Assembly: GCA_965247095.1 (NCBI GenBank)
Contig: OZ251997.1
Location: 1,696,001 to 1,760,000, forward strand
Length of the DNA: 64,000 bases
Reading direction: 5' to 3'
From: Candidatus Multivorans sp.
GTDB lineage: Bacteria > Acidobacteriota > Thermoanaerobaculia > Multivoradales > Multivoraceae
Positions 1-64,000 of this stretch are shown here, one piece after another; the first letter of the stretch is position 1; every line of letters starts with the position of its first letter. A program made the translations under genes and the position numbers. The notes beneath the pieces are model-generated. The model ran no database searches. It was not told the DNA's origin and worked only from the letters and a program-made list of their open reading frames with translations.

Positions 1-263
1 GCCTGCTCTCCTCCGTCAACGAAGGAGCGAAGATCCTCGAAGAAGGCATCGCCGTCCGCGCCAGCGACATCGACGTGATCTGGATCAACGGCTACGGCTG
101 GCCCGTCTACCGAGGCGGCCCCATGTTCTGGGCCGACGAGTTCGGCCTCGGCAACATCGTCGACATCCTCGACGACTACGCCTCCCGCTTCGACCCCGAA
201 GAGTGGCAGGCCGCGCCGCTCCTGCGCGACACCGCCGCGGCGGGCGGCCGCCTGAGCGGCTAG
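1..263 (+). CDS. 3' end of 3-hydroxyacyl-CoA dehydrogenase (fatty-acid oxidation multifunctional enzyme), truncated by window edge
   Basis: Frame 3 reads [45 protein letters not shown], the typical 3HCDH C-terminal motif; stop TAG at 261-263. Confidence 0.9.
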
Positions 264-290
264 CCCGCGTCGGGCTCACCCGCCTGCTCC

Positions 291-452
291 GGGCCACAGG
301 GAGGAGGGGTCCCAGCGGCCGTGAGCGCTTTCTCGGATAGGGGGAAGTTGGCGCTCACTTCACTCCACTCGCTCCGGTTGGTCGTCGGTTCATGTAGGGG
401 CGGAGGGCGTCGCTCGCTTCGAGCCCGCTGGGACCCCTCCTCCCTGTGGCCC
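291..452. repeat. Long inverted-repeat element (MITE/REP-like or structured RNA)
   Basis: Perfect 28-bp inverted arms 291-318 (gggccacagggaggaggggtcccagcgg) and 425-452; inner hairpin gtgagcgc (321-328)/gcgctcac (351-358). Confidence 0.75.
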
Positions 453-601
453 TGCGCAGGCTGGACGGTGTCGGCGTGGCGTTCACCGCACCGGACAGTC
501 GGTGCGCCGAGCTTCCAGAGGCGGGGACCGGGGCGGAAGCCGAGCCGGCGAAGCGGTTTGCGCACTGACCGGCATCCCTTGGCCGCTGCTACTGTTCTCC
601 G

Positions 602-2608
602 ATGCTCAAGAGGATGCGTTATCGGGGTCTGCAGTTCCTGCGTATCGGGCTGACAATGACCTTCGTGGCTGTGCCCGCGACTTCGGCGCAGCAGCCCACG
701 GACACCGACTGGGCGGTCACAACCGGCAACAACGCGAGCCAGCGGTACGCCGCGCTCGAGCAGATCGATCACGAGAACTTCGCCGAGCTCGAGGTCGCCT
801 GGCGATGGTCGTCGCCGGACAATGAGTTGATGACCGGAGATGGCGGGCAGGGCGGGCGGCCGACGACGCCGCGGAACCATGAAGCGATCCCGATCAAGGT
901 CGGCGCCCGGCTCTATGTGACGACCGGCTACGGCCAGATCGCGGCGGTCGACGTGGAGCAGGGCACGAGCCTGTGGACCTACGATCCGCAGGCCTACCTC
1001 CAGGGCCGTCCGGCGAACCTCGGCTTCGTCCACCGCGGAGCGACCTACTGGGACGACCCCGACCTTCCAGGTGACGGGGGCCGCCTGCTTTGGGCCGGGG
1101 GCGACTCGTTCCTGCGCGCGGTGGACACCCTGAGCGGCGAACCGATCGAGTCCTTCGGCGACGGCGGCGGTGTCGACCTCACCCTGGGCTTGCGCCGCGA
1201 GGTGGCGCGCAGGGTCTACAGCGTCAGTTCGCCGGTCACCCTGTGCCGCGATGTCGTCATCGGCGGCTCGTCCGTCTCGGACGGTCCTCGCGCGCCCGAG
1301 GCGCCGCCGGGCGACGTGCGCGGATTCGATGTCCGCACCGGCGAGCAACTCTGGACCTTCCACTCGATCCCGCGGGAGGGCGAACCCGGCCGTGATACCT
1401 GGAAGAAGGGTTCGTGGAAGGTCAGCGGCAACACGAACGTGTGGACGCTGATGAGCGCCGACCCGGAGCTCGGCCTCGCCTATCTGCCGTTCGGCACGCC
1501 GACCAACGACTGGTACGGCGGACACCGCCTCGGCGACAACCTCTACGCCGAATCGCTGGTCGCGGTCGACTGCGAGACCGGGGAGCGGCGCTGGCACTTC
1601 CAGATGGTCCACCACGGCCTGTGGGACTACGACCTGCCGACCCCCGCCATCCTCGGCGACATCGAGGTCGAAGGCACGACGATCCGCGCCGCGATGCAGC
1701 TCTCCAAGCAGGGCTTCCTCTACGTGTTCGACGCCCGTAGCGGTGAGCCCGTGTGGCCGATCCTGGAGCGCGAAGTGCCCCAGACGGGCATCGTCGGCGA
1801 GCGCACTTCGCCGACCCAGCCCTTCCCCACCAAGCCGCCGGCCTTCGACCGCCAGGGCATCGGTCCGGACGATCTGATCGACTTCACGCCGCAGCTCCGC
1901 AGCGAGGCGCGGGCCATCCTCTCCCGGTACCAGTACGGCCCGATATTCACGCCGCCTACGGAACGCGGCACGTTCCTGATGCCCGGCTACGGCGGCGGCG
2001 CGAGCTGGCCTGGAGGCGCTTTCGACCCGGAGACCGGCATGCTCTACGTGCCGTCCTTCACCTGGCCCGTGGTCAATACGCTCCGTGAGCCGGACGCGAG
2101 CCGCTCATCCTTCGACTATGTCGGCCGCATCAACAGCGATGTCCGGGGCCCACGCGACCTGCCCCTGGTCAAGCCGCCCTACTCCAGGGTCACGGCCTAC
2201 GACATGAGCCGCGGCGAGATCGCATGGACCGTGCCCCTGGGCTACGGGCCGCGCCGCCATCCGGCGCTCGCCGGCCTCGACCTGCCTGCCCTGGGCGCCG
2301 GCGCCCGTGGCCACATCCTGGCGACCAAGAGTCTGCTGCTCGTGAACTCCGGCCGCTCGCTGGCCTTTCGCGCGATCGACCAGGAAGCGGTCGCGGAAGG
2401 CGCCACCCGCGAGGACTGGCGGGTGGAAACCCCGGCGCTGCGCGCGTTCGACAAGGCGACCGGCGAACTCGTCGGCGAGATCGAGCTGCCCGCGCACACC
2501 GACGGCAGTCCCATCACCTTCCTCCATCGCGGCCGGCAGTACCTGGTGTTCGCGCTCGGCGGACGCGGCGCGACGTTCGAGCTGATCGCCTACCGGCTGC
2601 CGGCCTGA
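602..2608 (+). CDS. PQQ-dependent dehydrogenase (glucose/quinate dehydrogenase-like beta-propeller), secreted
   Basis: Signal peptide, Trp-docking repeats, HRGATYW, GDVRGFDVRTG, HHGLWDYDLP, KPPYSRVTAYD motifs. Confidence 0.9.
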   Translation: MLKRMRYRGLQFLRIGLTMTFVAVPATSAQQPTDTDWAVTTGNNASQRYAALEQIDHENFAELEVAWRWSSPDNELMTGDGGQGGRPTTPRNHEAIPIKVGARLYVTTGYGQIAAVDVEQGTSLWTYDPQAYLQGRPANLGFVHRGATYWDDPDLPGDGGRLLWAGGDSFLRAVDTLSGEPIESFGDGGGVDLTLGLRREVARRVYSVSSPVTLCRDVVIGGSSVSDGPRAPEAPPGDVRGFDVRTGEQLWTFHSIPREGEPGRDTWKKGSWKVSGNTNVWTLMSADPELGLAYLPFGTPTNDWYGGHRLGDNLYAESLVAVDCETGERRWHFQMVHHGLWDYDLPTPAILGDIEVEGTTIRAAMQLSKQGFLYVFDARSGEPVWPILEREVPQTGIVGERTSPTQPFPTKPPAFDRQGIGPDDLIDFTPQLRSEARAILSRYQYGPIFTPPTERGTFLMPGYGGGASWPGGAFDPETGMLYVPSFTWPVVNTLREPDASRSSFDYVGRINSDVRGPRDLPLVKPPYSRVTAYDMSRGEIAWTVPLGYGPRRHPALAGLDLPALGAGARGHILATKSLLLVNSGRSLAFRAIDQEAVAEGATREDWRVETPALRAFDKATGELVGEIELPAHTDGSPITFLHRGRQYLVFALGGRGATFELIAYRLPA

Positions 2609-2687
2609 CCCGCGCAGGCGACTTGGCGGCGCCTCCGGGCAGACCGCATCGCGGACACAGAAGAAACGAAGCAAGAGGAGCAGCAAG

Positions 2688-4613
2688 ATGAGAACCGACA
2701 AGCACCTCCACCGGTCCGCCCTGGGCCTGGTCATGGCCGCAGTCCTCGTCTCCGGCGCCGGGTGCGCGCCGGGCGGCGATCCGTCCTCGACGGACGGCGA
2801 GACGACGAGCGGTTTCGGCGCCTACGCTCGCGAAGCGACCTACGACGGCGCCAACCGCTACTCCGTCTACGTCCCGATGCCCGACGGCGTCCGCGTCTCG
2901 GTCGACTACTTCATCCCCACGGCCGGCGGTGCGGAGGCTTCGGAACCGCTGCCGACCATCCTCCACTACACGCGCTACACCCGCGCCTTCCTGATCGAGG
3001 ACGAGAACGGGGAGCCCCAGCTCTCCGCCACGGGCGAGCGGGATCCAGTCCTCCAGCACATGCTGCACCGCGGCTACACGGTCGTCGTGGCCGACGCCCG
3101 CGGCACCGGCGCCTCCTTCGGCGTCCACAACGGCGCTTTCTCCATCGAGGAGACCGCGGACTCGTTCCACATCATCGAGTGGATCGCGGCGCAGCCCTGG
3201 TCGGACGGCAACGTCGGCATGCACGGGCGCTCCTATCCCGGCATGACCCAATACCAGGCAGCGACCCAGGCGCCGCCGGCGCTCAAGGCGATCTTCGCCG
3301 AGATGGCCGGGCCGACCCCCTACGACTTCGTGTTCCGCGGCGGCACCTACAAGAACGAGTTCATCGACACCTGGGGCTCGGGCACCAGGCAGGCCGATCT
3401 CTCGACGGCGCCCGCCCCGGTCGACGACGACGCCTCTGGCGCCATGCGCGACGCGGCAGTGGCCGAGCACGCCGCCAACATCTGGGCGCAGGACCTGGTC
3501 GGCACCGACGCCGCGGCGCTCCGCGACTGGGCCTACGAGGCGGAGAACGCGCGTGCGGACTGGGACACCACCGGCACGATCGACGATCTGGAAGCGATCG
3601 ACGCCTCGGGGATCGCGGTCTACCACCTGGTCGGCTGGTACGACATCTACACCTCGCAACAGCCGATGCTCTACGCCAGCCTCGATTCGGCGCCGCAGAA
3701 GATGATGATCGGCCCCTGGGTCCATAGCGGCGGCTACGGCGGCGACGTGCACAAGGCCGAGTTCCTGCGCTGGTACGACCACTGGCTCAAGGGGATCGAG
3801 AACGGGGTCATGGACGAACCGCCGGTCCACTACTACGTCGTGGAGGGCAACCACACCCTGCCGGAGGACCCCGAAGTCACCGCGAGTCTGGACGAGGAAC
3901 GCTCCGAGGAAGGTTCGACCTGGATCGGCACGGATGTCTGGCCGCCGGCCGGGCTGACCGCCCAGCGCTTCGAACTCGCCGCCGGCGGCCTGCTGGGCGA
4001 CTCCGCCGGCAACTCCGGCCAGGACGAGTACACCGTCGACTACACGTCGGCCATGGGCTCTTTCTCCCGCTGGATGAACGGCCACGGTTCCCGACGTCAG
4101 GACCTCCGTGGTACGACCTTCTTCGACGAGCGATCGGCCGAGAACGAGAAGGCGCTCACGTACACCACCGAACCGATGGCGGAGTCGATGACGATCGTCG
4201 GCTATCCGGTGCTCCACCTCACCGTCACCTCCACCCACGACGACGGCGACGTCTTCGTGTACCTGGAGGAGATCGACGCGGACGGCCGCTCGCACTACGT
4301 CACCGAAGGCGCCCTGCGCGCGTCCTACCGCGCCGTCGGCGAGGCCCCCTGGGAGGACTTCGGCCTCCCCTTTCACCGCGGCAACGCGGAAGACCTCGAG
4401 CCGCTGTCCGGCGGGCCCGCCGAACTCCTGATCGACCTGATGGGGACGGCCATCACGATCGACGAAGGCCACCGGCTGCGCCTGACCATCGCCGGCGCCG
4501 ATGCCGCGAACCACGCGCTGTATCCGGACCCCGAAGGCGCCGACGCGCCGACGATCTCGGTCCACCGGGGCGGCGAGAGTGGCTCGTGGCTCGAGGTGCC
4601 GGTGGCGCCTTAG
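2688..4613 (+). CDS. CocE/NonD family serine hydrolase, probable lipoprotein
   Basis: DARGTGASFG, WSDGNVGMHGRSYPG nucleophile elbow, IGPWVH, PepX-like C-terminal domain; lipobox-like GAGC; RBS gaggag. Confidence 0.9.
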   Translation: MRTDKHLHRSALGLVMAAVLVSGAGCAPGGDPSSTDGETTSGFGAYAREATYDGANRYSVYVPMPDGVRVSVDYFIPTAGGAEASEPLPTILHYTRYTRAFLIEDENGEPQLSATGERDPVLQHMLHRGYTVVVADARGTGASFGVHNGAFSIEETADSFHIIEWIAAQPWSDGNVGMHGRSYPGMTQYQAATQAPPALKAIFAEMAGPTPYDFVFRGGTYKNEFIDTWGSGTRQADLSTAPAPVDDDASGAMRDAAVAEHAANIWAQDLVGTDAAALRDWAYEAENARADWDTTGTIDDLEAIDASGIAVYHLVGWYDIYTSQQPMLYASLDSAPQKMMIGPWVHSGGYGGDVHKAEFLRWYDHWLKGIENGVMDEPPVHYYVVEGNHTLPEDPEVTASLDEERSEEGSTWIGTDVWPPAGLTAQRFELAAGGLLGDSAGNSGQDEYTVDYTSAMGSFSRWMNGHGSRRQDLRGTTFFDERSAENEKALTYTTEPMAESMTIVGYPVLHLTVTSTHDDGDVFVYLEEIDADGRSHYVTEGALRASYRAVGEAPWEDFGLPFHRGNAEDLEPLSGGPAELLIDLMGTAITIDEGHRLRLTIAGADAANHALYPDPEGADAPTISVHRGGESGSWLEVPVAP

Positions 4614-4706
4614 ACTCCTGAGCCAACCTCATCAGCTTTCGCGGGCTGAAACAGCCCCCCTTCTGGGGTGCCAACTCCTGTTTTGAGGCGCAAAACGGAA
4701 TCTTGA

Positions 4707-4735
4707 TGGACAGAATGCAGGATCGCGGCTACGCT
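4707..4735 (+). promoter_or_regulatory. Putative sigma70 promoter giving a (near-)leaderless transcript
   Basis: TGGACA(4707-4712)-17 bp-TACGCT(4730-4735), 8 nt before ATG 4744, no SD. Confidence 0.45.
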
Positions 4736-4743
4736 CTCTGCCG

Positions 4744-5913
4744 ATGTTCGACCGCTTCTACCGCCCCCCATCGGCGTCGAGCTACTTCCTCTTCGGCCCC
4801 CGCGGCACCGGCAAGTCGACCTGGTTGCAGCAGCACTATCCAGAGGCCCTCTTCGTCGATCTGATCGACCCGGAGGAGGAGCGGTACTACGGAGCGGCTC
4901 CTGAACGCCTGCGGGACACGGTAGCTGCGAACCCGGCGAGACGGCCGGTCGTCATCGACGAGGTCCAACGGGTACCGCAGCTTCTCCAGGTCGTGCACCA
5001 ACTGATCGAGCGCGACAAGACCCTTCGCTTCGTGCTCACCGGCTCCAGTGCCCGAAAACTCCGGCGTACGGGTGTGGATCTGCTGGCGGGTCGTGCCCTC
5101 CTCACCACGATGCACCCCTTCATGGCGGCTGAGCTCGGCACTGCCTTCAGCCTTGGCAGGGCTCTGGAGCTGGGCCTGATTCCACTGGTCGTGGACGCGC
5201 CCGAGCCCGAAGCGGCTCTCCGCACCTACGCGGGCATCTACGTCCGCGAGGAAGTGCAGGCCGAAGGTCTGCTGAGAAACGTCGGTGCATTCGCCCGCTT
5301 CCTCGAGGCCGCGAGCTTCAGCCACGCATCGGTCCTGAACGTCTCCAACCTGGCCCGCGAATGCCAGGTCGAACGGAAGGTCACGACGAGCTACCTGTCC
5401 GTGCTGGAGGACCTCCTCCTTGCGTTCACGCTTCCGGTCTTCAGACGACGGGCTCGGAGGCGGTTGACGGTTCACCCGAAGCTCTACTTCGTTGATGCCG
5501 GCGTGTTCCGTTCGCTCCGCCCAAAGGGGCCGTTCGACCGCGCCGACGAACTGGCTGGACCGGCGCTTGAAGGTCTCGTGGCGCAGCATCTTCGAGCATG
5601 GATCGCCTACTCAGGACGCGACGACGCCCTGTTCTTTTGGCGCACCAGATCCGGCAGCGAAGTCGACTTCGTCCTCTACGGCGAAAGCGGGCTGTTCGCG
5701 ATCGAGGTCAAGAACCGCAGCACAATCCATCCCCGCGACTTCAGGGGACTCAAAGCCTTCGTCGAGGACTATCCGGAAGCGACCCCCGTCCTCCTGTACG
5801 GCGGACCGCGGACGCTCCGGCGCGGCGTTCTTTGCTTGCCTTGCGAGGGATTCCTGCGGCGCTTGGCGCCGGAGCTGTCCCTGGAAGCAGCGCTACAAAC
5901 AACTTCCGTTTGA
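4744..5913 (+). CDS. AAA+ ATPase with DUF4143 domain (AAA_14 + PD-(D/E)XK-like C-terminus)
   Basis: GPRGTGKST Walker A, VIDEVQ Walker B, LTGSS, PKLYFVDAG, EVDFVL..AIEVK. Confidence 0.9.
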   Translation: MFDRFYRPPSASSYFLFGPRGTGKSTWLQQHYPEALFVDLIDPEEERYYGAAPERLRDTVAANPARRPVVIDEVQRVPQLLQVVHQLIERDKTLRFVLTGSSARKLRRTGVDLLAGRALLTTMHPFMAAELGTAFSLGRALELGLIPLVVDAPEPEAALRTYAGIYVREEVQAEGLLRNVGAFARFLEAASFSHASVLNVSNLARECQVERKVTTSYLSVLEDLLLAFTLPVFRRRARRRLTVHPKLYFVDAGVFRSLRPKGPFDRADELAGPALEGLVAQHLRAWIAYSGRDDALFFWRTRSGSEVDFVLYGESGLFAIEVKNRSTIHPRDFRGLKAFVEDYPEATPVLLYGGPRTLRRGVLCLPCEGFLRRLAPELSLEAALQTTSV

Positions 5914-5939
5914 CTCGTTCTCCGATCGGCCCCGGCCGT

Positions 5940-6422
5940 TCACGGGAACAGACGCCGGTCCCACCAGACGCGCGTCTCCAGCCCGACCTCGACCGGCAGG
6001 CCCTCGTAGTCGGGATGGCGCGTGTTGATGACCACGTTGTTCTCCGTGCGCGCCACGACGGAGGGCACGAGGAGGATCACGCTCCGGCGTTCCAGGTACC
6101 AGTCCCGGCCGAAGCGTTGCGACGCTGCGCGGTTCGGCCGATGCCAGCCGGGCAGGACGTCGGCCGCGACGACCTCGTAGCTGGTTCCCGCGGGCATGAC
6201 GATTTCCACGAAGTGCTGGTTCGGGGGGACGCGCCCGGGCCAGCCGACCAGCATCTCCAGCATGGCCGTCGAGTAGTTCCGCGAGGCGTAGATCACCTCG
6301 GCGCCGGCCTCGTGCCACCTGCCGGAAGCGCGTCCGGCGCCTTCCGCGCTCCACACCGGGAACCTCCCGTCGGCGTCGCCGATGCGATACGCCCGCATCG
6401 GCGACGCAAGCCGCCGCACCAT
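5940..6422 (-). CDS. RES domain toxin (NAD+-targeting, RES-Xre family)
   Basis: GRW..G..VIYAS....A.LE, LLVPS and NVVINTRHPD motifs (R-E-S); overlaps the antitoxin stop. Confidence 0.88.
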   Translation of the reverse strand: MVRRLASPMRAYRIGDADGRFPVWSAEGAGRASGRWHEAGAEVIYASRNYSTAMLEMLVGWPGRVPPNQHFVEIVMPAGTSYEVVAADVLPGWHRPNRAASQRFGRDWYLERRSVILLVPSVVARTENNVVINTRHPDYEGLPVEVGLETRVWWDRRLFP

Positions 6423-6907
6423 CAGACGGGAAAGCCGGCCTCGGCCTGATGAATCACATCGAGCACCGCCCGCGCGCCGGCGGAACTCGAGCAGGCGACA
6501 TCGAGCGGCCTCTCGCCATCCAGCAGAGCATGCCGCGACGTCAGGTAGGCCTCGATTCCCTCCCGGTCCCCGTGGTACACCCGGCTCAGCGCATTGACGA
6601 CGCGGCTGAGCTCGTAGAGCCGCTCGCTCATCTCCCTCGACAGGGGCTTGCCTGCGTTGCGGGCACGCCGCAGCGTGGCCTCGGGGATCACCGGTCCTAC
6701 GATGTTCCTGGCGCCCAGAATCTCCGTCAGCACAGACACCGCGTCCGTGGGCAGGCCGCGGCCAACCCGGCGCGCGAGTTCCAGGTTGCTCAGGACTTCG
6801 GCATCCTCGATCCCGAGGAGCGTTCCCAGACAGGCAGCCTCGGTTACCGGCAGGTCGGCCGAGTTGGCGTAGGTCTCAAGTACGGCGGAGGCATCGGCTT
6901 TCGTCAT
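6422..6907 (-). CDS. Xre/MbcA/ParS-type antitoxin (DUF2384)
   Basis: ATLRRAR..KPLSREMSERL, LDGERPLDVA..SAGARAVLDVI..AEAG; directly upstream of RES toxin. Confidence 0.88.
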   Translation of the reverse strand: MTKADASAVLETYANSADLPVTEAACLGTLLGIEDAEVLSNLELARRVGRGLPTDAVSVLTEILGARNIVGPVIPEATLRRARNAGKPLSREMSERLYELSRVVNALSRVYHGDREGIEAYLTSRHALLDGERPLDVACSSSAGARAVLDVIHQAEAGFPV

Positions 6908-6943
6908 TTGACGACGATACGGCAGTCATTTGACGGACGTCAA
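6902..6943 (-). promoter_or_regulatory. Promoter and palindromic operators of the xre-res operon
   Basis: Minus strand TTGACG-18-TATCGT-6 nt-ATG; gtcatttgacg repeated at 6903-6913 and 6925-6935. Confidence 0.6.
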
Positions 6944-7048
6944 GGGCTGGTCCTTCCCCGCGCGCCGCGACGGACTACGCGCCAGCGATCTCCCGCGACC
7001 GGACCTTGCGGCTAGCGCGGCAGAACTGCCGGAGGCCGGCGCTTCGCG

Positions 7049-7080
7049 CCGGATGCGGGCAGGATGCCCGCGTTCCCAGG
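7049..7080. repeat. REP-like palindromic repeat, copy 1
   Basis: ccggatGCGGGCAggaTGCCCGCgttcccagg; near-identical to 43746-43777. Confidence 0.7.
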
Positions 7081-7089
7081 TCAGATCGT

Positions 7090-7872
7090 TCAACCGCGCA
7101 AGCTCCTAGCGGTGGGGTCCGCTCCAGCCAGCACCAGGGTCCACATGCGACGGATTTCGGCACCGTTCAAACCGTCGGCATCGCACGTGATCGCGTACCA
7201 GCCAACGAGGGTTGCCGTTGCGCCCGCATCGCGGCCGAGAGTCGCCCGGAGCAGCAACTCACCGCGGCGATCGGTTCCCTCGGCGCTGTCGCGCCGCTCC
7301 AGCTCGACATCCGAGAACCCGAGCACGCGCCGGTGGACCGGAAACAGGGCCTTGTACGCGCTCTCCTTGGCCGAGAACGCCAGCGTGAACATCTCCGCCT
7401 CGGTCAAGCCGCCGAACTTCCCGTGACGGAGCTCCATCTCCCCGTCGGTGAGCACGCGCCCGCCGAGACGCGTAGCCTGCTGCGGAGAAACGACACGCTC
7501 CACGTCGACGCCGAGACCCCGGTAGCGGCTCGCGGCGGCGACAGCGGCGAAGCCGTAGCCGGCGCCGTGCGAGATCGAACCGACTACACCCTCCGGCCAC
7601 AAGGGGACATCGTCGTCGTCCGCTTCGAGGTTGCCGTTCGAAGCAGCGGCGCCGAGGAGGTCCACCAAGGCAAGCCGGGCGCTGATGCGACCCGCCAGAT
7701 ACTCCTGCCGGCGCTTGTCGATGGCGCCTTCGAGGGCGCCCGGCAACTCGATCGCCGCGCCCCGGGCCGTGTCCATCAGATTCTCCAACCGGCCGATCCT
7801 GTGCGCCGCCGCGCTGATGTCAGGAGGAAGGTGGCGAACCAGGCTTGCAGGGATTCCCGCGGCCGCGCTCAC
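7090..7872 (-). CDS. 4'-phosphopantetheinyl transferase (EntD/Sfp type)
   Basis: KRRQEYLAGR, PLWPEGVVGSISH, LGVDVE, FSAKESAYKA; GTG start overlaps the upstream TGA. Confidence 0.88.
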   Translation of the reverse strand: MSAAAGIPASLVRHLPPDISAAAHRIGRLENLMDTARGAAIELPGALEGAIDKRRQEYLAGRISARLALVDLLGAAASNGNLEADDDDVPLWPEGVVGSISHGAGYGFAAVAAASRYRGLGVDVERVVSPQQATRLGGRVLTDGEMELRHGKFGGLTEAEMFTLAFSAKESAYKALFPVHRRVLGFSDVELERRDSAEGTDRRGELLLRATLGRDAGATATLVGWYAITCDADGLNGAEIRRMWTLVLAGADPTARSLRG

Positions 7873-8357
7873 GCCAGGAAGTAGCGCCGTTGCTCCGGCG
7901 TCGGCACGGGGCACTCGGCCAACCGCGGCCCGACCCGATGGCGGTTCCGCGCCACCAACCGGTAGCCCCAATCCAGAACCAGCCGGGGCGCCATCCACGG
8001 GAGTAACGCGAGCCAGCGCTCCGGTCCCCGCAACTGGGACGCCAGCCAGATCACCGCCTCGCTGCGCACCCGGATCTCGCCCAGCGGATACCCGGTTGAA
8101 GAAGCGGCGTCGGCCGCGCCGGCGGCCGCCGTGCCGGACGCGGAGGGCAAGCTCTGGATCACCATGCTGTCGAGGCCGGCGAGGTCAGGCCGTATCTCGG
8201 TCAGGCGCTCGAACAACTCACCGTCCTGCGGCGCGAAGCGGACCCCCGACGGCACGCCCCGAGCCAGACACCGCGCAACCGACCAGTTGCAAAGAGCGCA
8301 GTCACCGTCGTAGTAGACGATGACCCTGGCTGGCCAAGGCTCGCGACGCTTGTCCAT
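7869..8357 (-). CDS. DCC1-like thiol-disulfide oxidoreductase (DUF393)
   Basis: YDGDCALC motif, LDWGYRLVARNR, C..PTPEQR.YFL. Confidence 0.85.
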   Translation of the reverse strand: MDKRREPWPARVIVYYDGDCALCNWSVARCLARGVPSGVRFAPQDGELFERLTEIRPDLAGLDSMVIQSLPSASGTAAAGAADAASSTGYPLGEIRVRSEAVIWLASQLRGPERWLALLPWMAPRLVLDWGYRLVARNRHRVGPRLAECPVPTPEQRRYFLA

Positions 8358-8363
8358 GGCCCT

Positions 8364-10061
8364 TCATTCTACGTTCGCGGCGTCACCCGCGTTCCCGGCC
8401 GCGGCCGTGCCGCGGTTCGCGGCCGCCCCCGGCAGCAGAGGCGTAGCACGCCCCATCACTCCCTCGGCTCGCTCGACGAGCCGGTCCAGGCCCGCCCGCG
8501 TCCGCGCGCTGACCGCGATCGCTTCGAGCCGATCCGCCAGCAGTCCGGCGCGCTCCTCGGTCACCAGATCGCACTTGTTCAGCACCACCAGAAGCGGCTT
8601 CGAGTTGAGCGACAGTTCGTCGATCAGCCCTTCCACCGCCTTCACCTTCGAACGCCAGGCCGTGTCGGAGGCATCCACCACGTGCAGCAGCAGATCAGCG
8701 TCGCCGAGCTCCTCCAGGGTGGCGCGGAACGCCCGCACCAGGTCGGGCGGGAGTTCGGCGATGAAACCAACCGTGTCGGTGATCACCACCTCGCCTTCCC
8801 TCGGAAAGCGAATCCGTCGGCTCGTCGGGTCGAGCGTCACGAACAGTTGCGAGGCAGTCTCCACCGAGCTCCGGGTCATCGCGTTGAGAAGCGTGCTCTT
8901 GCCGGCGTTCGTGTAGCCGATCAGGGACAGCACCGGCACCCGACGGTCGCGGCGCCGGCGCCGCGCCACGTCCCGCTGCCTCGACAGCCGCTCGACCTGC
9001 TTCTCGAGCTTGCGGATCCGGTCGCGAATACGCCGGCGCCCCACTTCGAGCACCGTTTCGCCCGGCCCGCGGCCACCGATGCCTCCTGTGAGCCGGGACA
9101 GGCCCTCGTCCTTCTCGGTCAGCCGCGGCAGGGAGTAGCGCAACTGGGCCAACTCGACCTGCAGCTTGCCGTCTCGGGAGCGGGCGTGCTGCGCGAACAC
9201 GTCAAGGATCAGTTGGGTGCGGTCGATCGCCTTGAGGCCGGTCGCGTCCTCGAACGCGCGGGCCTGCGCGGGCTTCAGATCGATGTCGAAGATCGCCACT
9301 TCGGCGCCGGCGCGCATGCTCTGCAGCACGATCTCGGTCAGCTTGCCGCGCCCCACGACGGTCCGCGGGTGAACACGTGACCGGCGCTGGCGCATGACGC
9401 CCGCCACTTCGACACCCGCCGAGCGTACGAGCTCGACAGTCTCCCGAAAGTGATCGGCGTCCGGCCGGACGCCGATCACGAGCGCGCGTTCCCGCTCCGC
9501 CTCGCGTCCGCTGCGCCGCCGGCCCATCTCCCGTTCGACCGCCCGAATGGTTGCCGCGAAGTCGAGTTCCAGCTCGTAGACCTGCGGCGCCTCCACGCGC
9601 AGAAAGGGCGTGGTCTCCGCGGCGCCGTCCGCTGCCGGCTCGGGCGCCAGGTACGCGACTTCGATACCGCCCGCCGAGCCGTCCTCCAGAGCCTGCACCA
9701 CCGCCACCATGTCCAGTCGCAGCAGCGCCAGGTCGTTGAGGTCGTCGGCTGTCAGGCTCTCGCCGCGCAGGTGGGTATGCACGAGGCGCAGTCGGCGGAA
9801 ACGCCCCGGACCGCCCCGCAGGCGGCCGATATCGGGAATCTCGAGCTGCCTGGCGTCGCCGACCATCACCCTGCTGACCGCGCCGTCCCGGGTCAGCAGC
9901 ACACCGACCTGACGTCCGATCTCACGCGAGAGCGCGCACAGGTGACGAGCCAGTTCGGTCGAGACCACCTGGTCCGGTCGCACCTTCCGCCGATAGGTCC
10001 GTTCGAGCGCGCCGCGCTGTGCCGCCTTGAGCCCGCGGACGTCGCCGTGCAGTGGTCTCAT
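8364..10061 (-). CDS. hflX: GTPase HflX (long form with N-terminal extension)
   Basis: IDRTQLILDVFAQHA, GGIGGRGPGET, GYTNAGKSTL, DTVGFI, NKCD. Confidence 0.95.
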   Translation of the reverse strand: MRPLHGDVRGLKAAQRGALERTYRRKVRPDQVVSTELARHLCALSREIGRQVGVLLTRDGAVSRVMVGDARQLEIPDIGRLRGGPGRFRRLRLVHTHLRGESLTADDLNDLALLRLDMVAVVQALEDGSAGGIEVAYLAPEPAADGAAETTPFLRVEAPQVYELELDFAATIRAVEREMGRRRSGREAERERALVIGVRPDADHFRETVELVRSAGVEVAGVMRQRRSRVHPRTVVGRGKLTEIVLQSMRAGAEVAIFDIDLKPAQARAFEDATGLKAIDRTQLILDVFAQHARSRDGKLQVELAQLRYSLPRLTEKDEGLSRLTGGIGGRGPGETVLEVGRRRIRDRIRKLEKQVERLSRQRDVARRRRRDRRVPVLSLIGYTNAGKSTLLNAMTRSSVETASQLFVTLDPTSRRIRFPREGEVVITDTVGFIAELPPDLVRAFRATLEELGDADLLLHVVDASDTAWRSKVKAVEGLIDELSLNSKPLLVVLNKCDLVTEERAGLLADRLEAIAVSARTRAGLDRLVERAEGVMGRATPLLPGAAANRGTAAAGNAGDAANVE

Positions 10062-10460
10062 CTAAGGCCAGTCGGTGGGTTTCGGTCGCAAAGTCAAGAA
10101 ACTGCTATCCTTGCCGCCTCGGCGGTGACGCTGGCCCCACTCGGCAAGCGTCGCGTAACTCGACAGCACGAGTCAGCGCTTGGCTTCAGCCTTTGTCCTC
10201 TAGACAGTCCGTCCATTCTCGGACGACTCACGTCGCTTGAGGGCCAACTGAACAGCCCGTGGTGCATTCAAGGCTACACCCGCCGCCCGAAATGACGCTC
10301 CGGTACGAAAACCGACTCGCGCAGGTGGAACTGCAGCGAACGCAGGGCAGCCGCCCAGCGGGTTCCGTTCATGGAATCCCGTCGCGGCCTGGTGCCCGCG
10401 CAACCGGAGACGTCCACACCGATTCAACCGACGGCGCACTCGCCGTCACCTGGAGATTTT

Positions 10461-12458
10461 GTGACCCGACGAATGCTCATCAACGCGCAGAGTTCAACCG
10501 AGCTCCGCATCGCCATCGCCAACGACTCGGTACTCGAAGACCTGAAGGTCGAGATCGCCGAGCGGGGGCTGACCCGAGGCAACATCTACTACGGCAAGAT
10601 CGCCAACATCGAGCCGAGCCTGAACGCCGCCTTCATCGACTACGGCGCCCCGAAACACGGCTTCCTGGCCATCCAGGATGTCGTGCCCGACGCGTACTAC
10701 CAGGCGGCGTCTAAGTCCCAGCGAACCAAGATCGAGGACGTACTCGTCCGCGGCCGCCCGATCGTGGTTCAGACCACGCGCGAGCCGGAGGGCAACAAGG
10801 GCGCTGCCCTGACCACGAACCTGAGTCTGGCGGGGCGCTACCTGGTGCTTTCGCCCTTCGACAAGACCAGTGGCGTTTCCCGCAAGGTCGACACCGAGGA
10901 GGTTCGCCTCAAGCTGAAGGCGATGGCGGAGTCGCTGCCGGTGCCCGACGGTGGCGGTGTGATCGTGCGCACCAACGCCCTGGGCCAGACGAAGACGGCC
11001 CTCAGTCGGGACATGAACGCGCTGCTCCGGCTATGGAAGCGCATCTCCCGGGACGCCCGCGACGCAAAGGGCACGAGGCTCCTCTACAGCGATCAGGACA
11101 TCGTGCTGCAGGGGCTGCGTGACTATCTCGACAGCGCGATCGAGGAGGTCTGGGTCGATGAAGACACCGCCTACGCACGCGCCGAGCTGTACATGCGGGC
11201 CTTCATGCCGCGCAGCAAGACGGTGCTGCACCGCTACACGGGCCGCAAGCCGCTGTTCTCGGTTTACGAACTGGAACCTCAGATCGAGAACATCTTCGAA
11301 CGCCGGGCGGAACTGCCCGCCGGCGGCTCGATCGTCATCGACCCGACCGAGGCCCTGACCGCCATCGACGTCAACTCCGGCCGGTCGAAGAAGGGATCGA
11401 GTCAGGAGGAGACCGCGGTCAACACGAACATGGAAGCTGCAGCCGAAGTCGGCCGGCAGCTTCGTCTGCGCGACATCGGCGGCCTGATCGTGGTCGATTT
11501 CATCGACATGCGCAGTCCCCGCAATCGCCGCAAGGTCGAGAAGGCGATGAAGGACGCGATGAAGGCCGACAAGGCGCGCTTCAGCGTCGGCCGGATCAGC
11601 GACAACGGGCTGCTCGAGATCAACCGCCAGCGGATCCACCAGGCGCTCCAGTTGCGCACTCACAGCGACTGCCCGAACTGTGGCGGCACCGGCCGCGTTG
11701 CCAGTCCGGACCTGGTCGCCCTGCGCCTGCTGCGCAACATCGAGTCCCACGGCGCCGCCGGCTACATGCGGGGCGTGCGGATGGCCTTGCAACCGCAGCT
11801 TGCCGACCACCTGCAGAACCGGCACCGCGAAGCGCTCGCGAAGCTCGAACGGGAGTTCGATCTCGAAATCGAGATCGCGGGCGAGCCTCAGATGCAGGGC
11901 CGCGAGCCCGAGATCAGTTGGATCGCTCGCGATCTGGCCGAAGTGAAGAAGCGCGAGCGGGAAGAGGCGCAGGAGAAGAAGCTTGAGCAGGAGATGCTCG
12001 CCACTCCCTCGATCGGCGACACCGACGAAGAACTCGAAGAAGTCGAAGAACACGAGGCGGAAGCCGGCGACGGCGCGGCCGAAGGCGCACCGAAGCGGCG
12101 CCGGCGCCGGGGCGGACGCAGGCGGCGGTCCGCAGCCGCGCGCAAGGCGAAGGAGGAGGCACCCAAGGAGGACGGCGACGCCAGGCAGGACGACGACGCC
12201 AAGCAGGCGAAGACGAGCAAGAAGCGACCCGCCAAGGCGAGGAAGACGGCGGGGACGGCCGCCATCAAGGTGCCCGGCATCGACACTCCGGCGGCGGAAA
12301 CTGCGCCCGGCGGCAATGACACGGCCGGCGACGCAGCCGCGGCGAACGGCAACGGAGCGCCGCGCCCGACCAAGCGGCGGCGACGCCGGCGGCGGCCCCG
12401 CCGGCCCCAGGCCGCCGCGGCGGGCAACGAGTCGCCGCCGGCCGAGACGGCTCCCTGA
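10461..12458 (+). CDS. rne: Ribonuclease E/G with Arg/Lys-rich disordered C-terminus
   Basis: GNIYYGKI..IEPSLNAAFIDYG, TAIDVNSG, LRLRDIGGLIVVDFIDM, CPNC Zn-link; GTG start with RBS ggag at 10452. Confidence 0.93.
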   Translation: MTRRMLINAQSSTELRIAIANDSVLEDLKVEIAERGLTRGNIYYGKIANIEPSLNAAFIDYGAPKHGFLAIQDVVPDAYYQAASKSQRTKIEDVLVRGRPIVVQTTREPEGNKGAALTTNLSLAGRYLVLSPFDKTSGVSRKVDTEEVRLKLKAMAESLPVPDGGGVIVRTNALGQTKTALSRDMNALLRLWKRISRDARDAKGTRLLYSDQDIVLQGLRDYLDSAIEEVWVDEDTAYARAELYMRAFMPRSKTVLHRYTGRKPLFSVYELEPQIENIFERRAELPAGGSIVIDPTEALTAIDVNSGRSKKGSSQEETAVNTNMEAAAEVGRQLRLRDIGGLIVVDFIDMRSPRNRRKVEKAMKDAMKADKARFSVGRISDNGLLEINRQRIHQALQLRTHSDCPNCGGTGRVASPDLVALRLLRNIESHGAAGYMRGVRMALQPQLADHLQNRHREALAKLEREFDLEIEIAGEPQMQGREPEISWIARDLAEVKKREREEAQEKKLEQEMLATPSIGDTDEELEEVEEHEAEAGDGAAEGAPKRRRRRGGRRRRSAAARKAKEEAPKEDGDARQDDDAKQAKTSKKRPAKARKTAGTAAIKVPGIDTPAAETAPGGNDTAGDAAAANGNGAPRPTKRRRRRRRPRRPQAAAAGNESPPAETAP

Positions 12459-12516
12459 CAGGCGCCGGCGGCGCCCCGCACCCTTGGGCTGGCTAACCCC
12501 CTGACAACAGGGAGGT

Positions 12517-12546
12517 TTGACAAGGACCCGGCCAATCCATAACTAT
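12517..12546 (+). promoter_or_regulatory. Putative sigma70 promoter of the intergenic RNA
   Basis: Perfect TTGACA at 12517-12522, followed 16-18 bp later by an AT-rich cataactat (imperfect -10). Confidence 0.5.
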
Positions 12547-12674
12547 CCCTTCGTAGTCGTTCCGCTCGCGTCGCGAGGCGTCGGCGGCGGTCCCGGGGTC
12601 AATCGGGGCGATCCCGCGACCGGGTGGGTTGGGACCCACCACTTTGTGGATGTGCCCGGAAAGGAGGTGGTCTA

Positions 12675-12719
12675 GTGGAATACTGCAGATGCGGCTTGAT
12701 GGAGGTGGCGGCTCCCTAG
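12675..12719 (+). CDS. Putative 14-aa peptide MEYCRCGLMEVAAP
   Basis: GTG start directly after AAAGGAGGTGGTCT (12660-12673), a near-perfect complement of the 16S rRNA 3' tail. Confidence 0.45.
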   Translation: MEYCRCGLMEVAAP

Positions 12720-12826
12720 GTAACCCCTACCTGGCGTAGGGCGCCTCCTTCGGGAAGCGATCCCACGCCATCCCATCGGCCAAACGCTTGACCGAGCCGC
12801 GCAAGCCGCGGTCCAAGAGCGTCACC

Positions 12827-12868
12827 GGAGCCCCGAGGAGCAGACGCCCTCGGGGCTCCTTCCTTTCC
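12827..12868 (+). terminator. Intrinsic terminator
   Basis: 12-bp stem ggagccccgagg (12827-12838)/cctcggggctcc (12848-12859) followed by ttcctttcc. Confidence 0.65.
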
Positions 12869-12985
12869 GATTCGCCTCAGGGCCCTGGACCCCTCAGAGC
12901 CCAGTTCCGTACAATCGCCCCCCACAATCCTGGTTCCATCCGCGCGCCCGATGACGGGCGTGCGGATTCACCGGCGGAGACGAAC

Positions 12986-15247
12986 ATGGCGGCGATCGGC
13001 ACCCCCACAAAACTGCTCGAGGGCAAACCCAAGGTCAAGGGCTCGCTGCGCTACTGCGGCGACCTCGAACGGCCCGGGCTGCTCCATGTCCGTCTGGTCA
13101 CCAGCCCGCACGCGCACGCCGAGGTGCTGAGCATCGATACCGCGGCGGCTGAGGCCATGCCCGGCGTCGCCGCCGTCATCACGGCAGCGGATCTGCCCGA
13201 ACTCCCGGCCAATAGCCGAGCGATGCTCATGCTCGCGCGCGATCGGGTCATCTTCGTCGGCCATCCGGTCGCCCTGGTCCTGGCCGAGGACGAGGCCCGG
13301 GGCGCGGATGCAGCGGAACTGGTCGAGGTCGACTACCGGCCGCTCGACGCCGCGGTCACCCTGGAACAGGCCGAGGCCCCTTCGGCGCCGCCGGTGTGGC
13401 CCGACGGCCTGCCCGGCCAGTCCGCGGAGGCAGCGGCGCACGGCGCCGGGGGCGCCGGCGACGACGGCGGCGCGGGTCCCTCGTCGCCCAACGTGACGAA
13501 CCGCATGCGCTTTGACCGCGGCGACCTCGCCGCCGGCTTCGCCGCCGCCGACGCCGTGGTCGAACGGAGCTTCACCACCGCGGCGGTTCACCAGTCCTAC
13601 CTCGAACCGCACGTGGCTCTGGTCGACCCGGACCCGATGGGCACCGGAATGACGATCTACAGCTCTACCCAGGCGACGTTCTACATCCGGGACACGGTCG
13701 CCTACGTGCTCGGCCTGTCCCACGAGCAAGTGCGCGTGATCGGCACGCCGGTCGGCGGCGGCTTCGGCGGAAAGTTCCTACTTTACGAACCGCTCCTGGC
13801 CATCGCCGCGACGCAGCTCCAGCGCCCGGTGCGACTGATGATGAGCCGAACCGAGGAGATGCTGGCCGCCACTCCCGCGCCCTCGACCCGGATCACGATT
13901 CGCGCCGGCGCCAAGCGGAGCGGCGAGCTGACGGCGCTGGAAGCCGAGCTGGCGATGGACTGCGGCTGCTTCCCATCTTCCATGACCGCACTCGCCGGCA
14001 CCCTGCTCGGCAGTTCCTACCAGACGCCGAATCAGTCCGTCGGCAGCTACGAGGTCGTCACGAACAAGCCCTCGATCGGCGCCTACCGTGCGCCGCTGGC
14101 GCCGCAGGCGGCGTTCGTGGTTGAGACCGTGCTCGATCAACTGGCCCAGGAGTTGGGGCTCGACCCCCTCGAGATGCGGCTCATGAACGCCTCGGAGTCC
14201 GGCCAGCCGATGGCCTCCGGAATGCCCTGGGCCGGCATGGGCCAGCGCCAGGTGCTGGAGGCGCTGCAGGCCCACCCCTCGTGGCAAAACCGCGAGCAGG
14301 CAAGGGCGGAGGGCCGCGGAGTCGGCATCGCGCTCGGGGCCTGGCCGGGCGGCACGGAGCCCGCGGCGGCCGCCTGCGCGCTCCAGGGCGACGGTACGCT
14401 CAAGGTTCACATCAGTTCGGCCGACATCACCGGCACGAACACGAGTCTGGCCCTGATCGCGGCCGAGGCCTTCGGCGTCGAACCGGAACGGGTCACGATC
14501 GCCACCGGCGACACCTCGAGCGGACCCTTCGCCGGCTCCTCCGGCGGCAGCAAGATCCTCTACACGGTCGGGCCGCCAGTGATTCAGGCCGCCCGTGAGG
14601 CCCGGCAGCAGACCCTGGAGCTGGCCGCGGCCACGTTCGAAGCAGCACCCGAAGACCTAGAGATCGTGGACGGAGAGGTCCGGGTCAAGGGATCGCCCGA
14701 CAAGGCCATTCCGCTCAAGAAAATCGCCCAACGCACGATGCGCTTCGGCAGCCGGCAGGCGCCGGTGTTCGGCCACGGACGCCACGCCCAGACCGGTCAG
14801 GCGCCCGGTTTCTGCGCCCAGCTCGCCGAGGTGGCGGTCGACCGGGAAACAGGCCGGGTGAAGGTCGAGAAGGTGGTCGTGGTCCAGGACTGCGGACGCG
14901 CGATCAACCCGCCGGCAGTCGAAGGGCAGATGATGGGCGGCGCCATGCAGGGCATCGGTTGGGCGCTCTACGAGGAGATGGCCTACAGCGACGACGGCCA
15001 ACTGCTGACAGCGACCCTGAACGACTACGCCCTGCCTCACTTCGTCCACGGTCCGACCGAACTCGAGACGGTGCTTGTCGAGGTGCCCTCGGACAGCGGG
15101 CCCTTCGGCGCCCGCGGCGTCGGCGAACCGCCCGTTATTCCTACCGCGGCCGCGGTCGCCAACGCAATCGCCGATGCCTGCGGCGCCCGACTCACCGAGC
15201 TGCCGATGACGCCGCCGCGCGTCCTGGCTGCCATCAACGGAGCCTGA
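12986..15247 (+). CDS. Xanthine dehydrogenase/aldehyde oxidoreductase family molybdopterin-binding large subunit
   Basis: SPHAHA, HQSYLEPH, VGGGFGGK, DCGRAINP..VEGQMMGGAMQGIG, GPFGARGVGE; ATG with RBS ggaga. Confidence 0.92.
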   Translation: MAAIGTPTKLLEGKPKVKGSLRYCGDLERPGLLHVRLVTSPHAHAEVLSIDTAAAEAMPGVAAVITAADLPELPANSRAMLMLARDRVIFVGHPVALVLAEDEARGADAAELVEVDYRPLDAAVTLEQAEAPSAPPVWPDGLPGQSAEAAAHGAGGAGDDGGAGPSSPNVTNRMRFDRGDLAAGFAAADAVVERSFTTAAVHQSYLEPHVALVDPDPMGTGMTIYSSTQATFYIRDTVAYVLGLSHEQVRVIGTPVGGGFGGKFLLYEPLLAIAATQLQRPVRLMMSRTEEMLAATPAPSTRITIRAGAKRSGELTALEAELAMDCGCFPSSMTALAGTLLGSSYQTPNQSVGSYEVVTNKPSIGAYRAPLAPQAAFVVETVLDQLAQELGLDPLEMRLMNASESGQPMASGMPWAGMGQRQVLEALQAHPSWQNREQARAEGRGVGIALGAWPGGTEPAAAACALQGDGTLKVHISSADITGTNTSLALIAAEAFGVEPERVTIATGDTSSGPFAGSSGGSKILYTVGPPVIQAAREARQQTLELAAATFEAAPEDLEIVDGEVRVKGSPDKAIPLKKIAQRTMRFGSRQAPVFGHGRHAQTGQAPGFCAQLAEVAVDRETGRVKVEKVVVVQDCGRAINPPAVEGQMMGGAMQGIGWALYEEMAYSDDGQLLTATLNDYALPHFVHGPTELETVLVEVPSDSGPFGARGVGEPPVIPTAAAVANAIADACGARLTELPMTPPRVLAAINGA

Positions 15248-15658
15248 GCCCGCTGGCCCCGGCGCCACGACCGCGGCCGCGGTCGCCGCTGCCACCCTCG
15301 GTAATCGCCGATGCCTGCGGCGCCCGACTCACCGAGCTGCCGATGACGCCGCCGCGCGTCCTGGCTGCCATCAACGGAGCCTGAGCCCGCTGGCCCCGGC
15401 GCCACGACCGCGGCCGCGGTCGCCGCTGCCACCCTCGGTAATCGCCGATGCCTGCGGCGCCCGACTCACCGAGCTGCCGATGACGCCGCCGCGCGTCCTG
15501 GCTGCCATCAACGGAGCCTGAGCCCGCTGGCCCCGGCGCCACGACCGCGGCCGCGGTCGCCGCTGCCACCCTCGGTAATCGCCGATGCCTGCGGCGCCCG
15601 ACTCACCGAGCTGCCGATGACGCCGCCGCGCGTCCTGGCTGCCATCAACGGAGCCTGA
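15166..15658 (+). repeat. 137-bp tandem repeat (about 3.6 copies) containing the last 82 bp of the molybdo-enzyme gene
   Basis: Units start at 15166, 15303, 15440, 15577 and appear identical. Confidence 0.95.
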
Positions 15659-15695
15659 CCGACAGCATTCGAGCACCGGTACACTGCGGACGAAA

Positions 15696-17801
15696 ATGGT
15701 CCGCGGCGGCATCGAGACTTGGGCGCTGGCGGCCGCCGGGCTACTCGGCGCGTCGGCGCTCGGTGCGCCGCTCCTGGGCGTTGACGGATGGCAGCCCTTG
15801 GGCGTGGGCGGCGCCGTGGCGTTGGGTCTGCTCTACGTCGTTTGCCGCGTTCTGGCGCTGGAACCGCTCCTCGACCGCTCCGCGGCCTCGAAGCGGCCGC
15901 CGCTTGTCTTTCTGCTCCTGCCCTTCGCCTTCTACCTGGCGTTGATTCCGTGGTCGACCAGTACGCGGGCCCCCGACGGCGACGAGCCCTGGTTCCTCCT
16001 GGTCACCCACAGCATCGCCTACGACTTCGACCTCGACCTGGCCAACAACTACCGCGACCGGGACTCGCTCACCTTCATGCCCCGGGCAATCGAGCCGCAG
16101 CCGGGAGACCCCGAGAAGCCGGGCGGCGCGGTCCACTCCCGGCACGGCGCCCTGCTGCAGGCAGTCATGGCGCCGGCATACCGCTTGGGCGGCAGGTCCG
16201 GCGCCATGATCGTGATCGCGGCGCTGGCCGCGCTCAGCGCCTGGCTCGTGCTCGATCTGACCGCGTTCAGCCCAGACTCCCGGGCAAGACTCCTCGTCTA
16301 CCTGACCTTCAGCTTCGCCGCCCCGTTCCTGCTCTACAGCCAGCAAATCTGGGCCGAGGTCGCCGCCGTTCTCCTCGCGGTCGCGGCCTACCGGTGGATC
16401 GGGCTTCTCGTCCCCGACGAGCCAGGCCCGGAGCGCCAACCCACCGGCAACGACGCCGCAGCTGGCCGCGGAACCTGGCTGCTTCTCGCCCTGTCCCTGG
16501 CGCTGCTGCCGGCACTCAAAGTCCGACTCGTTCTCGTCAGCGCCGCGCTCGCCCTGATCTGCGTGCTGCGTCTCGAACCCGGGCGCCGTCGCCGAGGCAT
16601 GCTGCGGCTGGCGGCAATCCTCGCTCCGACCGGAGGCCTGGTGCTGTGGCTGAACCACGCGCGCTTCGGGACCGTGCTCGGCATGCATTCGTGGAGCGAG
16701 CTGGCCCTCTCCCGCGAATCGGCAGCCAGAATGGCGCTCGGCCTGAACGGACTGTTCTTCGATCTCGCCTACGGCCTCGTCGCCTGCGCACCGATCTGGC
16801 TGCTCCTGTTTCCCGGCGCCGTGGTTGCCTGGCGGCGCAACCGCCGCCTCCTCTTCGAGGTCGCGCTGATCGCCCTGCCGACCCTGCTGCTGATCGCCTC
16901 CCGCCGCGAATGGTACGGCGGCTGGTCGCCGCCGTTTCGGTACGGCCTCGTGGTGCTGCCCTTCCTCGCCCTGCTGCTGCTGCCGCTGTTCGAACGGCGA
17001 TTCGATTCCGGCCGCGCCGCTTCGGCGTCCGGGGCCGCTGCCGGAGGGCTCCCGGCGGGTACCTCGGCGCTGGCCCTGGTTCTGGCCCTTGTAAGCGGGG
17101 CGCTGGCCGTGCTCTACGTGGTGGAACCGGGCTGGACCTACAACCTGGCCGACGGCCGCCACCACTTGATCCACTACCTGGAGGCTCGTACTGGTTTCGA
17201 CTTCGCGCGCTTCCTGCCTTCGGCCACACGGCCCCGGAATGCGACCTGGCTGGTCCCCATCGCGGCCGTCTGCCTCGCTCTCGTTGCGGGGCGCGTGCGG
17301 CACAAGGCAATCGCGGCGGCGCTTGCCGGCATCCCCGTGCTCGCCCTCGCCGCCCTCCCCGTCCTCGCCGGCGCCCTGCCGACGCGGCGGTTGGAGATCG
17401 AGAGCGCCGCCATCCAGCGGAGCGGCGGCAACCTGGACCCGGAACGCTGGATCATGGACCGTACGCGGTACCCGGAAGCGTGGGTGTTCGCGGAAGGTAC
17501 GCGTGCCGAAGCGCCGGTGATTCCCGGCGGAGATGAGGTGGAACTGTCCGTGACTGTCCGCCCGGTGCGGAACCGTCCTGTGCCGCTGATCCTGATCGCA
17601 CGCTCCGGCAGCCGCGAGATCGGCCGCCTGACCTTCACCGACGAGGACGGCAGCGACGCGACCGGTTGGCAGACGCGCAAGCTGCCGGCCGCCCCCTGGC
17701 TCTCAGGCGCTCCCCTCGTCCTCGAAGTCCCCTACGGCGCCGGCGAAGCGCTGCCGCCGAACGGCGTGGCGATCGACCGGGTCGACCTGCGCTGGCAGTG
17801 A
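15696..17801 (+). CDS. Polytopic membrane protein, GT-C (PMT-like) glycosyltransferase-like
   Basis: Many hydrophobic segments, first-loop GDEPWFL acidic motif, WYGGWSPPFRY motif, soluble C-terminal domain. Confidence 0.55.
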   Translation: MVRGGIETWALAAAGLLGASALGAPLLGVDGWQPLGVGGAVALGLLYVVCRVLALEPLLDRSAASKRPPLVFLLLPFAFYLALIPWSTSTRAPDGDEPWFLLVTHSIAYDFDLDLANNYRDRDSLTFMPRAIEPQPGDPEKPGGAVHSRHGALLQAVMAPAYRLGGRSGAMIVIAALAALSAWLVLDLTAFSPDSRARLLVYLTFSFAAPFLLYSQQIWAEVAAVLLAVAAYRWIGLLVPDEPGPERQPTGNDAAAGRGTWLLLALSLALLPALKVRLVLVSAALALICVLRLEPGRRRRGMLRLAAILAPTGGLVLWLNHARFGTVLGMHSWSELALSRESAARMALGLNGLFFDLAYGLVACAPIWLLLFPGAVVAWRRNRRLLFEVALIALPTLLLIASRREWYGGWSPPFRYGLVVLPFLALLLLPLFERRFDSGRAASASGAAAGGLPAGTSALALVLALVSGALAVLYVVEPGWTYNLADGRHHLIHYLEARTGFDFARFLPSATRPRNATWLVPIAAVCLALVAGRVRHKAIAAALAGIPVLALAALPVLAGALPTRRLEIESAAIQRSGGNLDPERWIMDRTRYPEAWVFAEGTRAEAPVIPGGDEVELSVTVRPVRNRPVPLILIARSGSREIGRLTFTDEDGSDATGWQTRKLPAAPWLSGAPLVLEVPYGAGEALPPNGVAIDRVDLRWQ

Positions 17802-18060
17802 AGTAGGCCCGCCGTTTTCCAGGAGGCGTGAAGACGGACGCCTCGCACGCGCCGCCGATCTGATCGATGTCGTTCATGACCGTGGACTCGGTGATACGAG
17901 GGCAGCCCCAATTCCGTGGGGATTGCAACCTGGGTTGCCCAGAGGCTGGCTCCCGCGGTTTGAATCCGACGATGCCTTGACGTAACGTCCACCCGTCGCG
18001 CTCGCTCGGCGCCGGCACCCGGCCGCTCCGGGATCCCCGATGACAGCCACGCATAGCAAC

Positions 18061-19374
18061 ATGAACGAGCCAAAGCTCATCCAGCTTCGGAGCGTCGAGG
18101 TCGAGGGCCTCTTCGGGATCTACGACCACCGCGTCGATCTCAATCAAGAGGACCGCGTCACTCTCCTGCATGGGCCGAACGGTGTCGGGAAGACACATAC
18201 GCTCGGAATGATCAACTCGCTTCTCGGCGGGGACACCAGCTACTTCCGGCGGGTACCCTGCAACCGGTTCAGGCTAACGTTCGCGAACAGCGCGGTCGAG
18301 TTGGCCGTCAAGTCAACTGGCGCACAAGCTCAACTCACGTTGACACAAGGCGGCGATTCCGAAACAGCCGAAATTCGCCTCCGTGCCGAAGCCGACGACA
18401 TCGCGCCACCCTACCTGCCGCTTCCGCCTTCCCTCGACGAACTTCGCGAAGGAGAACTTTCTTCCAAGGGCAAGCTCCTGGGGTTGCTCGCGTCCACTCG
18501 TGGCACCCCCGATTCGGGACTCCCGCCGTGGTTTCAAGCGTTCCTTGAGAACGCCAGCGTCCACTTCATCGAAACCCAACGCCTAGTGCGCTCCAGACCG
18601 AATCCAAGGGCTTGGTCCAATCCTTGGTCCAACCCTCGGTTCAGCGACTCCGCGGTGCCGACTGTATTGGAACGAAGCCGGGAATTCGGCGAGCGACTTC
18701 GCGAGACAATGGCGAGTTACGGCAGACAGGCACAGGTGTTGGACCAGACGTTCCCTCAGCGACTCGTGGCGGCCAGAGACAGCTTCCCTAGTGAGCAGCT
18801 TCAACAACGCATGACGGCCTTGAAGAGTGAGACGGATCAACTGAAGTCTCTCGGAATCCTGGACGAAGCCAGCGAGCAACCCAGTCACCGCCTGGATGTA
18901 AAATCTGAGTTGGACGACCCACAGGCCCGCGAGATGACGGCCCGGGTGATGACGCTCTATGTTCAAGACACGGAACGAAAACTCGAAGCTCTCGCCGATC
19001 TTTCGAGACGTGTGCGCAGCCTTTTGGACAGCATCAACGGAAAATTCAGACACAAGAGTCTACGAGTCGACCGCGAAGACGGCTTCGTGGCCGAGACCGA
19101 CTCCGGCACCAAATTGTCGCTCAGCTCGCTTTCGTCTGGCGAGCAGCATGAGTTGGTGTTGCACTACGACCTCCTGTTCCGAGCCAAGAGGAACACGATC
19201 GTACTCATCGACGAGCCTGAACTCTCGCTGCACGTCTCGTGGCAAAAGCGCTTTCTTCCCGACCTGCTGGAGTTCGCCAAGCTGTCCGCCTTCGACGCCA
19301 TCGTGGCGACCCACTCGCCCTACATCATCGGCGAGCGGGACGACCTCATGGTGGGGCTTGGCGACCAGGTCTGA
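18061..19374 (+). CDS. ABC-type (AAA_15/AAA_21) ATPase, AriA-like
   Basis: GPNGVGKT Walker A, LSSGEQ signature, LIDEPELSLH Walker B/D-loop, ATHSP H-loop; no transmembrane partner. Confidence 0.85.
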   Translation: MNEPKLIQLRSVEVEGLFGIYDHRVDLNQEDRVTLLHGPNGVGKTHTLGMINSLLGGDTSYFRRVPCNRFRLTFANSAVELAVKSTGAQAQLTLTQGGDSETAEIRLRAEADDIAPPYLPLPPSLDELREGELSSKGKLLGLLASTRGTPDSGLPPWFQAFLENASVHFIETQRLVRSRPNPRAWSNPWSNPRFSDSAVPTVLERSREFGERLRETMASYGRQAQVLDQTFPQRLVAARDSFPSEQLQQRMTALKSETDQLKSLGILDEASEQPSHRLDVKSELDDPQAREMTARVMTLYVQDTERKLEALADLSRRVRSLLDSINGKFRHKSLRVDREDGFVAETDSGTKLSLSSLSSGEQHELVLHYDLLFRAKRNTIVLIDEPELSLHVSWQKRFLPDLLEFAKLSAFDAIVATHSPYIIGERDDLMVGLGDQV

Positions 19375-19444
19375 CGGCCCACGGCGGCGGCCAACGGCAC
19401 AACGGCCGCAATACGCCCCGTCCCTTCCTCCGATAGAGACCGAG

Positions 19445-20287
19445 ATGCTGTTCGGCAACAAGACGCCAGGCGTCCTGGCAGCCGAAATCGAGATGCACCG
19501 CCAAGCGCACTCCGGGGCGTTTCTCGTCCTTGAAGGCAAAGACGACATGCGGTTCTGGAGGGAGCGGCGAGACAAGCACTGCGAACTCGTCGACGGTGAG
19601 GGGAAGCCAAACGTGGTTGGGGTACTGCATCACCTGGATTCGCGCGGCTTCAAGGGCGCCCTTGGCCTGGTCGATAGCGACTACGACAAGTTCACTGGTG
19701 TCCGGGCACCTTCAGCCAACCTCGTGGCGACGGATGCTCACGATCTGGAGTGTGTTCTCTGTCGCTCCAAGGCGCTCGGTGCCGTCCTCGCGGAATACGG
19801 TGACGCATCGAAGATCAAGCGCTTCGAAGACGCAACCGGTACCGATGTTCGACAGGCCCTCCTGGATCGGGCGCTGATCTTCGGCCGCGTCAGATTGGCG
19901 GCTACGCTTTGGAACACGACGGAAGTGATGCCCGAGACTAGCGTTCCGCGATTCGTGGACGAAGAAAGTTGGAGCGTGGACACCGACGCCCTCATCAGCG
20001 CTGTTGTCGACAGGTCCGCCCTGGATCGAAAGGCTTGGCAGGACCGCACAGAGGAGCTCCTGGATGAAGATCCCTGGTTTGTCGCACGGGGACACGACAT
20101 GATGGAGATCTTGCGAAGCGGACTAAGGCACGTCCTTGGGGACATGCCCAAGACCGTCGGCGTGAAGAGCATAGCCAGCGGGTTGCGGCTGGCGATGTCG
20201 CGGGAGTCGCTGGAAGCGACAGGTCTTTGGGAGGGAATACGGGCCTGGGAGGACGCGAATCCTCCGTTCGCGGTCCTTCCACAATGA
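19445..20287 (+). CDS. DUF4435 TOPRIM-like protein, AriB-like
   Basis: LVLEGKDD, GLVDSDYD, HDLE, RGHD motifs; immediately downstream of the ATPase. Confidence 0.75.
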   Translation: MLFGNKTPGVLAAEIEMHRQAHSGAFLVLEGKDDMRFWRERRDKHCELVDGEGKPNVVGVLHHLDSRGFKGALGLVDSDYDKFTGVRAPSANLVATDAHDLECVLCRSKALGAVLAEYGDASKIKRFEDATGTDVRQALLDRALIFGRVRLAATLWNTTEVMPETSVPRFVDEESWSVDTDALISAVVDRSALDRKAWQDRTEELLDEDPWFVARGHDMMEILRSGLRHVLGDMPKTVGVKSIASGLRLAMSRESLEATGLWEGIRAWEDANPPFAVLPQ

Positions 20288-20355
20288 CGAGCCAGCGGGT
20301 TTCGGAGTAGGCCCTCGCCGGACGTCGACTCAACCTCCTTCAGGTAGTCAGGCCG

Positions 20356-21471
20356 CTACGGTCGGACTTCGTAGTACAGGTTCGCCGGGTCGTCGAAGTC
20401 GTGCATCCGGAAGCGCGTGAAGCCGCCTTCACGCACCATGCGCTCCGCCACCGCCGGGTTGAAGCCCAGGGTTCCGAGGCCGAGGCCGTCCGGTTCGGAG
20501 AGAGCGGACGACATGCAGGCCGAGACGGAGAAGCCGTAGAGCAGCGCGAGCATCGGGTTGCGGAGGTTGTCCTCGAACCGGGGGCTGCTGCGGATGTCCT
20601 TGATCAACCAGGTGCCCTCGTCCCGGATGGCGCCGCGGATGGCGGAGATCACCCGATCCGGCCGCGTCATGTCGTGAATGCAGTCGAAGGTGACGACCAG
20701 GTCGAAGGTCGGCGCCGCCGGCAGATCCTCGCCGCGCGCGACCCGCCACTCCGCGTTGGCGACGCCGGCTTCCCGGGTGCGCTCGCTGGCGATCTCGATC
20801 GCGTGCTCGGACGGGTCGTAGCCGACGAAGCGCGAGGCCGGGAAGGCGCGGGCCAGGGAGAGGAGCGCCACGCCACCGCCGCAGCCGACATCGACGACAT
20901 CGATCCCGGACTGGAGCCGTTCCTCGACGCCGTCGAGCGTCGGGATGATCCGCGGCACCAGCGCCTGCCGCGTCCACGGACCGAGCATCCGCTCGGTGCG
21001 ATGAGCGGCGCAGGGGCCGAGCTGCTGATACGAGAGGCCGACTCCGGTCTTGAACGCCTCCGCCAGGCCGTCGATCACGGCGTGGTCGGGCGGGTAGCCG
21101 AAAGCGCCGGCGGCAAAGGCCACGGACCGCTCTTCGTCGGCCAGTACCGCGGCCGCCACGTCGCTGAATTCGAACCGGGGCTCGCCACCATTCTCTGCCG
21201 CGTGGTAGTCGACCAACCCGGCCGCGCACTGGCCTCGCAACCACTCGAGCAGCCAGCGCTCCTTGAGCCCGCTCGCTTCGGCAAGTTCCGCCGCAGTCAC
21301 GGGCCCGAGGCCCCGAAGCGTCCGGTAGATCCCCAGACGATCGCCGAGATGGATCATCAGGGAGACCAGCTCGCCCTGTTTGTACTTCCACACCTTCAGG
21401 GCGAAGGCGCTGACCTGGTCCGGGTCGAGTCGACCGTAAAGGCTCCGCGTTTCGCTGTCGTCGTCCGTCAT
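20356..21471 (-). CDS. Class I SAM-dependent methyltransferase with N-terminal winged HTH (Rv2258c-like)
   Basis: LGDRLGIY..L, ERWLLEWL, VDVGCGGG, FDCIHDM. Confidence 0.88.
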   Translation of the reverse strand: MTDDDSETRSLYGRLDPDQVSAFALKVWKYKQGELVSLMIHLGDRLGIYRTLRGLGPVTAAELAEASGLKERWLLEWLRGQCAAGLVDYHAAENGGEPRFEFSDVAAAVLADEERSVAFAAGAFGYPPDHAVIDGLAEAFKTGVGLSYQQLGPCAAHRTERMLGPWTRQALVPRIIPTLDGVEERLQSGIDVVDVGCGGGVALLSLARAFPASRFVGYDPSEHAIEIASERTREAGVANAEWRVARGEDLPAAPTFDLVVTFDCIHDMTRPDRVISAIRGAIRDEGTWLIKDIRSSPRFEDNLRNPMLALLYGFSVSACMSSALSEPDGLGLGTLGFNPAVAERMVREGGFTRFRMHDFDDPANLYYEVRP

Positions 21472-21613
21472 GCGAGTTTCTCCTCGGCTTGGAGGGGTGG
21501 CCCGACGCCGGTGCCGCCGCGCCGGAAACGGCCGCACGGTATCATTCGCGGCTCGCGCCAACGGCCCCGTCCGGGCCCTGTTTCGCGATATCCAGGAACT
21601 CAGGAGATTGCCG

Positions 21614-23374
21614 ATGCCAGCCAAACCCATCACCGTCCCGATGCCGATTCTCCGACTCGCGACCGGAACGCTTGCGCTGGCGCTCCTGCCGGTCCCGCTC
21701 GCGGCTCAGGAGGAAGGTGTGGCGGCGGCGCCGCAAACCCACTGGACGGCGACCGACGCTGTAGGCGATGGCGCCGGACCCGTCGAGCAATCGCTGCTCG
21801 AGGCGGCGCCGACCCGGGAGTCCTGGCTCCACTACGGCGGCAACTACGGGAGCTGGCGCCACTCGCCGATCACCGAACTGACATCGGAGAGCGCCTCCAG
21901 GCTGCGGCTGGCCTGGATCGCCCAGACCGGCGTCTCGGGCCAGCTTGAGTCCTCGCCCGTGGTCTACGACGGCGTCCTCTACCTGACCTCGTCGATGAAC
22001 CGCCTGCTCGCCTACGACGCCGGCGACGGCAGTCTGCTGTGGCGCTACGACCACCAGAACCCCTCCGATCTGCGCATCTGCTGCGGACCGGTGAACCGGG
22101 GCGTGGGCATCTCCGGAGATGTGGTCGTCATGGGCACCCTGGACGCCCGGCTGCTCGCCTTCAACCGCAAGAGCGGCGAGTTGCTCTGGAACACCGAGGT
22201 CGAGCCCTACGCCTCCGGCTTCTCGATCACCTCGGCGCCCCTCATCGCAGAAGGCGTGGCTGTAATCGGCATCGGCGGCGGCGAGTACGGGGTGCGCGGC
22301 TTCTTCGACGGCTACGACGTCGAGACCGGCAACCGGCTCTGGCGCCACTACACGGTGCCCGACGACGGCCAGCCCGGCGTCGAGACCTGGGCCGGCGATT
22401 CGTACAAGACCGGCGGCGCCCCCACCTGGGCCACCGGCAGCTACGACCCGGCGACCAGGACCCTGTTCTGGACCACAGGCAATCCGTCTCCCGACTGGAA
22501 CGGCGACACGCGCGAGGGCGACAACCTGTACAGCGACAGCGTTCTGGCGGTCGACATCGCAACCGGCGAGCGCAAGTGGCACTTCCAGTTCACGCCCCAC
22601 GACGTCTGGGACTACGACGGCAACTCGGAGGTGTGGCTGGTCGACGTGCAGGTCAACGAGCAGAGCATCCCCGCCCTCGTCCAGGCGAACCGGAACGGCT
22701 ATTTCTACGTCCTGGACCGGCGTGACGGCGGCTTCCTGCATGCCAGCCAGTACGTCCACCAGTTGAACTGGGCGACGCTGGACGAGAATGGCCGTCCCGT
22801 GGTCAACCCGGCGATGATGCCCGCCGACGAGCCGACCCAGCGGGTCTGCCCGGGCCTCGCCGGCGGCAACAACGCGGCCTACGCCGGCGCCTACAGTCCG
22901 GTCACGGGCCTGGCCTACGTGCCGACGATCGAGAGCTGCATGATGTTCCGCAAGGGCCTCGTCGTCTTCGTCGAGGGCATCCCCTTCTTCGGCGGCGAAC
23001 CGATTCCGTCCGACACCGCCGAAGGCAAGTCCTACGGCCACCTGTCGGCCATCGACGTGAGCACCGGCGAGACCCGCTGGAGCTACCGGGATCCGACGCC
23101 GATGCTCGCCGGCGTGCTCAGCACCGAAGGCGGTCTCGTCGTCACCGGCAACGCCAGCGGTCACCTGCTCGGTTTCAACGCCGAGACCGGCGACGAGGTG
23201 TGGCGCTACCAGACCGGCTCCGGCATCCGCAGCCATCCGATCGCCTACCAGCACGATGGGCGGACCTTCTTGGCCGTCGGCTCGGGCGGCGGCGGCATCG
23301 TCCAGACGACGGTCGGCACCGCTCCGTCCCTGCCGGAGGGCAGCGTCCTGCTGGTCTTCGAACTCGCTCAGTGA
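21614..23374 (+). CDS. PQQ-dependent alcohol dehydrogenase, methanol/ethanol family, lanthanide-type motif
   Basis: ICCGPVNRG vicinal disulfide, GGEYGVRG, GNPSPDW, TPHDVWDYDG, ANRNGYFYVLDR; RBS aggag. Confidence 0.9.
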   Translation: MPAKPITVPMPILRLATGTLALALLPVPLAAQEEGVAAAPQTHWTATDAVGDGAGPVEQSLLEAAPTRESWLHYGGNYGSWRHSPITELTSESASRLRLAWIAQTGVSGQLESSPVVYDGVLYLTSSMNRLLAYDAGDGSLLWRYDHQNPSDLRICCGPVNRGVGISGDVVVMGTLDARLLAFNRKSGELLWNTEVEPYASGFSITSAPLIAEGVAVIGIGGGEYGVRGFFDGYDVETGNRLWRHYTVPDDGQPGVETWAGDSYKTGGAPTWATGSYDPATRTLFWTTGNPSPDWNGDTREGDNLYSDSVLAVDIATGERKWHFQFTPHDVWDYDGNSEVWLVDVQVNEQSIPALVQANRNGYFYVLDRRDGGFLHASQYVHQLNWATLDENGRPVVNPAMMPADEPTQRVCPGLAGGNNAAYAGAYSPVTGLAYVPTIESCMMFRKGLVVFVEGIPFFGGEPIPSDTAEGKSYGHLSAIDVSTGETRWSYRDPTPMLAGVLSTEGGLVVTGNASGHLLGFNAETGDEVWRYQTGSGIRSHPIAYQHDGRTFLAVGSGGGGIVQTTVGTAPSLPEGSVLLVFELAQ

Positions 23375-24189
23375 CCCGACCGGCGCCGCTGGCCGGTGTG
23401 CTGTCGATCCTCCTCTGGGCGGTCGTTCCCGCCCAGGCGGAGGACCTGCGCGTCTGCCTGCTCGAGGACGACCTGCCGCGCGCCGACCGCGCCGACGCCT
23501 CCGGCTTCGACCACGACCTGTTCAGGGAGGCGGCCCAGCGCCTCGGGCGCGACTTTGTGCCCGTATGGCGCCCGAACGCCCCGCCCTACTCCGAGATCGA
23601 CGACACGGACCTGCCGCTCGACGATCTTGTGGCCGGCGACTGCGATCTTGTGCCCTCGGTGCCCGGCGAGCTGGCGCTGGGGCGGCTGCGAACAGCACTC
23701 GACCTCACGCCGCCGTACTACGCGGCCACCTTCGAGATCTACATGCCCGCCGCGGAGAGCCTTGAGTGGGACCGCCTGGCAAGCGCCTTCGCCGACCGCA
23801 AGGTCGCGGTCCGGCTCCAGTCGCTCGGTCACTTCGCGGCCCAGGCCCTGGGTCTCGACTGGACCTCGCAGCCGACCGCGGCGGATGTGGCAGCGGCCGT
23901 GGACGACGGTCGGGCCGTCGCGGCGCTGATCTGGGGCCCCGCCCTGGCGCGCCTTCAGAGGGCGCCGGTCAGCGGGTTCGAGCCTCCCACCGGCCTGCGC
24001 TTCAACGAGCACGCGGCCGTGCGGGCCGGCGACCGCCTCGGCCCCGAGATCGAGCGAGTGCTCGACGACCTGCGGCGCGACGGCACGCTGGATCGACTTG
24101 CCGCCCGGTACGGCATCTTCCGAACCCAACCCTTCACCACCGTGTCGTCGCCGGCCGCGATCCGCGCGCTGGGCGTCGGCGGCGAGTAG
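23371..24189 (+). CDS. Periplasmic binding protein, XoxJ/MxaJ-like
   Basis: Signal peptide, LRVC, GFD.DL, TPPYY, ALIWGP; GTGA overlap with the dehydrogenase stop. Confidence 0.7.
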   Translation: MTRPAPLAGVLSILLWAVVPAQAEDLRVCLLEDDLPRADRADASGFDHDLFREAAQRLGRDFVPVWRPNAPPYSEIDDTDLPLDDLVAGDCDLVPSVPGELALGRLRTALDLTPPYYAATFEIYMPAAESLEWDRLASAFADRKVAVRLQSLGHFAAQALGLDWTSQPTAADVAAAVDDGRAVAALIWGPALARLQRAPVSGFEPPTGLRFNEHAAVRAGDRLGPEIERVLDDLRRDGTLDRLAARYGIFRTQPFTTVSSPAAIRALGVGGE

Positions 24190-24216
24190 CAGCCGTATGG
24201 ACCAAACGCCTTGACC

Positions 24217-24747
24217 ATGACCAGCGAACCACGAACCGAGCCCATCCGGCGCGCACCGCTCACGCGACTGGTCCTGCCTGTCCTGCTGGCCGCGTGTGCA
24301 ACCGGCGGCGGACCGGCCGCCGACCAGCCCGTCGCCCCGGCTCCAGGCGACGCACAGTCCGCGGCATCCGCGCAGCCGGAACCCGCCGGAAACGCGGCCG
24401 CGGCCACCGAAGCCACGGCCGCGAAGCCAGCGGCAGCAACGGCTGCGACGAGTTCTTCTCCCGTCGCCGCCTACCTCGACGATCCCGGAGCACTCACGGC
24501 CGGCCGGCGCATGTTCCGGGCCGTCTGCACCGGTTACTGCCACTCCACGCAGCCGGGGGTCACGAAGGACGCGCCCAACCTCTTCGACTGCAACTGGCAG
24601 CACGGAAGCGAGGACGCCGATCTCTTCCGCGTGATCACCAAGGGTGTCCCCAACACGGAGATGCTCCCGTTCGGGGGCAAGATCCCCGACGACACGATCT
24701 GGCAGGTGATTGCCTATGTGCGCTCGAACGGCATGGACTGCGGCTGA
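24217..24747 (+). CDS. c-type cytochrome lipoprotein with CX3CH heme motif
   Basis: Lipobox LLAAC, Ala/Pro linker, CTGYCH, APNL.D..WQHG, distal Met in EMLPFG. Confidence 0.8.
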   Translation: MTSEPRTEPIRRAPLTRLVLPVLLAACATGGGPAADQPVAPAPGDAQSAASAQPEPAGNAAAATEATAAKPAAATAATSSSPVAAYLDDPGALTAGRRMFRAVCTGYCHSTQPGVTKDAPNLFDCNWQHGSEDADLFRVITKGVPNTEMLPFGGKIPDDTIWQVIAYVRSNGMDCG

Positions 24748-24898
24748 TTCCCCCATTGGCTGAACCGACTCCGGCCGTCTGATCAGGTAGCGGCCGGCCC
24801 TTCCTCGCGCCGGAATCAAGGGCGGCGATCGCTGGTTCCCGAGAACAGAACGAAGCAGTCCTTGCCAAGGAGGGCTGATCGCTCAAGTTGTCGAAACC

Positions 24899-25620
24899 AT
24901 GCTCTACCTCAAGCCAACTTCCGGCCGCCACCGCACTCTGGGCGCCCTGGCGGCGGTCCTCCTGGAAACTGCCATGACTCCGATCGCTGTTGCTCAGAGC
25001 GGGAACTCCCCGGCTCACGCTCGCCACCAGCCCGTCCCGGATCTTCCACTTGCCATCTCCAGTTTCGGCGCGGCAGTCCAGGGTGGCTCGCTCTACGTCT
25101 ATGGCGGTCACATCGGCAGGCAGCACGTCCACTCGTTCGAGAACTTGAGCCAGCTCTTCCTGCGCTACCCGCTGGCGCCCGAACCGAGCGGGCCCTCGCC
25201 GGGCTGGCTGGCCCTACCGCCAGGTCCACCGCTCCAGGGCACGGCCCTGGTCGAGTACGGCCGAGCCATCTATCGGGTCGGCGGCATGCGCGCGAACAAC
25301 CCGAGGCGGGAGCCGAGCGAGCTGTACTCCGTGCGCAGTGCGGCCCGCTTTCTGCCCGCGGAGAATCGCTGGGAGCGGCTTCCGGAGCTTCCAGCCGGCC
25401 GGTCTTCGCACGGCCTCGCGATCGTCGGCGACCAGCTCGTCGTCGCCGGGGGGTGGGAGCTCCGGGGCTCAGTCGAGGATCCCCTGTGGGAACGAACCGT
25501 GATGGCGCTCGACCTGAGGAAGCTGGACAGCGACGCCGGCGGCGAGTGGAACGAACTGACGGAAACGCCGGTAGGCGTGCGCGCCAACGCCGCCGTCGGC
25601 CTCAACGGCAAGTGGCCCAC
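24899..25620 (+). pseudogene. Kelch-repeat secreted protein, C-terminally truncated
   Basis: Kelch blades (SSFGAAV..LYVYGG, IYRVGG, RSSHGLA..LVVAGG) break off at AAVGLNGKW and run into a TonB receptor fragment. Confidence 0.6.
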
Positions 25621-25629
25621 GTCCCGGCA

Positions 25630-26742
25630 TCTCTACGCGACACGCCCGGACAGGTCTCGATCGTCACCGACGAGGACATCGAGGACCATCTGCTCGAGGA
25701 CATGGCGGACCTGGTCAAGTACGAGCCCGGTGTCTACGTGGAGGGAGACTCCACCAGACTGGGTCTCAACGGATTCAACATCCGCGGCATCGGCGGCAAC
25801 CGCGTCCTGACCCAAGTCGATGGCGTTCCGACCGCGGAGCAGTTCGACTTCGGGCCCTTCAACGTCCATCAGCAGGCGATCGATATCGACACGCTGAAGT
25901 CCGCCGAGATCGTCCGTAGCGCGGGCTCGGCGCTCTACGGGAGCGACGCGGTCGGCGGCGTGATCTCCCTGATCACCAAGAACCCCTCGGACTACCTCGG
26001 TAGCGGTACTGGCGACCGACACCCAGGATCGGAATCGGGTGTCGATCGAGCAGTCGGTGACCGACCGCGGCGCCGTCGATCAGTGGAGATGGAGGATCCA
26101 CACGCAAAGCGTGGACACAACGCAAAACGTCGCGGAACACCGCCTGGTCGCCGCGTTCGGCCCTCCGATCGAGACGAACCGAAACGGCGAACTGACGTTC
26201 GAGCAAGAGACCTTCAGCGCTGAGCTCAATGGGCTCGTCGAGACCGGAACCGACGACTCCTTCAGCACCGCCTTCTACTTCGGCGCCAGCCTGGAAGCTG
26301 ACGCCGTCTCGCCCAAGCTCGGCGCCGCGGTCGAGCTGCACGAACGGATGACGCTAACCGCCCAGTACGCGGCCGGTTTCCGTGCGCCGCCCTACAGCTC
26401 GATCAACACGGGTTTCGCGAATCTGGCGGCCGGCTATCAGACCATCGCCAACTCCGGCCTCGACCCAGAGATCAGCGACAACTTCGAACTCGGTCTGCGT
26501 TGGAGCTCCGGCGGCACGAGCTGGAGCGTCAACGGGTTCCGCAACAACTACGACGACTAGACCTGGTCGCGTTCTTCGATCTGCCGGCCGACATGAAGCT
26601 GCGCATCGGTGTACTGAACGCAACGGATGAGGCGTACTTCGAGTCGTGGCAGGTGCGCGGCCGTCAGGCGAGCGATCCGCGCCTGCTCCTCTACTCGAGC
26701 CCGGGCCGGAACGTGGTCGCTTCGCTGACGACCAACTGGTAG
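25630..26742 (+). pseudogene. TonB-dependent heme/hemoglobin-type receptor remnant
   Basis: Plug (FNIRGIGGNRV, SALYGSDAVGGVI), FRAP and C-terminal PGRN..LTTNW segments lie in different frames with a stop; only about 1.1 kb. Confidence 0.8.
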
Positions 26743-26842
26743 CTGCTCCCCAGCTCAGTGCTTCGGTGCGGGCGCCCAGGCCGCACCGAGACCCAAGGCC
26801 CCGGCGCGTCCTCCGGACTGGCTGCTACCGTTGGCCTCGCCG

Positions 26843-28075
26843 ATGAGCAGGAGGTGGAACAAAGCGCCACCGGTCACACGCCGCCAAGCGGTGGCGGCAG
26901 CAGGCGCCGCGGCGACACTGCCGTTCGCCGCCTCTCCCATCCTCGCCCTCCAGCCGTTTGGAACCGCCGAACGGTCGCTGCGCATCGAAGAGATGGAACT
27001 CACCTCGGTTCGCGTGAGCGAACGGACGGCGTGGATGTTCGTTCACGTGCGCACGAACCTCGGGCTCTCGGGTCTCGGCGAGTGCTCGCTCGGCAACCGG
27101 CGCGAACTGCCCGCCCTCGAGGAGGCATTCGAGGCCGCCCGCGGCCGCTCGCCGTTCGACATCGAGGCCTACCGCGCCGCCGGACGCGAACGGGCGAAGG
27201 CCGGCGGCATGTTCGAGGCGACCGCCTTCTCCGCGATCGAGCAGGCGCTCTGGGACCTCGTCGGCAAAGCCGTCGACGCACCCGTCCACCAGTTGACCGG
27301 CGGCCTGCTGCGCCAGAGCCTGCCCGCCTACGCGAACATCAACCGCGCCACCCGAGATCGCACCCCGGCCGCGTTCGCCGCGAACGCCAGCGCCGCGGTC
27401 GAAGACGGCTTTGCGGCGATCAAGGCCGCCCCCTTCGACGGCTTCCCCGCGCTCGACGCACCGGCGTCGGAGGTGGCCGCGGCCGCCGACCTCGGCGTCG
27501 CCTGCGTTGAGGCGATCCGCGCCGCGGTCGGACCGGACGTGGACATCCTGATTGACTGCCACAGCTTCTTCGATGTCAACCTGGCGATCGACGTGGCCCG
27601 GCGGCTGGAACCGCAGAACCTCTCCTGGTACGAGGAGCCGGTCGCCCCCGCCGACGTGGCCGCGACAGTGGCGATCGAGCGTGCGATCGAGCAGCGCATA
27701 GCCGGCGGCGAGTTTCTGTTCGGCATCGAGGGCTTCGGCCCGCTGTGCCGGGAGCAGGCCGTCGACGTGATCATGCCCGACGTCAAGCACTGCGGCGGGC
27801 TGCACGAGGCGCGCAAGATCGCCGCCATCGCCGAACTCGACGGCGTCGCCGTATCGCCGCACAACCCGAGCGGCCCGGTCGCCACCGCCGCCTCCGCCCA
27901 GCTCTGCGCCGGCTTGGCCAACTTCGAGATCCTCGAGATGCAATGGGGCGAGGCCGCGTGGCGCGGCGACCTGGTCGAGCCGCCGGAGCGCTTCGAGAAC
28001 GGCTCGATCGCGGTGCCGGAGGGCGCCGGCCTCGGCGTCGAGCTGAACGACGCGGTGGCACGCCAGCACGCCTGA
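26843..28075 (+). CDS. Mandelate racemase/enolase superfamily enzyme (galactonate dehydratase-like) with Tat-like leader
   Basis: SAIEQALWDLVGK, IDCH, WYEEP, AGGE, PDVKHCGG, SPHNPSGP; N-terminal TRRQAV. Confidence 0.85.
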   Translation: MSRRWNKAPPVTRRQAVAAAGAAATLPFAASPILALQPFGTAERSLRIEEMELTSVRVSERTAWMFVHVRTNLGLSGLGECSLGNRRELPALEEAFEAARGRSPFDIEAYRAAGRERAKAGGMFEATAFSAIEQALWDLVGKAVDAPVHQLTGGLLRQSLPAYANINRATRDRTPAAFAANASAAVEDGFAAIKAAPFDGFPALDAPASEVAAAADLGVACVEAIRAAVGPDVDILIDCHSFFDVNLAIDVARRLEPQNLSWYEEPVAPADVAATVAIERAIEQRIAGGEFLFGIEGFGPLCREQAVDVIMPDVKHCGGLHEARKIAAIAELDGVAVSPHNPSGPVATAASAQLCAGLANFEILEMQWGEAAWRGDLVEPPERFENGSIAVPEGAGLGVELNDAVARQHA

Positions 28076-28231
28076 GTCGGTTTGCCCCGACGTCAGCCCG
28101 CGCTGCGAGTCATCGTAGCGATGGCGGCTCTCCGCGGCCGCCCGGCCAGGAGCCAGGAGATATAGTCCCGGCGCCGCTCCGCAGCCCTCCAGCGCGCTGA
28201 GTCGGCACTTCAACGACTCGCGGAGAACCCC

Positions 28232-28996
28232 GTGCTCGAGATCCAGACGATCCCCGTCCTGAGCGACAACTACTCCTACCTCCTGCACGAGACCGGGAGC
28301 GGCAAGACGGCGGTCGTCGACCCGCCGGAGACCGGGCCGATCGAAGCGGCGCTCGGCGCCAGGGGTCTCGGCATCGACTGGATCGTGATCACCCACCACC
28401 ACATGGACCACATCGCCGCCGTGCCGGCGCTCAAGGCGAAGTACGGCTGCCAGGTGGTCGGCCCCGCCGCCGACGAGCACCGCATTCCGAACCTCGATCT
28501 GACCGTCGTCGAGGGCGACCGCTTCCAGCTCGGCGAGGCCGAAGCGGAGGTCATCGACACGCCCGGCCACACCACCGGGCACATCAGCTACTGGTTCGAG
28601 GACGACCGCGCGCTGTTCTGCGCCGACACTCTGTTCGCGCTCGGCTGCGGCCGGGTGTTCGAGGGCACGATGGAACAGATGTGGTCTTCCCTGGCCAAGC
28701 TGCGCGCCCTGCCCAACGACGCGGTCGTCCACTGCGGCCACGAGTACACGCTCTCCAATGCCCGCTTCGCCGTCACCGTCGACCCCGACAACGAGGAACT
28801 GATCGAGCGGGTCGCGGAGATCGAGCAACTGCGGGCGGAAGGCAAACCCACAGTGCCCTCGAGCCTCGGGGTCGAGAAGCGGACCAACCCCTTCCTGCGT
28901 CCCGACGATCCGGGCATCCGCGCGCTGCTCGGCATGGCCGGCGCCTCCGACGCCGAGGTCTTCGGCGAAATCCGAACCCGCAAGGACAACTCCTGA
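28232..28996 (+). CDS. gloB: Hydroxyacylglutathione hydrolase (glyoxalase II)
   Basis: DNYSYL, THHHMDH, TPGHTTGH, GCGRVFEG, CGHEYT, EKRTNPFLR. Confidence 0.95.
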   Translation: MLEIQTIPVLSDNYSYLLHETGSGKTAVVDPPETGPIEAALGARGLGIDWIVITHHHMDHIAAVPALKAKYGCQVVGPAADEHRIPNLDLTVVEGDRFQLGEAEAEVIDTPGHTTGHISYWFEDDRALFCADTLFALGCGRVFEGTMEQMWSSLAKLRALPNDAVVHCGHEYTLSNARFAVTVDPDNEELIERVAEIEQLRAEGKPTVPSSLGVEKRTNPFLRPDDPGIRALLGMAGASDAEVFGEIRTRKDNS

Positions 28997-29061
28997 CCCG
29001 CGGACCCGGAAGATGGGCCTTAGGAGCGCCACCCGCTTTCATCAAGGTAGGAATCACGCGC

Positions 29062-30075
29062 ATGAACGAACAGGAAGCGGCCTGGCTGGCCCGCACGCAG
29101 GAAGAGCCGATCGACCCGAACCGGGAGATCTGCGATCCCCACCACCACCTCTGGGACCATCCCGAGTCCCGGTACATGCTGGAGGAGTTGCACGGAGACA
29201 CCGGCGCCGGGCACAACGTGACCTCGACCGTGTTCGTGGAGTGCGCCTCCGGCTACCGCGCGGACGGCCCCGAGGAGATGCGGGTAGTCGGCGAGACCGA
29301 GTTCGTGCTCAAGGTCGCCCACGAAGCCGAGGTCACGGGTAGCGACGCTGGCGGCGCCTCCATCGCCGGCATCGTCAGTCACGCCAACCTGCTGCTCGGA
29401 GATCGCGCCAAGGGAGTGCTGGAAGCGCACATCGAGGCCGGCGGCGGACGCTTCCGGGGCATCCGGCACTCCGCCGCCTTCGACCCCAGCCCGGACATCC
29501 GCGTCTCGCACTCGAAGCCGCCCGAAGGCATGCTGCTCCGTTCCGACTTCCGGCGCGGCTTCGCCTGCCTGGGGCCGCTGGAGCTGAGTTTCGACGCCTG
29601 GCTCTACCACCCCCAGATCGACCAGTTGACCGACCTCGCCCACGCCTTCCCGGACACCCGGATCATCCTCGACCACGTCGGCGGTCCGCTCGGGATCGGT
29701 CCTTACCGGGGCCGGCGGCGCGAAGTCGAGGCGGACTGGCGCAAGTCGATCACCGAGCTCGCGCGCTGCGACAACGTGGTGGTCAAGCTCGGCGGGCTGG
29801 CGATGAAGATCTGCGGCTTCGGCTGGCACAAACGGGACGAGCCGCCGTCCTCGGCCGAGACCGCGGAGGCCCACCGCCCCTACTACCTCCACTGCATCGA
29901 CCGCTTCGGCACGGATCGCTGCATGTTCGAGTCGAACTTCCCGGTCGACCGGGCGGGCGGCGCCTACACCCTGCTCTGGAACTCCTTCCAGCGCATCGTG
30001 GCGGACTTCTCCGAGGACGAGAAAACGGCGCTCTTCCGCGACACGGCGCGCCGGGTCTACCGGATCGACCCCTGA
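29062..30075 (+). CDS. Amidohydrolase_2 family protein
   Basis: DPHHHLW, FRGIRH, ILDHVGGP, VKLGGL, MFESNFPVD. Confidence 0.88.
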   Translation: MNEQEAAWLARTQEEPIDPNREICDPHHHLWDHPESRYMLEELHGDTGAGHNVTSTVFVECASGYRADGPEEMRVVGETEFVLKVAHEAEVTGSDAGGASIAGIVSHANLLLGDRAKGVLEAHIEAGGGRFRGIRHSAAFDPSPDIRVSHSKPPEGMLLRSDFRRGFACLGPLELSFDAWLYHPQIDQLTDLAHAFPDTRIILDHVGGPLGIGPYRGRRREVEADWRKSITELARCDNVVVKLGGLAMKICGFGWHKRDEPPSSAETAEAHRPYYLHCIDRFGTDRCMFESNFPVDRAGGAYTLLWNSFQRIVADFSEDEKTALFRDTARRVYRIDP

Positions 30076-30128
30076 ACTTGGCTGCGAGGCTACACAGCAG
30101 AGCCATGCGTCGCTCCGCCTAAGGCCCC

Positions 30129-31178
30129 ATGCCGCGACTCGAGAAGACGCTGGGCGAGGTTCGCGGCCTGATCGCGGAAGACGGCATCGCGTCCGAACTG
30201 CACGGAGACGGCGGGTTCCTGTGCCGCTCGGTCGCCTCACTGGAAAAGGCCGGCCCCGACCAGTTGTCCTTCGCCAAGGACGAGCGGACGCTTGAAGCAA
30301 CCGATACGCGCGCGGGCGCGCTGGTCGTACCGGCCCGCACCAGCCGGCTTGCGGCCCACCAACTCGTGGTCGACGATCCCTTCCTCGCCTTCGTCAGCGT
30401 ACTCCGTCACATCGACCTCGAGCGCCGGCGCGAAGCCGCGGGTGTTCATCCGACCGCCGTCGTCGCCGCAAGCGCCGCCATAGGCGCCGACGTTTCCATT
30501 GGCGCCGGCGTCACGGTGCGCGACGAGGCCGAGATCGGCGACCGGACCGTGCTCCACGCGAACTCCTACGTCGGCCGGCGCAGCCGGATCGCCCCCGATT
30601 GCGTCCTGTTTCCCGGCGTCGTGGTGATGGAGGACGTGACCGTCGGTGCGCGCGTTACCGTCCACGGCGCCGCGGTGATCGGCTGCGACGGCTACGGGTA
30701 TCTGCAGCGCGGCGGCCGCCACGTCAAGATTCCCCAGGTCGGCACCGTCGAGATCGGCGACGATGTCGAGATCGGCGCCCAGGTCACGATCGACCGCGCC
30801 GCACTCGACGCCACGGTGATCGGCCGCGGCTGCAAGATCGGTGACCTTGTTCACATCGCCCACAACGTGACGATCGGCGAGCACAGCCTGGTCGTGCCAA
30901 CGGTCAGGATCGCCGGCAGGGCCACGATCGGCAGCGGCGTCGTGCTCGCCGGCGGCGCCGGCGTCGCGGACGGCGTTGTGGTCGGCGACGGCGCGGTGCT
31001 CAGCGGCACCACGGTGGCCTACCGCGACGTGCCGGCCGGCGCCGTGCTCTACGGCAATCCAGCGCGGCCGAAGTCCCACCAGTTGCGCATCGAGGCGGTC
31101 CTCAACCGCCTGCCCCAGATGGAGCGCGACCTGCGCGCGCTGCTACGGCGAATGGAACGTCAAGGCGAGACGGACTGA
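30129..31178 (+). CDS. lpxD: UDP-3-O-acylglucosamine N-acyltransferase
   Basis: Hexapeptide repeats, IGCDGYGY, KIPQVGTVEIGDDVEIGA, TIDRAA, VHIAHNV. Confidence 0.88.
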   Translation: MPRLEKTLGEVRGLIAEDGIASELHGDGGFLCRSVASLEKAGPDQLSFAKDERTLEATDTRAGALVVPARTSRLAAHQLVVDDPFLAFVSVLRHIDLERRREAAGVHPTAVVAASAAIGADVSIGAGVTVRDEAEIGDRTVLHANSYVGRRSRIAPDCVLFPGVVVMEDVTVGARVTVHGAAVIGCDGYGYLQRGGRHVKIPQVGTVEIGDDVEIGAQVTIDRAALDATVIGRGCKIGDLVHIAHNVTIGEHSLVVPTVRIAGRATIGSGVVLAGGAGVADGVVVGDGAVLSGTTVAYRDVPAGAVLYGNPARPKSHQLRIEAVLNRLPQMERDLRALLRRMERQGETD

Positions 31179-31188
31179 GGAGTGCGGA

Positions 31189-31380
31189 GTGAGCTGGAAG
31201 CCCGAGATCGACGAACTGGAGCGTCTCAACCGCGTCCGCTCGCCGTTCCGCTCGGCCGAGTACTTCGAGATCGAGGAGATCATCGACCCGCGCGAGACCC
31301 GCTCCATCCTCTGCCGCTGGGCCAGACTGGCCGCCGGGGCGCTGACTGTGGGCCCCCAGGCGTTCACCTACCGACCCTGA
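31189..31380 (+). pseudogene. Internally deleted acyl-CoA carboxylase carboxyltransferase (N- and C-termini fused in frame, 63 aa)
   Basis: RBS gaggag + VSWKPEIDELER joined to RLNRVRSPFRSAE.FEIEEIIDPRETR. Confidence 0.65.
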
Positions 31381-31418
31381 GTCCTCGCTGCGCTGACGCC
31401 CCCCGCCGGCAGCCGCCA

Positions 31419-31449
31419 CTGGGCGCGCCGGCGTCCCCGCCGGCATCCG
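31419..31449. repeat. REP-like palindromic repeat, variant in opposite orientation
   Basis: ctgggcgcGCCGGCGtcccCGCCGGCatccg; reverse complement matches the cggat-stem-loop-ccag consensus. Confidence 0.6.
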
Positions 31450-31495
31450 ACCGTCTCCAACTAGACTAGGACACCCTGCCCCGGGGCGACTCACC

Positions 31496-34156
31496 GTGCG
31501 CAGCAACGTCATCACCAAAGCCTTCCTGATCGCCACCGCCCTGGCCCTTCTGGCCGCGGGCGCGGCAACGGCGGCCAAGAAGCGCCCCCCCTGCAACGAC
31601 GGCAGCCAGCCCGATCCGAACACCCTGCCGGCCCACCACCGGCAGTGGACCGAGGAGGTCGCCCTCCTGCTCACCGACGACGAGCTGCAGTCGTTCCGCT
31701 GCCTGTCCCAGGACTATCAACGGGACGCCTTCATCACCGAGTTCTGGAAAGCGCGCGACCCCTACCCCGAGACCGCCCGCAACGAGTTCAGGGAGCACTG
31801 GAGCGAGAGGCTCTCCATGATCCGCCAGTTGTTCGACAGCACGGACGACGAGCGGGCCCGCTACTACCTGCTCAACGGACCGCCCGACATCCACGTCGAC
31901 ATCTGTCCCCAACGCTCCGCCACCAAGATCGAGGCTTGGTTCTACGGCTTCCAGGACATGAGCGAGGTGCTCGGCGCGATCTACGCTCGCCGGCTCCGAC
32001 AGGACCAGTACGCGGTCATCTTCTACCGGCGCCTGGGCGTCGGCGCCTGGCGGGCCTGGCTGCCAAGCGATAATCTCGGTATCCAGTTGCAACCCGGCGG
32101 CCAGCGGACCAGCCTGCCCGGCGCTGGAATCGGCGGGCTCGGCAGAGAGGACCTCGGCGCCGGGTGCAAGGAAGAGGAACTCGGGTACGCCCTCGGCATC
32201 ATCAAGATCCTGAATGACTGGGGCGGCATGCTCGGCTTCTTCTACGAGCGAATGATCGGCGAGAAGCTGGAGCCGATCGAGGCGCCCTCGAACGAGTGGC
32301 TGCGCACCTTCGAGTCCTACTCCACCGACCTCCCCTCCAGCGCGCCGCAGCTCGAAGCCTCGCTCGATGTGACCTTCCCGGGCCGCAAGGAGAGCCGCAC
32401 CGTGGTCCAGACCCTGGTCCAGGTCGAGGCGGCAAGCGCAACACTCGCCGACCTGGCCGGCGCCCGGTCCTATGGCTTCGAACTGATCGGCGAGATCCTG
32501 CGCGCGGATGCGGACACCGGTGCCGACCGCCTGTTCGAGAGCTTCCGCTACCGGTTCGAGTTTCCCGTCGAGGAGGCCGATGGCGCGGGCGGCGACGGCG
32601 GGCTGCCGGCCATGCCCCTGGTCGCCCAGCGGTACCTGCGACCCGGAGACTTCAAGCTGATCCTGCGCGTCGACGATCTGAACGGGGACGCCGTGTGGCG
32701 CCACGCCCAGCCGCTCGAGGTGCCCCGGGTCGAAAAGGCCGCCGGGTGGACGGAAGCCGACCTGGAACCGATCTTCGCCGAAGCGAACCGTTCTCTCGCG
32801 AGCGGCGAACCGTCGATCCGGATCATCTCGCCCGGAGGCGACCTCGTCTCCGGCTATCTCCGCTTCGACACCGCGGTCACGGGACCGGTCGACAAGGTGC
32901 GGTTCACCCTGGACGACAAGGACCTGTTCATCACCAAGCGGGCGCCCTACAGCGTCGACGTGCGGTTGGGCGAACTGCCCCGCAGCCAGATGCTGCGCGC
33001 CATCGCCTACGACGCCGCGGCCAACCAGATCGCGAGCGACTCGTACCTGATCAACGGCTCCCCCCACCGCTTCGATGTCCGCATCATCGAGCCGATCCCC
33101 GGCAACCGCTACAACGACAGCATCCGCCTGCGCGCTCAGGTCACGGTGCCCGAAGGACGCGGCCTCGAAGAGCTCCAGGTCTTCCGCAACGACGACCAGG
33201 TGGCGACGCTCTACGAAGAGCCCTTCACCGTCCCGATCGAGCTGCCCGACGGGCCGGCGCTGACCATCGTCCGGATCGTCGGCAAGCTGGCGGGCGCCGA
33301 GGGGCCCGCCGCCTTCGTCGAGGACACCGCGATCATCAACGGACCGGCCACCCTCGAAGAACTCCAGGTCGACTTCGTGGAGCTCTACACGACCGTCGAC
33401 GACCGCGAGCGCCGTCCCTTGCTCGACCTCGGGGAGGACGCATTCCAGGTGCTCGAGGACGGCGTGGCGCAGGAGATCGTCCGCTTCGAACGGGTCGACG
33501 ACACGCCGCTCATCGGCACCATCCTGCTCGACGTGTCGGCGTCGATGGAGGAACGCCTGCGGCAGTCCGTCCAGGCCGCCGCCGACTTCTTCCAGCAGGT
33601 AATCACCGAGCGCGACGAACTCTCGATCATCACGTTCAACGACCGTCCCCACCTGGCGGCGCCCTTCACCCGCGACCGGATCGAGTTCGCCAAGGGCCTG
33701 ATGGGCCTGCGCGCCGAGCGCGGCACGGCGCTCTACGACAGCCTCATCTTCACCCTGTACCACCTGAACGGGCTGCCCGGACAGCGCGCGGTGCTACTGC
33801 TCTCCGACGGCGTCGACGAGCACAGCCGCTACGACCTCGACGACGCCCTCGAGTACGCCCGCCGGTCGGAGGCCGCGATCTACGCGATCGGCCTGGCGCT
33901 GCCGCGCAAGGCGAAGGAAAACCCGAGAAGGGTGCTCGAAAAGTTGGCGACCGAGACCGGCGGCCGCGCCTTCTTCGTCGACGACACGAACCAGCTCGGC
34001 GCCGTCTACGACCAGATCGCGCTCGAACTGCGCTCGAAGTACTTCCTCGCCTACCAGTCCTCAAGTACGCAGCCGAGCGACGAGTTCCGCCGGGTCGAGG
34101 TCGTGGTCGACGCCAAGGGCGCGAAGGCGCGGACGATCCGCGGCTACTACCCGTAG
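31496..34156 (+). CDS. Secreted GWxTD-like + Ig-like + VWA domain protein (Acidobacterial type)
   Basis: FITEFWKARDPYPET.RNEF, RARYYLLNGPPD; C-terminal LLDVSASM MIDAS, TALYD, LLSDGVD, TGGRAFF, LRSKYFLAYQS, RGYYP. Confidence 0.85.
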   Translation: MRSNVITKAFLIATALALLAAGAATAAKKRPPCNDGSQPDPNTLPAHHRQWTEEVALLLTDDELQSFRCLSQDYQRDAFITEFWKARDPYPETARNEFREHWSERLSMIRQLFDSTDDERARYYLLNGPPDIHVDICPQRSATKIEAWFYGFQDMSEVLGAIYARRLRQDQYAVIFYRRLGVGAWRAWLPSDNLGIQLQPGGQRTSLPGAGIGGLGREDLGAGCKEEELGYALGIIKILNDWGGMLGFFYERMIGEKLEPIEAPSNEWLRTFESYSTDLPSSAPQLEASLDVTFPGRKESRTVVQTLVQVEAASATLADLAGARSYGFELIGEILRADADTGADRLFESFRYRFEFPVEEADGAGGDGGLPAMPLVAQRYLRPGDFKLILRVDDLNGDAVWRHAQPLEVPRVEKAAGWTEADLEPIFAEANRSLASGEPSIRIISPGGDLVSGYLRFDTAVTGPVDKVRFTLDDKDLFITKRAPYSVDVRLGELPRSQMLRAIAYDAAANQIASDSYLINGSPHRFDVRIIEPIPGNRYNDSIRLRAQVTVPEGRGLEELQVFRNDDQVATLYEEPFTVPIELPDGPALTIVRIVGKLAGAEGPAAFVEDTAIINGPATLEELQVDFVELYTTVDDRERRPLLDLGEDAFQVLEDGVAQEIVRFERVDDTPLIGTILLDVSASMEERLRQSVQAAADFFQQVITERDELSIITFNDRPHLAAPFTRDRIEFAKGLMGLRAERGTALYDSLIFTLYHLNGLPGQRAVLLLSDGVDEHSRYDLDDALEYARRSEAAIYAIGLALPRKAKENPRRVLEKLATETGGRAFFVDDTNQLGAVYDQIALELRSKYFLAYQSSSTQPSDEFRRVEVVVDAKGAKARTIRGYYP

Positions 34157-34187
34157 AGCCGGCGGCCTGGCGACTCGCAGGCAGGTC

Positions 34188-34781
34188 ATGACCCGGACCC
34201 GCTGCAACTGGGTAAACGACGATGCGCTCTACGTCGCCTACCACGACGAGGAATGGGGGGTGCCGGTCCGCAACGACCGCCGGCTCTACGAAATGCTGGT
34301 GCTCGAGGGCGCCCAGGCCGGTCTGAGCTGGTACACGATTCTGAGGAAGCGCGAGGGGTACCGGCGCGCGTTCCACGGGTTCGATCCGGAACGGATCGCG
34401 CGCTATGACGAGAAGAAGGTCGCGTCGCTCCTCGAAGACCCAGGGATCGTCCGCAATCGCCTCAAGGTGCGTGCCGCGATTGGCAACGCCCGCGCGTGGT
34501 TGGAACTGCGCGAGTCGGACATGGGGTTCTCGGACTTCCTGTGGGAGTTCAGCGGCGGCGCGCCCGTGGTCAACGCCTGGCGACGGCTCGAAGATGTCCC
34601 CGCCCAAACACCCGCTTCCGAGGCGATGAGCAAAGCGCTCAAGAAGCGCGGATTCCGCTTCGTCGGCCCCACGATCTGCTACGCCTTCATGCAGGCCGTG
34701 GGGATGGTGAACGATCACACAACGTCGTGCTTTCGCTGGCAGGAATGCAAGGACCTGGCAGCAGTGGAGGACACGCACTGA
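34188..34781 (+). CDS. tag: DNA-3-methyladenine glycosylase I
   Basis: RCNW, YHDEEWGVP, LEGAQAGLSW, GFRFVGPTICYAFMQAVGMVNDH..C. Confidence 0.95.
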   Translation: MTRTRCNWVNDDALYVAYHDEEWGVPVRNDRRLYEMLVLEGAQAGLSWYTILRKREGYRRAFHGFDPERIARYDEKKVASLLEDPGIVRNRLKVRAAIGNARAWLELRESDMGFSDFLWEFSGGAPVVNAWRRLEDVPAQTPASEAMSKALKKRGFRFVGPTICYAFMQAVGMVNDHTTSCFRWQECKDLAAVEDTH

Positions 34782-36022
34782 AGCTGCCAACAGGCTTGGC
34801 ATTCGCCCTTTCCGCGGTAGCGGCCGCGCACGCCGGCGACTGGCCCCAGTTCCGGGGGCCGACCGGGCAGGGACACGCTCCCGGCGAGGCGGTTCCCCTG
34901 ACCTGGAGCGAGACGGAGAACGTCGCCTGGAAGACACCGGTTCCCGGGCGCGGCTGGTCCTCTCCCGTGATCGCCGATGGCCTGGTCTGGCTGACCACCG
35001 CGGTCACCGACCGCGACGCCGGCACGACTTCGCTTCGGCTGCTGGCCTACGACGTGAGCAGCGGCGATGCCGCGATGGATGTCGAGGTCTTCGGTGTCGA
35101 CGCCACCACGCTCCTGAACCAGAAGAACAGCTTCGCCTCGCCGACGCCGGTGATCGATGCGGACGGTGAGCGGATCTACGTCCACTTCGGCACCCGGGGC
35201 ACGGCGGCGGTCGCCGCCGGCGGCGAGGCGCCGGGCGAGGTCCTGTGGCGGACCCGCTTCCCCTACACCTCGCAGCACGGCAACGGCGGCTCGCCGATCC
35301 TGCACGGGGATTTGCTCATCGTGAGCATCGACGGCTACGACACCGCCTTCCTGGTCGCCGTAGACGCACAGAGCGGCGAAGAGCGCTGGCGCTCGGTGCG
35401 GCCTTCGCCGATCTCCCAGGCCTACTCGACGCCGCTCGCCATCCGGGTCGGCGACAGCCAGCAGATCGTGAACGTGAGCGCGTTTCGGGCCACCGCGCAC
35501 GAGCCGGCGACCGGCCGCGAGATCTGGCGGGTCGAGTATCCGGGCGGCTTCTCCAATGTCCCTCGGCCGGTCCATGGCCACGGGCTGGTCTATCTCTCGA
35601 CCGGCTTCAATGAGCCGATCCTGCTCGCCGTCAGCCCAGACGGCACAGGCAACGTCACGGACAGCCACGTCGCCTGGCGGCGCCGGCGCGGCGCCCCGCT
35701 CACGGTCTCGCCGATCCTGGTCGGGGACGAGCTGTACACCGTGACCGACTCCGGCATCGCGACCTGCATCGATGCCCTGTCCGGCCAGATCCACTGGCAG
35801 CAGCGCCTCGGTGGCAACCACTCCGCCTCGCCGGTCTTCGCCGGAGGACGGATCTACTCCCAGAACGAAGAAGGGGTGACGACCGTGATCGCGCCCGGCC
35901 CTAAGTTCGAGCAGTTGGCGCGCAACGAACTCGACGGCTCGACCCTCGCCTCGATCGCCGTCTCTGACGGCGCCCTGTTCATCCGCACCGGTACGCACCT
36001 GTACCGGATCGAGGAACAGTGA
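34778..36022 (+). CDS. PQQ-like beta-propeller repeat protein (BamB-like), secreted
   Basis: Signal peptide then DWPQFRGP, WKTPVPGRGWSSP, ASPTP, YSTP; likely CTG start with RBS ggagg. Confidence 0.8.
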   Translation: MKLPTGLAFALSAVAAAHAGDWPQFRGPTGQGHAPGEAVPLTWSETENVAWKTPVPGRGWSSPVIADGLVWLTTAVTDRDAGTTSLRLLAYDVSSGDAAMDVEVFGVDATTLLNQKNSFASPTPVIDADGERIYVHFGTRGTAAVAAGGEAPGEVLWRTRFPYTSQHGNGGSPILHGDLLIVSIDGYDTAFLVAVDAQSGEERWRSVRPSPISQAYSTPLAIRVGDSQQIVNVSAFRATAHEPATGREIWRVEYPGGFSNVPRPVHGHGLVYLSTGFNEPILLAVSPDGTGNVTDSHVAWRRRRGAPLTVSPILVGDELYTVTDSGIATCIDALSGQIHWQQRLGGNHSASPVFAGGRIYSQNEEGVTTVIAPGPKFEQLARNELDGSTLASIAVSDGALFIRTGTHLYRIEEQ

Positions 36023-36055
36023 TCGAGGTCAGGGCGCTGCTGTATACTGCGCTGT

Positions 36056-36301
36056 ATGTCCGCAACACGCACCCAGATCTACCTGCAACCGCTCCAGCGC
36101 CAGAGACTGGACGAGATCGCCGGCTCGCGAGGATTGAGTCTCGCGTCGATCGTCCGCGAGGCCGTCGACCTCTACCTTGCCAAGGCTCCAGTCGACCCGA
36201 CGACGGCGCTCAGGAACACCTTCGGCGCCGCCCCTGACGCTGCGGCGCCGAGCCGTGAGGAATGGGAGACGCGATTCGAGAGACTGAACCTCACCGAGTG
36301 A
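36056..36301 (+). CDS. vapB: Ribbon-helix-helix (CopG-type) antitoxin
   Basis: TRTQIYL...LDEIA..GLSLASIVREAVDLYL; upstream of PIN toxin; TATACT 7 nt before ATG. Confidence 0.8.
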   Translation: MSATRTQIYLQPLQRQRLDEIAGSRGLSLASIVREAVDLYLAKAPVDPTTALRNTFGAAPDAAAPSREEWETRFERLNLTE

Positions 36302-36305
36302 TCCG

Positions 36306-36665
36306 GTGGCTGACTTTCTCATCGATACGGACGTCTTCATCGACCATCTGCGTGGCTTCCGGGAACTGACGCCAGGCCGGGACAGGCTCCACTACTCGGT
36401 CATCACTCGCTGCGAGTTGCTCTCGGGAACCGACGGCTCGGCCCTCGTTCATCAACTCCTCAGCCCATTCCGGGAGGTGGAGGTTGACCGCAATGTGGCC
36501 GAGCGGGCCGGCCGGATCCGCCGCGAAACCCGCATCGCGATACCCGACGCCCTGATCGCGGCCACTGCGATCGGGCACAGACTGACGCTCATGACCCGCA
36601 ACCGCAAGCACTTCGAATCCGTTCGGCAGTTGCGGATCCGACCTCCGAAAGGGGAACCCTCGTAG
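36306..36665 (+). CDS. vapC: PIN-domain toxin
   Basis: LIDTDVFID, TRCEL, PDALIAATA, TRNRKHF. Confidence 0.88.
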   Translation: MADFLIDTDVFIDHLRGFRELTPGRDRLHYSVITRCELLSGTDGSALVHQLLSPFREVEVDRNVAERAGRIRRETRIAIPDALIAATAIGHRLTLMTRNRKHFESVRQLRIRPPKGEPS

Positions 36666-36667
36666 CC

Positions 36668-38122
36668 ATGGTCAACTCATTCGGGACTGTCGCAAGGGCC
36701 GCCAGTGCGGCCCTGATCGCGCTTCTGATCGCACCGGCGTGGTCGAAAACCCAGACCGCCGACGCCGCCGGCCATTGGGAGGGCTCGATCGAGATCCCCG
36801 GCCAGCCACTCGTTGTCCAGGTCGACCTGGAAGAGAGCGGCGGCATGTGGTCGGGAACGATCGACATTCCCGCCCAGGGGGCCGACGATCTTCCGCTCTT
36901 CGACGTTTCGGTCGACGGCGAGGCGGTTCGCTTCGCGATCAGCGGCGTCCCCGGCGAACCGACTTTCGAGGGCATGCTGACCGGCGCCGAGATCTCGGGC
37001 GAGTTCCGTCAGGGCCCGGCCCGACTCCCGTTCAAGCTCGGCCGCGAGGCGGTGGAAGTCGAAGCGCCGCCAAGACCCCAGGAGCCGAAGCCGCCCTTCC
37101 CCTACGACGCTGAGGAAGTCGAATACGAGAACGAGGACGTGACGATCGCCGGCACCCTGACCCTGCCGCCCGGCGGGGGGAAGGTCCCCGCCGCGCTGTT
37201 GATCTCGGGCAGCGGTGCGCTGAACCGCGATCTCGAACTCTTCGGCCACAAGAGCTTCCTGGTGCTCGCCGACCACCTGACGCGGCTCGGCATCGCGGTG
37301 CTGCGGGTCGACGACCGGGGCGTCGGGGGTTCGAGCGGCAGCACCTCGCAATCGACATCGAGGGACAAGGCGGCCGACGTCCTGGCCGGCGTCCGCTTCC
37401 TGCGCGGCCACGGCCGCATCGATCCGGAGCGCGTGGGCCTCATCGGCATCTCCGAGGGGGGCCTGGTCGCGCCGCTGGCGCTCAACCGCGTCGAGCCCGG
37501 CACCATCGCGTTCACCGTTCTGCTGGCCGGCCCGGGCGTTCCCGGCGGCGACCTGCTGAGGCAGCAACTCCGGCGAATCGCGGCCGCGAACGGCGCCACG
37601 GCGGAGATGATCGAGGAACTCGCCGCCCTGCAGGGCCGGGCGCTCCAGATCATCGGCTCTGGAATGCCCCCCGCGGAGGCCGAGGCGGCGCTGCGAGAGG
37701 TCGTCGCCGAGCAGTTGGCCGCTTCGCCCGAGACGGCGCAACTGAGCGGTGACGCTTTGGAATCCGCCGTGTCCGCGGCGGTCGAGTCCAACCTCACTCC
37801 CTGGTTCCGGTTCTTCATCCGCTACGACCCGGGGCCCGCTCTCGGCGGCCTCGCCGTGCCCACGCTGGCGTTGTTCGGCGGCAAGGACACGCAGGTGGAC
37901 GCCGACCAGAACCAGACCGCCATGGAGGCGGCGTTCGCCGCCTCCGCGAACAGGGACATCGCGGTGCGCCGCTTCCCCGGCCTGAACCACCTGTTCCAGA
38001 CCGCCGGCACCGGCTCGCCCGCCGAGTACGGGACAATCGAGGAGACGATGGCGCCCGAAGCGCTCGAGACGATCAGCGGCTGGATTCTGGAGCGCTTCGG
38101 CGACCAGGAGCCTGCGCCGTAG
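36668..38122 (+). CDS. Secreted alpha/beta hydrolase (S33/S15-like)
   Basis: RPQEP..PFPY, ISGSG, DDRGVGGS, GISEGG nucleophile, KDTQV, LNHLFQ. Confidence 0.85.
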   Translation: MVNSFGTVARAASAALIALLIAPAWSKTQTADAAGHWEGSIEIPGQPLVVQVDLEESGGMWSGTIDIPAQGADDLPLFDVSVDGEAVRFAISGVPGEPTFEGMLTGAEISGEFRQGPARLPFKLGREAVEVEAPPRPQEPKPPFPYDAEEVEYENEDVTIAGTLTLPPGGGKVPAALLISGSGALNRDLELFGHKSFLVLADHLTRLGIAVLRVDDRGVGGSSGSTSQSTSRDKAADVLAGVRFLRGHGRIDPERVGLIGISEGGLVAPLALNRVEPGTIAFTVLLAGPGVPGGDLLRQQLRRIAAANGATAEMIEELAALQGRALQIIGSGMPPAEAEAALREVVAEQLAASPETAQLSGDALESAVSAAVESNLTPWFRFFIRYDPGPALGGLAVPTLALFGGKDTQVDADQNQTAMEAAFAASANRDIAVRRFPGLNHLFQTAGTGSPAEYGTIEETMAPEALETISGWILERFGDQEPAP

Positions 38123-38203
38123 AACGCAGCGAAGAAAGTAGACTCCCCGCCCGTCGGCCAGGCGCTCCGCGGCCCACGAACGACGACGAGAGATAGGCGC
38201 CCA

Positions 38204-38527
38204 ATGCCCAAGATCACCTACATCGCCCAGGACGGCAGCTCGCGCGTCATCGAAGCGCCGGTGGGGGGCACCGTGATGGAGAGTGCGCTCGACAATGACG
38301 TGGACGGCATCGTCGCCATCTGCGGCGGTTCCTGCTCCTGCAGCACCTGCCACGTCTACGTCGACGAAGCGTGGATCGAGGCCGTCGGTCCGCGTCATGT
38401 CGAAGAGGACTTCGTCCTCGAGCAGGGCATCGACGTGCGCCCCAACAGCCGTCTGAGTTGCCAGATCGACGTGACCGAAGCCCTCGACGGCCTCGTCGTC
38501 CACCTGCCCGCCGAACAGGCCGACTAG
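38204..38527 (+). CDS. 2Fe-2S ferredoxin, adrenodoxin/putidaredoxin type
   Basis: CGGSCSCSTCHVYV and SRLSCQI. Confidence 0.92.
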   Translation: MPKITYIAQDGSSRVIEAPVGGTVMESALDNDVDGIVAICGGSCSCSTCHVYVDEAWIEAVGPRHVEEDFVLEQGIDVRPNSRLSCQIDVTEALDGLVVHLPAEQAD

Positions 38528-38580
38528 CCGCAGTCGACCCGGCTCGCTCAACGAACCCGATCCGAAGGAGACACCCCGCC

Positions 38581-39249
38581 ATGGCCCTCGAACTCACCTT
38601 TCTCGGTCATTCCGGCTTCCTGTTCCGCTCTGGCGAGCACACGCTCGCGGTCGACCCCTTCCTCACCGGCAATCCGGTGGCCACGATCGGAGCCGGGGAT
38701 GTCGAGTGCGGAACCATCGCCCTGACCCACGGCCACTCCGACCACTTCGGCGACACGCTCGCCATCGCCCAGGCCAACAACGCGAACGTCATCGCCGCGT
38801 TCGAGATGTGCAACTACCTGCAGGAGTTGGGTCACGACAACGTGAATCCCGGCAACCCCGGCGGCAGGATCGACACCGAGTTCGGGTGGGTCGCGTTCAC
38901 CCACGCATTCCACTCGTCCTCGTACGAAGGCCGGTACATGGGCATGCCCTGCGGCCTCGTCGTCCATATGGGCGGCAAGACCGTCTACCACTGCGGCGAC
39001 ACCGGCCTGTTCGGCGACATGAAGCTGATCGGCGAGATCTACCGGCCCGACGCCACCTGCGTGCCGATCGGCGACCGCTTCACGATGGGCCCGGAGCTAG
39101 CCACCCGGGCCGCCGAGATGATCGGCGCGCCGGTCGCGATTCCGATCCACTACGGCACCTGGCCGCCGATCGCGCAGGACCCAAGCCACTTCGCGCCCGC
39201 CGGCGTCGAAGTCAAGGTGATGGCGCCGGGCGGTACGCTAACGATCTGA
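38581..39249 (+). CDS. Metal-dependent hydrolase, metallo-beta-lactamase fold (UPF0173)
   Basis: LGHSGF, DPFLTGNP, THGHSDH, YHCGDT, PIGDRFTMGP, PIHYGTW; RBS aaggag. Confidence 0.9.
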   Translation: MALELTFLGHSGFLFRSGEHTLAVDPFLTGNPVATIGAGDVECGTIALTHGHSDHFGDTLAIAQANNANVIAAFEMCNYLQELGHDNVNPGNPGGRIDTEFGWVAFTHAFHSSSYEGRYMGMPCGLVVHMGGKTVYHCGDTGLFGDMKLIGEIYRPDATCVPIGDRFTMGPELATRAAEMIGAPVAIPIHYGTWPPIAQDPSHFAPAGVEVKVMAPGGTLTI

Positions 39250-39332
39250 CCACGCGCTCCCACTTCTGCGCCGCGGCCGCGATCCGACCGCAACAAGCGC
39301 CACACCGTTCCGTAAAAGGAACCTGACAGCCC

Positions 39333-40187
39333 ATGCTTCTGTTCGACCATGTCAGCAAGTGCTTCGGCGACCTGCGCGCGGTCGACGACCTGTCGTTCGA
39401 GCTCGAGGCCGGCGAGGTGTTCGGGCTCCTGGGGCCCAACGGCGCCGGCAAGACGACCGCGATCAACATGGCGGTCGGCCTGCTCAAGCCGGACGAAGGC
39501 GTGGTCCGCTTCCTCGGCCCGACGATCGACCTGGACCCCACCGAGGCGAGCAACCGCCGGGCGCTGGGGCTGGCGCCGCAGTCGATCGCCCTCTACGAGG
39601 AGCTCAGCGCCGCCGACAACCTGCGTTTCTTCGGCCGCCTGCACCGCCTTAGGGGATCCGAGCTGGACGACCGGGTCGCCGCCTGTCTCGACTTTGCCGA
39701 TCTGACGGACGTCGGGAAGAAATCCGTCTCCAAGTACTCCGGGGGCATGAAGCGCCGCCTGAACCTGGCGGTCGCCATCATCCACGACCCGGACCTGGTG
39801 CTGCTCGACGAACCGACGGTCGGTGTCGACCCCCAATCGAGGAACGCGATCTTCGATCGCGTCGAGCAGCTCCGGGACGATGGCAAGCACATTGTCTACA
39901 CGACCCACTACATGGAAGAGGCGCAGCGCCTCTGCGACCGGGTCGCGATCATCGATCACGGCCGGCTGATGGCGCTCGACCGCGTGCCGGCGCTGATCGA
40001 GGCGCACGGCGGTCCGGGCAACCTCGTGGTCCACACCCGAGACGGCGAGAGCATCCATGAGACGACGGACCCCCTGAGGACGCTCGCCGAACTCCAGGAA
40101 CGGCAGACGGTCGAGCACTTCCAGTACCGCCCGCCCAACCTCGAAACCGTGTTCCTGAACCTCACCGGCCGCGCGCTGCGAGACTAG
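39333..40187 (+). CDS. ABC-2 exporter ATP-binding subunit
   Basis: GPNGAGKTT, YSGGMKRRL, LDEPTVGVDPQSR. Confidence 0.93.
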   Translation: MLLFDHVSKCFGDLRAVDDLSFELEAGEVFGLLGPNGAGKTTAINMAVGLLKPDEGVVRFLGPTIDLDPTEASNRRALGLAPQSIALYEELSAADNLRFFGRLHRLRGSELDDRVAACLDFADLTDVGKKSVSKYSGGMKRRLNLAVAIIHDPDLVLLDEPTVGVDPQSRNAIFDRVEQLRDDGKHIVYTTHYMEEAQRLCDRVAIIDHGRLMALDRVPALIEAHGGPGNLVVHTRDGESIHETTDPLRTLAELQERQTVEHFQYRPPNLETVFLNLTGRALRD

Positions 40188-40213
40188 GCGCGCACAAGCG
40201 CCAGGAGAAAGCC

Positions 40214-41491
40214 GTGAGAACCATCGTCGCCATGGCCGCGAAGGACATCAAGATCCTCTTCCGGGACAAGATGGGCTTCTTCTTCACAGTGTTCTTCCCG
40301 CTGATGATGGCGATCTTCTTCGGCGCCATGTTCGCCAACCTGAGCCGCGGGCCGGAGAGCATCCCTGTCGCCCTCGTCGACGAGGACCGGACTTCCGGTT
40401 CGCAGCGCTTCATCGCCAGGCTCGAAGCCGCAGGCGGGCTCGATCTGGAGCAAATCCCGCGCGAGCAGGCCCTCGATCAGGTGCGCCGGGGCCAGACCGG
40501 GGTCATGGTCACCCTGGCTCCCGGATTCGGGGCCGCGCTGGACAACCCATTCCGTACCACTCCCCAGATCGAACTCACCGTCGATCCCACTCAGTTCGCC
40601 GCCGCGGGGATGACCCGCGGCATTCTGCTCGAGGCCGCGGGAGCGGAGTTGCAGGCGCTGATGAGCGACCCCTCACGACTACAGGCAACGAACGACCAGA
40701 ACAGCCGCTTCATCGAGCAGTTGCCCCCCTCCCCCGCCCGCGACGACTTCCTGACCTTCCTCGACCTCACGCCGCGCATCTCGTCCCTGATCGACGAGCT
40801 CGGTCTGGACGCCCTCACGACCGACGCCACGACCGGTTTCGGCCCCCCTCTCGAGGTCGAACAGACCGCAGTCCAGGCGGAGCAACGCGGGCCGACCAAC
40901 TCCTACGCAACCTCCTTCGCGCAGGCGATGCTCTGGACCCTGATCGGTGGAACGGTGTCCTTCAGCATCTCGATTGCAATCGAGCGCAGCCGCGGCACGC
41001 TGATGCGACTGCTCGTGTCCCCGATCACGACCCGCCACCTCCTTGCCGCCAAGGGGCTGGCCTGTCTGGCCACGGTGCTGACCACGAGTACCGCCCTGAT
41101 CGCGCTCGGGATCACCGTCTTCGGTGTGAGACCCACCTCCTACCCATTGCTGGCACTGGCGCTCCTCAGCGGTTCGATCTGCTTCTGCGGCATCATGATG
41201 GCCTTGAGCGTGATCGGTCGCACGGAACAGGCAGCGGCCGGAGTCGGTTGGGGCCTCGCGCTCCCGTTCTCCATGCTCGGCGGCGGCATGGTGCCGCTGT
41301 TCCTGATGCCGGAGTGGATGCAGCGGCTCGGCAACATCAGCCCGATGAAGTGGGCGCTGATCGCGTACGAGGGCGCGATCTGGCGCGGCTTCACGCTCAA
41401 CGAGATGCTGCTGCCCTGCGCCGTGCTGGTGGTCCTCGGCGTCGTCGCCTTCTCCATCGGCGCCAGGTTCCTGCGCTGGGAGACCGGTTGA
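40214..41491 (+). CDS. ABC-2 exporter permease
   Basis: N-terminal TM, large extracytoplasmic loop, ER..GTL.RL..SP, GG.MVP..LMP.WMQ. Confidence 0.9.
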   Translation: MRTIVAMAAKDIKILFRDKMGFFFTVFFPLMMAIFFGAMFANLSRGPESIPVALVDEDRTSGSQRFIARLEAAGGLDLEQIPREQALDQVRRGQTGVMVTLAPGFGAALDNPFRTTPQIELTVDPTQFAAAGMTRGILLEAAGAELQALMSDPSRLQATNDQNSRFIEQLPPSPARDDFLTFLDLTPRISSLIDELGLDALTTDATTGFGPPLEVEQTAVQAEQRGPTNSYATSFAQAMLWTLIGGTVSFSISIAIERSRGTLMRLLVSPITTRHLLAAKGLACLATVLTTSTALIALGITVFGVRPTSYPLLALALLSGSICFCGIMMALSVIGRTEQAAAGVGWGLALPFSMLGGGMVPLFLMPEWMQRLGNISPMKWALIAYEGAIWRGFTLNEMLLPCAVLVVLGVVAFSIGARFLRWETG

Positions 41492-41495
41492 TCCC

Positions 41496-42419
41496 TTGGC
41501 CGGCTCCCTGCTCGTCATCGGCTCGGTCAACTACGACCTCATCTTCCGGCATCCGCGGCTGCCCAGGAAGGGCGAGACCATCGCCGGCGCGGAGCTGTTC
41601 GAATCCTGCGGCGGCAAGGGCGCCAACCAGGCCGTCGCCGCCGTCCGCTGCCGCGGCGGTCTCGGCGAGGCAGCGGGCGCCGTCTCCTTCGTCGGCGCCG
41701 TCGGCAACGACGCCCACGGCAACGCCCAGCGCAGCGTGTTCGCCGAGGACGACCTCAATACCCGACGTCTGCTCGTCCTCGACGACATCCACACCGGCCT
41801 GTCCGCGGTCTGGGTCGAGGCCGGCAGCGGCGACAACCGAATCATGAACTCACCCGGGGCGAACAGCCGCCTGACCGCGGACGCCCTGGCTAAGGTCCCG
41901 ATCGAGGAAGCGGGGCTTCTGCTGATCCAGAACGAGACCCCGGCGGACGGCGTCCGCAGCGCTGTGGCGCGTGCCGCCGGCGCCGGCGTGCCGGTGATCT
42001 GGAACCCGGCGCCCATCGACGAGCAGAACGACCCGGGCCTCGACCCGGGGCAGATCGCCTGGGTCACTCCGAACGAAGTCGAGTGCGCGGTCCTTCTTGG
42101 CCGACCCGGCGAGCGGATCGATGCCGGCACCGCCGCGGACGCCGCCACGGAGCTGCTGGCGATGGGCTACGGCGCCGCCGCCCTGACTCTCGGCCCGGCA
42201 GGCGTGATGCTGGCGGAAGCGGGATCGGCGCCGACCCTGGTCCCCGCGCCCGAGGTGGAAGCAGTCGACACGACCGGCGCCGGCGACGCCTTCAACGGCG
42301 CTTTCGCCGCTGCCCTGCTCACCTCCGCGACCAGTACCGACGCCGCCGCCTTCGCCGTCCGCTACGCGAGCGACTCGGTGACCCGGCACGGGACGCAGAC
42401 CTCCTTCGCCCGCTGGTAG
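41496..42419 (+). CDS. rbsK: Ribokinase (PfkB family)
   Basis: GSVNYD, GGKGANQAVA, QNE, TPNEVE, DTTGAGDAFNG. Confidence 0.82.
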   Translation: MAGSLLVIGSVNYDLIFRHPRLPRKGETIAGAELFESCGGKGANQAVAAVRCRGGLGEAAGAVSFVGAVGNDAHGNAQRSVFAEDDLNTRRLLVLDDIHTGLSAVWVEAGSGDNRIMNSPGANSRLTADALAKVPIEEAGLLLIQNETPADGVRSAVARAAGAGVPVIWNPAPIDEQNDPGLDPGQIAWVTPNEVECAVLLGRPGERIDAGTAADAATELLAMGYGAAALTLGPAGVMLAEAGSAPTLVPAPEVEAVDTTGAGDAFNGAFAAALLTSATSTDAAAFAVRYASDSVTRHGTQTSFARW

Positions 42420-42431
42420 TAGCGTAGCGCC

Positions 42432-43730
42432 GTGGCCGCTCCGGGCTCCTCATCCAAGCTCGCCCTGCTGGGCGGAAACCCTGTCCGCACCGAGCCCTGG
42501 CCACAGTGGCCGGCGCGAGGACCGGAGGAGGAACAGGCGGTTACCGCGGCTCTACGTGACGGTGACTGGGGCGGCTTCCCGCTTCCCAACGAGCGCGCCG
42601 AAGCCTTCGGCCGGGCGTTTGCAGCGCGCCACGACTGCGCCCACGCGCTGTGCGTCGCGAACGGCACGGTCTCGCTCGAAGTGGCGCTGCAAGCGATTGG
42701 CGTCGAGCCCGGCGCCGAAGTGATCGTTCCCGCCTACACCTTCGAGGCCACCGCTTCGGCGGCCCTGTTCGCCGGCTGCGTGCCCGTGTTCGCCGACATC
42801 GATCCGGACACCTGGTGCATCGACGTCGAGGCGGCGGAGGCCTTGGTCACGGAGCGCACCCAGGCGATCGTGCCGGTCCACCTGGCGATGACCGTCGCCG
42901 ACCTGGACGCGGTCGGAGCACTTGCCGAGCGGCACGGACTGGCAGTACTCGAGGACTGCGCCCACGCCCACGGCGCCCGCTGGCGCGGCCGCGGCGTCGG
43001 CTCCTGGGGTGACGCCGGCTCGTTCAGCTTCCAGAGCTCGAAGCTGATGACCGCCGGCGAGGGCGGCATCGTGACCACCTCGGACGAAGCGATCCTGGAC
43101 CGCCTGCACGCGCTGGTGAACTGCGGCCGGCAACGCCCGGGGGCCGCGGCGCCCGCCGCCGTGATCGGCCACAACTACCGGATGACCGACCTGCAGGCCG
43201 CGATCCTGGAAGTCCAGCTCGGACGGCTCGACCGCCAGCACGAAGTGCGCGCAGTGAACGCCCGGCGCCTCCACGCGGCGATCGAGGACATTCCGGGCCT
43301 CACCAATCTTCGGATCGACGAGCGGGTGACGACCCAGGCCACCTACCAGTTCGTGTTCCGGTTCGACGGCGAGGCCTTCGCCGGCATCGACCGCGACGTC
43401 TTCGTCGCCGCGCTCGAGGCCGAGGGCGTGCCGGCCGACGGCCGCTTCTACGAGGCATTGCCGAGGAGCGAACTGCTCCAACCTGACCCGGCCCGCTATC
43501 CGGCGTGGACGGCGGCGCTGGCTGCCGCGCCGCCCGCGGACTGCCCGAACGCCGAGCGCGCCGCGTACCGCGAATCCGTCTGGCTACCCCACCAGCTCCT
43601 GCTGGGCACGGTCGACGATGTGGACGACATCGTCGAAGCGGTGCTCAAGGTGCAGAACGGCGCCGCCGGTCTGGCCGGTGTCGAGGCCGCCGAGATCGAA
43701 CGGCGCCGGCAGGCAAGATCGGCGCGGTAG
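42432..43730 (+). CDS. DegT/DnrJ/EryC1/StrS PLP-dependent aminotransferase
   Basis: NGTVSL, EDCAHAHG, SFQSSKLMTAGEGG, NYRMTDLQAA. Confidence 0.92.
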   Translation: MAAPGSSSKLALLGGNPVRTEPWPQWPARGPEEEQAVTAALRDGDWGGFPLPNERAEAFGRAFAARHDCAHALCVANGTVSLEVALQAIGVEPGAEVIVPAYTFEATASAALFAGCVPVFADIDPDTWCIDVEAAEALVTERTQAIVPVHLAMTVADLDAVGALAERHGLAVLEDCAHAHGARWRGRGVGSWGDAGSFSFQSSKLMTAGEGGIVTTSDEAILDRLHALVNCGRQRPGAAAPAAVIGHNYRMTDLQAAILEVQLGRLDRQHEVRAVNARRLHAAIEDIPGLTNLRIDERVTTQATYQFVFRFDGEAFAGIDRDVFVAALEAEGVPADGRFYEALPRSELLQPDPARYPAWTAALAAAPPADCPNAERAAYRESVWLPHQLLLGTVDDVDDIVEAVLKVQNGAAGLAGVEAAEIERRRQARSAR

Positions 43731-43745
43731 CCCGCTTCGCTGCTG

Positions 43746-43813
43746 CCGGATGCGGGCGAGACGCCCGCGTTCCCAGGGATCGCGCATGCCGGCCAGAAGG
43801 CCGGTGCACCCAG
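43746..43813. repeat. Two tandem REP-like palindromic repeats between convergent genes
   Basis: 43746-43777 ccggatGCGGGCGagaCGCCCGCgttcccagg and 43786-43813 atGCCGGCCagaaGGCCGGTgcacccag. Confidence 0.7.
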
Positions 43814-43854
43814 TAGGGCGGGATCTGACCTCAACCCGGGCCGGCGATGGCTCG

Positions 43855-45123
43855 CTACGCCCAGGTCAGCGTGCTGGTGCTCTGGCCGAAGGCGTCCGTC
43901 TCGACACCCATGGTCTGCAGCATGGTCACGAACAGGTTGCAAAGCGGTGCGTTGTGATCGCCATCGTGGACGATGTGCCTGCCGTGGCTGTAGCCGCCTC
44001 CGGCGACCAGGATCGGCAGATCCCTGGGCTCGTGCGAGTTCGCGTTGCCGAGGTTGCTGCCGAACAGGACCGTGGTCTGGTCGAGGAGCGAACCGTTCCC
44101 GTCGCTGCGCTCGCCCAAGTCGCTCAACAGGTCGGAGAAGCTTTCGACGATCCCGGTCTCGATTCTCTTGAGCTGCGCGATCTTCGACGGGTCCTGGCCG
44201 TGATGCGACAGGCTGTGCTGGTCGAAGTTCACGCCCGGAACGTCGATCACGACCCCGTGATCCTGGATCATCAGGCTGATGACCCGGGACGAGTCGGTCT
44301 CGAGGATCAGCGGAATCAACCGGAGCATCAGCTTGACGCGGCCGATCAGGTCGGAGCGGGAGGGGATGTCGGTGGGCGGCTGCGCGTCGACCAACGGCTT
44401 CGGCTTCTGCTGCCAGGCCTGGACTTCGGCGAGGTCCAGTTCGGCGGTCCGCACCGCGTTGTAGTACGCGTCCAGCTTCGTCTGATCGGCCAGGCTCACG
44501 CGCCGGCGCAGCGACGCGGTCTGCGACTTGAGACGGTCCAGGATGCTGCCGCCGTCGTTCAGGCTCTGCTTCTCCCGTTCGACTTCCTCCGGCGTGCCTT
44601 GCAGGAACAACTGGCGGAACAGGTTCTCCGGGCTGGTCTCCGCCGTCACCATGGCGCCGCTGCTCGTGTAGGACTGACTCTGCGGCGAAGCGGTACCCAG
44701 CACGACCGAAGGGAACCGGGTCGTGTACCCGAGGTGGCTGGCGGCCACCTGGTCCACCGAGATGGTGTTACGGAACCCGTCCATGCCAGGACGCCGGGCC
44801 GCGGTCAGGAACGTGACCTCCGAGTTGTGCGGCTGCCGGCCCGTCTGGTCCTCGTGCGAGAAGCCGGTGAACAGGGTGTAGTTCTGCCGGTGCTTCTCGA
44901 GCAGCGACAGGTACTCCGTCGTCTCGTAGCCGGCGCCGGCGGTCTTGGGGAACCAGGCCTCGCGGTAGAGCCCGAGCGTATTGCAGATATTGACCATCCG
45001 ACGCGGCCCGGTGGCCGCGGCATGGGCCAGCGTCGGGGTCATCGACTCGAGCATGGGCAACGCGAGCGCCACGCCCGAAGCACGCAGGAAGGTGCGGCGG
45101 TCGAGGGGTCGGGTCAGGTTCAT
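43855..45123 (-). CDS. DUF1552 domain protein with Tat signal
   Basis: DRRTFLRASGVALALPMLESM, ISVDQVAA, HSLSHHG, SNLGNANSH, PLCNLFVTMLQ. Confidence 0.88.
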   Translation of the reverse strand: MNLTRPLDRRTFLRASGVALALPMLESMTPTLAHAAATGPRRMVNICNTLGLYREAWFPKTAGAGYETTEYLSLLEKHRQNYTLFTGFSHEDQTGRQPHNSEVTFLTAARRPGMDGFRNTISVDQVAASHLGYTTRFPSVVLGTASPQSQSYTSSGAMVTAETSPENLFRQLFLQGTPEEVEREKQSLNDGGSILDRLKSQTASLRRRVSLADQTKLDAYYNAVRTAELDLAEVQAWQQKPKPLVDAQPPTDIPSRSDLIGRVKLMLRLIPLILETDSSRVISLMIQDHGVVIDVPGVNFDQHSLSHHGQDPSKIAQLKRIETGIVESFSDLLSDLGERSDGNGSLLDQTTVLFGSNLGNANSHEPRDLPILVAGGGYSHGRHIVHDGDHNAPLCNLFVTMLQTMGVETDAFGQSTSTLTWA

Positions 45124-45125
45124 GG

Positions 45126-47567
45126 CTACCTCGTCCTGAAGAGGTCGCTCCGCGTGACCTCGTGAATCATCGTCCTGAGCGGATACCGGTCGTCGCCGAG
45201 CTTCGCCACCACCCGCTCCACATCGTCCCGGTCCGCGAACTCGATCTCGGCGCCGGTCGAGTACACGAGGAGCTGGGACACGAGGTGGCGCGCCACCTGC
45301 TCCACGTCCCTGCCGAGCAGCCGCTTGTACTCCTCGAACCCGGTGAAGGGCTCGCCATCGGCCGTAACGCCGGTGGAGTCGACCGGGAGTCCCTGCTTGT
45401 AAGGCAACGGGTAGCTGAACCCTTCCGGGGTCGTGGCTTCGCCGCCAGCCGCCCGATAGCGGGTGCGGAAGCCGCCGATCGGGTCGAAGGACTCGAGTGC
45501 GAAACCGGGCGGATCGATCACCCGGTGACAACTGTTGCACACCGGCTCGTTGCGGTGCTTGGCCAACTGCTCCCGGATCGTCGTGGCGCCCCGCGTGTCC
45601 GGTTCGAGCGCGGTCACGCTCTCTGGCGGCGGCGGCGCCGGCTGTCCGAGCAGGTTCGCCAGCACGAAGTTGCCGCGCGGAATCGGCGAGGTGATCGTGC
45701 CGTTGGCCGTGACCTTGTGGATGCTCGCCTGGGTGATGAGCCCGCCGCGGGGGCTGTCCGCCGGCAGCGTCACCTTGCGCATGTGCTGCCCCTCGATCCC
45801 GGGCACGCCGTAGTGCTCGGCAAGCCGCCGGTTGAGAAAAGTGAAGTCGGCGTCGATCAGGCGGCCCACGCTGTGGTCTTCGGCGATCAGTTCGGCCAGG
45901 AACAGTTGCGTCTCCTGGGCCATAGCCTTCCCCAGGCGGTCGTCGTACTCGGGATAGAGGCTGGCGTCGGGACTCGTCGCATTCAACTCGTAGAGCCGGA
46001 ACGCCTGGCCCGCGAAGTCCTTGATGAATCGCTCCGACCTGGGATCGTCGAGCAGGCGGTCGACTTGAGCCGCGAAGGTGGCCGGATCGGAGAGGTTGCC
46101 GTCGCCCGCTGTGCCCAGCAGTTCGCCGTCCGGCATGCTCCGCCACAGGAAGTAGGAGAGGCGGGACGCCAGCGCCAAGTCGTCCAACCGTCCCGGATCC
46201 CCTGCCTGGAAAAGGAAGGGCGGCGCGCTGAGGATGGCGCGAAGCGGTACGCGGACGGCGTCGACGAAGGGTCGGCCATCCTCCAGCATCGGCTGGGCCA
46301 GGCTCGCGTAGGCCTCGAGTTCGCCCTCCATGAGGGGGCGCCGGAACGCGAGCGGCGCGAACCGGGCGACGATGTCGACGATGTGCTCGTAGGGCGCCTT
46401 CGTCAGGCGCAACCCGCCCTCGTCATCGAACTCGACCCCGACCAGGAGGTCGTGGGTGCTCGGCGGCGGCCACGACTCGAACAGCGGCCCCTCGATCGTC
46501 ATCGAGCGGAGCGCGATCCCCTCGCCCTTGTAGTTCTCGACCGTGTTCTCCGGGGCATAGTAGTTGGTGTAGTCGATTCGTTCCGCATCGGCCAGCGACG
46601 GTGCGAGGATGTCGTAAGGCCGCAGGTACGTCTCGACCTGAACCGTCCGGGGCGTCTCGCCGACCAGATCGTAGGAGAGGAGCATCTCCTCGAGCGCGGC
46701 GGCGGCCGCCTGTTTCGTTCCCCGGTAGAGCGTGAGCGTCACCGGCGTGTCGGCCTGATACGCCCACCCTTCGAGCGTGGCGCGATACCGGCCGGCATAG
46801 GGCACGTTGTAGCCCTCGGTCTCACTGTGCATCAGGTACGTCGCGCCGCCATCGAAGAACATGACCGCCGCATCGTCGAGCATCTTGATGATCCCGCCGC
46901 CCAGGATCTCCGCCTTGCTCATGTAGGTGAGGTAGGTCGAATCCGCGTAGGCGATCTCGCGCCGCCCGGTAGCAGGCCGCGGCCCGCTTTTGATCGCCTC
47001 GTCCAGCGCCCGGTCGGCGGCCTCGAGATAGCTCCGGATATGCATCGGCGACATGCTCTGGTTGGCCGCCACGGTGTCGAATCCGCCGGAGTCGGCCTCG
47101 GCCGGCAGGCCCTGGCTCAGCTCCATCGCCACCGCCTCGTCTACCTGGAGCAGATCCTGAATCGTGTAGGCGTACTCGAGCCTGGTCAGCCGGCGGAGCG
47201 GCACGCGCTGGCCGCCGCGGTTCTCGAGATTCGCGGAGGTCAGGGCGGTCTTGAGCGAGACGAGCGCCGCCTCGATCAGCTCGGCCTCAGGCTTGGGCGC
47301 CTCGGGAGGCGGCATCTCCCCGTTCGCCACCCGGTCGTGGATGCGCTGCCAGGTGCGGAACGTCGCGGCGTCCGAAAGGTCCTGGCTGAGACGGAGAATG
47401 CTGAGCGGCGTCGCGGTCCGGCCCCCGTGACACCGGATGCAGGAGCGGTCGACCAGGGGCGCCACGCCCTCGAAGAACGGTGCGGTCTCTGCCGGGCCTT
47501 GAGCCAGGGCGACCGGCACGAACACGAGGAGCGGGACGACAGCGGCCGCGAAACGCTTGGGGACCAT
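45126..47567 (-). CDS. DUF1592/1588/1587/1585/1595 multidomain protein with two CXXCH motifs
   Basis: CIRCH, LRRLTRLEYAYT, LASRLSYFLW.SMPD, RGGL.TQAS, CNSCH.VIDPPGFALE.FDPIG. Confidence 0.88.
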   Translation of the reverse strand: MVPKRFAAAVVPLLVFVPVALAQGPAETAPFFEGVAPLVDRSCIRCHGGRTATPLSILRLSQDLSDAATFRTWQRIHDRVANGEMPPPEAPKPEAELIEAALVSLKTALTSANLENRGGQRVPLRRLTRLEYAYTIQDLLQVDEAVAMELSQGLPAEADSGGFDTVAANQSMSPMHIRSYLEAADRALDEAIKSGPRPATGRREIAYADSTYLTYMSKAEILGGGIIKMLDDAAVMFFDGGATYLMHSETEGYNVPYAGRYRATLEGWAYQADTPVTLTLYRGTKQAAAAALEEMLLSYDLVGETPRTVQVETYLRPYDILAPSLADAERIDYTNYYAPENTVENYKGEGIALRSMTIEGPLFESWPPPSTHDLLVGVEFDDEGGLRLTKAPYEHIVDIVARFAPLAFRRPLMEGELEAYASLAQPMLEDGRPFVDAVRVPLRAILSAPPFLFQAGDPGRLDDLALASRLSYFLWRSMPDGELLGTAGDGNLSDPATFAAQVDRLLDDPRSERFIKDFAGQAFRLYELNATSPDASLYPEYDDRLGKAMAQETQLFLAELIAEDHSVGRLIDADFTFLNRRLAEHYGVPGIEGQHMRKVTLPADSPRGGLITQASIHKVTANGTITSPIPRGNFVLANLLGQPAPPPPESVTALEPDTRGATTIREQLAKHRNEPVCNSCHRVIDPPGFALESFDPIGGFRTRYRAAGGEATTPEGFSYPLPYKQGLPVDSTGVTADGEPFTGFEEYKRLLGRDVEQVARHLVSQLLVYSTGAEIEFADRDDVERVVAKLGDDRYPLRTMIHEVTRSDLFRTR

Positions 47568-47683
47568 CGTTCTATTCTCCAGCTTTGGCACACTCCAGCT
47601 TCGGCCGCCGGACGGTCGGATCACAATCTCTGCTACGCGAACTTGACCCACGGAGTTTAGCAACAACCGGCCGTGTCCCCCGC

Positions 47684-49114
47684 TCACCGCCCGCGTGCCG
47701 GGGCGACGCCTCCCTCGAGCGGCAGCACGCCCCCGACGTGGTCCCGGATCCACTTCGCGTCGAACCACTCCAGCGGGTTGACGGGCAGGCCGCCGAGCAG
47801 CACGGCGAAGTGGAGATGGTCGCCGCCGGCCATGCCCGTCTGGCCGCTCAGGCCGAGCCGCTCGCCCGCCGCGACTCCCTGTCCCACTTCGACGTCGATC
47901 CGCGACAGGTGTGCATAGAGGGTCTGCAGGCCGTAGCCGTGGTCCACGATCACCGTGTTGCCGTAGATGCCGAGGTACTCCGCAAACACCGCGACGCCGG
48001 AGTTCGCCGCCGGCACCTCGTCCTGGAGTCTGGAGGCCAGATCGAAGCCAAGGTGATCCTGCGTGTCGACCACCCGGTCCTCATAGAGGTACTGCCTGCG
48101 GATCGCGAACCGGTCCATGACCTGGGTGTTCCGCATCTGCCGGAACGGTCCGCTCCAGAGCTGCCGTTTGGCGGAGTCGGATGCCACCTCGACCAGCCGT
48201 TCGGCGTTCATCGTCCGCAAGTCGCCGTTCAGCATCAGGTAGTTGTCGAGCAGGCTGCCGCGATCGGCAAGCTCCGGCGTCTCCGCCATGATCGCCGGCA
48301 CGACCCGGGCCATGAACGAGTCGCTCAGCCGGATCGTCGACGACAAGAGCGGCGACGGCTCCACCGCGCCCAGGAAGGGCGCCCTCGCCTCGTTGCCGAG
48401 TTCGTCCCGCGCCACCAGCCGGAAGGCCGATGGATCGGCGCTGTCGTAGGGCACGCCGAAAAGAACGAAACGGTCCCGAACAGTGCCTCCGGGAAGGAGA
48501 TAACCGGGGAACCAGTAGTCCCCGACCTCGACGCCGCTTTCCACAGCGCTCGCGCCGACGGTGTAGCGCAACACGCCGCTGCCGGACTGGGTTGGCGTCG
48601 CGGTCACGCCGACCGAACCGAGAGCCGGCGGGCGCAGACGGACCGGTAGCGAAAGCTCGACCACTGCCGGCGGCGGCCGCCGCAGCAACGTGCCCGGCCG
48701 CTCGACGGTGACCCGCACCGTGGCCTCGCCCTCCACCAGACTCGGCGTCGACTCGCGGCCGACTTCGACCTCGAGGACCGCCTCCCGGACCGGGTCGCCG
48801 CCGAAGGACCAGGAACTTGGGGGCGTGAGCGCTCTCTCTTCAAGCAGCAGCGATTCCCCGCCCTGGATCAGCTCGACCCGGATCGAGCCGAGGCCGCGGC
48901 CGCCGGCCCGCGCCACGGACGTCAGCATGGTGCGCGGACCGATTCCGGGGAGGTCGGCGGTGATCGTGACGTCCGGTTCCGGAGCGACCCGGAACCACAG
49001 CACCGCCGCGGCCGCGGCGAGCACAACGGCCCCGGCCGCCAGCGCGGCAGCCCAGGGCGACCGGCGGCCGCGCCCCGAACCCAGCCGGTCGGCTTCTCTC
49101 TCGCTGAGCGGCAA
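47684..49114 (-). CDS. M23 family metallopeptidase
   Basis: HLGFDLAS, YGNTVIVDHG, YAHLS, TGMAGGDHLHF; N-terminal membrane anchor. Confidence 0.9.
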   Translation of the reverse strand: MPLSEREADRLGSGRGRRSPWAAALAAGAVVLAAAAAVLWFRVAPEPDVTITADLPGIGPRTMLTSVARAGGRGLGSIRVELIQGGESLLLEERALTPPSSWSFGGDPVREAVLEVEVGRESTPSLVEGEATVRVTVERPGTLLRRPPPAVVELSLPVRLRPPALGSVGVTATPTQSGSGVLRYTVGASAVESGVEVGDYWFPGYLLPGGTVRDRFVLFGVPYDSADPSAFRLVARDELGNEARAPFLGAVEPSPLLSSTIRLSDSFMARVVPAIMAETPELADRGSLLDNYLMLNGDLRTMNAERLVEVASDSAKRQLWSGPFRQMRNTQVMDRFAIRRQYLYEDRVVDTQDHLGFDLASRLQDEVPAANSGVAVFAEYLGIYGNTVIVDHGYGLQTLYAHLSRIDVEVGQGVAAGERLGLSGQTGMAGGDHLHFAVLLGGLPVNPLEWFDAKWIRDHVGGVLPLEGGVAPARGR

Positions 49115-49239
49115 GGTCTAGCGGTCCGTCAGCCGACCTGCAGCAGCTCGACCCAGTTAACGTCTACGCCCACAGCAGCCTCCTCCCGTCGTGGCAGCGC
49201 ATGTTATCCGCATGCGGGCTCAACCGCGCGAGAGACTGT

Positions 49240-49857
49240 TCAGGGGTTGAAGCGCCGCGACTCCCTATCCCTCTGCCGCGAAAGCACACCGCGAAACAGC
49301 AGGAACAGGCCAACCGCCATGACTGCGACGGGCCAGTAGTCAAGAACCTGATCCGCCCACTCCCAGTTCGGAAAGCCCGCGATCACCAGGACGCCGCCGG
49401 GAATCAGCGGCCACCAACGGTTCGTGCGCTCGTAGAGCAGGGAGACGACGTAGATCAGGAGGAACCCGACGCCGAGGCCGAAAGCGGCACTATCGTCGTC
49501 CGCGAACGGGCCTGAGTAGAGATCGTGGAACGCCAGACCCGACCCGAGCCCGATCAGGATCCCGCCCGGGATCAGGAATCCGTACGCCCTCTTGTAGAAG
49601 TAGCCCGCCGCGAAGACTCCGCCGACCAGAATCAGGAACAGGTGCTCGTGGGCCCCGTCGAGTCGCTCGAGCGCCAGCAAGGCGCCGCCCAGGACGATCA
49701 GGGCCAGACCGGCGGCGACCTGACCGGTGAGGCCGGGCCCGGCGTCTTCGACCGGCGGGGCCGGCGGGGCCGGCGGGTCGGCGCCCGGCGGCGCCGATCC
49801 GGACTCAGTCTGTGCGGGGGTTGCCGTTGTTTCGTGGTTCATCTCGTCGTGTTCCAT
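49240..49857 (-). CDS. Small polytopic membrane protein (LiaF-TM-like repeats)
   Basis: Strong RBS, acidic/Pro-rich N-terminus, several TM segments, WWPLIPGG and YWPV motifs. Confidence 0.6.
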   Translation of the reverse strand: MEHDEMNHETTATPAQTESGSAPPGADPPAPPAPPVEDAGPGLTGQVAAGLALIVLGGALLALERLDGAHEHLFLILVGGVFAAGYFYKRAYGFLIPGGILIGLGSGLAFHDLYSGPFADDDSAAFGLGVGFLLIYVVSLLYERTNRWWPLIPGGVLVIAGFPNWEWADQVLDYWPVAVMAVGLFLLFRGVLSRQRDRESRRFNP

Positions 49858-49953
49858 CACGTGGTTCCTCCCCTCCTTCATGCACTCTACGCAGCGGAGG
49901 GCCTCGAGGTTCCAGGACAGCGAGCGAAGAACTCCGGCTGCTACGCTAGCTCC

Positions 49954-50685
49954 ATGCCTGTCTTCGAGCGGGACGAAGTCCGAATTCATTGGTCCGAGGT
50001 CGGCGCCGGCTACCCGGTGCTCCTGTTTGCGCCCGGCGGCATGCGCTCCGTCGCCGACATCTGGGGAACCAGCCCATTCGACCCCCGCCGCGAGCTGGCG
50101 CAGTCCTTCCGGGTCATCTCGATGGACCAACGCAATGCCCGCAAATCGACCGCGCCGGTGACAGCCGCCGACGGCTGGCATACCTACGCCGCCGACCATC
50201 TGGCGCTGCTCGATCATCTGGGTATCGAGACGTGCCACCTGATGGGCGGTTGCATCGGCTCCTCGTACTGCCTGGGCGTGCTTGAGGCCGATGCCTCGCG
50301 GGTCAGCGCCGCGGTGCTCCAGAACCCGATCGGCCACCACGAGAACCAGGATCTGTTCTACGCCATGTTCGACACCTGGGCCGAGGCGCTCACAGGCGAG
50401 CGCGACGACGTGGACGTGGAGTCCCTGCCACCGTTCCGCGAACGCATGTACGGCGGCGACTTCACCTTCAACGTCGATCGCGACTTCGTCGCCGGCATCG
50501 AGACGCCGCTCCTGATCCTGGCCGGAAACGACGCCTACCACCCTCGCCCGGTGGCCGAGGAGATCGCCTCGCTGGCGCCGAACAACGAGCTGATCCTCGA
50601 GTGGAAGAGTGACGACGCGGCGCCGGCAGCCGCGGCGAAGGTCAGAGCTTTCCTCGAACGCCACACGCCCCAGAGCCCGAGTTGA
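49954..50685 (+). CDS. Alpha/beta hydrolase with Cys at the nucleophile elbow
   Basis: APGGM, MDQRNA, GGCIG, GNDAYHP; extended -10 TGcTACGCT 6 nt before ATG. Confidence 0.82.
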   Translation: MPVFERDEVRIHWSEVGAGYPVLLFAPGGMRSVADIWGTSPFDPRRELAQSFRVISMDQRNARKSTAPVTAADGWHTYAADHLALLDHLGIETCHLMGGCIGSSYCLGVLEADASRVSAAVLQNPIGHHENQDLFYAMFDTWAEALTGERDDVDVESLPPFRERMYGGDFTFNVDRDFVAGIETPLLILAGNDAYHPRPVAEEIASLAPNNELILEWKSDDAAPAAAAKVRAFLERHTPQSPS

Positions 50686-50687
50686 AC

Positions 50688-52490
50688 ATGATCGGAGCAA
50701 CTCTCTTCGGCCTGCTGCTGGTCCTCGGCGCTCCACCGCAACCGTCTGCTGTGCCCGAAGCCCTGCAGGACGCTCCGGTCGGCCGCGGCGTCGGCGACCT
50801 GAGCGACGTGGTGGAAGTCACCGTGGTCAACGTGGACATCGTCGCCACCGACCGCAACGGGCGACCGGCCCGCGATCTGACGCGCCAGAACTTCCGCGTC
50901 TTCGACAACGACAAGCCGGTCGAGATCGACTACTTCGGGCGCGGCGGCGGCGGCGGCGGCGGTCCTGCCGCCATGGAGCTGCTGCACGAACCCCTGTCGA
51001 TCGCCTTCTTCTTCGACAACACGCACCTCTCGGTCGCCAGCCGCTCCGCGGTCCTCGACCAGATCAAGGCCTTCGCCCGCGGTCAGCTCGAGGCGGGCGG
51101 CGACGGCGCCCCCGTCCATGCCATGGTCGTCGCCTTCGACGGCGAGCTGCGGCTGCTCCAGGACCTGACGACCGACTACTTCGCCCTGGCCCAGGGCTTG
51201 AACCGGGCCGAAGCCGCGCACCAGGTCTTCACCGAAGCTCGGAACCTGAAGCGGCGATCCCAGGAGAGCTTCCTGCAGTTGATGGAGCAACTGAACTCCG
51301 ACCCCCGGCGCTCGGCCGGCAGCATCGGCGCGCTGCGGGCAACGCTCTCCGAGATGCTTGCGTACGCCAGGGTCGTCCAGGAGGACAGTGCCCGCACCGC
51401 AGGCGCGATCGAGGACATCGTGGACTCCCTGGCGCTGGTCCCCGGGCGCAAGGCCTTCTTCCTGATCAGCGACGGCTTTGCGGCGCGCCCCTTCGACCGC
51501 CTCTTGCAGAACATCCAGAAACGCGTTGCCGGCCGACGCGAACAGACCGGCATCGAGTTGATGGAAAGCCGCTCCGTCGACGCCCCGGAGGGCTTTGACG
51601 CCCCGAACAACCTCTACACCCGGAACTCGAACATTCAGGGCACAGCGGCCCTCACAACCACTTCCTTCCAGCAGCATCTTTCCAACTTCGACCTCAGCTC
51701 CCGCTTTTCCGAGATCGCCGCCCGCGCGAACTCGCACCGGGTCTCCTTCTACGCCTTCAAGCCTCCCGAGACCGAGGTGGCCACGGCGTCGCTCTCCGAA
51801 AGAGTGGTCGATCAGCAGAGACTGACGTACCTGTCCGATCTGCGCGGCGTGCTGCACCAACTCGCCGACGACACCGGCGGCCGCGCCTGGGTTTCGGGGC
51901 GCAACGTGGACGCGTTCTTCGACCAGGCGGCGGCCGATCTGCGCTCTTACTACTCGCTCGGCTACGTGCTCGACGAGTTCATCGAAGGCTCCATACACCA
52001 GGTCCGCGTCAAACCGCAGCCGCGGCACCTGCGCCTCAGGCACCGCACCAGCTACATCGCGCGGTCGCTCCGCGAGCGGATCGCCGAACGGACGATCGGC
52101 GCCCTCCTGCTGGGCTGGACCGAGAATCCCCACGGATTGCACATCGACAGCATCGAGTGGGACACCGGAGGAGGCGGTTTCTACGACGTCGATTTCACGG
52201 TCTCCGTACCCCTCGACAAGCTGGCGATGATCGAACAGGGCGGCAATCGCACCGACCAGGTACGGGTCGTCGCCACCGTACTGACCGAGGACGGCGAGCA
52301 ACTGGCCCCCAGCCACATCGTCCTGCCCCTGACCATCCCCGGCGGGGACTGGGCGCAGGCGAAGGACCAGTTCTTCGCCGTCAACTTCGAGTACCCGATC
52401 CCCCGCGGCCACCACCGCGTTGCCATCGGTCTCTGGGACGAGAACGGCGGCAGCGGCTCGTACATCCGCCGGGAATTCGATGTCCGCTGA
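50688..52490 (+). CDS. Secreted Acidobacterial VWA-domain protein
   Basis: VEVTVVNVDIVATDRNG.P..DLT..NF, PGRKAFFLISDG, LADDTGG, YYSLGY, LRHRTSY. Confidence 0.82.
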   Translation: MIGATLFGLLLVLGAPPQPSAVPEALQDAPVGRGVGDLSDVVEVTVVNVDIVATDRNGRPARDLTRQNFRVFDNDKPVEIDYFGRGGGGGGGPAAMELLHEPLSIAFFFDNTHLSVASRSAVLDQIKAFARGQLEAGGDGAPVHAMVVAFDGELRLLQDLTTDYFALAQGLNRAEAAHQVFTEARNLKRRSQESFLQLMEQLNSDPRRSAGSIGALRATLSEMLAYARVVQEDSARTAGAIEDIVDSLALVPGRKAFFLISDGFAARPFDRLLQNIQKRVAGRREQTGIELMESRSVDAPEGFDAPNNLYTRNSNIQGTAALTTTSFQQHLSNFDLSSRFSEIAARANSHRVSFYAFKPPETEVATASLSERVVDQQRLTYLSDLRGVLHQLADDTGGRAWVSGRNVDAFFDQAAADLRSYYSLGYVLDEFIEGSIHQVRVKPQPRHLRLRHRTSYIARSLRERIAERTIGALLLGWTENPHGLHIDSIEWDTGGGGFYDVDFTVSVPLDKLAMIEQGGNRTDQVRVVATVLTEDGEQLAPSHIVLPLTIPGGDWAQAKDQFFAVNFEYPIPRGHHRVAIGLWDENGGSGSYIRREFDVR

Positions 52491-53037
52491 ACACCGCACC
52501 GCCGCCGAGCTTGAAGCCGGCTTCGACCATGTCCTCGCCTCACCCGGCGACGGCGGCACGCTCGAGATGATCGTTCGGCGCCCGGGCACAAATCGCCGGG
52601 AAGTGATCAACGAGGGCCGGCTCACTTTCGAAGCCGGGCTCGAGGGCGACACCTGGCGCCTTCGCGACGGTTACGTCACCGCGGACGGCGCCCCCGATCC
52701 GGACGCGCAACTCACGCTGACGAACTCCCGCTTCGCCGACCTGATCGCGGGCAGCAGGGACCGCTGGCCTCTGGCCGGCGACCAGCTCTACGTCGACCTC
52801 GATCTGAGTGTCGACAGCCTGCTACCCGGCGCCAGGCTCCGGATCGGCGACGCGTCGATCGAGATCAAGGCGCTTCCCCATACGGGCTGCAAGAAGTACG
52901 CGCAGCGCTTCGGCGCCCAGGCCCTCAGGTTCACCGCCACGCCCGAAGGCAGGCGGCGCAACCTGCGCGGCGTCTACGCGCGAGTCGTCGAGCCGGGAAC
53001 GGTCCGGGTCGGCGACCCCGTGCAAAGGATCGGGTGA
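52480..53037 (+). CDS. MOSC domain protein
   Basis: GLEGD, LAGDQLYVDLDLS, PHTGCKKY, LRGVYARV..PG.V.VGD. Confidence 0.88.
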   Translation: MSAEHRTAAELEAGFDHVLASPGDGGTLEMIVRRPGTNRREVINEGRLTFEAGLEGDTWRLRDGYVTADGAPDPDAQLTLTNSRFADLIAGSRDRWPLAGDQLYVDLDLSVDSLLPGARLRIGDASIEIKALPHTGCKKYAQRFGAQALRFTATPEGRRRNLRGVYARVVEPGTVRVGDPVQRIG

Positions 53038-53450
53038 CGGAGATGACGATCACCAAGGGCATCCGGCAGCTCGTGGCCGAAGCCGACGCCGAGGTGGAGA
53101 CCGTGACGGTCGCCGAGGCCGCGGATCGTCAGCGTCAGGGGGCCTTGATCGTCGATCTGCGGGACATCCGAGAGCGGGCCCGCGACGGCTTCATCCCCGG
53201 TTCCTTCCATGCGCCGCGAGGGATGATCGAATTCTGGGTCGATCCCGACAGCCCCTACTTCAAGGACATCTTCGGCAGCGGCCCGGAGTTCATCTTTCAC
53301 TGCGCCAGCGGCTGGCGCTCGGCCCTGGCGACCAAGGCGGTCCAGGACATGGGTCTCGAGCCGGTCTGCCACATCGGCGGCGGCTTCGGGGCCTGGAAGA
53401 AGGCGGGTGCGCCGGTCGAGAAGACCGACGACGGCCGCGAAGCTCCGTAG
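53034..53450 (+). CDS. Rhodanese-like sulfurtransferase
   Basis: VDLRDIRE, PRGMIEFW, HCASGWRS, GGFGAWK. Confidence 0.9.
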   Translation: MTEMTITKGIRQLVAEADAEVETVTVAEAADRQRQGALIVDLRDIRERARDGFIPGSFHAPRGMIEFWVDPDSPYFKDIFGSGPEFIFHCASGWRSALATKAVQDMGLEPVCHIGGGFGAWKKAGAPVEKTDDGREAP

Positions 53451-53632
53451 CAACCCTCGGCAGTCGGTGGTCGAGGAATCGTGTGCCTTCCTCCAGAGCG
53501 CCTGACGGTAACGGGAGAGACGCCGCTCCACAGCCGGGAAACCGCACTCGTCCATCCGCCGTCGGACAGGACTTGGATACACCTTGGACCAGGCGAATTG
53601 CCGCACCATTGACCATTGCTGTCCCACAAACT

Positions 53633-54787
53633 TCAGAGTAGAGCGAGTTGAGTTCGCGTGTTGTTCGGGTCGGGTGGTCCGCTCGGAGGTTCGAAGAGGT
53701 CCAGCAGCGATCTTCGGTCGAACAGGTTGAGTTGCAGAAGGCGCAGGATCCGGCTCATGCTCCAGGACATCTTGTTGACGAACTTCAGGTAGGCGAGCAG
53801 GAGATGGACGCACACGGCGATCCAGATCTGCGTCATGACCGCGTTGGGCGAGGCGCCGACGAAACTCTTGATGCGCAGGTTCTGTTTGATCCACTTGAAG
53901 AAGAGCTCGACCTGCCAGCGCGCCTTGTAGATGTCCGCGATGGTCTTCGGGGCGAGGCTGAAGTTGTTGGTCAGGAACTTGTAGTGCCGGCCCGTCTCCG
54001 GGTCGCGATAGCCGACCCGACGCAACGGAATCGGGCACCGCTTGCGCCCCTTGACGCTGGTCAGCTCGATGGTCTGGTCCGACGTCACGCCCCGGCCGCG
54101 AGCGAACGAGCGCCGCTCCCGAACCGCGTACTTGACCTTGCGCTTCAGGCGGGTGACCAGGAAAACCCCTTGTGCATCAAGGTCCTTTAGCCATCCGAAG
54201 TCGAGGTACAGACGGTCCGCCGCCACGATGCTCCCCTTCGGAAGACGAAGCGACCGGGCCACCTCGAGGTCCGAGCCCTTGCCGTCGGTGACGTGCAGGA
54301 ACGACGGCAGACAGCCCTCGTGGTCGAGACCCACGTGCAGCTTCAACGCACCCTTGGTCTTGCGGTACTGCGCCCAGGGAAACACCGCCAGGCACAGGTC
54401 CACGTACGTCGCGTCCAGCGACACCAACTTGTTCCGGAACCGGAACCCATGCCCCGGCGCCGACGCCTGACAACGCCTCAGAAGGCGACCGAACAGCGCC
54501 TCGTACAGTTCGTGAGGCTGCTCTCTGTTCACCCGCGCCAGCGAAGATCGGGCTACCCGGCCAACGCCGAGATGGTACAGCTTGTGAGCCTGCGCATCCA
54601 GGTTCGACACGATGTCTCGCAGACTGCGCCGCCCGGAAAGCTGCGCCGTCGCCATCGCTACGAACTGGCCCCAGCGGCTCATCGAGCGCAGCTTGCGTCC
54701 CCTGTGATGCCGCCGGGCCTCCCGCTCGAACTCATGTCTCGACACCAGCTTGAGGAACTGGCCAAGTACGGTACTATTGTGCGCCAT
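53633..54787 (-). CDS. IS4 family transposase (DUF4372 + DDE), element A
   Basis: LDATY, KLH, ADRLY, FLTN, YKARWQVELFFKWIKQNL; RBS aaggag. Confidence 0.93.
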   Translation of the reverse strand: MAHNSTVLGQFLKLVSRHEFEREARRHHRGRKLRSMSRWGQFVAMATAQLSGRRSLRDIVSNLDAQAHKLYHLGVGRVARSSLARVNREQPHELYEALFGRLLRRCQASAPGHGFRFRNKLVSLDATYVDLCLAVFPWAQYRKTKGALKLHVGLDHEGCLPSFLHVTDGKGSDLEVARSLRLPKGSIVAADRLYLDFGWLKDLDAQGVFLVTRLKRKVKYAVRERRSFARGRGVTSDQTIELTSVKGRKRCPIPLRRVGYRDPETGRHYKFLTNNFSLAPKTIADIYKARWQVELFFKWIKQNLRIKSFVGASPNAVMTQIWIAVCVHLLLAYLKFVNKMSWSMSRILRLLQLNLFDRRSLLDLFEPPSGPPDPNNTRTQLALL

Positions 54788-54857
54788 GGGTCTGGATCTC
54801 CTTGCCGTCATTGGCTTTGCTTGAACACCAATCATACGACAAGGCACGGTTCAGACC

Positions 54858-56133
54858 CAGTGCTGTCCCACAAACTTCAGCGCAGTGCGAGTTGAGTCTG
54901 TGCGTTTCTGGGATCAGGGGGTCCGCTCCGGGGTTCGAACAGGTCCAGGAGCGGTCTTCGCGCGAACAGGTTGAGTTGCAGGAGGCGCAGGATTTCGCTC
55001 ATGGTCCAGGACATCTTGTTGACGAACTTCAGGTAGGCGAGCAGGAGATGCACGCACATGGCGATCCAGATCTGGGTCATGACGGCATTGCGCGAAGTGC
55101 CGACGAAGCTCTTGATGCGCAGGTTCTGCTTGATCCACTTGAAGAAGGTCTCGATCTGCCAACGCTGCTTGTAGATGGCCGCGATGGTCTTCGGAGCGAG
55201 CCTGAAGTTGTTGGTGAGGAACGCGTAGAACTTCTTCGTGTCGGGGTCGCGATAGCCGACTCGACGCAGCGGAATCGGACACCGGGCGCGGCCTCTGACG
55301 CTGGTCAACTCGATGATCTGGTCCGAGGTCACGCCCGTCCCAGGCGCGAACGACCGCCGCTCTCGAACCGCGTACTTGATCTTGCGCTTCAGCCGAGTGA
55401 CCAGGAAAACCCCTTGTGCATCAAGGGATTTCAGCCACTCGAAGTTGAGGTACAGCCGGTCCGCAGCGACGATGCTTCCCTTCGGCAGACGAAGGGACCG
55501 CGCCACCTCAACGTCCGACCCCTTGCCGTCCGTGACTTGCAGGAACGCCGGCAGAAAGCCTTCGTGGTCCAGCCCCACGTGGAGCTTCAGCGCCCCCTTC
55601 GTCGTGCGGTACTGCGCCCACGGAAACAGCTCCAGGCACAGGTCCACGTACGTCGCATCCAGCGAGAACAGCTTGTTGTGGAACCGGAACCCGTGCCCCG
55701 GCGCCGTCGTACGGCATCGCGCCAGCAAACGACCGAACAACGCCTCGTAGAGACCGGAGGGCTGCTTCTCGTTGACGCGCGCCAGCGACGACCGGGCCAC
55801 CCGGCCCACGCCAAGGTGGTAGAGCTTGTGAGCCTGCGCGTCCAGGTTCGACACGATGTCGCGCAGGCTGCACCGCCCGGAAAGCTGGGCCGTCGCCATC
55901 GCTACGAACTGGCTCCAGCGGCTCATCGAGCGCAGCTTGCGTCCCCTGTGGTGCCTTCCCGCCTCCCGCTCGAACTCATGTCTCGACACCAGCTTGAGGA
56001 ACTGACCGAGTACGGTACCATTGTGCGCCATGGGTCTGGATCTCCTTGCCGTCATTGGCTTTGTGTGAAAACCAATCATACGACAGGGCACGATTCAGAC
56101 CCATCCTGACCCTCCGTTTGTGGGACAGCACTG
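54858..56133 (-). mobile_element. IS4-family element B (1276 bp) inserted inside element A
   Basis: Perfect 18-bp TIRs 54858-54875 / 56116-56133; 9-bp TSD gttcagacc at 54849-54857 and 56134-56142. Confidence 0.95.
54877..56031 (-). CDS. IS4 family transposase, element B (diverged paralogue of A)
   Basis: Same motifs as A with many substitutions; YKQRWQIETFFKWIKQNL. Confidence 0.93.
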   Translation of the reverse strand: MAHNGTVLGQFLKLVSRHEFEREAGRHHRGRKLRSMSRWSQFVAMATAQLSGRCSLRDIVSNLDAQAHKLYHLGVGRVARSSLARVNEKQPSGLYEALFGRLLARCRTTAPGHGFRFHNKLFSLDATYVDLCLELFPWAQYRTTKGALKLHVGLDHEGFLPAFLQVTDGKGSDVEVARSLRLPKGSIVAADRLYLNFEWLKSLDAQGVFLVTRLKRKIKYAVRERRSFAPGTGVTSDQIIELTSVRGRARCPIPLRRVGYRDPDTKKFYAFLTNNFRLAPKTIAAIYKQRWQIETFFKWIKQNLRIKSFVGTSRNAVMTQIWIAMCVHLLLAYLKFVNKMSWTMSEILRLLQLNLFARRPLLDLFEPRSGPPDPRNAQTQLALR

Positions 56134-56306
56134 GTTCAGACCCATCCTTCCTCCCCGTTTGTGGGACAGCACTGACCATTGACATAGTGTTCACTTCCTG
56201 ATATTGAAGACAGCATATCTGTTTTCGGGCGGGCGAGAAAGTCCATCTTGTGGACAGAGGATTCGTCGCGCGACGGCCCAGCCATGCTCACTCCCCGCTC
56301 CCGCGA

Positions 56307-56362
56307 AACTATCGTGAAAACAAGTAAGGGACATAACTATCGTGAAAACAAGTAAGGGACAT
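56307..56362 (+). repeat. 28-bp perfect tandem duplication at the start of the giant gene
   Basis: aactatcgtgaaaacaagtaagggacat at 56307-56334 and 56335-56362. Confidence 0.9.
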
Positions 56363-59300
56363 AGACCGTGCCGGCCTCATAGTATGTCCGCGCGTCTTTT
56401 GGGAATCGGAGCGCTCAGGGCGGCAGCAATCCTCGGAGCGCTAGCCGTTGGCGCAGGTCCGCTCCACGGGCAGCGCCTGCTTAGCTTTGGCCCGCAAGTC
56501 GAGGTCCTCCCGAGCGTTGACGCCATAGGCACAGTCACCGCCATCCTCCCTCAGAACGCCCAGATCGACCTGGAGCTGCTCCGCTCCGGGCCGCTGCGAC
56601 TGGAAGTGCCGACTCCCGACGGCCGCCTGCTCGTGCTCGAGCGCACCGTCTTCGAAGAACGCGGCGGCGGCGACGTCATGTGGTCCGGACGCTTCCCGGG
56701 CGCTGCCTACGACACGGTCGTCTTGACGATTCGGGACGGTTCGCTCGTGGGCCGGATCGCCGAGCAGCTTGGAGGCAGCAGGTTTCAGATCAGCGCCGAC
56801 CCTTTCGGCGGCGGCCGGATGATGACCGCCGCCGCCGCGTCGACGGCCCTGGCACCCTACTTGGGGATACCCGGCCAGGACCCGGAGATACCCGGCCAGG
56901 ACGTGGACGACTTCTGCCCGGTCGGCCGGGGGCTGCGGGATCCGAGAGGTCTCCTGCGGTTCGAGCAGATCCCTCGGCTGTCCACGCTTGACCCCGAGCA
57001 GCTCCAACCGGGGCTAGTCCGCGCGGCGAGCAGCCACTCGGCCATTCTGGAACTCCTGGTCCTCTACACGGCGAGGGCTGCCAGCAACTGGACCGCGCGT
57101 GGGATGACCGCGCAGGCCGCGGTCCAGAACGCTGTGGACTACTTGAACATGGTGCTCCGAAACAGCGATCTCGACGCGAGCGCCACGCTCGTCCACACCG
57201 CCCAGGCGCCCGGACACTTCAACCGCGTCGCCGGCGACGGACTCGACTTGTTCCAGCAGGACCTTCTGTGGCAACTCAATTGGAATAGCGGTGAAGTTAA
57301 ACAGCTCCAGACCGATCACGGTACCGACATCGTCCACCTGTTCAGTGGCGAGCCGGGCCACTTGCTCGGTTGGTGCGGCGTCGCCTACGTCCCGGGAGCG
57401 GGCTACACGGCAGCGGACTTCGCCGACTCCGCGATGGGAGTGACATCGAACAACTGCGGCAAGGACGAGGCTGAGGTCTTTGCCCACGAGGTCGGCCACA
57501 ACCTCGGCGCCCATCACAATCCCGAAGCCGCTCAAACGACCAACCCCGTACAACCCTACGCCTTCGGCCACTACGACCTGGACGGTTGGCCCGCGGTCGG
57601 GACGATCATGAGCTACATCGGCGACCCCCAACCGACCTTCTCGACGGTACATCTCACGCCCGGTGGGCGTGAGATGGGCATTCGGAACGAGCGCGAGAAC
57701 GCGCGCGCGCTTGAGGGAACTGTAGACATCGCCGACGTCTACGACAGCGGTCTCCCTTCCTATGCGAACGCCCCGGACGCGCCCGGCGGCTTTCAGGCGA
57801 CAAACTCCGGTTCAACTAGCGTCGGCGTGACGTGGGAGGACAACTCCTCGAACGAAACCGGCTTTTATCTTGGTTGGCTGGACGCGGCAAGCAACACTTG
57901 GGCCTTTGGAACCGCTTCAGCCAACAGCGAGTCAACAACTATTCCGAGCTTGAGTTCGACCACTCGCTACTTCCTGTCTGTAGAGGCGTACCGCACTATC
58001 TCCGGTCAACACTATTTCTCCCCTGCGAGCTACACGACGATCGTGATGCCGGGCGCCAAGCCGACGGCACCAAGCGGACTGGCTGCAACCTGTTGCAGCA
58101 ACGGCATCTTGGCCCTGACGTGGACCGACAACTCGAACAACGAGAGCGGATTCGAAATCCACGCTTTGCGGGATGGCGCCGTCCTGTACAAAGTGCCCGT
58201 GGAAGCGAATAGGCAGAGCGTCAGCCTGTACGCGTCCTTCTTTCGCGGGGACCTGAGCTTTCGAGTGTACTCGTGGAACAACTCGGTATCGGGCTACGCC
58301 TATTCCGCAAGCAGCAACACCGCGACGCTGTCCATTGCGGCGCCGACGGCGCCGACGAATCTCAGGGCGAGCGCTTCCGGCCCGAACTCCGTGCGGCTGA
58401 CCTGGACGGACAACTCAAGCAACGAGACCGGCTTCTACCTTGGCGCCTACACGCTTGGGGGTTGGAACTATGGGTTCCAGCTTGCGGCGAATACCGAGTC
58501 AGCCGAGGTCAGTGGCTTGGCGCCGGGGGTGGGCTACTACTTCGTTGTCAGAGCAAACGACAGCAACGGCCTATCTTCGAACCCAGCCACGATCGTACTG
58601 GGCACGCTCGGCTCCGGCCCCATGGCGCCGAGCGCGCTCGCGTACACGTCAACAGGGGCTTCGTCGGGGCGTCTGGCCTGGACCGACAGCTCAAGCAACG
58701 AAACGGGCTTTGAAGTTCTCAAGTCTTCTTTCACCGACTTCGGTCGACCGGAAAGGCTCGGTCTGGTTGGCGCCGGCACAACGACCTTCGACGTCTCAGC
58801 GCATGCGTCGGACAACACGTATCGGGTCATCTCCTACAACGCCAGCGGCGCGTCACCGAGCAAGGCCCTGTACTTCGACATCGGCCTGGAGACCATTGAG
58901 CTATACACGAGCAGCGATCAGGCAGTGGCGCTGTCGCCCGACTTCGTTTGGGACACCTCGACCTACACCGCGACCGTCGCGCACAGCGTAAGCGACGTAT
59001 CGCTCTACTTTGGGCAGTACTCGGATGGCGGTTCCAGCGTCACCGTCAACGGAACGAGCGTCGCTCCGGCAACGGCGATCCCGATTGCTCTTCCCAACAC
59101 GGGGTCCACGACGAACGACATCTCTGTCGTGGTCACCGCGCCCGACGGTGTGACCACGAGCACGTACACCTTTCAAGTGACCCGGCAGGCAGACACGTCT
59201 AATCCGAAGATCACCCTGTTGCTGGATCCGCCGACGATCGACGAAGACCCTGCCGGAACGAACAGGTCGACGGTCAGAGCGACGCTGGCGGCGCCGGCGA

Positions 59301-62300
59301 CGTCGCAGTTCCAGTTTGAGATTTCAACCAGCGGCCTAGGCCACACGTTGAGCTCGAACAAGAAACTGCGGTTCAACCAAGGGGCGACGACGAGCACAAG
59401 GAACGTGAGGATCACCGCCGTAAACGACAGCACCGCCTCAGACGACCGCATTGTCACCGTCTCCGCAACTCTGGGCAACAACACACCGGCGACGGCGCCG
59501 GACAGCGTGTATCTCCTCATCCGGGAGGACGAACCGGCATCGCCTACGGTCAACCTGGTGTTGACGCCCTCAGCTATCGACGAAGACCCGAACGGCGCGA
59601 ACAGCTCAACGGTCAGCGCCACGTTGTCCGGGCCCGCTCCGGCAGACTTCACGGTAACGGTCAGCAGCAGCGGCAGCGGTCATTCGTTGAGTGCGAACCC
59701 AGTGCTCAGCTTCGCCCGGTACGCCACTACGAGCACCGGCACCGTGACGATCAGCGCCACGAACGACAGCGTCTACACCGCCAACCGAACAGTCACCGTC
59801 TCGGGAACACTGAGCACCGGCGCTTCGGCAACAGCGCCGGGCGACGTTCAACTGACCATCACGGAAGACGAACCGGCGCCCAGGATCGCCTTGGCGCTGT
59901 CATCGGCAACGATCGACGAAGCTGCGAGCGGGACGAACAGCTCCACCGTCACGGCGACGCTACCGACGGCGGCCCTTGAGGCCTTTGATTTGACCGTCCA
60001 GACATCCGGCGCAAGCCACGCCCTGAGCACGAACAGGGTTCTGCACTTCGCCAAGGACGCCACCGCCAGCACCGGAACTGTGACGATCTCGGCCGTCGAC
60101 GACAGCGACTACACGGGAAACAGAGCGGTGACGGTTTGGGGAATTCCAACCTGGGCCGCTCCCGCCTCGGCTTCCGACACAGTGACGCTCACGGTCGCCG
60201 ACGACGACACACCCACGGTCACACTGGTGTTGACGCCCTCATCTATCGACGAGAACCCGAGCGGCACGAACAGCTCCGTCGTTACCGCAACGCTGGCTCA
60301 GGCGTCGGTGTCGGCGTTCACGGTCACCGTCTCGACCTCGGGAACGGGCCACACGCTGAGTTCGAACCCGGTGCTCAGCTTCGCCGAGAACGCCACCGCC
60401 AGCACCGGCACCGTGACCATCACCGCCGCCAACGACGACAGCTACACCGGCGACGACACGGTCACCGTCTCCGGCGCGCTCAGCAACGGCGCGCCGGCCC
60501 AGGCGCCAAACGACGCGACGCTCACGATCACGGAGGACGACCCGCTGCCGAAGGTGGCGCTGGTTCTGGCAACGAACCCGATCAACGAGAGCGGCGCCGG
60601 CAACTCGACGGCGGTGACGGCAACCCTGCCATCCGCCGCGGTCTCGGCCTTCACGGTCACCGTCTCGACCTCGGGGTCGGGCCACACGCTGAGTTCGAAC
60701 CCGGTGCTCAGCTTCGCCGAGAACGCCACCGCCAGCACCGGCACCGTGACCATCACCGCCGCCAACGACGACAGCTACACCGGCGACGGCACGGTCACCG
60801 TCTCCGGCGCCCTCAGCAACGGCGCGCCGGCCCAGGCGCCCGACGACGCGACGCTCACGATCACGGAGGACGAGTCGGCGCCGAAGGTGGCGCTGGTCCT
60901 GGCAACGAACCCAATCAACGAGAGCGGCGGCAATTCGACGGCGGTGACGGCAACCCTGCCATCCGCCGCGGTCTCGGCCTTCACGGTCACCATCTCGACC
61001 TCGGGATCGGGCCACACGCTGAGTTCGAACCCGGTGCTCAGCTTCGCCGAGAACGCCACCGCCAGCACCGGCACCGTGACCATCACCGCCGCCAACGACG
61101 ACAGCTACACCGGCGACGACACGGTCACCGTCTCCGGCGCCCTAAGCGACAGCGCACCGGCCCAGGCGCCCGACGACGTGACGCTCACGATCACGGACGA
61201 CGAACCGCTGCCAAAGGTGGCGCTGGTCCTGGCAACGAACCCGATCGCCGAGAGCGGCGACGGCAACTCGACGACGGTGACGGCAACCTTGCCATCGGCC
61301 GCGGTTTCCGCGTTCACGGTCACCGTCTCGACTTCGGGAACGGGCCACACGCTGAGTGCGGACCCGGTGCTCAGCTTCGCCGAGAACGCCACTTCCAGCA
61401 CCGGGACCGTGACCATCACTGCCGCCAACGACGACAGCTACACCGGCGACGACACGGTCACCGTCTCCGGCGCCCTAAGCGACAGCGCACCGGCCCAGGC
61501 GCCCGACGACGTGACGCTCACGATCACGGACGACGAGCCGGCGCCGAAGGTGGCGTTGGTCCTGGCGACGAACCCGATCGCCGAGAGCGGCGACGGCAAC
61601 TCGACGACGGTGACGGCAACCTTGCCATCGGCCGCGGTCTCCGCGTTCGCGGTCACCGTCTCGGCCTCGGGGGCGGGCCACACGCTGAGTGCGAACCCGG
61701 TGCTCAGCTTCGCCGAGAACGCCACTTCCAGCACCGGGACCGTGACCATCACCGCCACCAACGACGACAGCTACACCGGCGACGACACGGTCACCGTCTC
61801 CGGCACCCTCAGCAACGGCGCGCCGGCCCAGGCGCCCGACGACGCGACGCTCACGATCACGGAGGACGAGTCGGCGCCGAACCCGAAGTCGAGCTCGAAC
61901 GCGGACCTGTCCGGCCTGGCGCTGGCTGACGCCGGCGGCCAAAGCGTGACGCTCTCCCCAGCCTTCAGCGCAAGCGTTGCGACCTACTCTGCGAGCGTCG
62001 CGAACGTTGTCGACAGCGTCACGGTCACACCGACGGCCACCGATAGCGCCACTCTCATTCAGGTGAACAACGTACCGCTCGCAAGTGGCTCGACAAGCGG
62101 GAGTATCGCGCTGCTTAACACGGGATCCACCGCCAACACGATCGCCGTGTTCGTTACGGCAGCCGACCGCGTGACAACGAAGACCTACACCATCCAGGTG
62201 ACCAGGCAGGAAGCCTCGCCGCCGCCACCGCCGCCGCCGGAACCGGATTCGAACGCGAACCTCGCCGGATTGGCCCTTGCCGCTGCCGACGGGCAAGCTG

Positions 62301-63790
62301 TGCCCCTCTCGCCGGCGTTTCGCGGCGCCGTTGCGGCCTACAGCGCTCGCGTGGCGGCCGCGATCGACAGCGTCACGGTGACCCCGACCGTTGAGAAGCC
62401 GGAAGCCCGTGTGACCGTGAACGGCGGGCCGGTGTCAAGCGGCGCGCCAAGCGAGATGATCGAGTTGAGCTACAGCGGCTCCCTGCCGAACGAGATCCGC
62501 GTGGTCGTGACCGCAGAGGACGGGAGGACGATGAAGACCTACAGGGTCCACGTGACGCGGGAAATGGAACCGCCGGAAGCACATCCCACTGAGACGCTGA
62601 CCGCTTGGCCGAGAGACTCGGGGACCGTTCTGACCTGGGGCGGGCAATGGGCGGATCCATCGCTCGGCACACTCGTCATCGAGGCGCGCAGTCAGGAGTC
62701 CGGCTCGTTCGTCGCGGCGACCGCCCAGGTAGAGGGTCGCAGTCAGGATTCCGGCTGGTTCATCATGACGACCGCCCTGGCAGAGGAGCGTCGCGCGGAG
62801 ATCCACTCCCTGGAGAACTCCGTGCCGTACAGCTTCCGCCTAGCAGCCGAAATGGAGGACGGGGAGCACCGTTACTCCGAACAGGAGAACGCCATGATCG
62901 GTCTGATCGGCGGACCGTGCCGGAATGACGAGCAGCACCTGTGCCTGCAGAACGGGCGGTTCGAGGTGCAAACGCACTGGGCGAACCCGTACGTTTCGGG
63001 GGACTCCGGCCTGGCCACTGCGGCTCGGATCGACCACTCGGACGAATCGGGCCTGTTCTGGTTCTTCGAACCAAGCAACATCGAACTCGTGATCAAAGTG
63101 TTGGACGGCCGGTCGTGGAACGACAACTACTGGGTCTTCTTCGGCGCGTTGTCGGACGTGGAGTACTGGATCAGCGTGCGGGATGTCGTCACCGGCAGTC
63201 AACGCACGTACCACAACCCTCCGAAGGAGGTCTGCGGACAGAGCGACGTATCTGCCTTCCCCGGCACGGGCGCAAACGACAGCACCGCGGCCGGGCCAGC
63301 CTCCAAGTTGCCGCCGGGCGCTGCCGGCCTCGAGATGCTGAAGATGCAGCTCGCGCCGCTTGATTCCACCAGCCTCTTCGAACGCAAGCGGATCGCGAAT
63401 CTGGCGAGCCAGAGCGACGGCGGCGGGCGCTGCAAGCCGAGCGAGAACCGGCTGTGTCTGCTCAAGGACCGTTTCTCTGTCGAGGTCCGATTCGTCGATC
63501 CCAACGAGGACCCGGCGAAGGCGGAGAAGGTCGCCAGGGTGGCCGCTTCGCCGAGAACGGAGAACACGGGCTTCCTCTGGTTCTTCAACCCGGAGAACCT
63601 GGAGCTGGCGGTGAAGCTGTTGGACGGCCGGGCGCTCAACGGCACGTTCTGGTTCCTGTACGGAGGCCTCTCCGATGTCGAGTACACGATCACGGTCACG
63701 GACACGGCGACCGCCACGTCCAAGACCTACACCAACGAAGCCGGTAGCATGTGCGGCCAAATCGACATCGACGCACTGCTGCCTGAATGA
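56342..63790 (+). CDS. Giant secreted protein: reprolysin-like (M12B) Zn-metalloprotease, FN3 repeats, cadherin-like sandwiches, eight ~111-aa beta-rich repeats, two C-terminal lineage-type domains
   Basis: Signal peptide (start may be ATG 56384), HEVGHNLGAHH + TIMSY Met-turn, four WxD(N/S)SxNExGF FN3 units, NADLSGL..LSPAF..Y domains, Thr/Ser-rich repeats. Confidence 0.88.
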   Translation: MKTSKGHRPCRPHSMSARLLGIGALRAAAILGALAVGAGPLHGQRLLSFGPQVEVLPSVDAIGTVTAILPQNAQIDLELLRSGPLRLEVPTPDGRLLVLERTVFEERGGGDVMWSGRFPGAAYDTVVLTIRDGSLVGRIAEQLGGSRFQISADPFGGGRMMTAAAASTALAPYLGIPGQDPEIPGQDVDDFCPVGRGLRDPRGLLRFEQIPRLSTLDPEQLQPGLVRAASSHSAILELLVLYTARAASNWTARGMTAQAAVQNAVDYLNMVLRNSDLDASATLVHTAQAPGHFNRVAGDGLDLFQQDLLWQLNWNSGEVKQLQTDHGTDIVHLFSGEPGHLLGWCGVAYVPGAGYTAADFADSAMGVTSNNCGKDEAEVFAHEVGHNLGAHHNPEAAQTTNPVQPYAFGHYDLDGWPAVGTIMSYIGDPQPTFSTVHLTPGGREMGIRNERENARALEGTVDIADVYDSGLPSYANAPDAPGGFQATNSGSTSVGVTWEDNSSNETGFYLGWLDAASNTWAFGTASANSESTTIPSLSSTTRYFLSVEAYRTISGQHYFSPASYTTIVMPGAKPTAPSGLAATCCSNGILALTWTDNSNNESGFEIHALRDGAVLYKVPVEANRQSVSLYASFFRGDLSFRVYSWNNSVSGYAYSASSNTATLSIAAPTAPTNLRASASGPNSVRLTWTDNSSNETGFYLGAYTLGGWNYGFQLAANTESAEVSGLAPGVGYYFVVRANDSNGLSSNPATIVLGTLGSGPMAPSALAYTSTGASSGRLAWTDSSSNETGFEVLKSSFTDFGRPERLGLVGAGTTTFDVSAHASDNTYRVISYNASGASPSKALYFDIGLETIELYTSSDQAVALSPDFVWDTSTYTATVAHSVSDVSLYFGQYSDGGSSVTVNGTSVAPATAIPIALPNTGSTTNDISVVVTAPDGVTTSTYTFQVTRQADTSNPKITLLLDPPTIDEDPAGTNRSTVRATLAAPATSQFQFEISTSGLGHTLSSNKKLRFNQGATTSTRNVRITAVNDSTASDDRIVTVSATLGNNTPATAPDSVYLLIREDEPASPTVNLVLTPSAIDEDPNGANSSTVSATLSGPAPADFTVTVSSSGSGHSLSANPVLSFARYATTSTGTVTISATNDSVYTANRTVTVSGTLSTGASATAPGDVQLTITEDEPAPRIALALSSATIDEAASGTNSSTVTATLPTAALEAFDLTVQTSGASHALSTNRVLHFAKDATASTGTVTISAVDDSDYTGNRAVTVWGIPTWAAPASASDTVTLTVADDDTPTVTLVLTPSSIDENPSGTNSSVVTATLAQASVSAFTVTVSTSGTGHTLSSNPVLSFAENATASTGTVTITAANDDSYTGDDTVTVSGALSNGAPAQAPNDATLTITEDDPLPKVALVLATNPINESGAGNSTAVTATLPSAAVSAFTVTVSTSGSGHTLSSNPVLSFAENATASTGTVTITAANDDSYTGDGTVTVSGALSNGAPAQAPDDATLTITEDESAPKVALVLATNPINESGGNSTAVTATLPSAAVSAFTVTISTSGSGHTLSSNPVLSFAENATASTGTVTITAANDDSYTGDDTVTVSGALSDSAPAQAPDDVTLTITDDEPLPKVALVLATNPIAESGDGNSTTVTATLPSAAVSAFTVTVSTSGTGHTLSADPVLSFAENATSSTGTVTITAANDDSYTGDDTVTVSGALSDSAPAQAPDDVTLTITDDEPAPKVALVLATNPIAESGDGNSTTVTATLPSAAVSAFAVTVSASGAGHTLSANPVLSFAENATSSTGTVTITATNDDSYTGDDTVTVSGTLSNGAPAQAPDDATLTITEDESAPNPKSSSNADLSGLALADAGGQSVTLSPAFSASVATYSASVANVVDSVTVTPTATDSATLIQVNNVPLASGSTSGSIALLNTGSTANTIAVFVTAADRVTTKTYTIQVTRQEASPPPPPPPEPDSNANLAGLALAAADGQAVPLSPAFRGAVAAYSARVAAAIDSVTVTPTVEKPEARVTVNGGPVSSGAPSEMIELSYSGSLPNEIRVVVTAEDGRTMKTYRVHVTREMEPPEAHPTETLTAWPRDSGTVLTWGGQWADPSLGTLVIEARSQESGSFVAATAQVEGRSQDSGWFIMTTALAEERRAEIHSLENSVPYSFRLAAEMEDGEHRYSEQENAMIGLIGGPCRNDEQHLCLQNGRFEVQTHWANPYVSGDSGLATAARIDHSDESGLFWFFEPSNIELVIKVLDGRSWNDNYWVFFGALSDVEYWISVRDVVTGSQRTYHNPPKEVCGQSDVSAFPGTGANDSTAAGPASKLPPGAAGLEMLKMQLAPLDSTSLFERKRIANLASQSDGGGRCKPSENRLCLLKDRFSVEVRFVDPNEDPAKAEKVARVAASPRTENTGFLWFFNPENLELAVKLLDGRALNGTFWFLYGGLSDVEYTITVTDTATATSKTYTNEAGSMCGQIDIDALLPE
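59204..61876 (+). repeat. Intragenic tandem repeat, 8 units of 330-339 bp
   Basis: Unit starts near 59204, 59543, 59879, 60212, 60548, 60881, 61211, 61544; the last four are nearly identical at DNA level. Confidence 0.9.
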
Positions 63791-63844
63791 CCGTTGACGA
63801 GCGCGACTGTGTCTGGTTGCGCAGAGTTGCTCTACTACAGGCGC

Positions 63845-63873
63845 TTGACAGCAATCCTCCTATTCCTTAGCCT
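63845..63873 (+). promoter_or_regulatory. Putative sigma70 promoter for a gene beyond the window
   Basis: TTGACA(63845-63850)-17 bp-TAGCCT(63868-63873). Confidence 0.55.
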
Positions 63874-64000
63874 CTCTGCCCGTTCGATCTCCAGGAACTC
63901 TACGGCGCAGCGATCCGCCGCAGATCGCAAGCTGCTCTCTGACCGGACTTCGCGCGCAGATGCTCATTCACCCCGCACCCGGTTCCGCTTCGACCGTGTC

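Follow-up and report, generated by a model that had tools for sequence, protein, structure and literature searches.

A conserved, structured, putative small transcription unit with a full-tail 16S rRNA complement and a 14-codon reading frame

A probable small transcription unit between two same-strand genes

The unit described here occupies positions 12517–12868 of the analyzed window (the whole 64-kb stretch of DNA), between an RNase E/G gene upstream and a molybdenum hydroxylase gene downstream, both on the same strand as the unit. It appears to be free-standing and is about 316 nt long, with a TTGACA promoter at one end and a 12-bp terminator at the other; all of its features are given for the plus strand. 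The sequence features listed in the initial annotation were all found in place: TTGACA (12517–12522), the hairpins at 12623–12640 and 12725–12741, the UUCG hairpin (12743–12758), the bulged stem (12784–12822), the 12-bp terminator (12827–12859) followed by UUCCUUUCC, the motif AAAGGAGGTGGTCT (12660–12673), the GTG-initiated ORF (12675–12719), GGAGGTG (12701–12707) and CCTCCTT (12744–12750).

The −35 hexamer, TTGACA, was invariant in 25 of 25 genus-level sequences and was also present, about 138–149 nt 5' of the Shine-Dalgarno sequence (hereafter referred to as the SD), in most other members of the family. It is separated by an 18-nt spacer from a −10-like hexamer, AACTAT (12541–12546), and relatives carry AACTAT or CAGCAT at the aligned position. 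The weakness of this −10 element explains why a simple promoter scan had no entry for the TTGACA at 12517. The transcript probably starts near 12553–12556. At the other end, the intrinsic terminator (12827–12868) consists of a 12-bp stem (12827–12838/12848–12859), a 9-nt loop and the UUCCUUUCC tail; its stem was recovered in the RNAalifold consensus (pairs 329–338/357–366), with changes on both sides in five of these pairs, and it was absent from the list produced by a simple terminator scan. Mechanically called ORFs overlap the region (12517..12675 on the plus strand, 12493..12642 and 12716..12925 on the minus strand), and the alignments contain single-base gaps between relatives in the region of these ORFs. 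Folding was more stable than in shuffled sequences on both strands (z of −3.70 for plus and −4.18 for minus), so the strand is not given by folding energy alone; the covariation analysis revealed numerous G-U pairs compatible with the plus strand only. The evidence supports a self-contained, conserved and structured transcription unit.

By BLAST, the unit was matched in all 24 genomes of the genus and in 5 of 16 genomes of other families of the order. A covariance model (hereafter referred to as R1), which spans the region from P2 to the stop hairpin rather than the whole RNA, matched 28 of 151 genomes in a sample of the class and 24 of 151 in a sample of the phylum, always with one match per genome. 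Among 80 named public loci, 72 were true members, seven of them labeled as other phyla. The loci L066, L068, L083, L084, L102, L112, L121 and L123 were chance pattern matches and were left out. The records carrying the family are labeled Acidobacteriota, Gemmatimonadota, Fibrobacteraceae, Krumholzibacteriia and Eiseniibacteriota, with one copy per genome. The search pattern fixed the SD and GGAGGTGGC, and R1 contains both, so the member sets are biased towards the retention of these two elements. The conservation of the SD, the short ORF (hereafter referred to as the sORF) and the structure in relatives was strong, and it bore out the initial proposal of a self-contained structured unit combining an extreme 16S-complementary ribosome-binding site with a conserved mini-ORF.

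The flanking genes are conserved within the genus and differ in other families and phyla. Clustering of flanking ORFs, based on crude calling of the longest frames of at least 90 aa, identified no neighbor family shared outside the genus. This distribution bears on the idea that the unit acts in cis, whether as a leader or attenuator of the molybdenum hydroxylase gene or as a piece derived from the 3'-UTR of the RNase E/G mRNA. The unit does sit between these two same-strand genes, and the combination of a short ORF with a terminator behind it is reminiscent of a leader-peptide attenuator. However, its neighbors change beyond the genus, the unit has a conserved −35 element of its own, the hydroxylase gene has its own promoter-like site (12886–12915, TGGACC-18-TACAAT), and the consensus fold showed no alternative pairing of the anti-terminator kind. 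We consider a cis-acting role very improbable.

Contigs from RNA libraries (three studies, plus one run guessed to be RNA) span the unit from 12553–12571 through 12762–12831, thereby covering it as anticipated if it is expressed, but contigs are uninformative on transcript ends, strand and level; they provide a hint of expression. Three of them start at 12553, 12564 and 12571, and the fourth reaches 26 nt further upstream, into the −10 region. The segments 12370–12540 and 12846–13050 had no contig cover, an observation not counted as evidence.

Complementarity to the 16S rRNA tail and a conserved fold

The 3' end of the 16S rRNA of this genome reads ...CTGGATCACCTCCTTTCT. A pairing of 14 nt with two G-U pairs had initially been described for AAAGGAGGTGGTCT; this pairing is real, but the complementary stretch is longer, with 18 of 18 positions of 12658–12675 pairable with CUGGAUCACCUCCUUUCU of the genome's own 16S rRNA, three of them as G-U. 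It thus covers the whole 3' tail, and its final base doubles as the G that opens the start codon. The predicted energy of this duplex was −29.7 kcal/mol, versus −10.2 for the GGAGGU core. On both strands of the 4,617,209-base genome, only two sites paired at 18 of 18 positions, namely 12658–12675 and the antisense of the 16S gene, the next-best being two sites at 17 of 18. The 16S complementarity of this stretch (hereafter referred to as the docking stretch) therefore far exceeds chance. Relatives carry AGAAAGGAGGTGATCCAG, a perfect complement of the 16S tail.

A search across the family found no conserved intramolecular partner for the docking stretch. One candidate, helix P4, would join GGAY, located 5' of the pseudoknot strand, to RUCC downstream of the SD. 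It was 76.9% paired, but none of its pairs had changed on both sides, and shuffling gave values at least as high in 482 of 500 cases; it was rejected as unsupported. Pairing of the SD with the pyrimidine-rich terminator tail, present in the minimum-free-energy fold, was absent from the consensus fold and was not adopted.

The covariation analysis supported a common fold: 84.4% of cells were paired, versus 36–52% with slid partners, and changes on both sides were found in 28 pairs, versus 17.4 ± 2.1 in shuffles, none of 500 shuffles reaching 28. Near-duplicate or over-long sequences (L007, L009, L015, L008 and L035) were excluded from alignment A1, L059 was excluded from alignment A3 on account of a 23-nt insertion, and L087, the 5' region of which failed to align, was excluded from the structural sets; L087 apparently lacks the 5' domain.

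The 5' domain begins with P1 (12562–12587), a hairpin of variable sequence present in the minimum-free-energy fold and in the RNAalifold consensus (columns 17–20/45–48, with one compensatory change). It is followed by the P2/P2a hairpin (12588–12622; helix 1, 90% paired, 5 of 6 pairs changed on both sides), the loop of which (12601–12609, AAUCGGGGC) contains the 5' strand of a pseudoknot, UCGGG (12603–12607). The 3' strand, CCCGG (12655–12659), adjoins and overlaps the docking stretch at its 5' end. This pseudoknot (helix 2) was 84.1% paired, with 5 of 7 pairs changed on both sides, as in the replacement of GGGCG/CGCCC by GAGCG/CGCTC. It takes up the first 2 nt of the docking stretch, and access to this site may therefore be regulated rather than constitutive. 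Between the two strands lies P3 (12623–12640; GGUGGG/CCCACC with the loop UUGGGA at 12629–12634), which was 97.2% paired (helix 3), with 5 of 6 pairs changed on both sides.

The 3' domain is closed by two long-range helices, C2 and C1, with 5' strands at 12693–12700 and 12701–12710 (together 12693–12710, the latter containing GGAGGUGG) and 3' strands AUCGGCC (12775–12781) and CGCCAUC (12766–12772), respectively, within 12766–12781. In the RNAalifold consensus, C1/C2 corresponded to pairs 163–180/257–274, and part of C2 covaried. C1 (helix 6) was 99.5% paired, its 5' strand being fixed by the search pattern. The GGAGGTG initially taken for a second SD is the 5' strand of this conserved helix with CGCCAYC. 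Within the domain lie H2 (12725–12741, CCCUAC/GUAGGG) and H3 (12743–12758), a hairpin with a UUCG loop; the equivalent of H3 in other members (CCCC-loop-GGGG, helix 8) was 80.5% paired, with all four pairs changed on both sides. The CCTCCTT at 12744–12750, initially viewed as an anti-SD that could sequester either SD, is a strand of H3 itself and was not conserved as an anti-SD. By eye, and uncounted, sequences outside the genus have CCUCC...GGAGG at the position of H2, and the CCUCC after the stop codon in these members appears to be paired with the downstream GGAGG. Inspection by eye also placed the stop codon in a hairpin loop in many members. The bulged hairpin (12784–12822) is variable and lies outside the conserved core; it is missing in L018, L019 and L033 and in other families, and L008 has about 135 extra nucleotides in its place.

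A tertiary contact between the two domains is proposed, in which the P3 loop (UGGGA, 12630–12634) would pair with the junction UCCCA (12761–12765); this pairing (helix 4) was 82.6% paired. The length of the G-run in the loop tracked that of the C-run in the junction, with 3/3 in 33 sequences, 4/4 in seven and other combinations in 13; these are raw counts in which, by eye, at least L054 and L082 (GGGG with CCCC) and L092 were mis-parsed.

No Rfam family matched at the gathering score anywhere in the 64-kb window, and in E-value mode the segment 12400–13050 yielded chance-level matches only (E 0.23–9), in keeping with the initial failure to recognize a known RNA family. The matches included a weak full-length one to Ms_IGR-5 (14.9 bits versus the 45 needed), and no riboswitch model matched at the unit. 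Both tmRNA (RF00023; G000:3250158–3250501, 134.7 bits) and 6S RNA (RF00013; G000:3622688–3622874, 71.7 bits) were found elsewhere in the same genome. Identity with tmRNA was rejected, given the lack of a tRNA-like domain and of an Rfam match at the locus, as was identity with 6S RNA, the family model of which had no match there, and identity with a riboswitch or leader-peptide attenuator, for which both a conserved downstream gene outside the genus and a riboswitch match were lacking. More generally, the unit might be a divergent housekeeping RNA (tmRNA, 6S, RNase P or SRP RNA) missed by Rfam, and a short ORF flanked by pseudoknotted structure, like the stop codon in a hairpin loop, recalls tmRNA. 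Nevertheless, the genome already has a tmRNA and a 6S RNA, the unit has no tRNA-like domain, it would recruit ribosomes via an SD and start codon, it ends in an intrinsic terminator, and the Rfam families had no match in the window. Such an identity is scarcely credible.

The short reading frame

The sORF (12675–12719) has a GTG start, 14 codons (MEYCRCGLMEVAAP) and a TAG stop, and it was open in all loci of the family. The ORF count was based on 134 loci, four of which failed the loose anchors; in all 130 that passed, the sORF was open and in frame. Several of these loci are the same place fetched twice, and unique ORFs were therefore counted separately; there were 89, all of 13–15 aa. They start with GTG (83), ATG (three) or TTG (three) and, where the GTG was lost, an in-frame ATG was found one codon later (L080, L087, L113, L114 and L125). 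The stop codon was located 15 nt past the E/K codon in 87 of the 89. Length differences within the ORF corresponded to whole codons, single-base length differences (L050, L093) fell between the SD and the initiation codon, and synonymous third-position changes were present within the genus. Judging from these sequence patterns, the ORF appears to be translated.

Across the family, the peptide follows the pattern x4-6-G-L/F-x-E-V-A-x-x. Apart from E-V-A, it is poorly conserved, and its N-terminal residues differ between families. The E-V-A motif was nearly invariant, including in 19 model-found members outside the pattern selection, and it coincides with the GGAGGUGGC helix strand, so it can be explained without selection at the peptide level. 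Much of the nucleotide conservation of the ORF (GGYUUG, GGAGGUGGC) can also be accounted for by RNA pairing. The CxC character initially attributed to the peptide was lost on comparison, as Cys6 was present in 5 of 12 unique genus-type ORFs and neither cysteine was conserved outside the genus.

An alternative is that the RNA is purely non-coding, with a 16S-complementary stretch that only binds the 16S tail or the 30S subunit (for instance as a sponge, parking site or assembly check) and an open frame that is unproductive and owes its survival to constraints on the RNA. In favor of this, one strand of a helix takes up the 3' half of the ORF, with C1 almost always paired and part of C2 covarying, the N-terminal residues of the peptide are unconserved between families, and a conserved tertiary fold with a pseudoknot and a loop-junction contact is typical of functional RNAs. 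Furthermore, the small mRNA rreB of Bradyrhizobiaceae is hardly translated (Hahn et al. 2016, RNA Biol 14:1353, PMC5711450). Against this reading stand the retention of the frame in every locus, the near-fixed stop position, the whole-codon length differences, the in-frame ATG replacing a lost GTG and the synonymous changes within the genus. The same source also describes rreB fusions as translated, if weakly, and an increase in half-life from 10 to 37 min on mutation of GUG to UAG, the start codon thus influencing turnover (PMC5711450). A purely non-coding RNA is, in our view, unlikely, but deserves to be kept in mind.

The opposite emphasis would make the unit a micro-peptide gene with a functional 13–15-aa product and a 5' domain acting as a riboswitch- or thermometer-like sensor that gates the ribosome-binding site via the pseudoknot. 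The conservation of the ORF, the near-invariance of E-V-A, extending to the members found outside the pattern, and the position of the pseudoknot, which adjoins and overlaps the docking stretch, are consistent with such a gene. However, no known riboswitch in Rfam matched, E-V-A does not require peptide-level selection, and the clustering of flanking ORFs identified no conserved partner or processing gene nearby. In rreB, moreover, an SD of 17–18 nt combined with a GUG start lowers translation rather than raising it, and the synthetic RreB and RreR peptides were unstructured (PMC5711450). We regard a micro-peptide gene as distinctly unlikely.

Proposed ribosome docking and comparison with known systems

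The initial annotation had singled out the unit as a candidate for an undescribed system. The arrangement is not of an undescribed kind, since it has already been published for the small mRNAs rreB (Bradyrhizobiaceae) and rreR (Rhodobacterales). The rre genes are reported from Alphaproteobacteria only and have at least 16–17 nt complementary to the 16S tail, the last base being the G of GTG, with a sORF of 14–18 codons; the mRNA is small, free-standing and equipped with a promoter and a terminator of its own (PMC5711450). The rreB RNA is 165 nt long, with about 8 nt preceding the complementary stretch, a 17-nt complement including the G of GTG and a 14-aa sORF; it co-sediments with 30S subunits, its complementary stretch is predicted to be mostly sequestered in a hairpin, and its overexpression gave no visible growth phenotype (PMC5711450).

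The unit resembles the rre genes in having at least 16 nt complementary to its own 16S rRNA directly 5' of a sORF (18 of 18 positions, three G-U), with G12675 serving both as the 18th pairing position and as the G of GTG. Both have a short, clade-conserved sORF (13–15 aa here, 14–18 codons in rre), and in both the genomic context is unconserved across lineages. The transcript of this unit would likewise be small and free-standing, to judge from the conserved −35 element and terminator. In contrast to the described rre genes, the family lies outside Alphaproteobacteria, in several phylum-level groups by record label. Its members are about 250–316 nt long, about 100 nt of which form a conserved 5' domain with the pseudoknot, while the 3' domain is built of several helices, and their docking stretch has no conserved intramolecular partner, whereas that of rreB is predicted to be hairpin-sequestered. 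The peptides are unrelated to RreB and RreR.

A metagenome scan showed sORFs behind the same 19-nt SD and GTG to be common, with several unrelated families among their peptides. Run against 80 such metagenome loci, R1 gave six matches (E of 3e-6 or better), all in the EVVAS/EVVAP/EVVPS/EVAAS group, and none in the 14-aa ...KRCHLAGIAR group or the 18-aa MSRVILE... group. Homology to rreB or rreR thus appears not to be detectable in this comparison, which was made via metagenome loci tentatively assigned as rreB-like or rreR-like from ORF length, plus promoter type for a few. In a plasmid search, a 91-nt query for an Azospirillum-type rre gene gave 14 weak matches; a Bradyrhizobium match (H4) from that search lacked both the SD and the sORF and was due to chance. 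What is new in the unit is its architecture: the 5' pseudoknot, the loop-junction contact and a 3' domain with the last codons of the sORF in its closing helix.

A ribosome-binding RNA or dual-function small mRNA is the best reading of the unit, and we think it probable that it is a free-standing small mRNA/structured RNA of the rre type. Transcription would begin at a sigma-70-type promoter belonging to the unit (−35 at 12517) and would stop at an intrinsic terminator, likewise its own (12827–12868). By analogy with rreB, the RNA would dock on 30S subunits through an unusually long SD–anti-SD helix, translation would be weak because this helix and the GUG start would slow clearance of the start site, and the lifetime of the RNA would be set by its handling by the ribosome. 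We infer this 30S binding, translation and turnover from an analogue in Alphaproteobacteria, which is distant. Comparative analysis places the docking site between two conserved folded domains. The 5' domain comprises the P2a hairpin, the loop of which is pseudoknotted with bases just 5' of the docking site, and the second hairpin, P3, whose loop would contact a CCC(C) junction belonging to the 3' domain. In the helix that closes this 3' domain, CGCCAYC pairs with the last five sense codons (GGAGGUGGCG). A translating ribosome would presumably have to unfold the 3' domain and, at the stop codon, the internal GGAGGUGG, 9 nt upstream, would be well placed for re-pairing with the anti-SD.

A more speculative possibility, which we consider unlikely but not negligible, is that of a multi-phylum, tertiary-folded RNA that senses ribosome state, serving either to gauge free ribosomes or to check newly made 30S subunits. 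A 30S subunit would dock by pairing over the full tail, provided that its 16S tail is free and correctly matured; a short obligatory translation would unfold the 3' domain and separate the P3 loop from the junction; the anti-SD would re-pair with the internal GGAGGUGG at the stop codon; and the folded and ribosome-opened forms would differ in stability or partners. If true, this would amount to a housekeeping RNA both structured and briefly translated, like tmRNA.

For the preferred rre-type reading, the family extends the ribosome-docking arrangement to at least five phylum-level groups, by record label. A large covariation-supported fold has been added, unlike in rreB, which argues for an RNA-level function at the ribosome. 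The rre class is much larger than annotated, given how common sORFs behind a 19-nt SD and GTG are in the metagenome scan, and Rfam has no model matching the locus of the unit. The family provides many independent sequences for separating RNA constraints from peptide constraints and lends itself naturally to structural studies of a full-tail SD–anti-SD helix.

Other known systems share some of these traits. Like tmRNA (SsrA), the unit is a structured RNA with pseudoknotting beside a short reading frame that would be briefly read by a ribosome, but it has no tRNA-like domain, ribosomes would enter at GUG by SD-dependent initiation instead of trans-translation, its 3' end is an intrinsic terminator, and its genome has a normal tmRNA elsewhere. 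Dual-function sRNAs encoding small peptides, such as SgrS/SgrT, RNAIII/hld and SR1/SR1P, also unite conserved RNA structure with a small ORF that is itself conserved, all in one transcript. The distribution of these sRNAs is limited to a genus or family, and target mRNAs are what they pair with in order to act, whereas the family of the unit is found in several phyla and the pairing partner that stands out for it is the 16S rRNA. Finally, sensing of ribosome state through a strong SD is reported from Bacteroidetes (PMC7797042). The likeness lies in the principle that an unusually good SD could let an mRNA signal whether the anti-SD tail of the ribosome is free. The Bacteroidetes case, rpsU autoregulation, differs in that it reportedly concerns a ribosomal-protein mRNA.

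The transcription unit and its surroundings

The unit lies on the + strand (12517-12868), within the 527 non-coding bases separating an RNase E/G gene upstream (10371-12458; Pfam RNase_E_G, E 1.8e-93) from a molybdenum-hydroxylase gene downstream (12986-15247; MoCoBD_1, MoCoBD_2 and Ald_Xan_dh_C). The initial annotation had described a promoter-to-terminator unit with an extreme Shine-Dalgarno (SD) sequence, and all the features it listed were found in place. The unit starts with the -35 hexamer TTGACA (12517-12522, +) and ends in a terminator (12827-12859, +) with a 12-bp stem followed by a UUCCUUUCC tail, corresponding to an inferred RNA of about 316 nt (from ~12553 to 12868). This promoter and terminator were absent from the list obtained in a simple promoter/terminator scan (the -10 element, AACTAT, is weak, and the terminator has a loop of 9 nt); the promoter scan listed a promoter-like site for the downstream gene at 12886-12915. 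The -35 hexamer was unchanged in 25/25 genus-level sequences, the other families examined have TTGACA 138-149 nt 5' of the SD, and terminator pairing was maintained through changes on both sides in the RNAalifold alignment of 25 sequences.

One of the rival readings named was that of a cis element. When the nearest two ORFs on either flank were clustered for 71 member loci, no neighbour families emerged other than those of the window's genus, with RNase E/G upstream, and the RNA is probably a free-standing gene.

Two repeats were observed nearby. A ~35-nt element with an inverted repeat (...CCGCGCGCCCGATGACGGGCGTGCGG...), located at 12929-12966, past the terminator and ahead of the hydroxylase start codon, resembles REP-type repeats, given its recurrence at more than 40 places in its own genome and its presence in relatives from the genus. 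A perfect tandem repeat (15166-15658; unit of 137 bp, 3.6 copies, 100% matches) covers the molybdenum-hydroxylase gene's 3' end and what follows it, both of which are thereby duplicated, such that the C-terminus of the ORF is repeated (...ADACGARLTELPMTPPRVLAAINGA); it could be real or an assembly artefact.

Part of the stretch was found in metatranscriptome runs from several studies. Four runs, three of them on record as RNA and representing three studies, the fourth only guessed to be RNA, were compared with 12200-13200, and their contigs covered 12564-12762 (X1), 12555-12831 (X2), 12571-12779 (X7) and 12553-12783 (X3). We consider this a weak hint of expression only, because the contigs come from close relatives (1-6 differences), with ends, strand and level not readable from them, and because the X2 contig extends upstream by 26 further letters resembling the -10 region of a relative. 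In runs X2 and X7, two short RNA-library contigs of high depth (150 and 108) matched 12646-12679 alone, around the docking stretch described below, and then diverged; they may represent a distant, highly expressed relative of the RNA in the same communities.

Putative docking stretch and reading frame

The sole 16S gene of the genome ends in ...GGCTGGATCACCTCCTTTCT. Its last 18 nt pair with the docking stretch at 12658-12675 (GGAAAGGAGGTGGTCTAG) in 18/18 positions, including three G-U pairs, the last of the 18 being the G with which the GTG start codon begins. The duplex has a predicted energy of -29.7 kcal/mol, versus -10.2 for the six-base core. We take the free 16S tail to be ~17 nt long here, judging from the position of helix 45 in E. 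coli and Thermus. When the complete 4.6-Mb genome was scanned on both strands in the identical ungapped register, only two 18/18 sites appeared, the docking stretch, an extreme and unique site, and the strand antisense to the 16S gene, together with two 17/18 sites. Many relatives carry the perfect complement AGAAAGGAGGTGATCCAG. A covariance model of the family (R1) identified 19 members without the search pattern; these carry the SD variants GGGGGTGATCC, GGAGGTGATTC and GGAGGCGATTC, in which pairing is retained through G-U or single pairs are lost. The comparative pairing test provided no support for a helix that would sequester the docking stretch in its 3' part; the stretch therefore has no conserved internal partner other than for two bases shared with a pseudoknot.

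The frame that follows (12675-12719) is conserved. An ORF script with loose anchors recognised 130 of 134 family loci, some of them one genomic place represented twice, and an in-frame start was present in 130/130, corresponding to 89 unique ORFs. These encode 14 (70 ORFs), 13 (10) or 15 (9) amino acids, start with GTG (83), ATG (3) or TTG (3) and stop with TAG (63), TAA (22) or TGA (4), the stop lying exactly 15 nt past an E/K codon in 87 of the 89. Length varies by whole codons; the two single-base differences (L050 and L093) are both located in the interval from the SD to the start codon, and members that have lost GTG use instead an ATG lying one codon downstream (L080, L087, L113, L114 and L125). 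The frame is also maintained in the 19 members found without the search pattern; R1 includes SD and ORF columns and is biased to that extent, the openness of the frame lying outside the model.

Two further rival readings, a pure non-coding RNA and a peptide gene with a sensor domain, concern the coding status of this frame. Synonymous third-position changes occur within the genus in codons 2, 3, 4, 12 and 13. The peptide consensus is weak, x4-6-[G/S]-[L/F]-x-[E/K]-V-A-x-x, and its E-V-A codons overlie a helix strand. The "CxC" peptide of the initial annotation did not hold as a family feature: the second Cys is present in just 5 of 12 unique genus-type ORFs, and neither Cys is conserved elsewhere.

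Distribution and fold of the family

In BLAST searches, the intergenic region matched 24/24 congeneric genomes (identities of 76-94% across ~12493-12918), and its core (12620-12720) matched 5/16 genomes from other families of the order; the genome itself has one full copy. An exact-match pattern running from the SD through the second GGAGGTGGC was found in 15 of the 401 genomes of a phylum sample, in which the reversed control pattern gave 0 matches. Scanning of a named genome collection returned at least 120 stretches; 72 of the 80 loci listed had the full architecture and are true members, the other eight being chance matches from which it was missing. According to record titles, 60 of these 72 are Acidobacteriota (Thermoanaerobaculia, Candidatus Multivorans/Multivoradales, Holophagales and Vicinamibacteraceae), three Gemmatimonadota, two Candidatus Krumholzibacteriia, one Candidatus Eiseniibacteriota and one Fibrobacteraceae, with no phylum given for five. 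R1, which spans the 5' domain to the stop hairpin (137 positions, 53 input sequences), detected the RNA in 28/151 genomes of a class sample, with 27/36 positive in the window's order and 0/114 in other orders, and in 24/151 genomes of a phylum sample, never more than once per genome and with entire families positive (2/2, 5/5 and 6/6); stricter filters apply to searches of more than 40 genomes, and weak members may be missed.

The initial annotation recognised no tmRNA, RNase P, SRP, 6S or riboswitch landmarks in this unit, and Rfam 15 gave nothing at gathering score over the whole window and chance-level matches only near the locus, a result bearing on the rival reading of a known housekeeping RNA. 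Folding was better than that of shuffled sequence on both strands (z -3.70 and -4.18), and frequent G-U and U-G pairs are compatible with the + strand only. RNAalifold predicted 78 pairs in 25 sequences, 24 with compensatory changes. A hand-built model including two pseudoknot-type contacts, evaluated on 54 diverse sequences (A2), had 84.4% of 2417 cells paired, versus 36-52% with the 3' partners slid by 1-3 columns. Changes on both sides were observed in 28/45 pairs, versus 17.4 +/- 2.1 after shuffling (0/500 shuffles as high), counts that are inflated by kinship among sequences and constitute support rather than probabilities. In the 5' domain, P2 was 90% paired (both sides changed in 5/6 pairs) and P3 97.2% (5/6); a pseudoknot linking the loop of P2a with the seven bases immediately 5' of the docking stretch was 84.1% paired (5/7). 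The P3 loop (UGGG[N]) paired with the junction ([N]CCCA) in 82.6% of cells, and the lengths of their G- and C-runs co-varied (3/3 in 33 sequences, 4/4 in seven and otherwise combined in the remaining 13, parsing errors among them). All four pairs of hairpin H3, which has a UUCG loop in the window, changed on both sides, as did 5/5 pairs of the stop hairpin, which was only 66% paired and is not evident in the window's genus. The long-range closing helix C1 (GGAGGUGGCG with CGCCAYC) was 99.5% paired, with its 5' strand fixed by the search pattern and visible variation limited to G-C to G-U.

Three kinds of structural variant were observed. In L087, from a Thermoanaerobaculia MAG, TTGACA lies only ~50 nt 5' of the SD, and P1, P2 and the P3 5' strand, all of which its closest relatives possess, are missing; either the 5' domain was naturally deleted or the assembly may be at fault. 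L008 (genome G024) carries ~135 extra nt between the closing helix and the terminator, at the variable hairpin (12784-12822 in the window), and this hairpin is wholly missing in L018, L019 and L033.

Comparison with rreB-like and rreR-like loci

Hahn et al. (2016; PMC5711450) describe Bradyrhizobium rreB as a 165-nt mRNA that has a promoter and terminator of its own, a 17-nt complement to the 16S tail taking in the G of the GTG, and a 14-aa sORF. Its co-sedimentation with 30S subunits depends on the 5' bases of the complement, and its translation is very weak owing to the long SD and GTG; replacing GUG with UAG raises its stability from 10 to 37 min, and its overexpression causes no growth phenotype (PMC5711450). 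The same paper describes rreR of Rhodobacterales, encoding 18 aa, and analogues in four alphaproteobacterial orders, with non-conserved context, unrelated peptides and a function stated by the authors to be unknown. A full-text literature search, with citing papers sought by title phrase only, returned no further papers on these genes. By the operational criteria of that paper (PMC5711450), the locus in the window is a probable rre gene. By analogy with rreB, it would dock on the 30S subunit, be weakly translated and undergo ribosome-dependent turnover. The geometry of the fold suggests that translation would have to open C1 and a second closing helix, C2, and that a ribosome terminating there could pair its anti-SD again, with an internal GGAGGUGG 9 nt 5' of the stop codon.

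Scanning metagenomes for these shared 19 nt (GAAAGGAGGTGATCCAGTG) returned at least 120 stretches, and nearly all the 80 loci listed had an sORF of 12-31 codons following it, from several peptide families. A 14-aa ...KRCHLAGIAR group (16-18 of the loci listed, depending on the boundary drawn) was taken to be rreB-like; in the three of its loci that were read, the promoter is of the alphaproteobacterial type and the leader is short. An 18-aa MSRVILE... group was taken to be rreR-like, and the loci listed also included several 21-25-aa MSHC... groups and a small EVVAS/EVVAP/EVVPS/EVAAS group. R1 matched six of the 80 (E 3e-6 or better), all from this last group, with five more marginal matches (E 8e-4 to 8e-3) outside the rreB-like and rreR-like groups, in which no match was obtained. 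Unrelated sORF families were also observed behind the same 19-nt SD and GTG, including MSHCLSPRSPAS..WILAS.EVR.A (25 aa) and MSHSSTRSSVTVTWASAFEVRA (22 aa) (loci L199-L278); the class of sORFs with a full-tail SD therefore looks much larger than published.

The three rreB-like loci read have an anti-SD-like stretch within the ORF that could pair with the SD, in accordance with the sequestered SD predicted in PMC5711450, whereas the window RNA family has no such stretch. This family is also ~100-150 nt longer than the rreB type, with conserved 5' and 3' domains contacting each other around the docking site and ORF. Given the absence of an anti-SD-like stretch and of R1 matches in the rreB-like and rreR-like groups, it probably belongs to the rre class as a member with a structure of its own, adding several phyla and a real tertiary fold to an obscure class.
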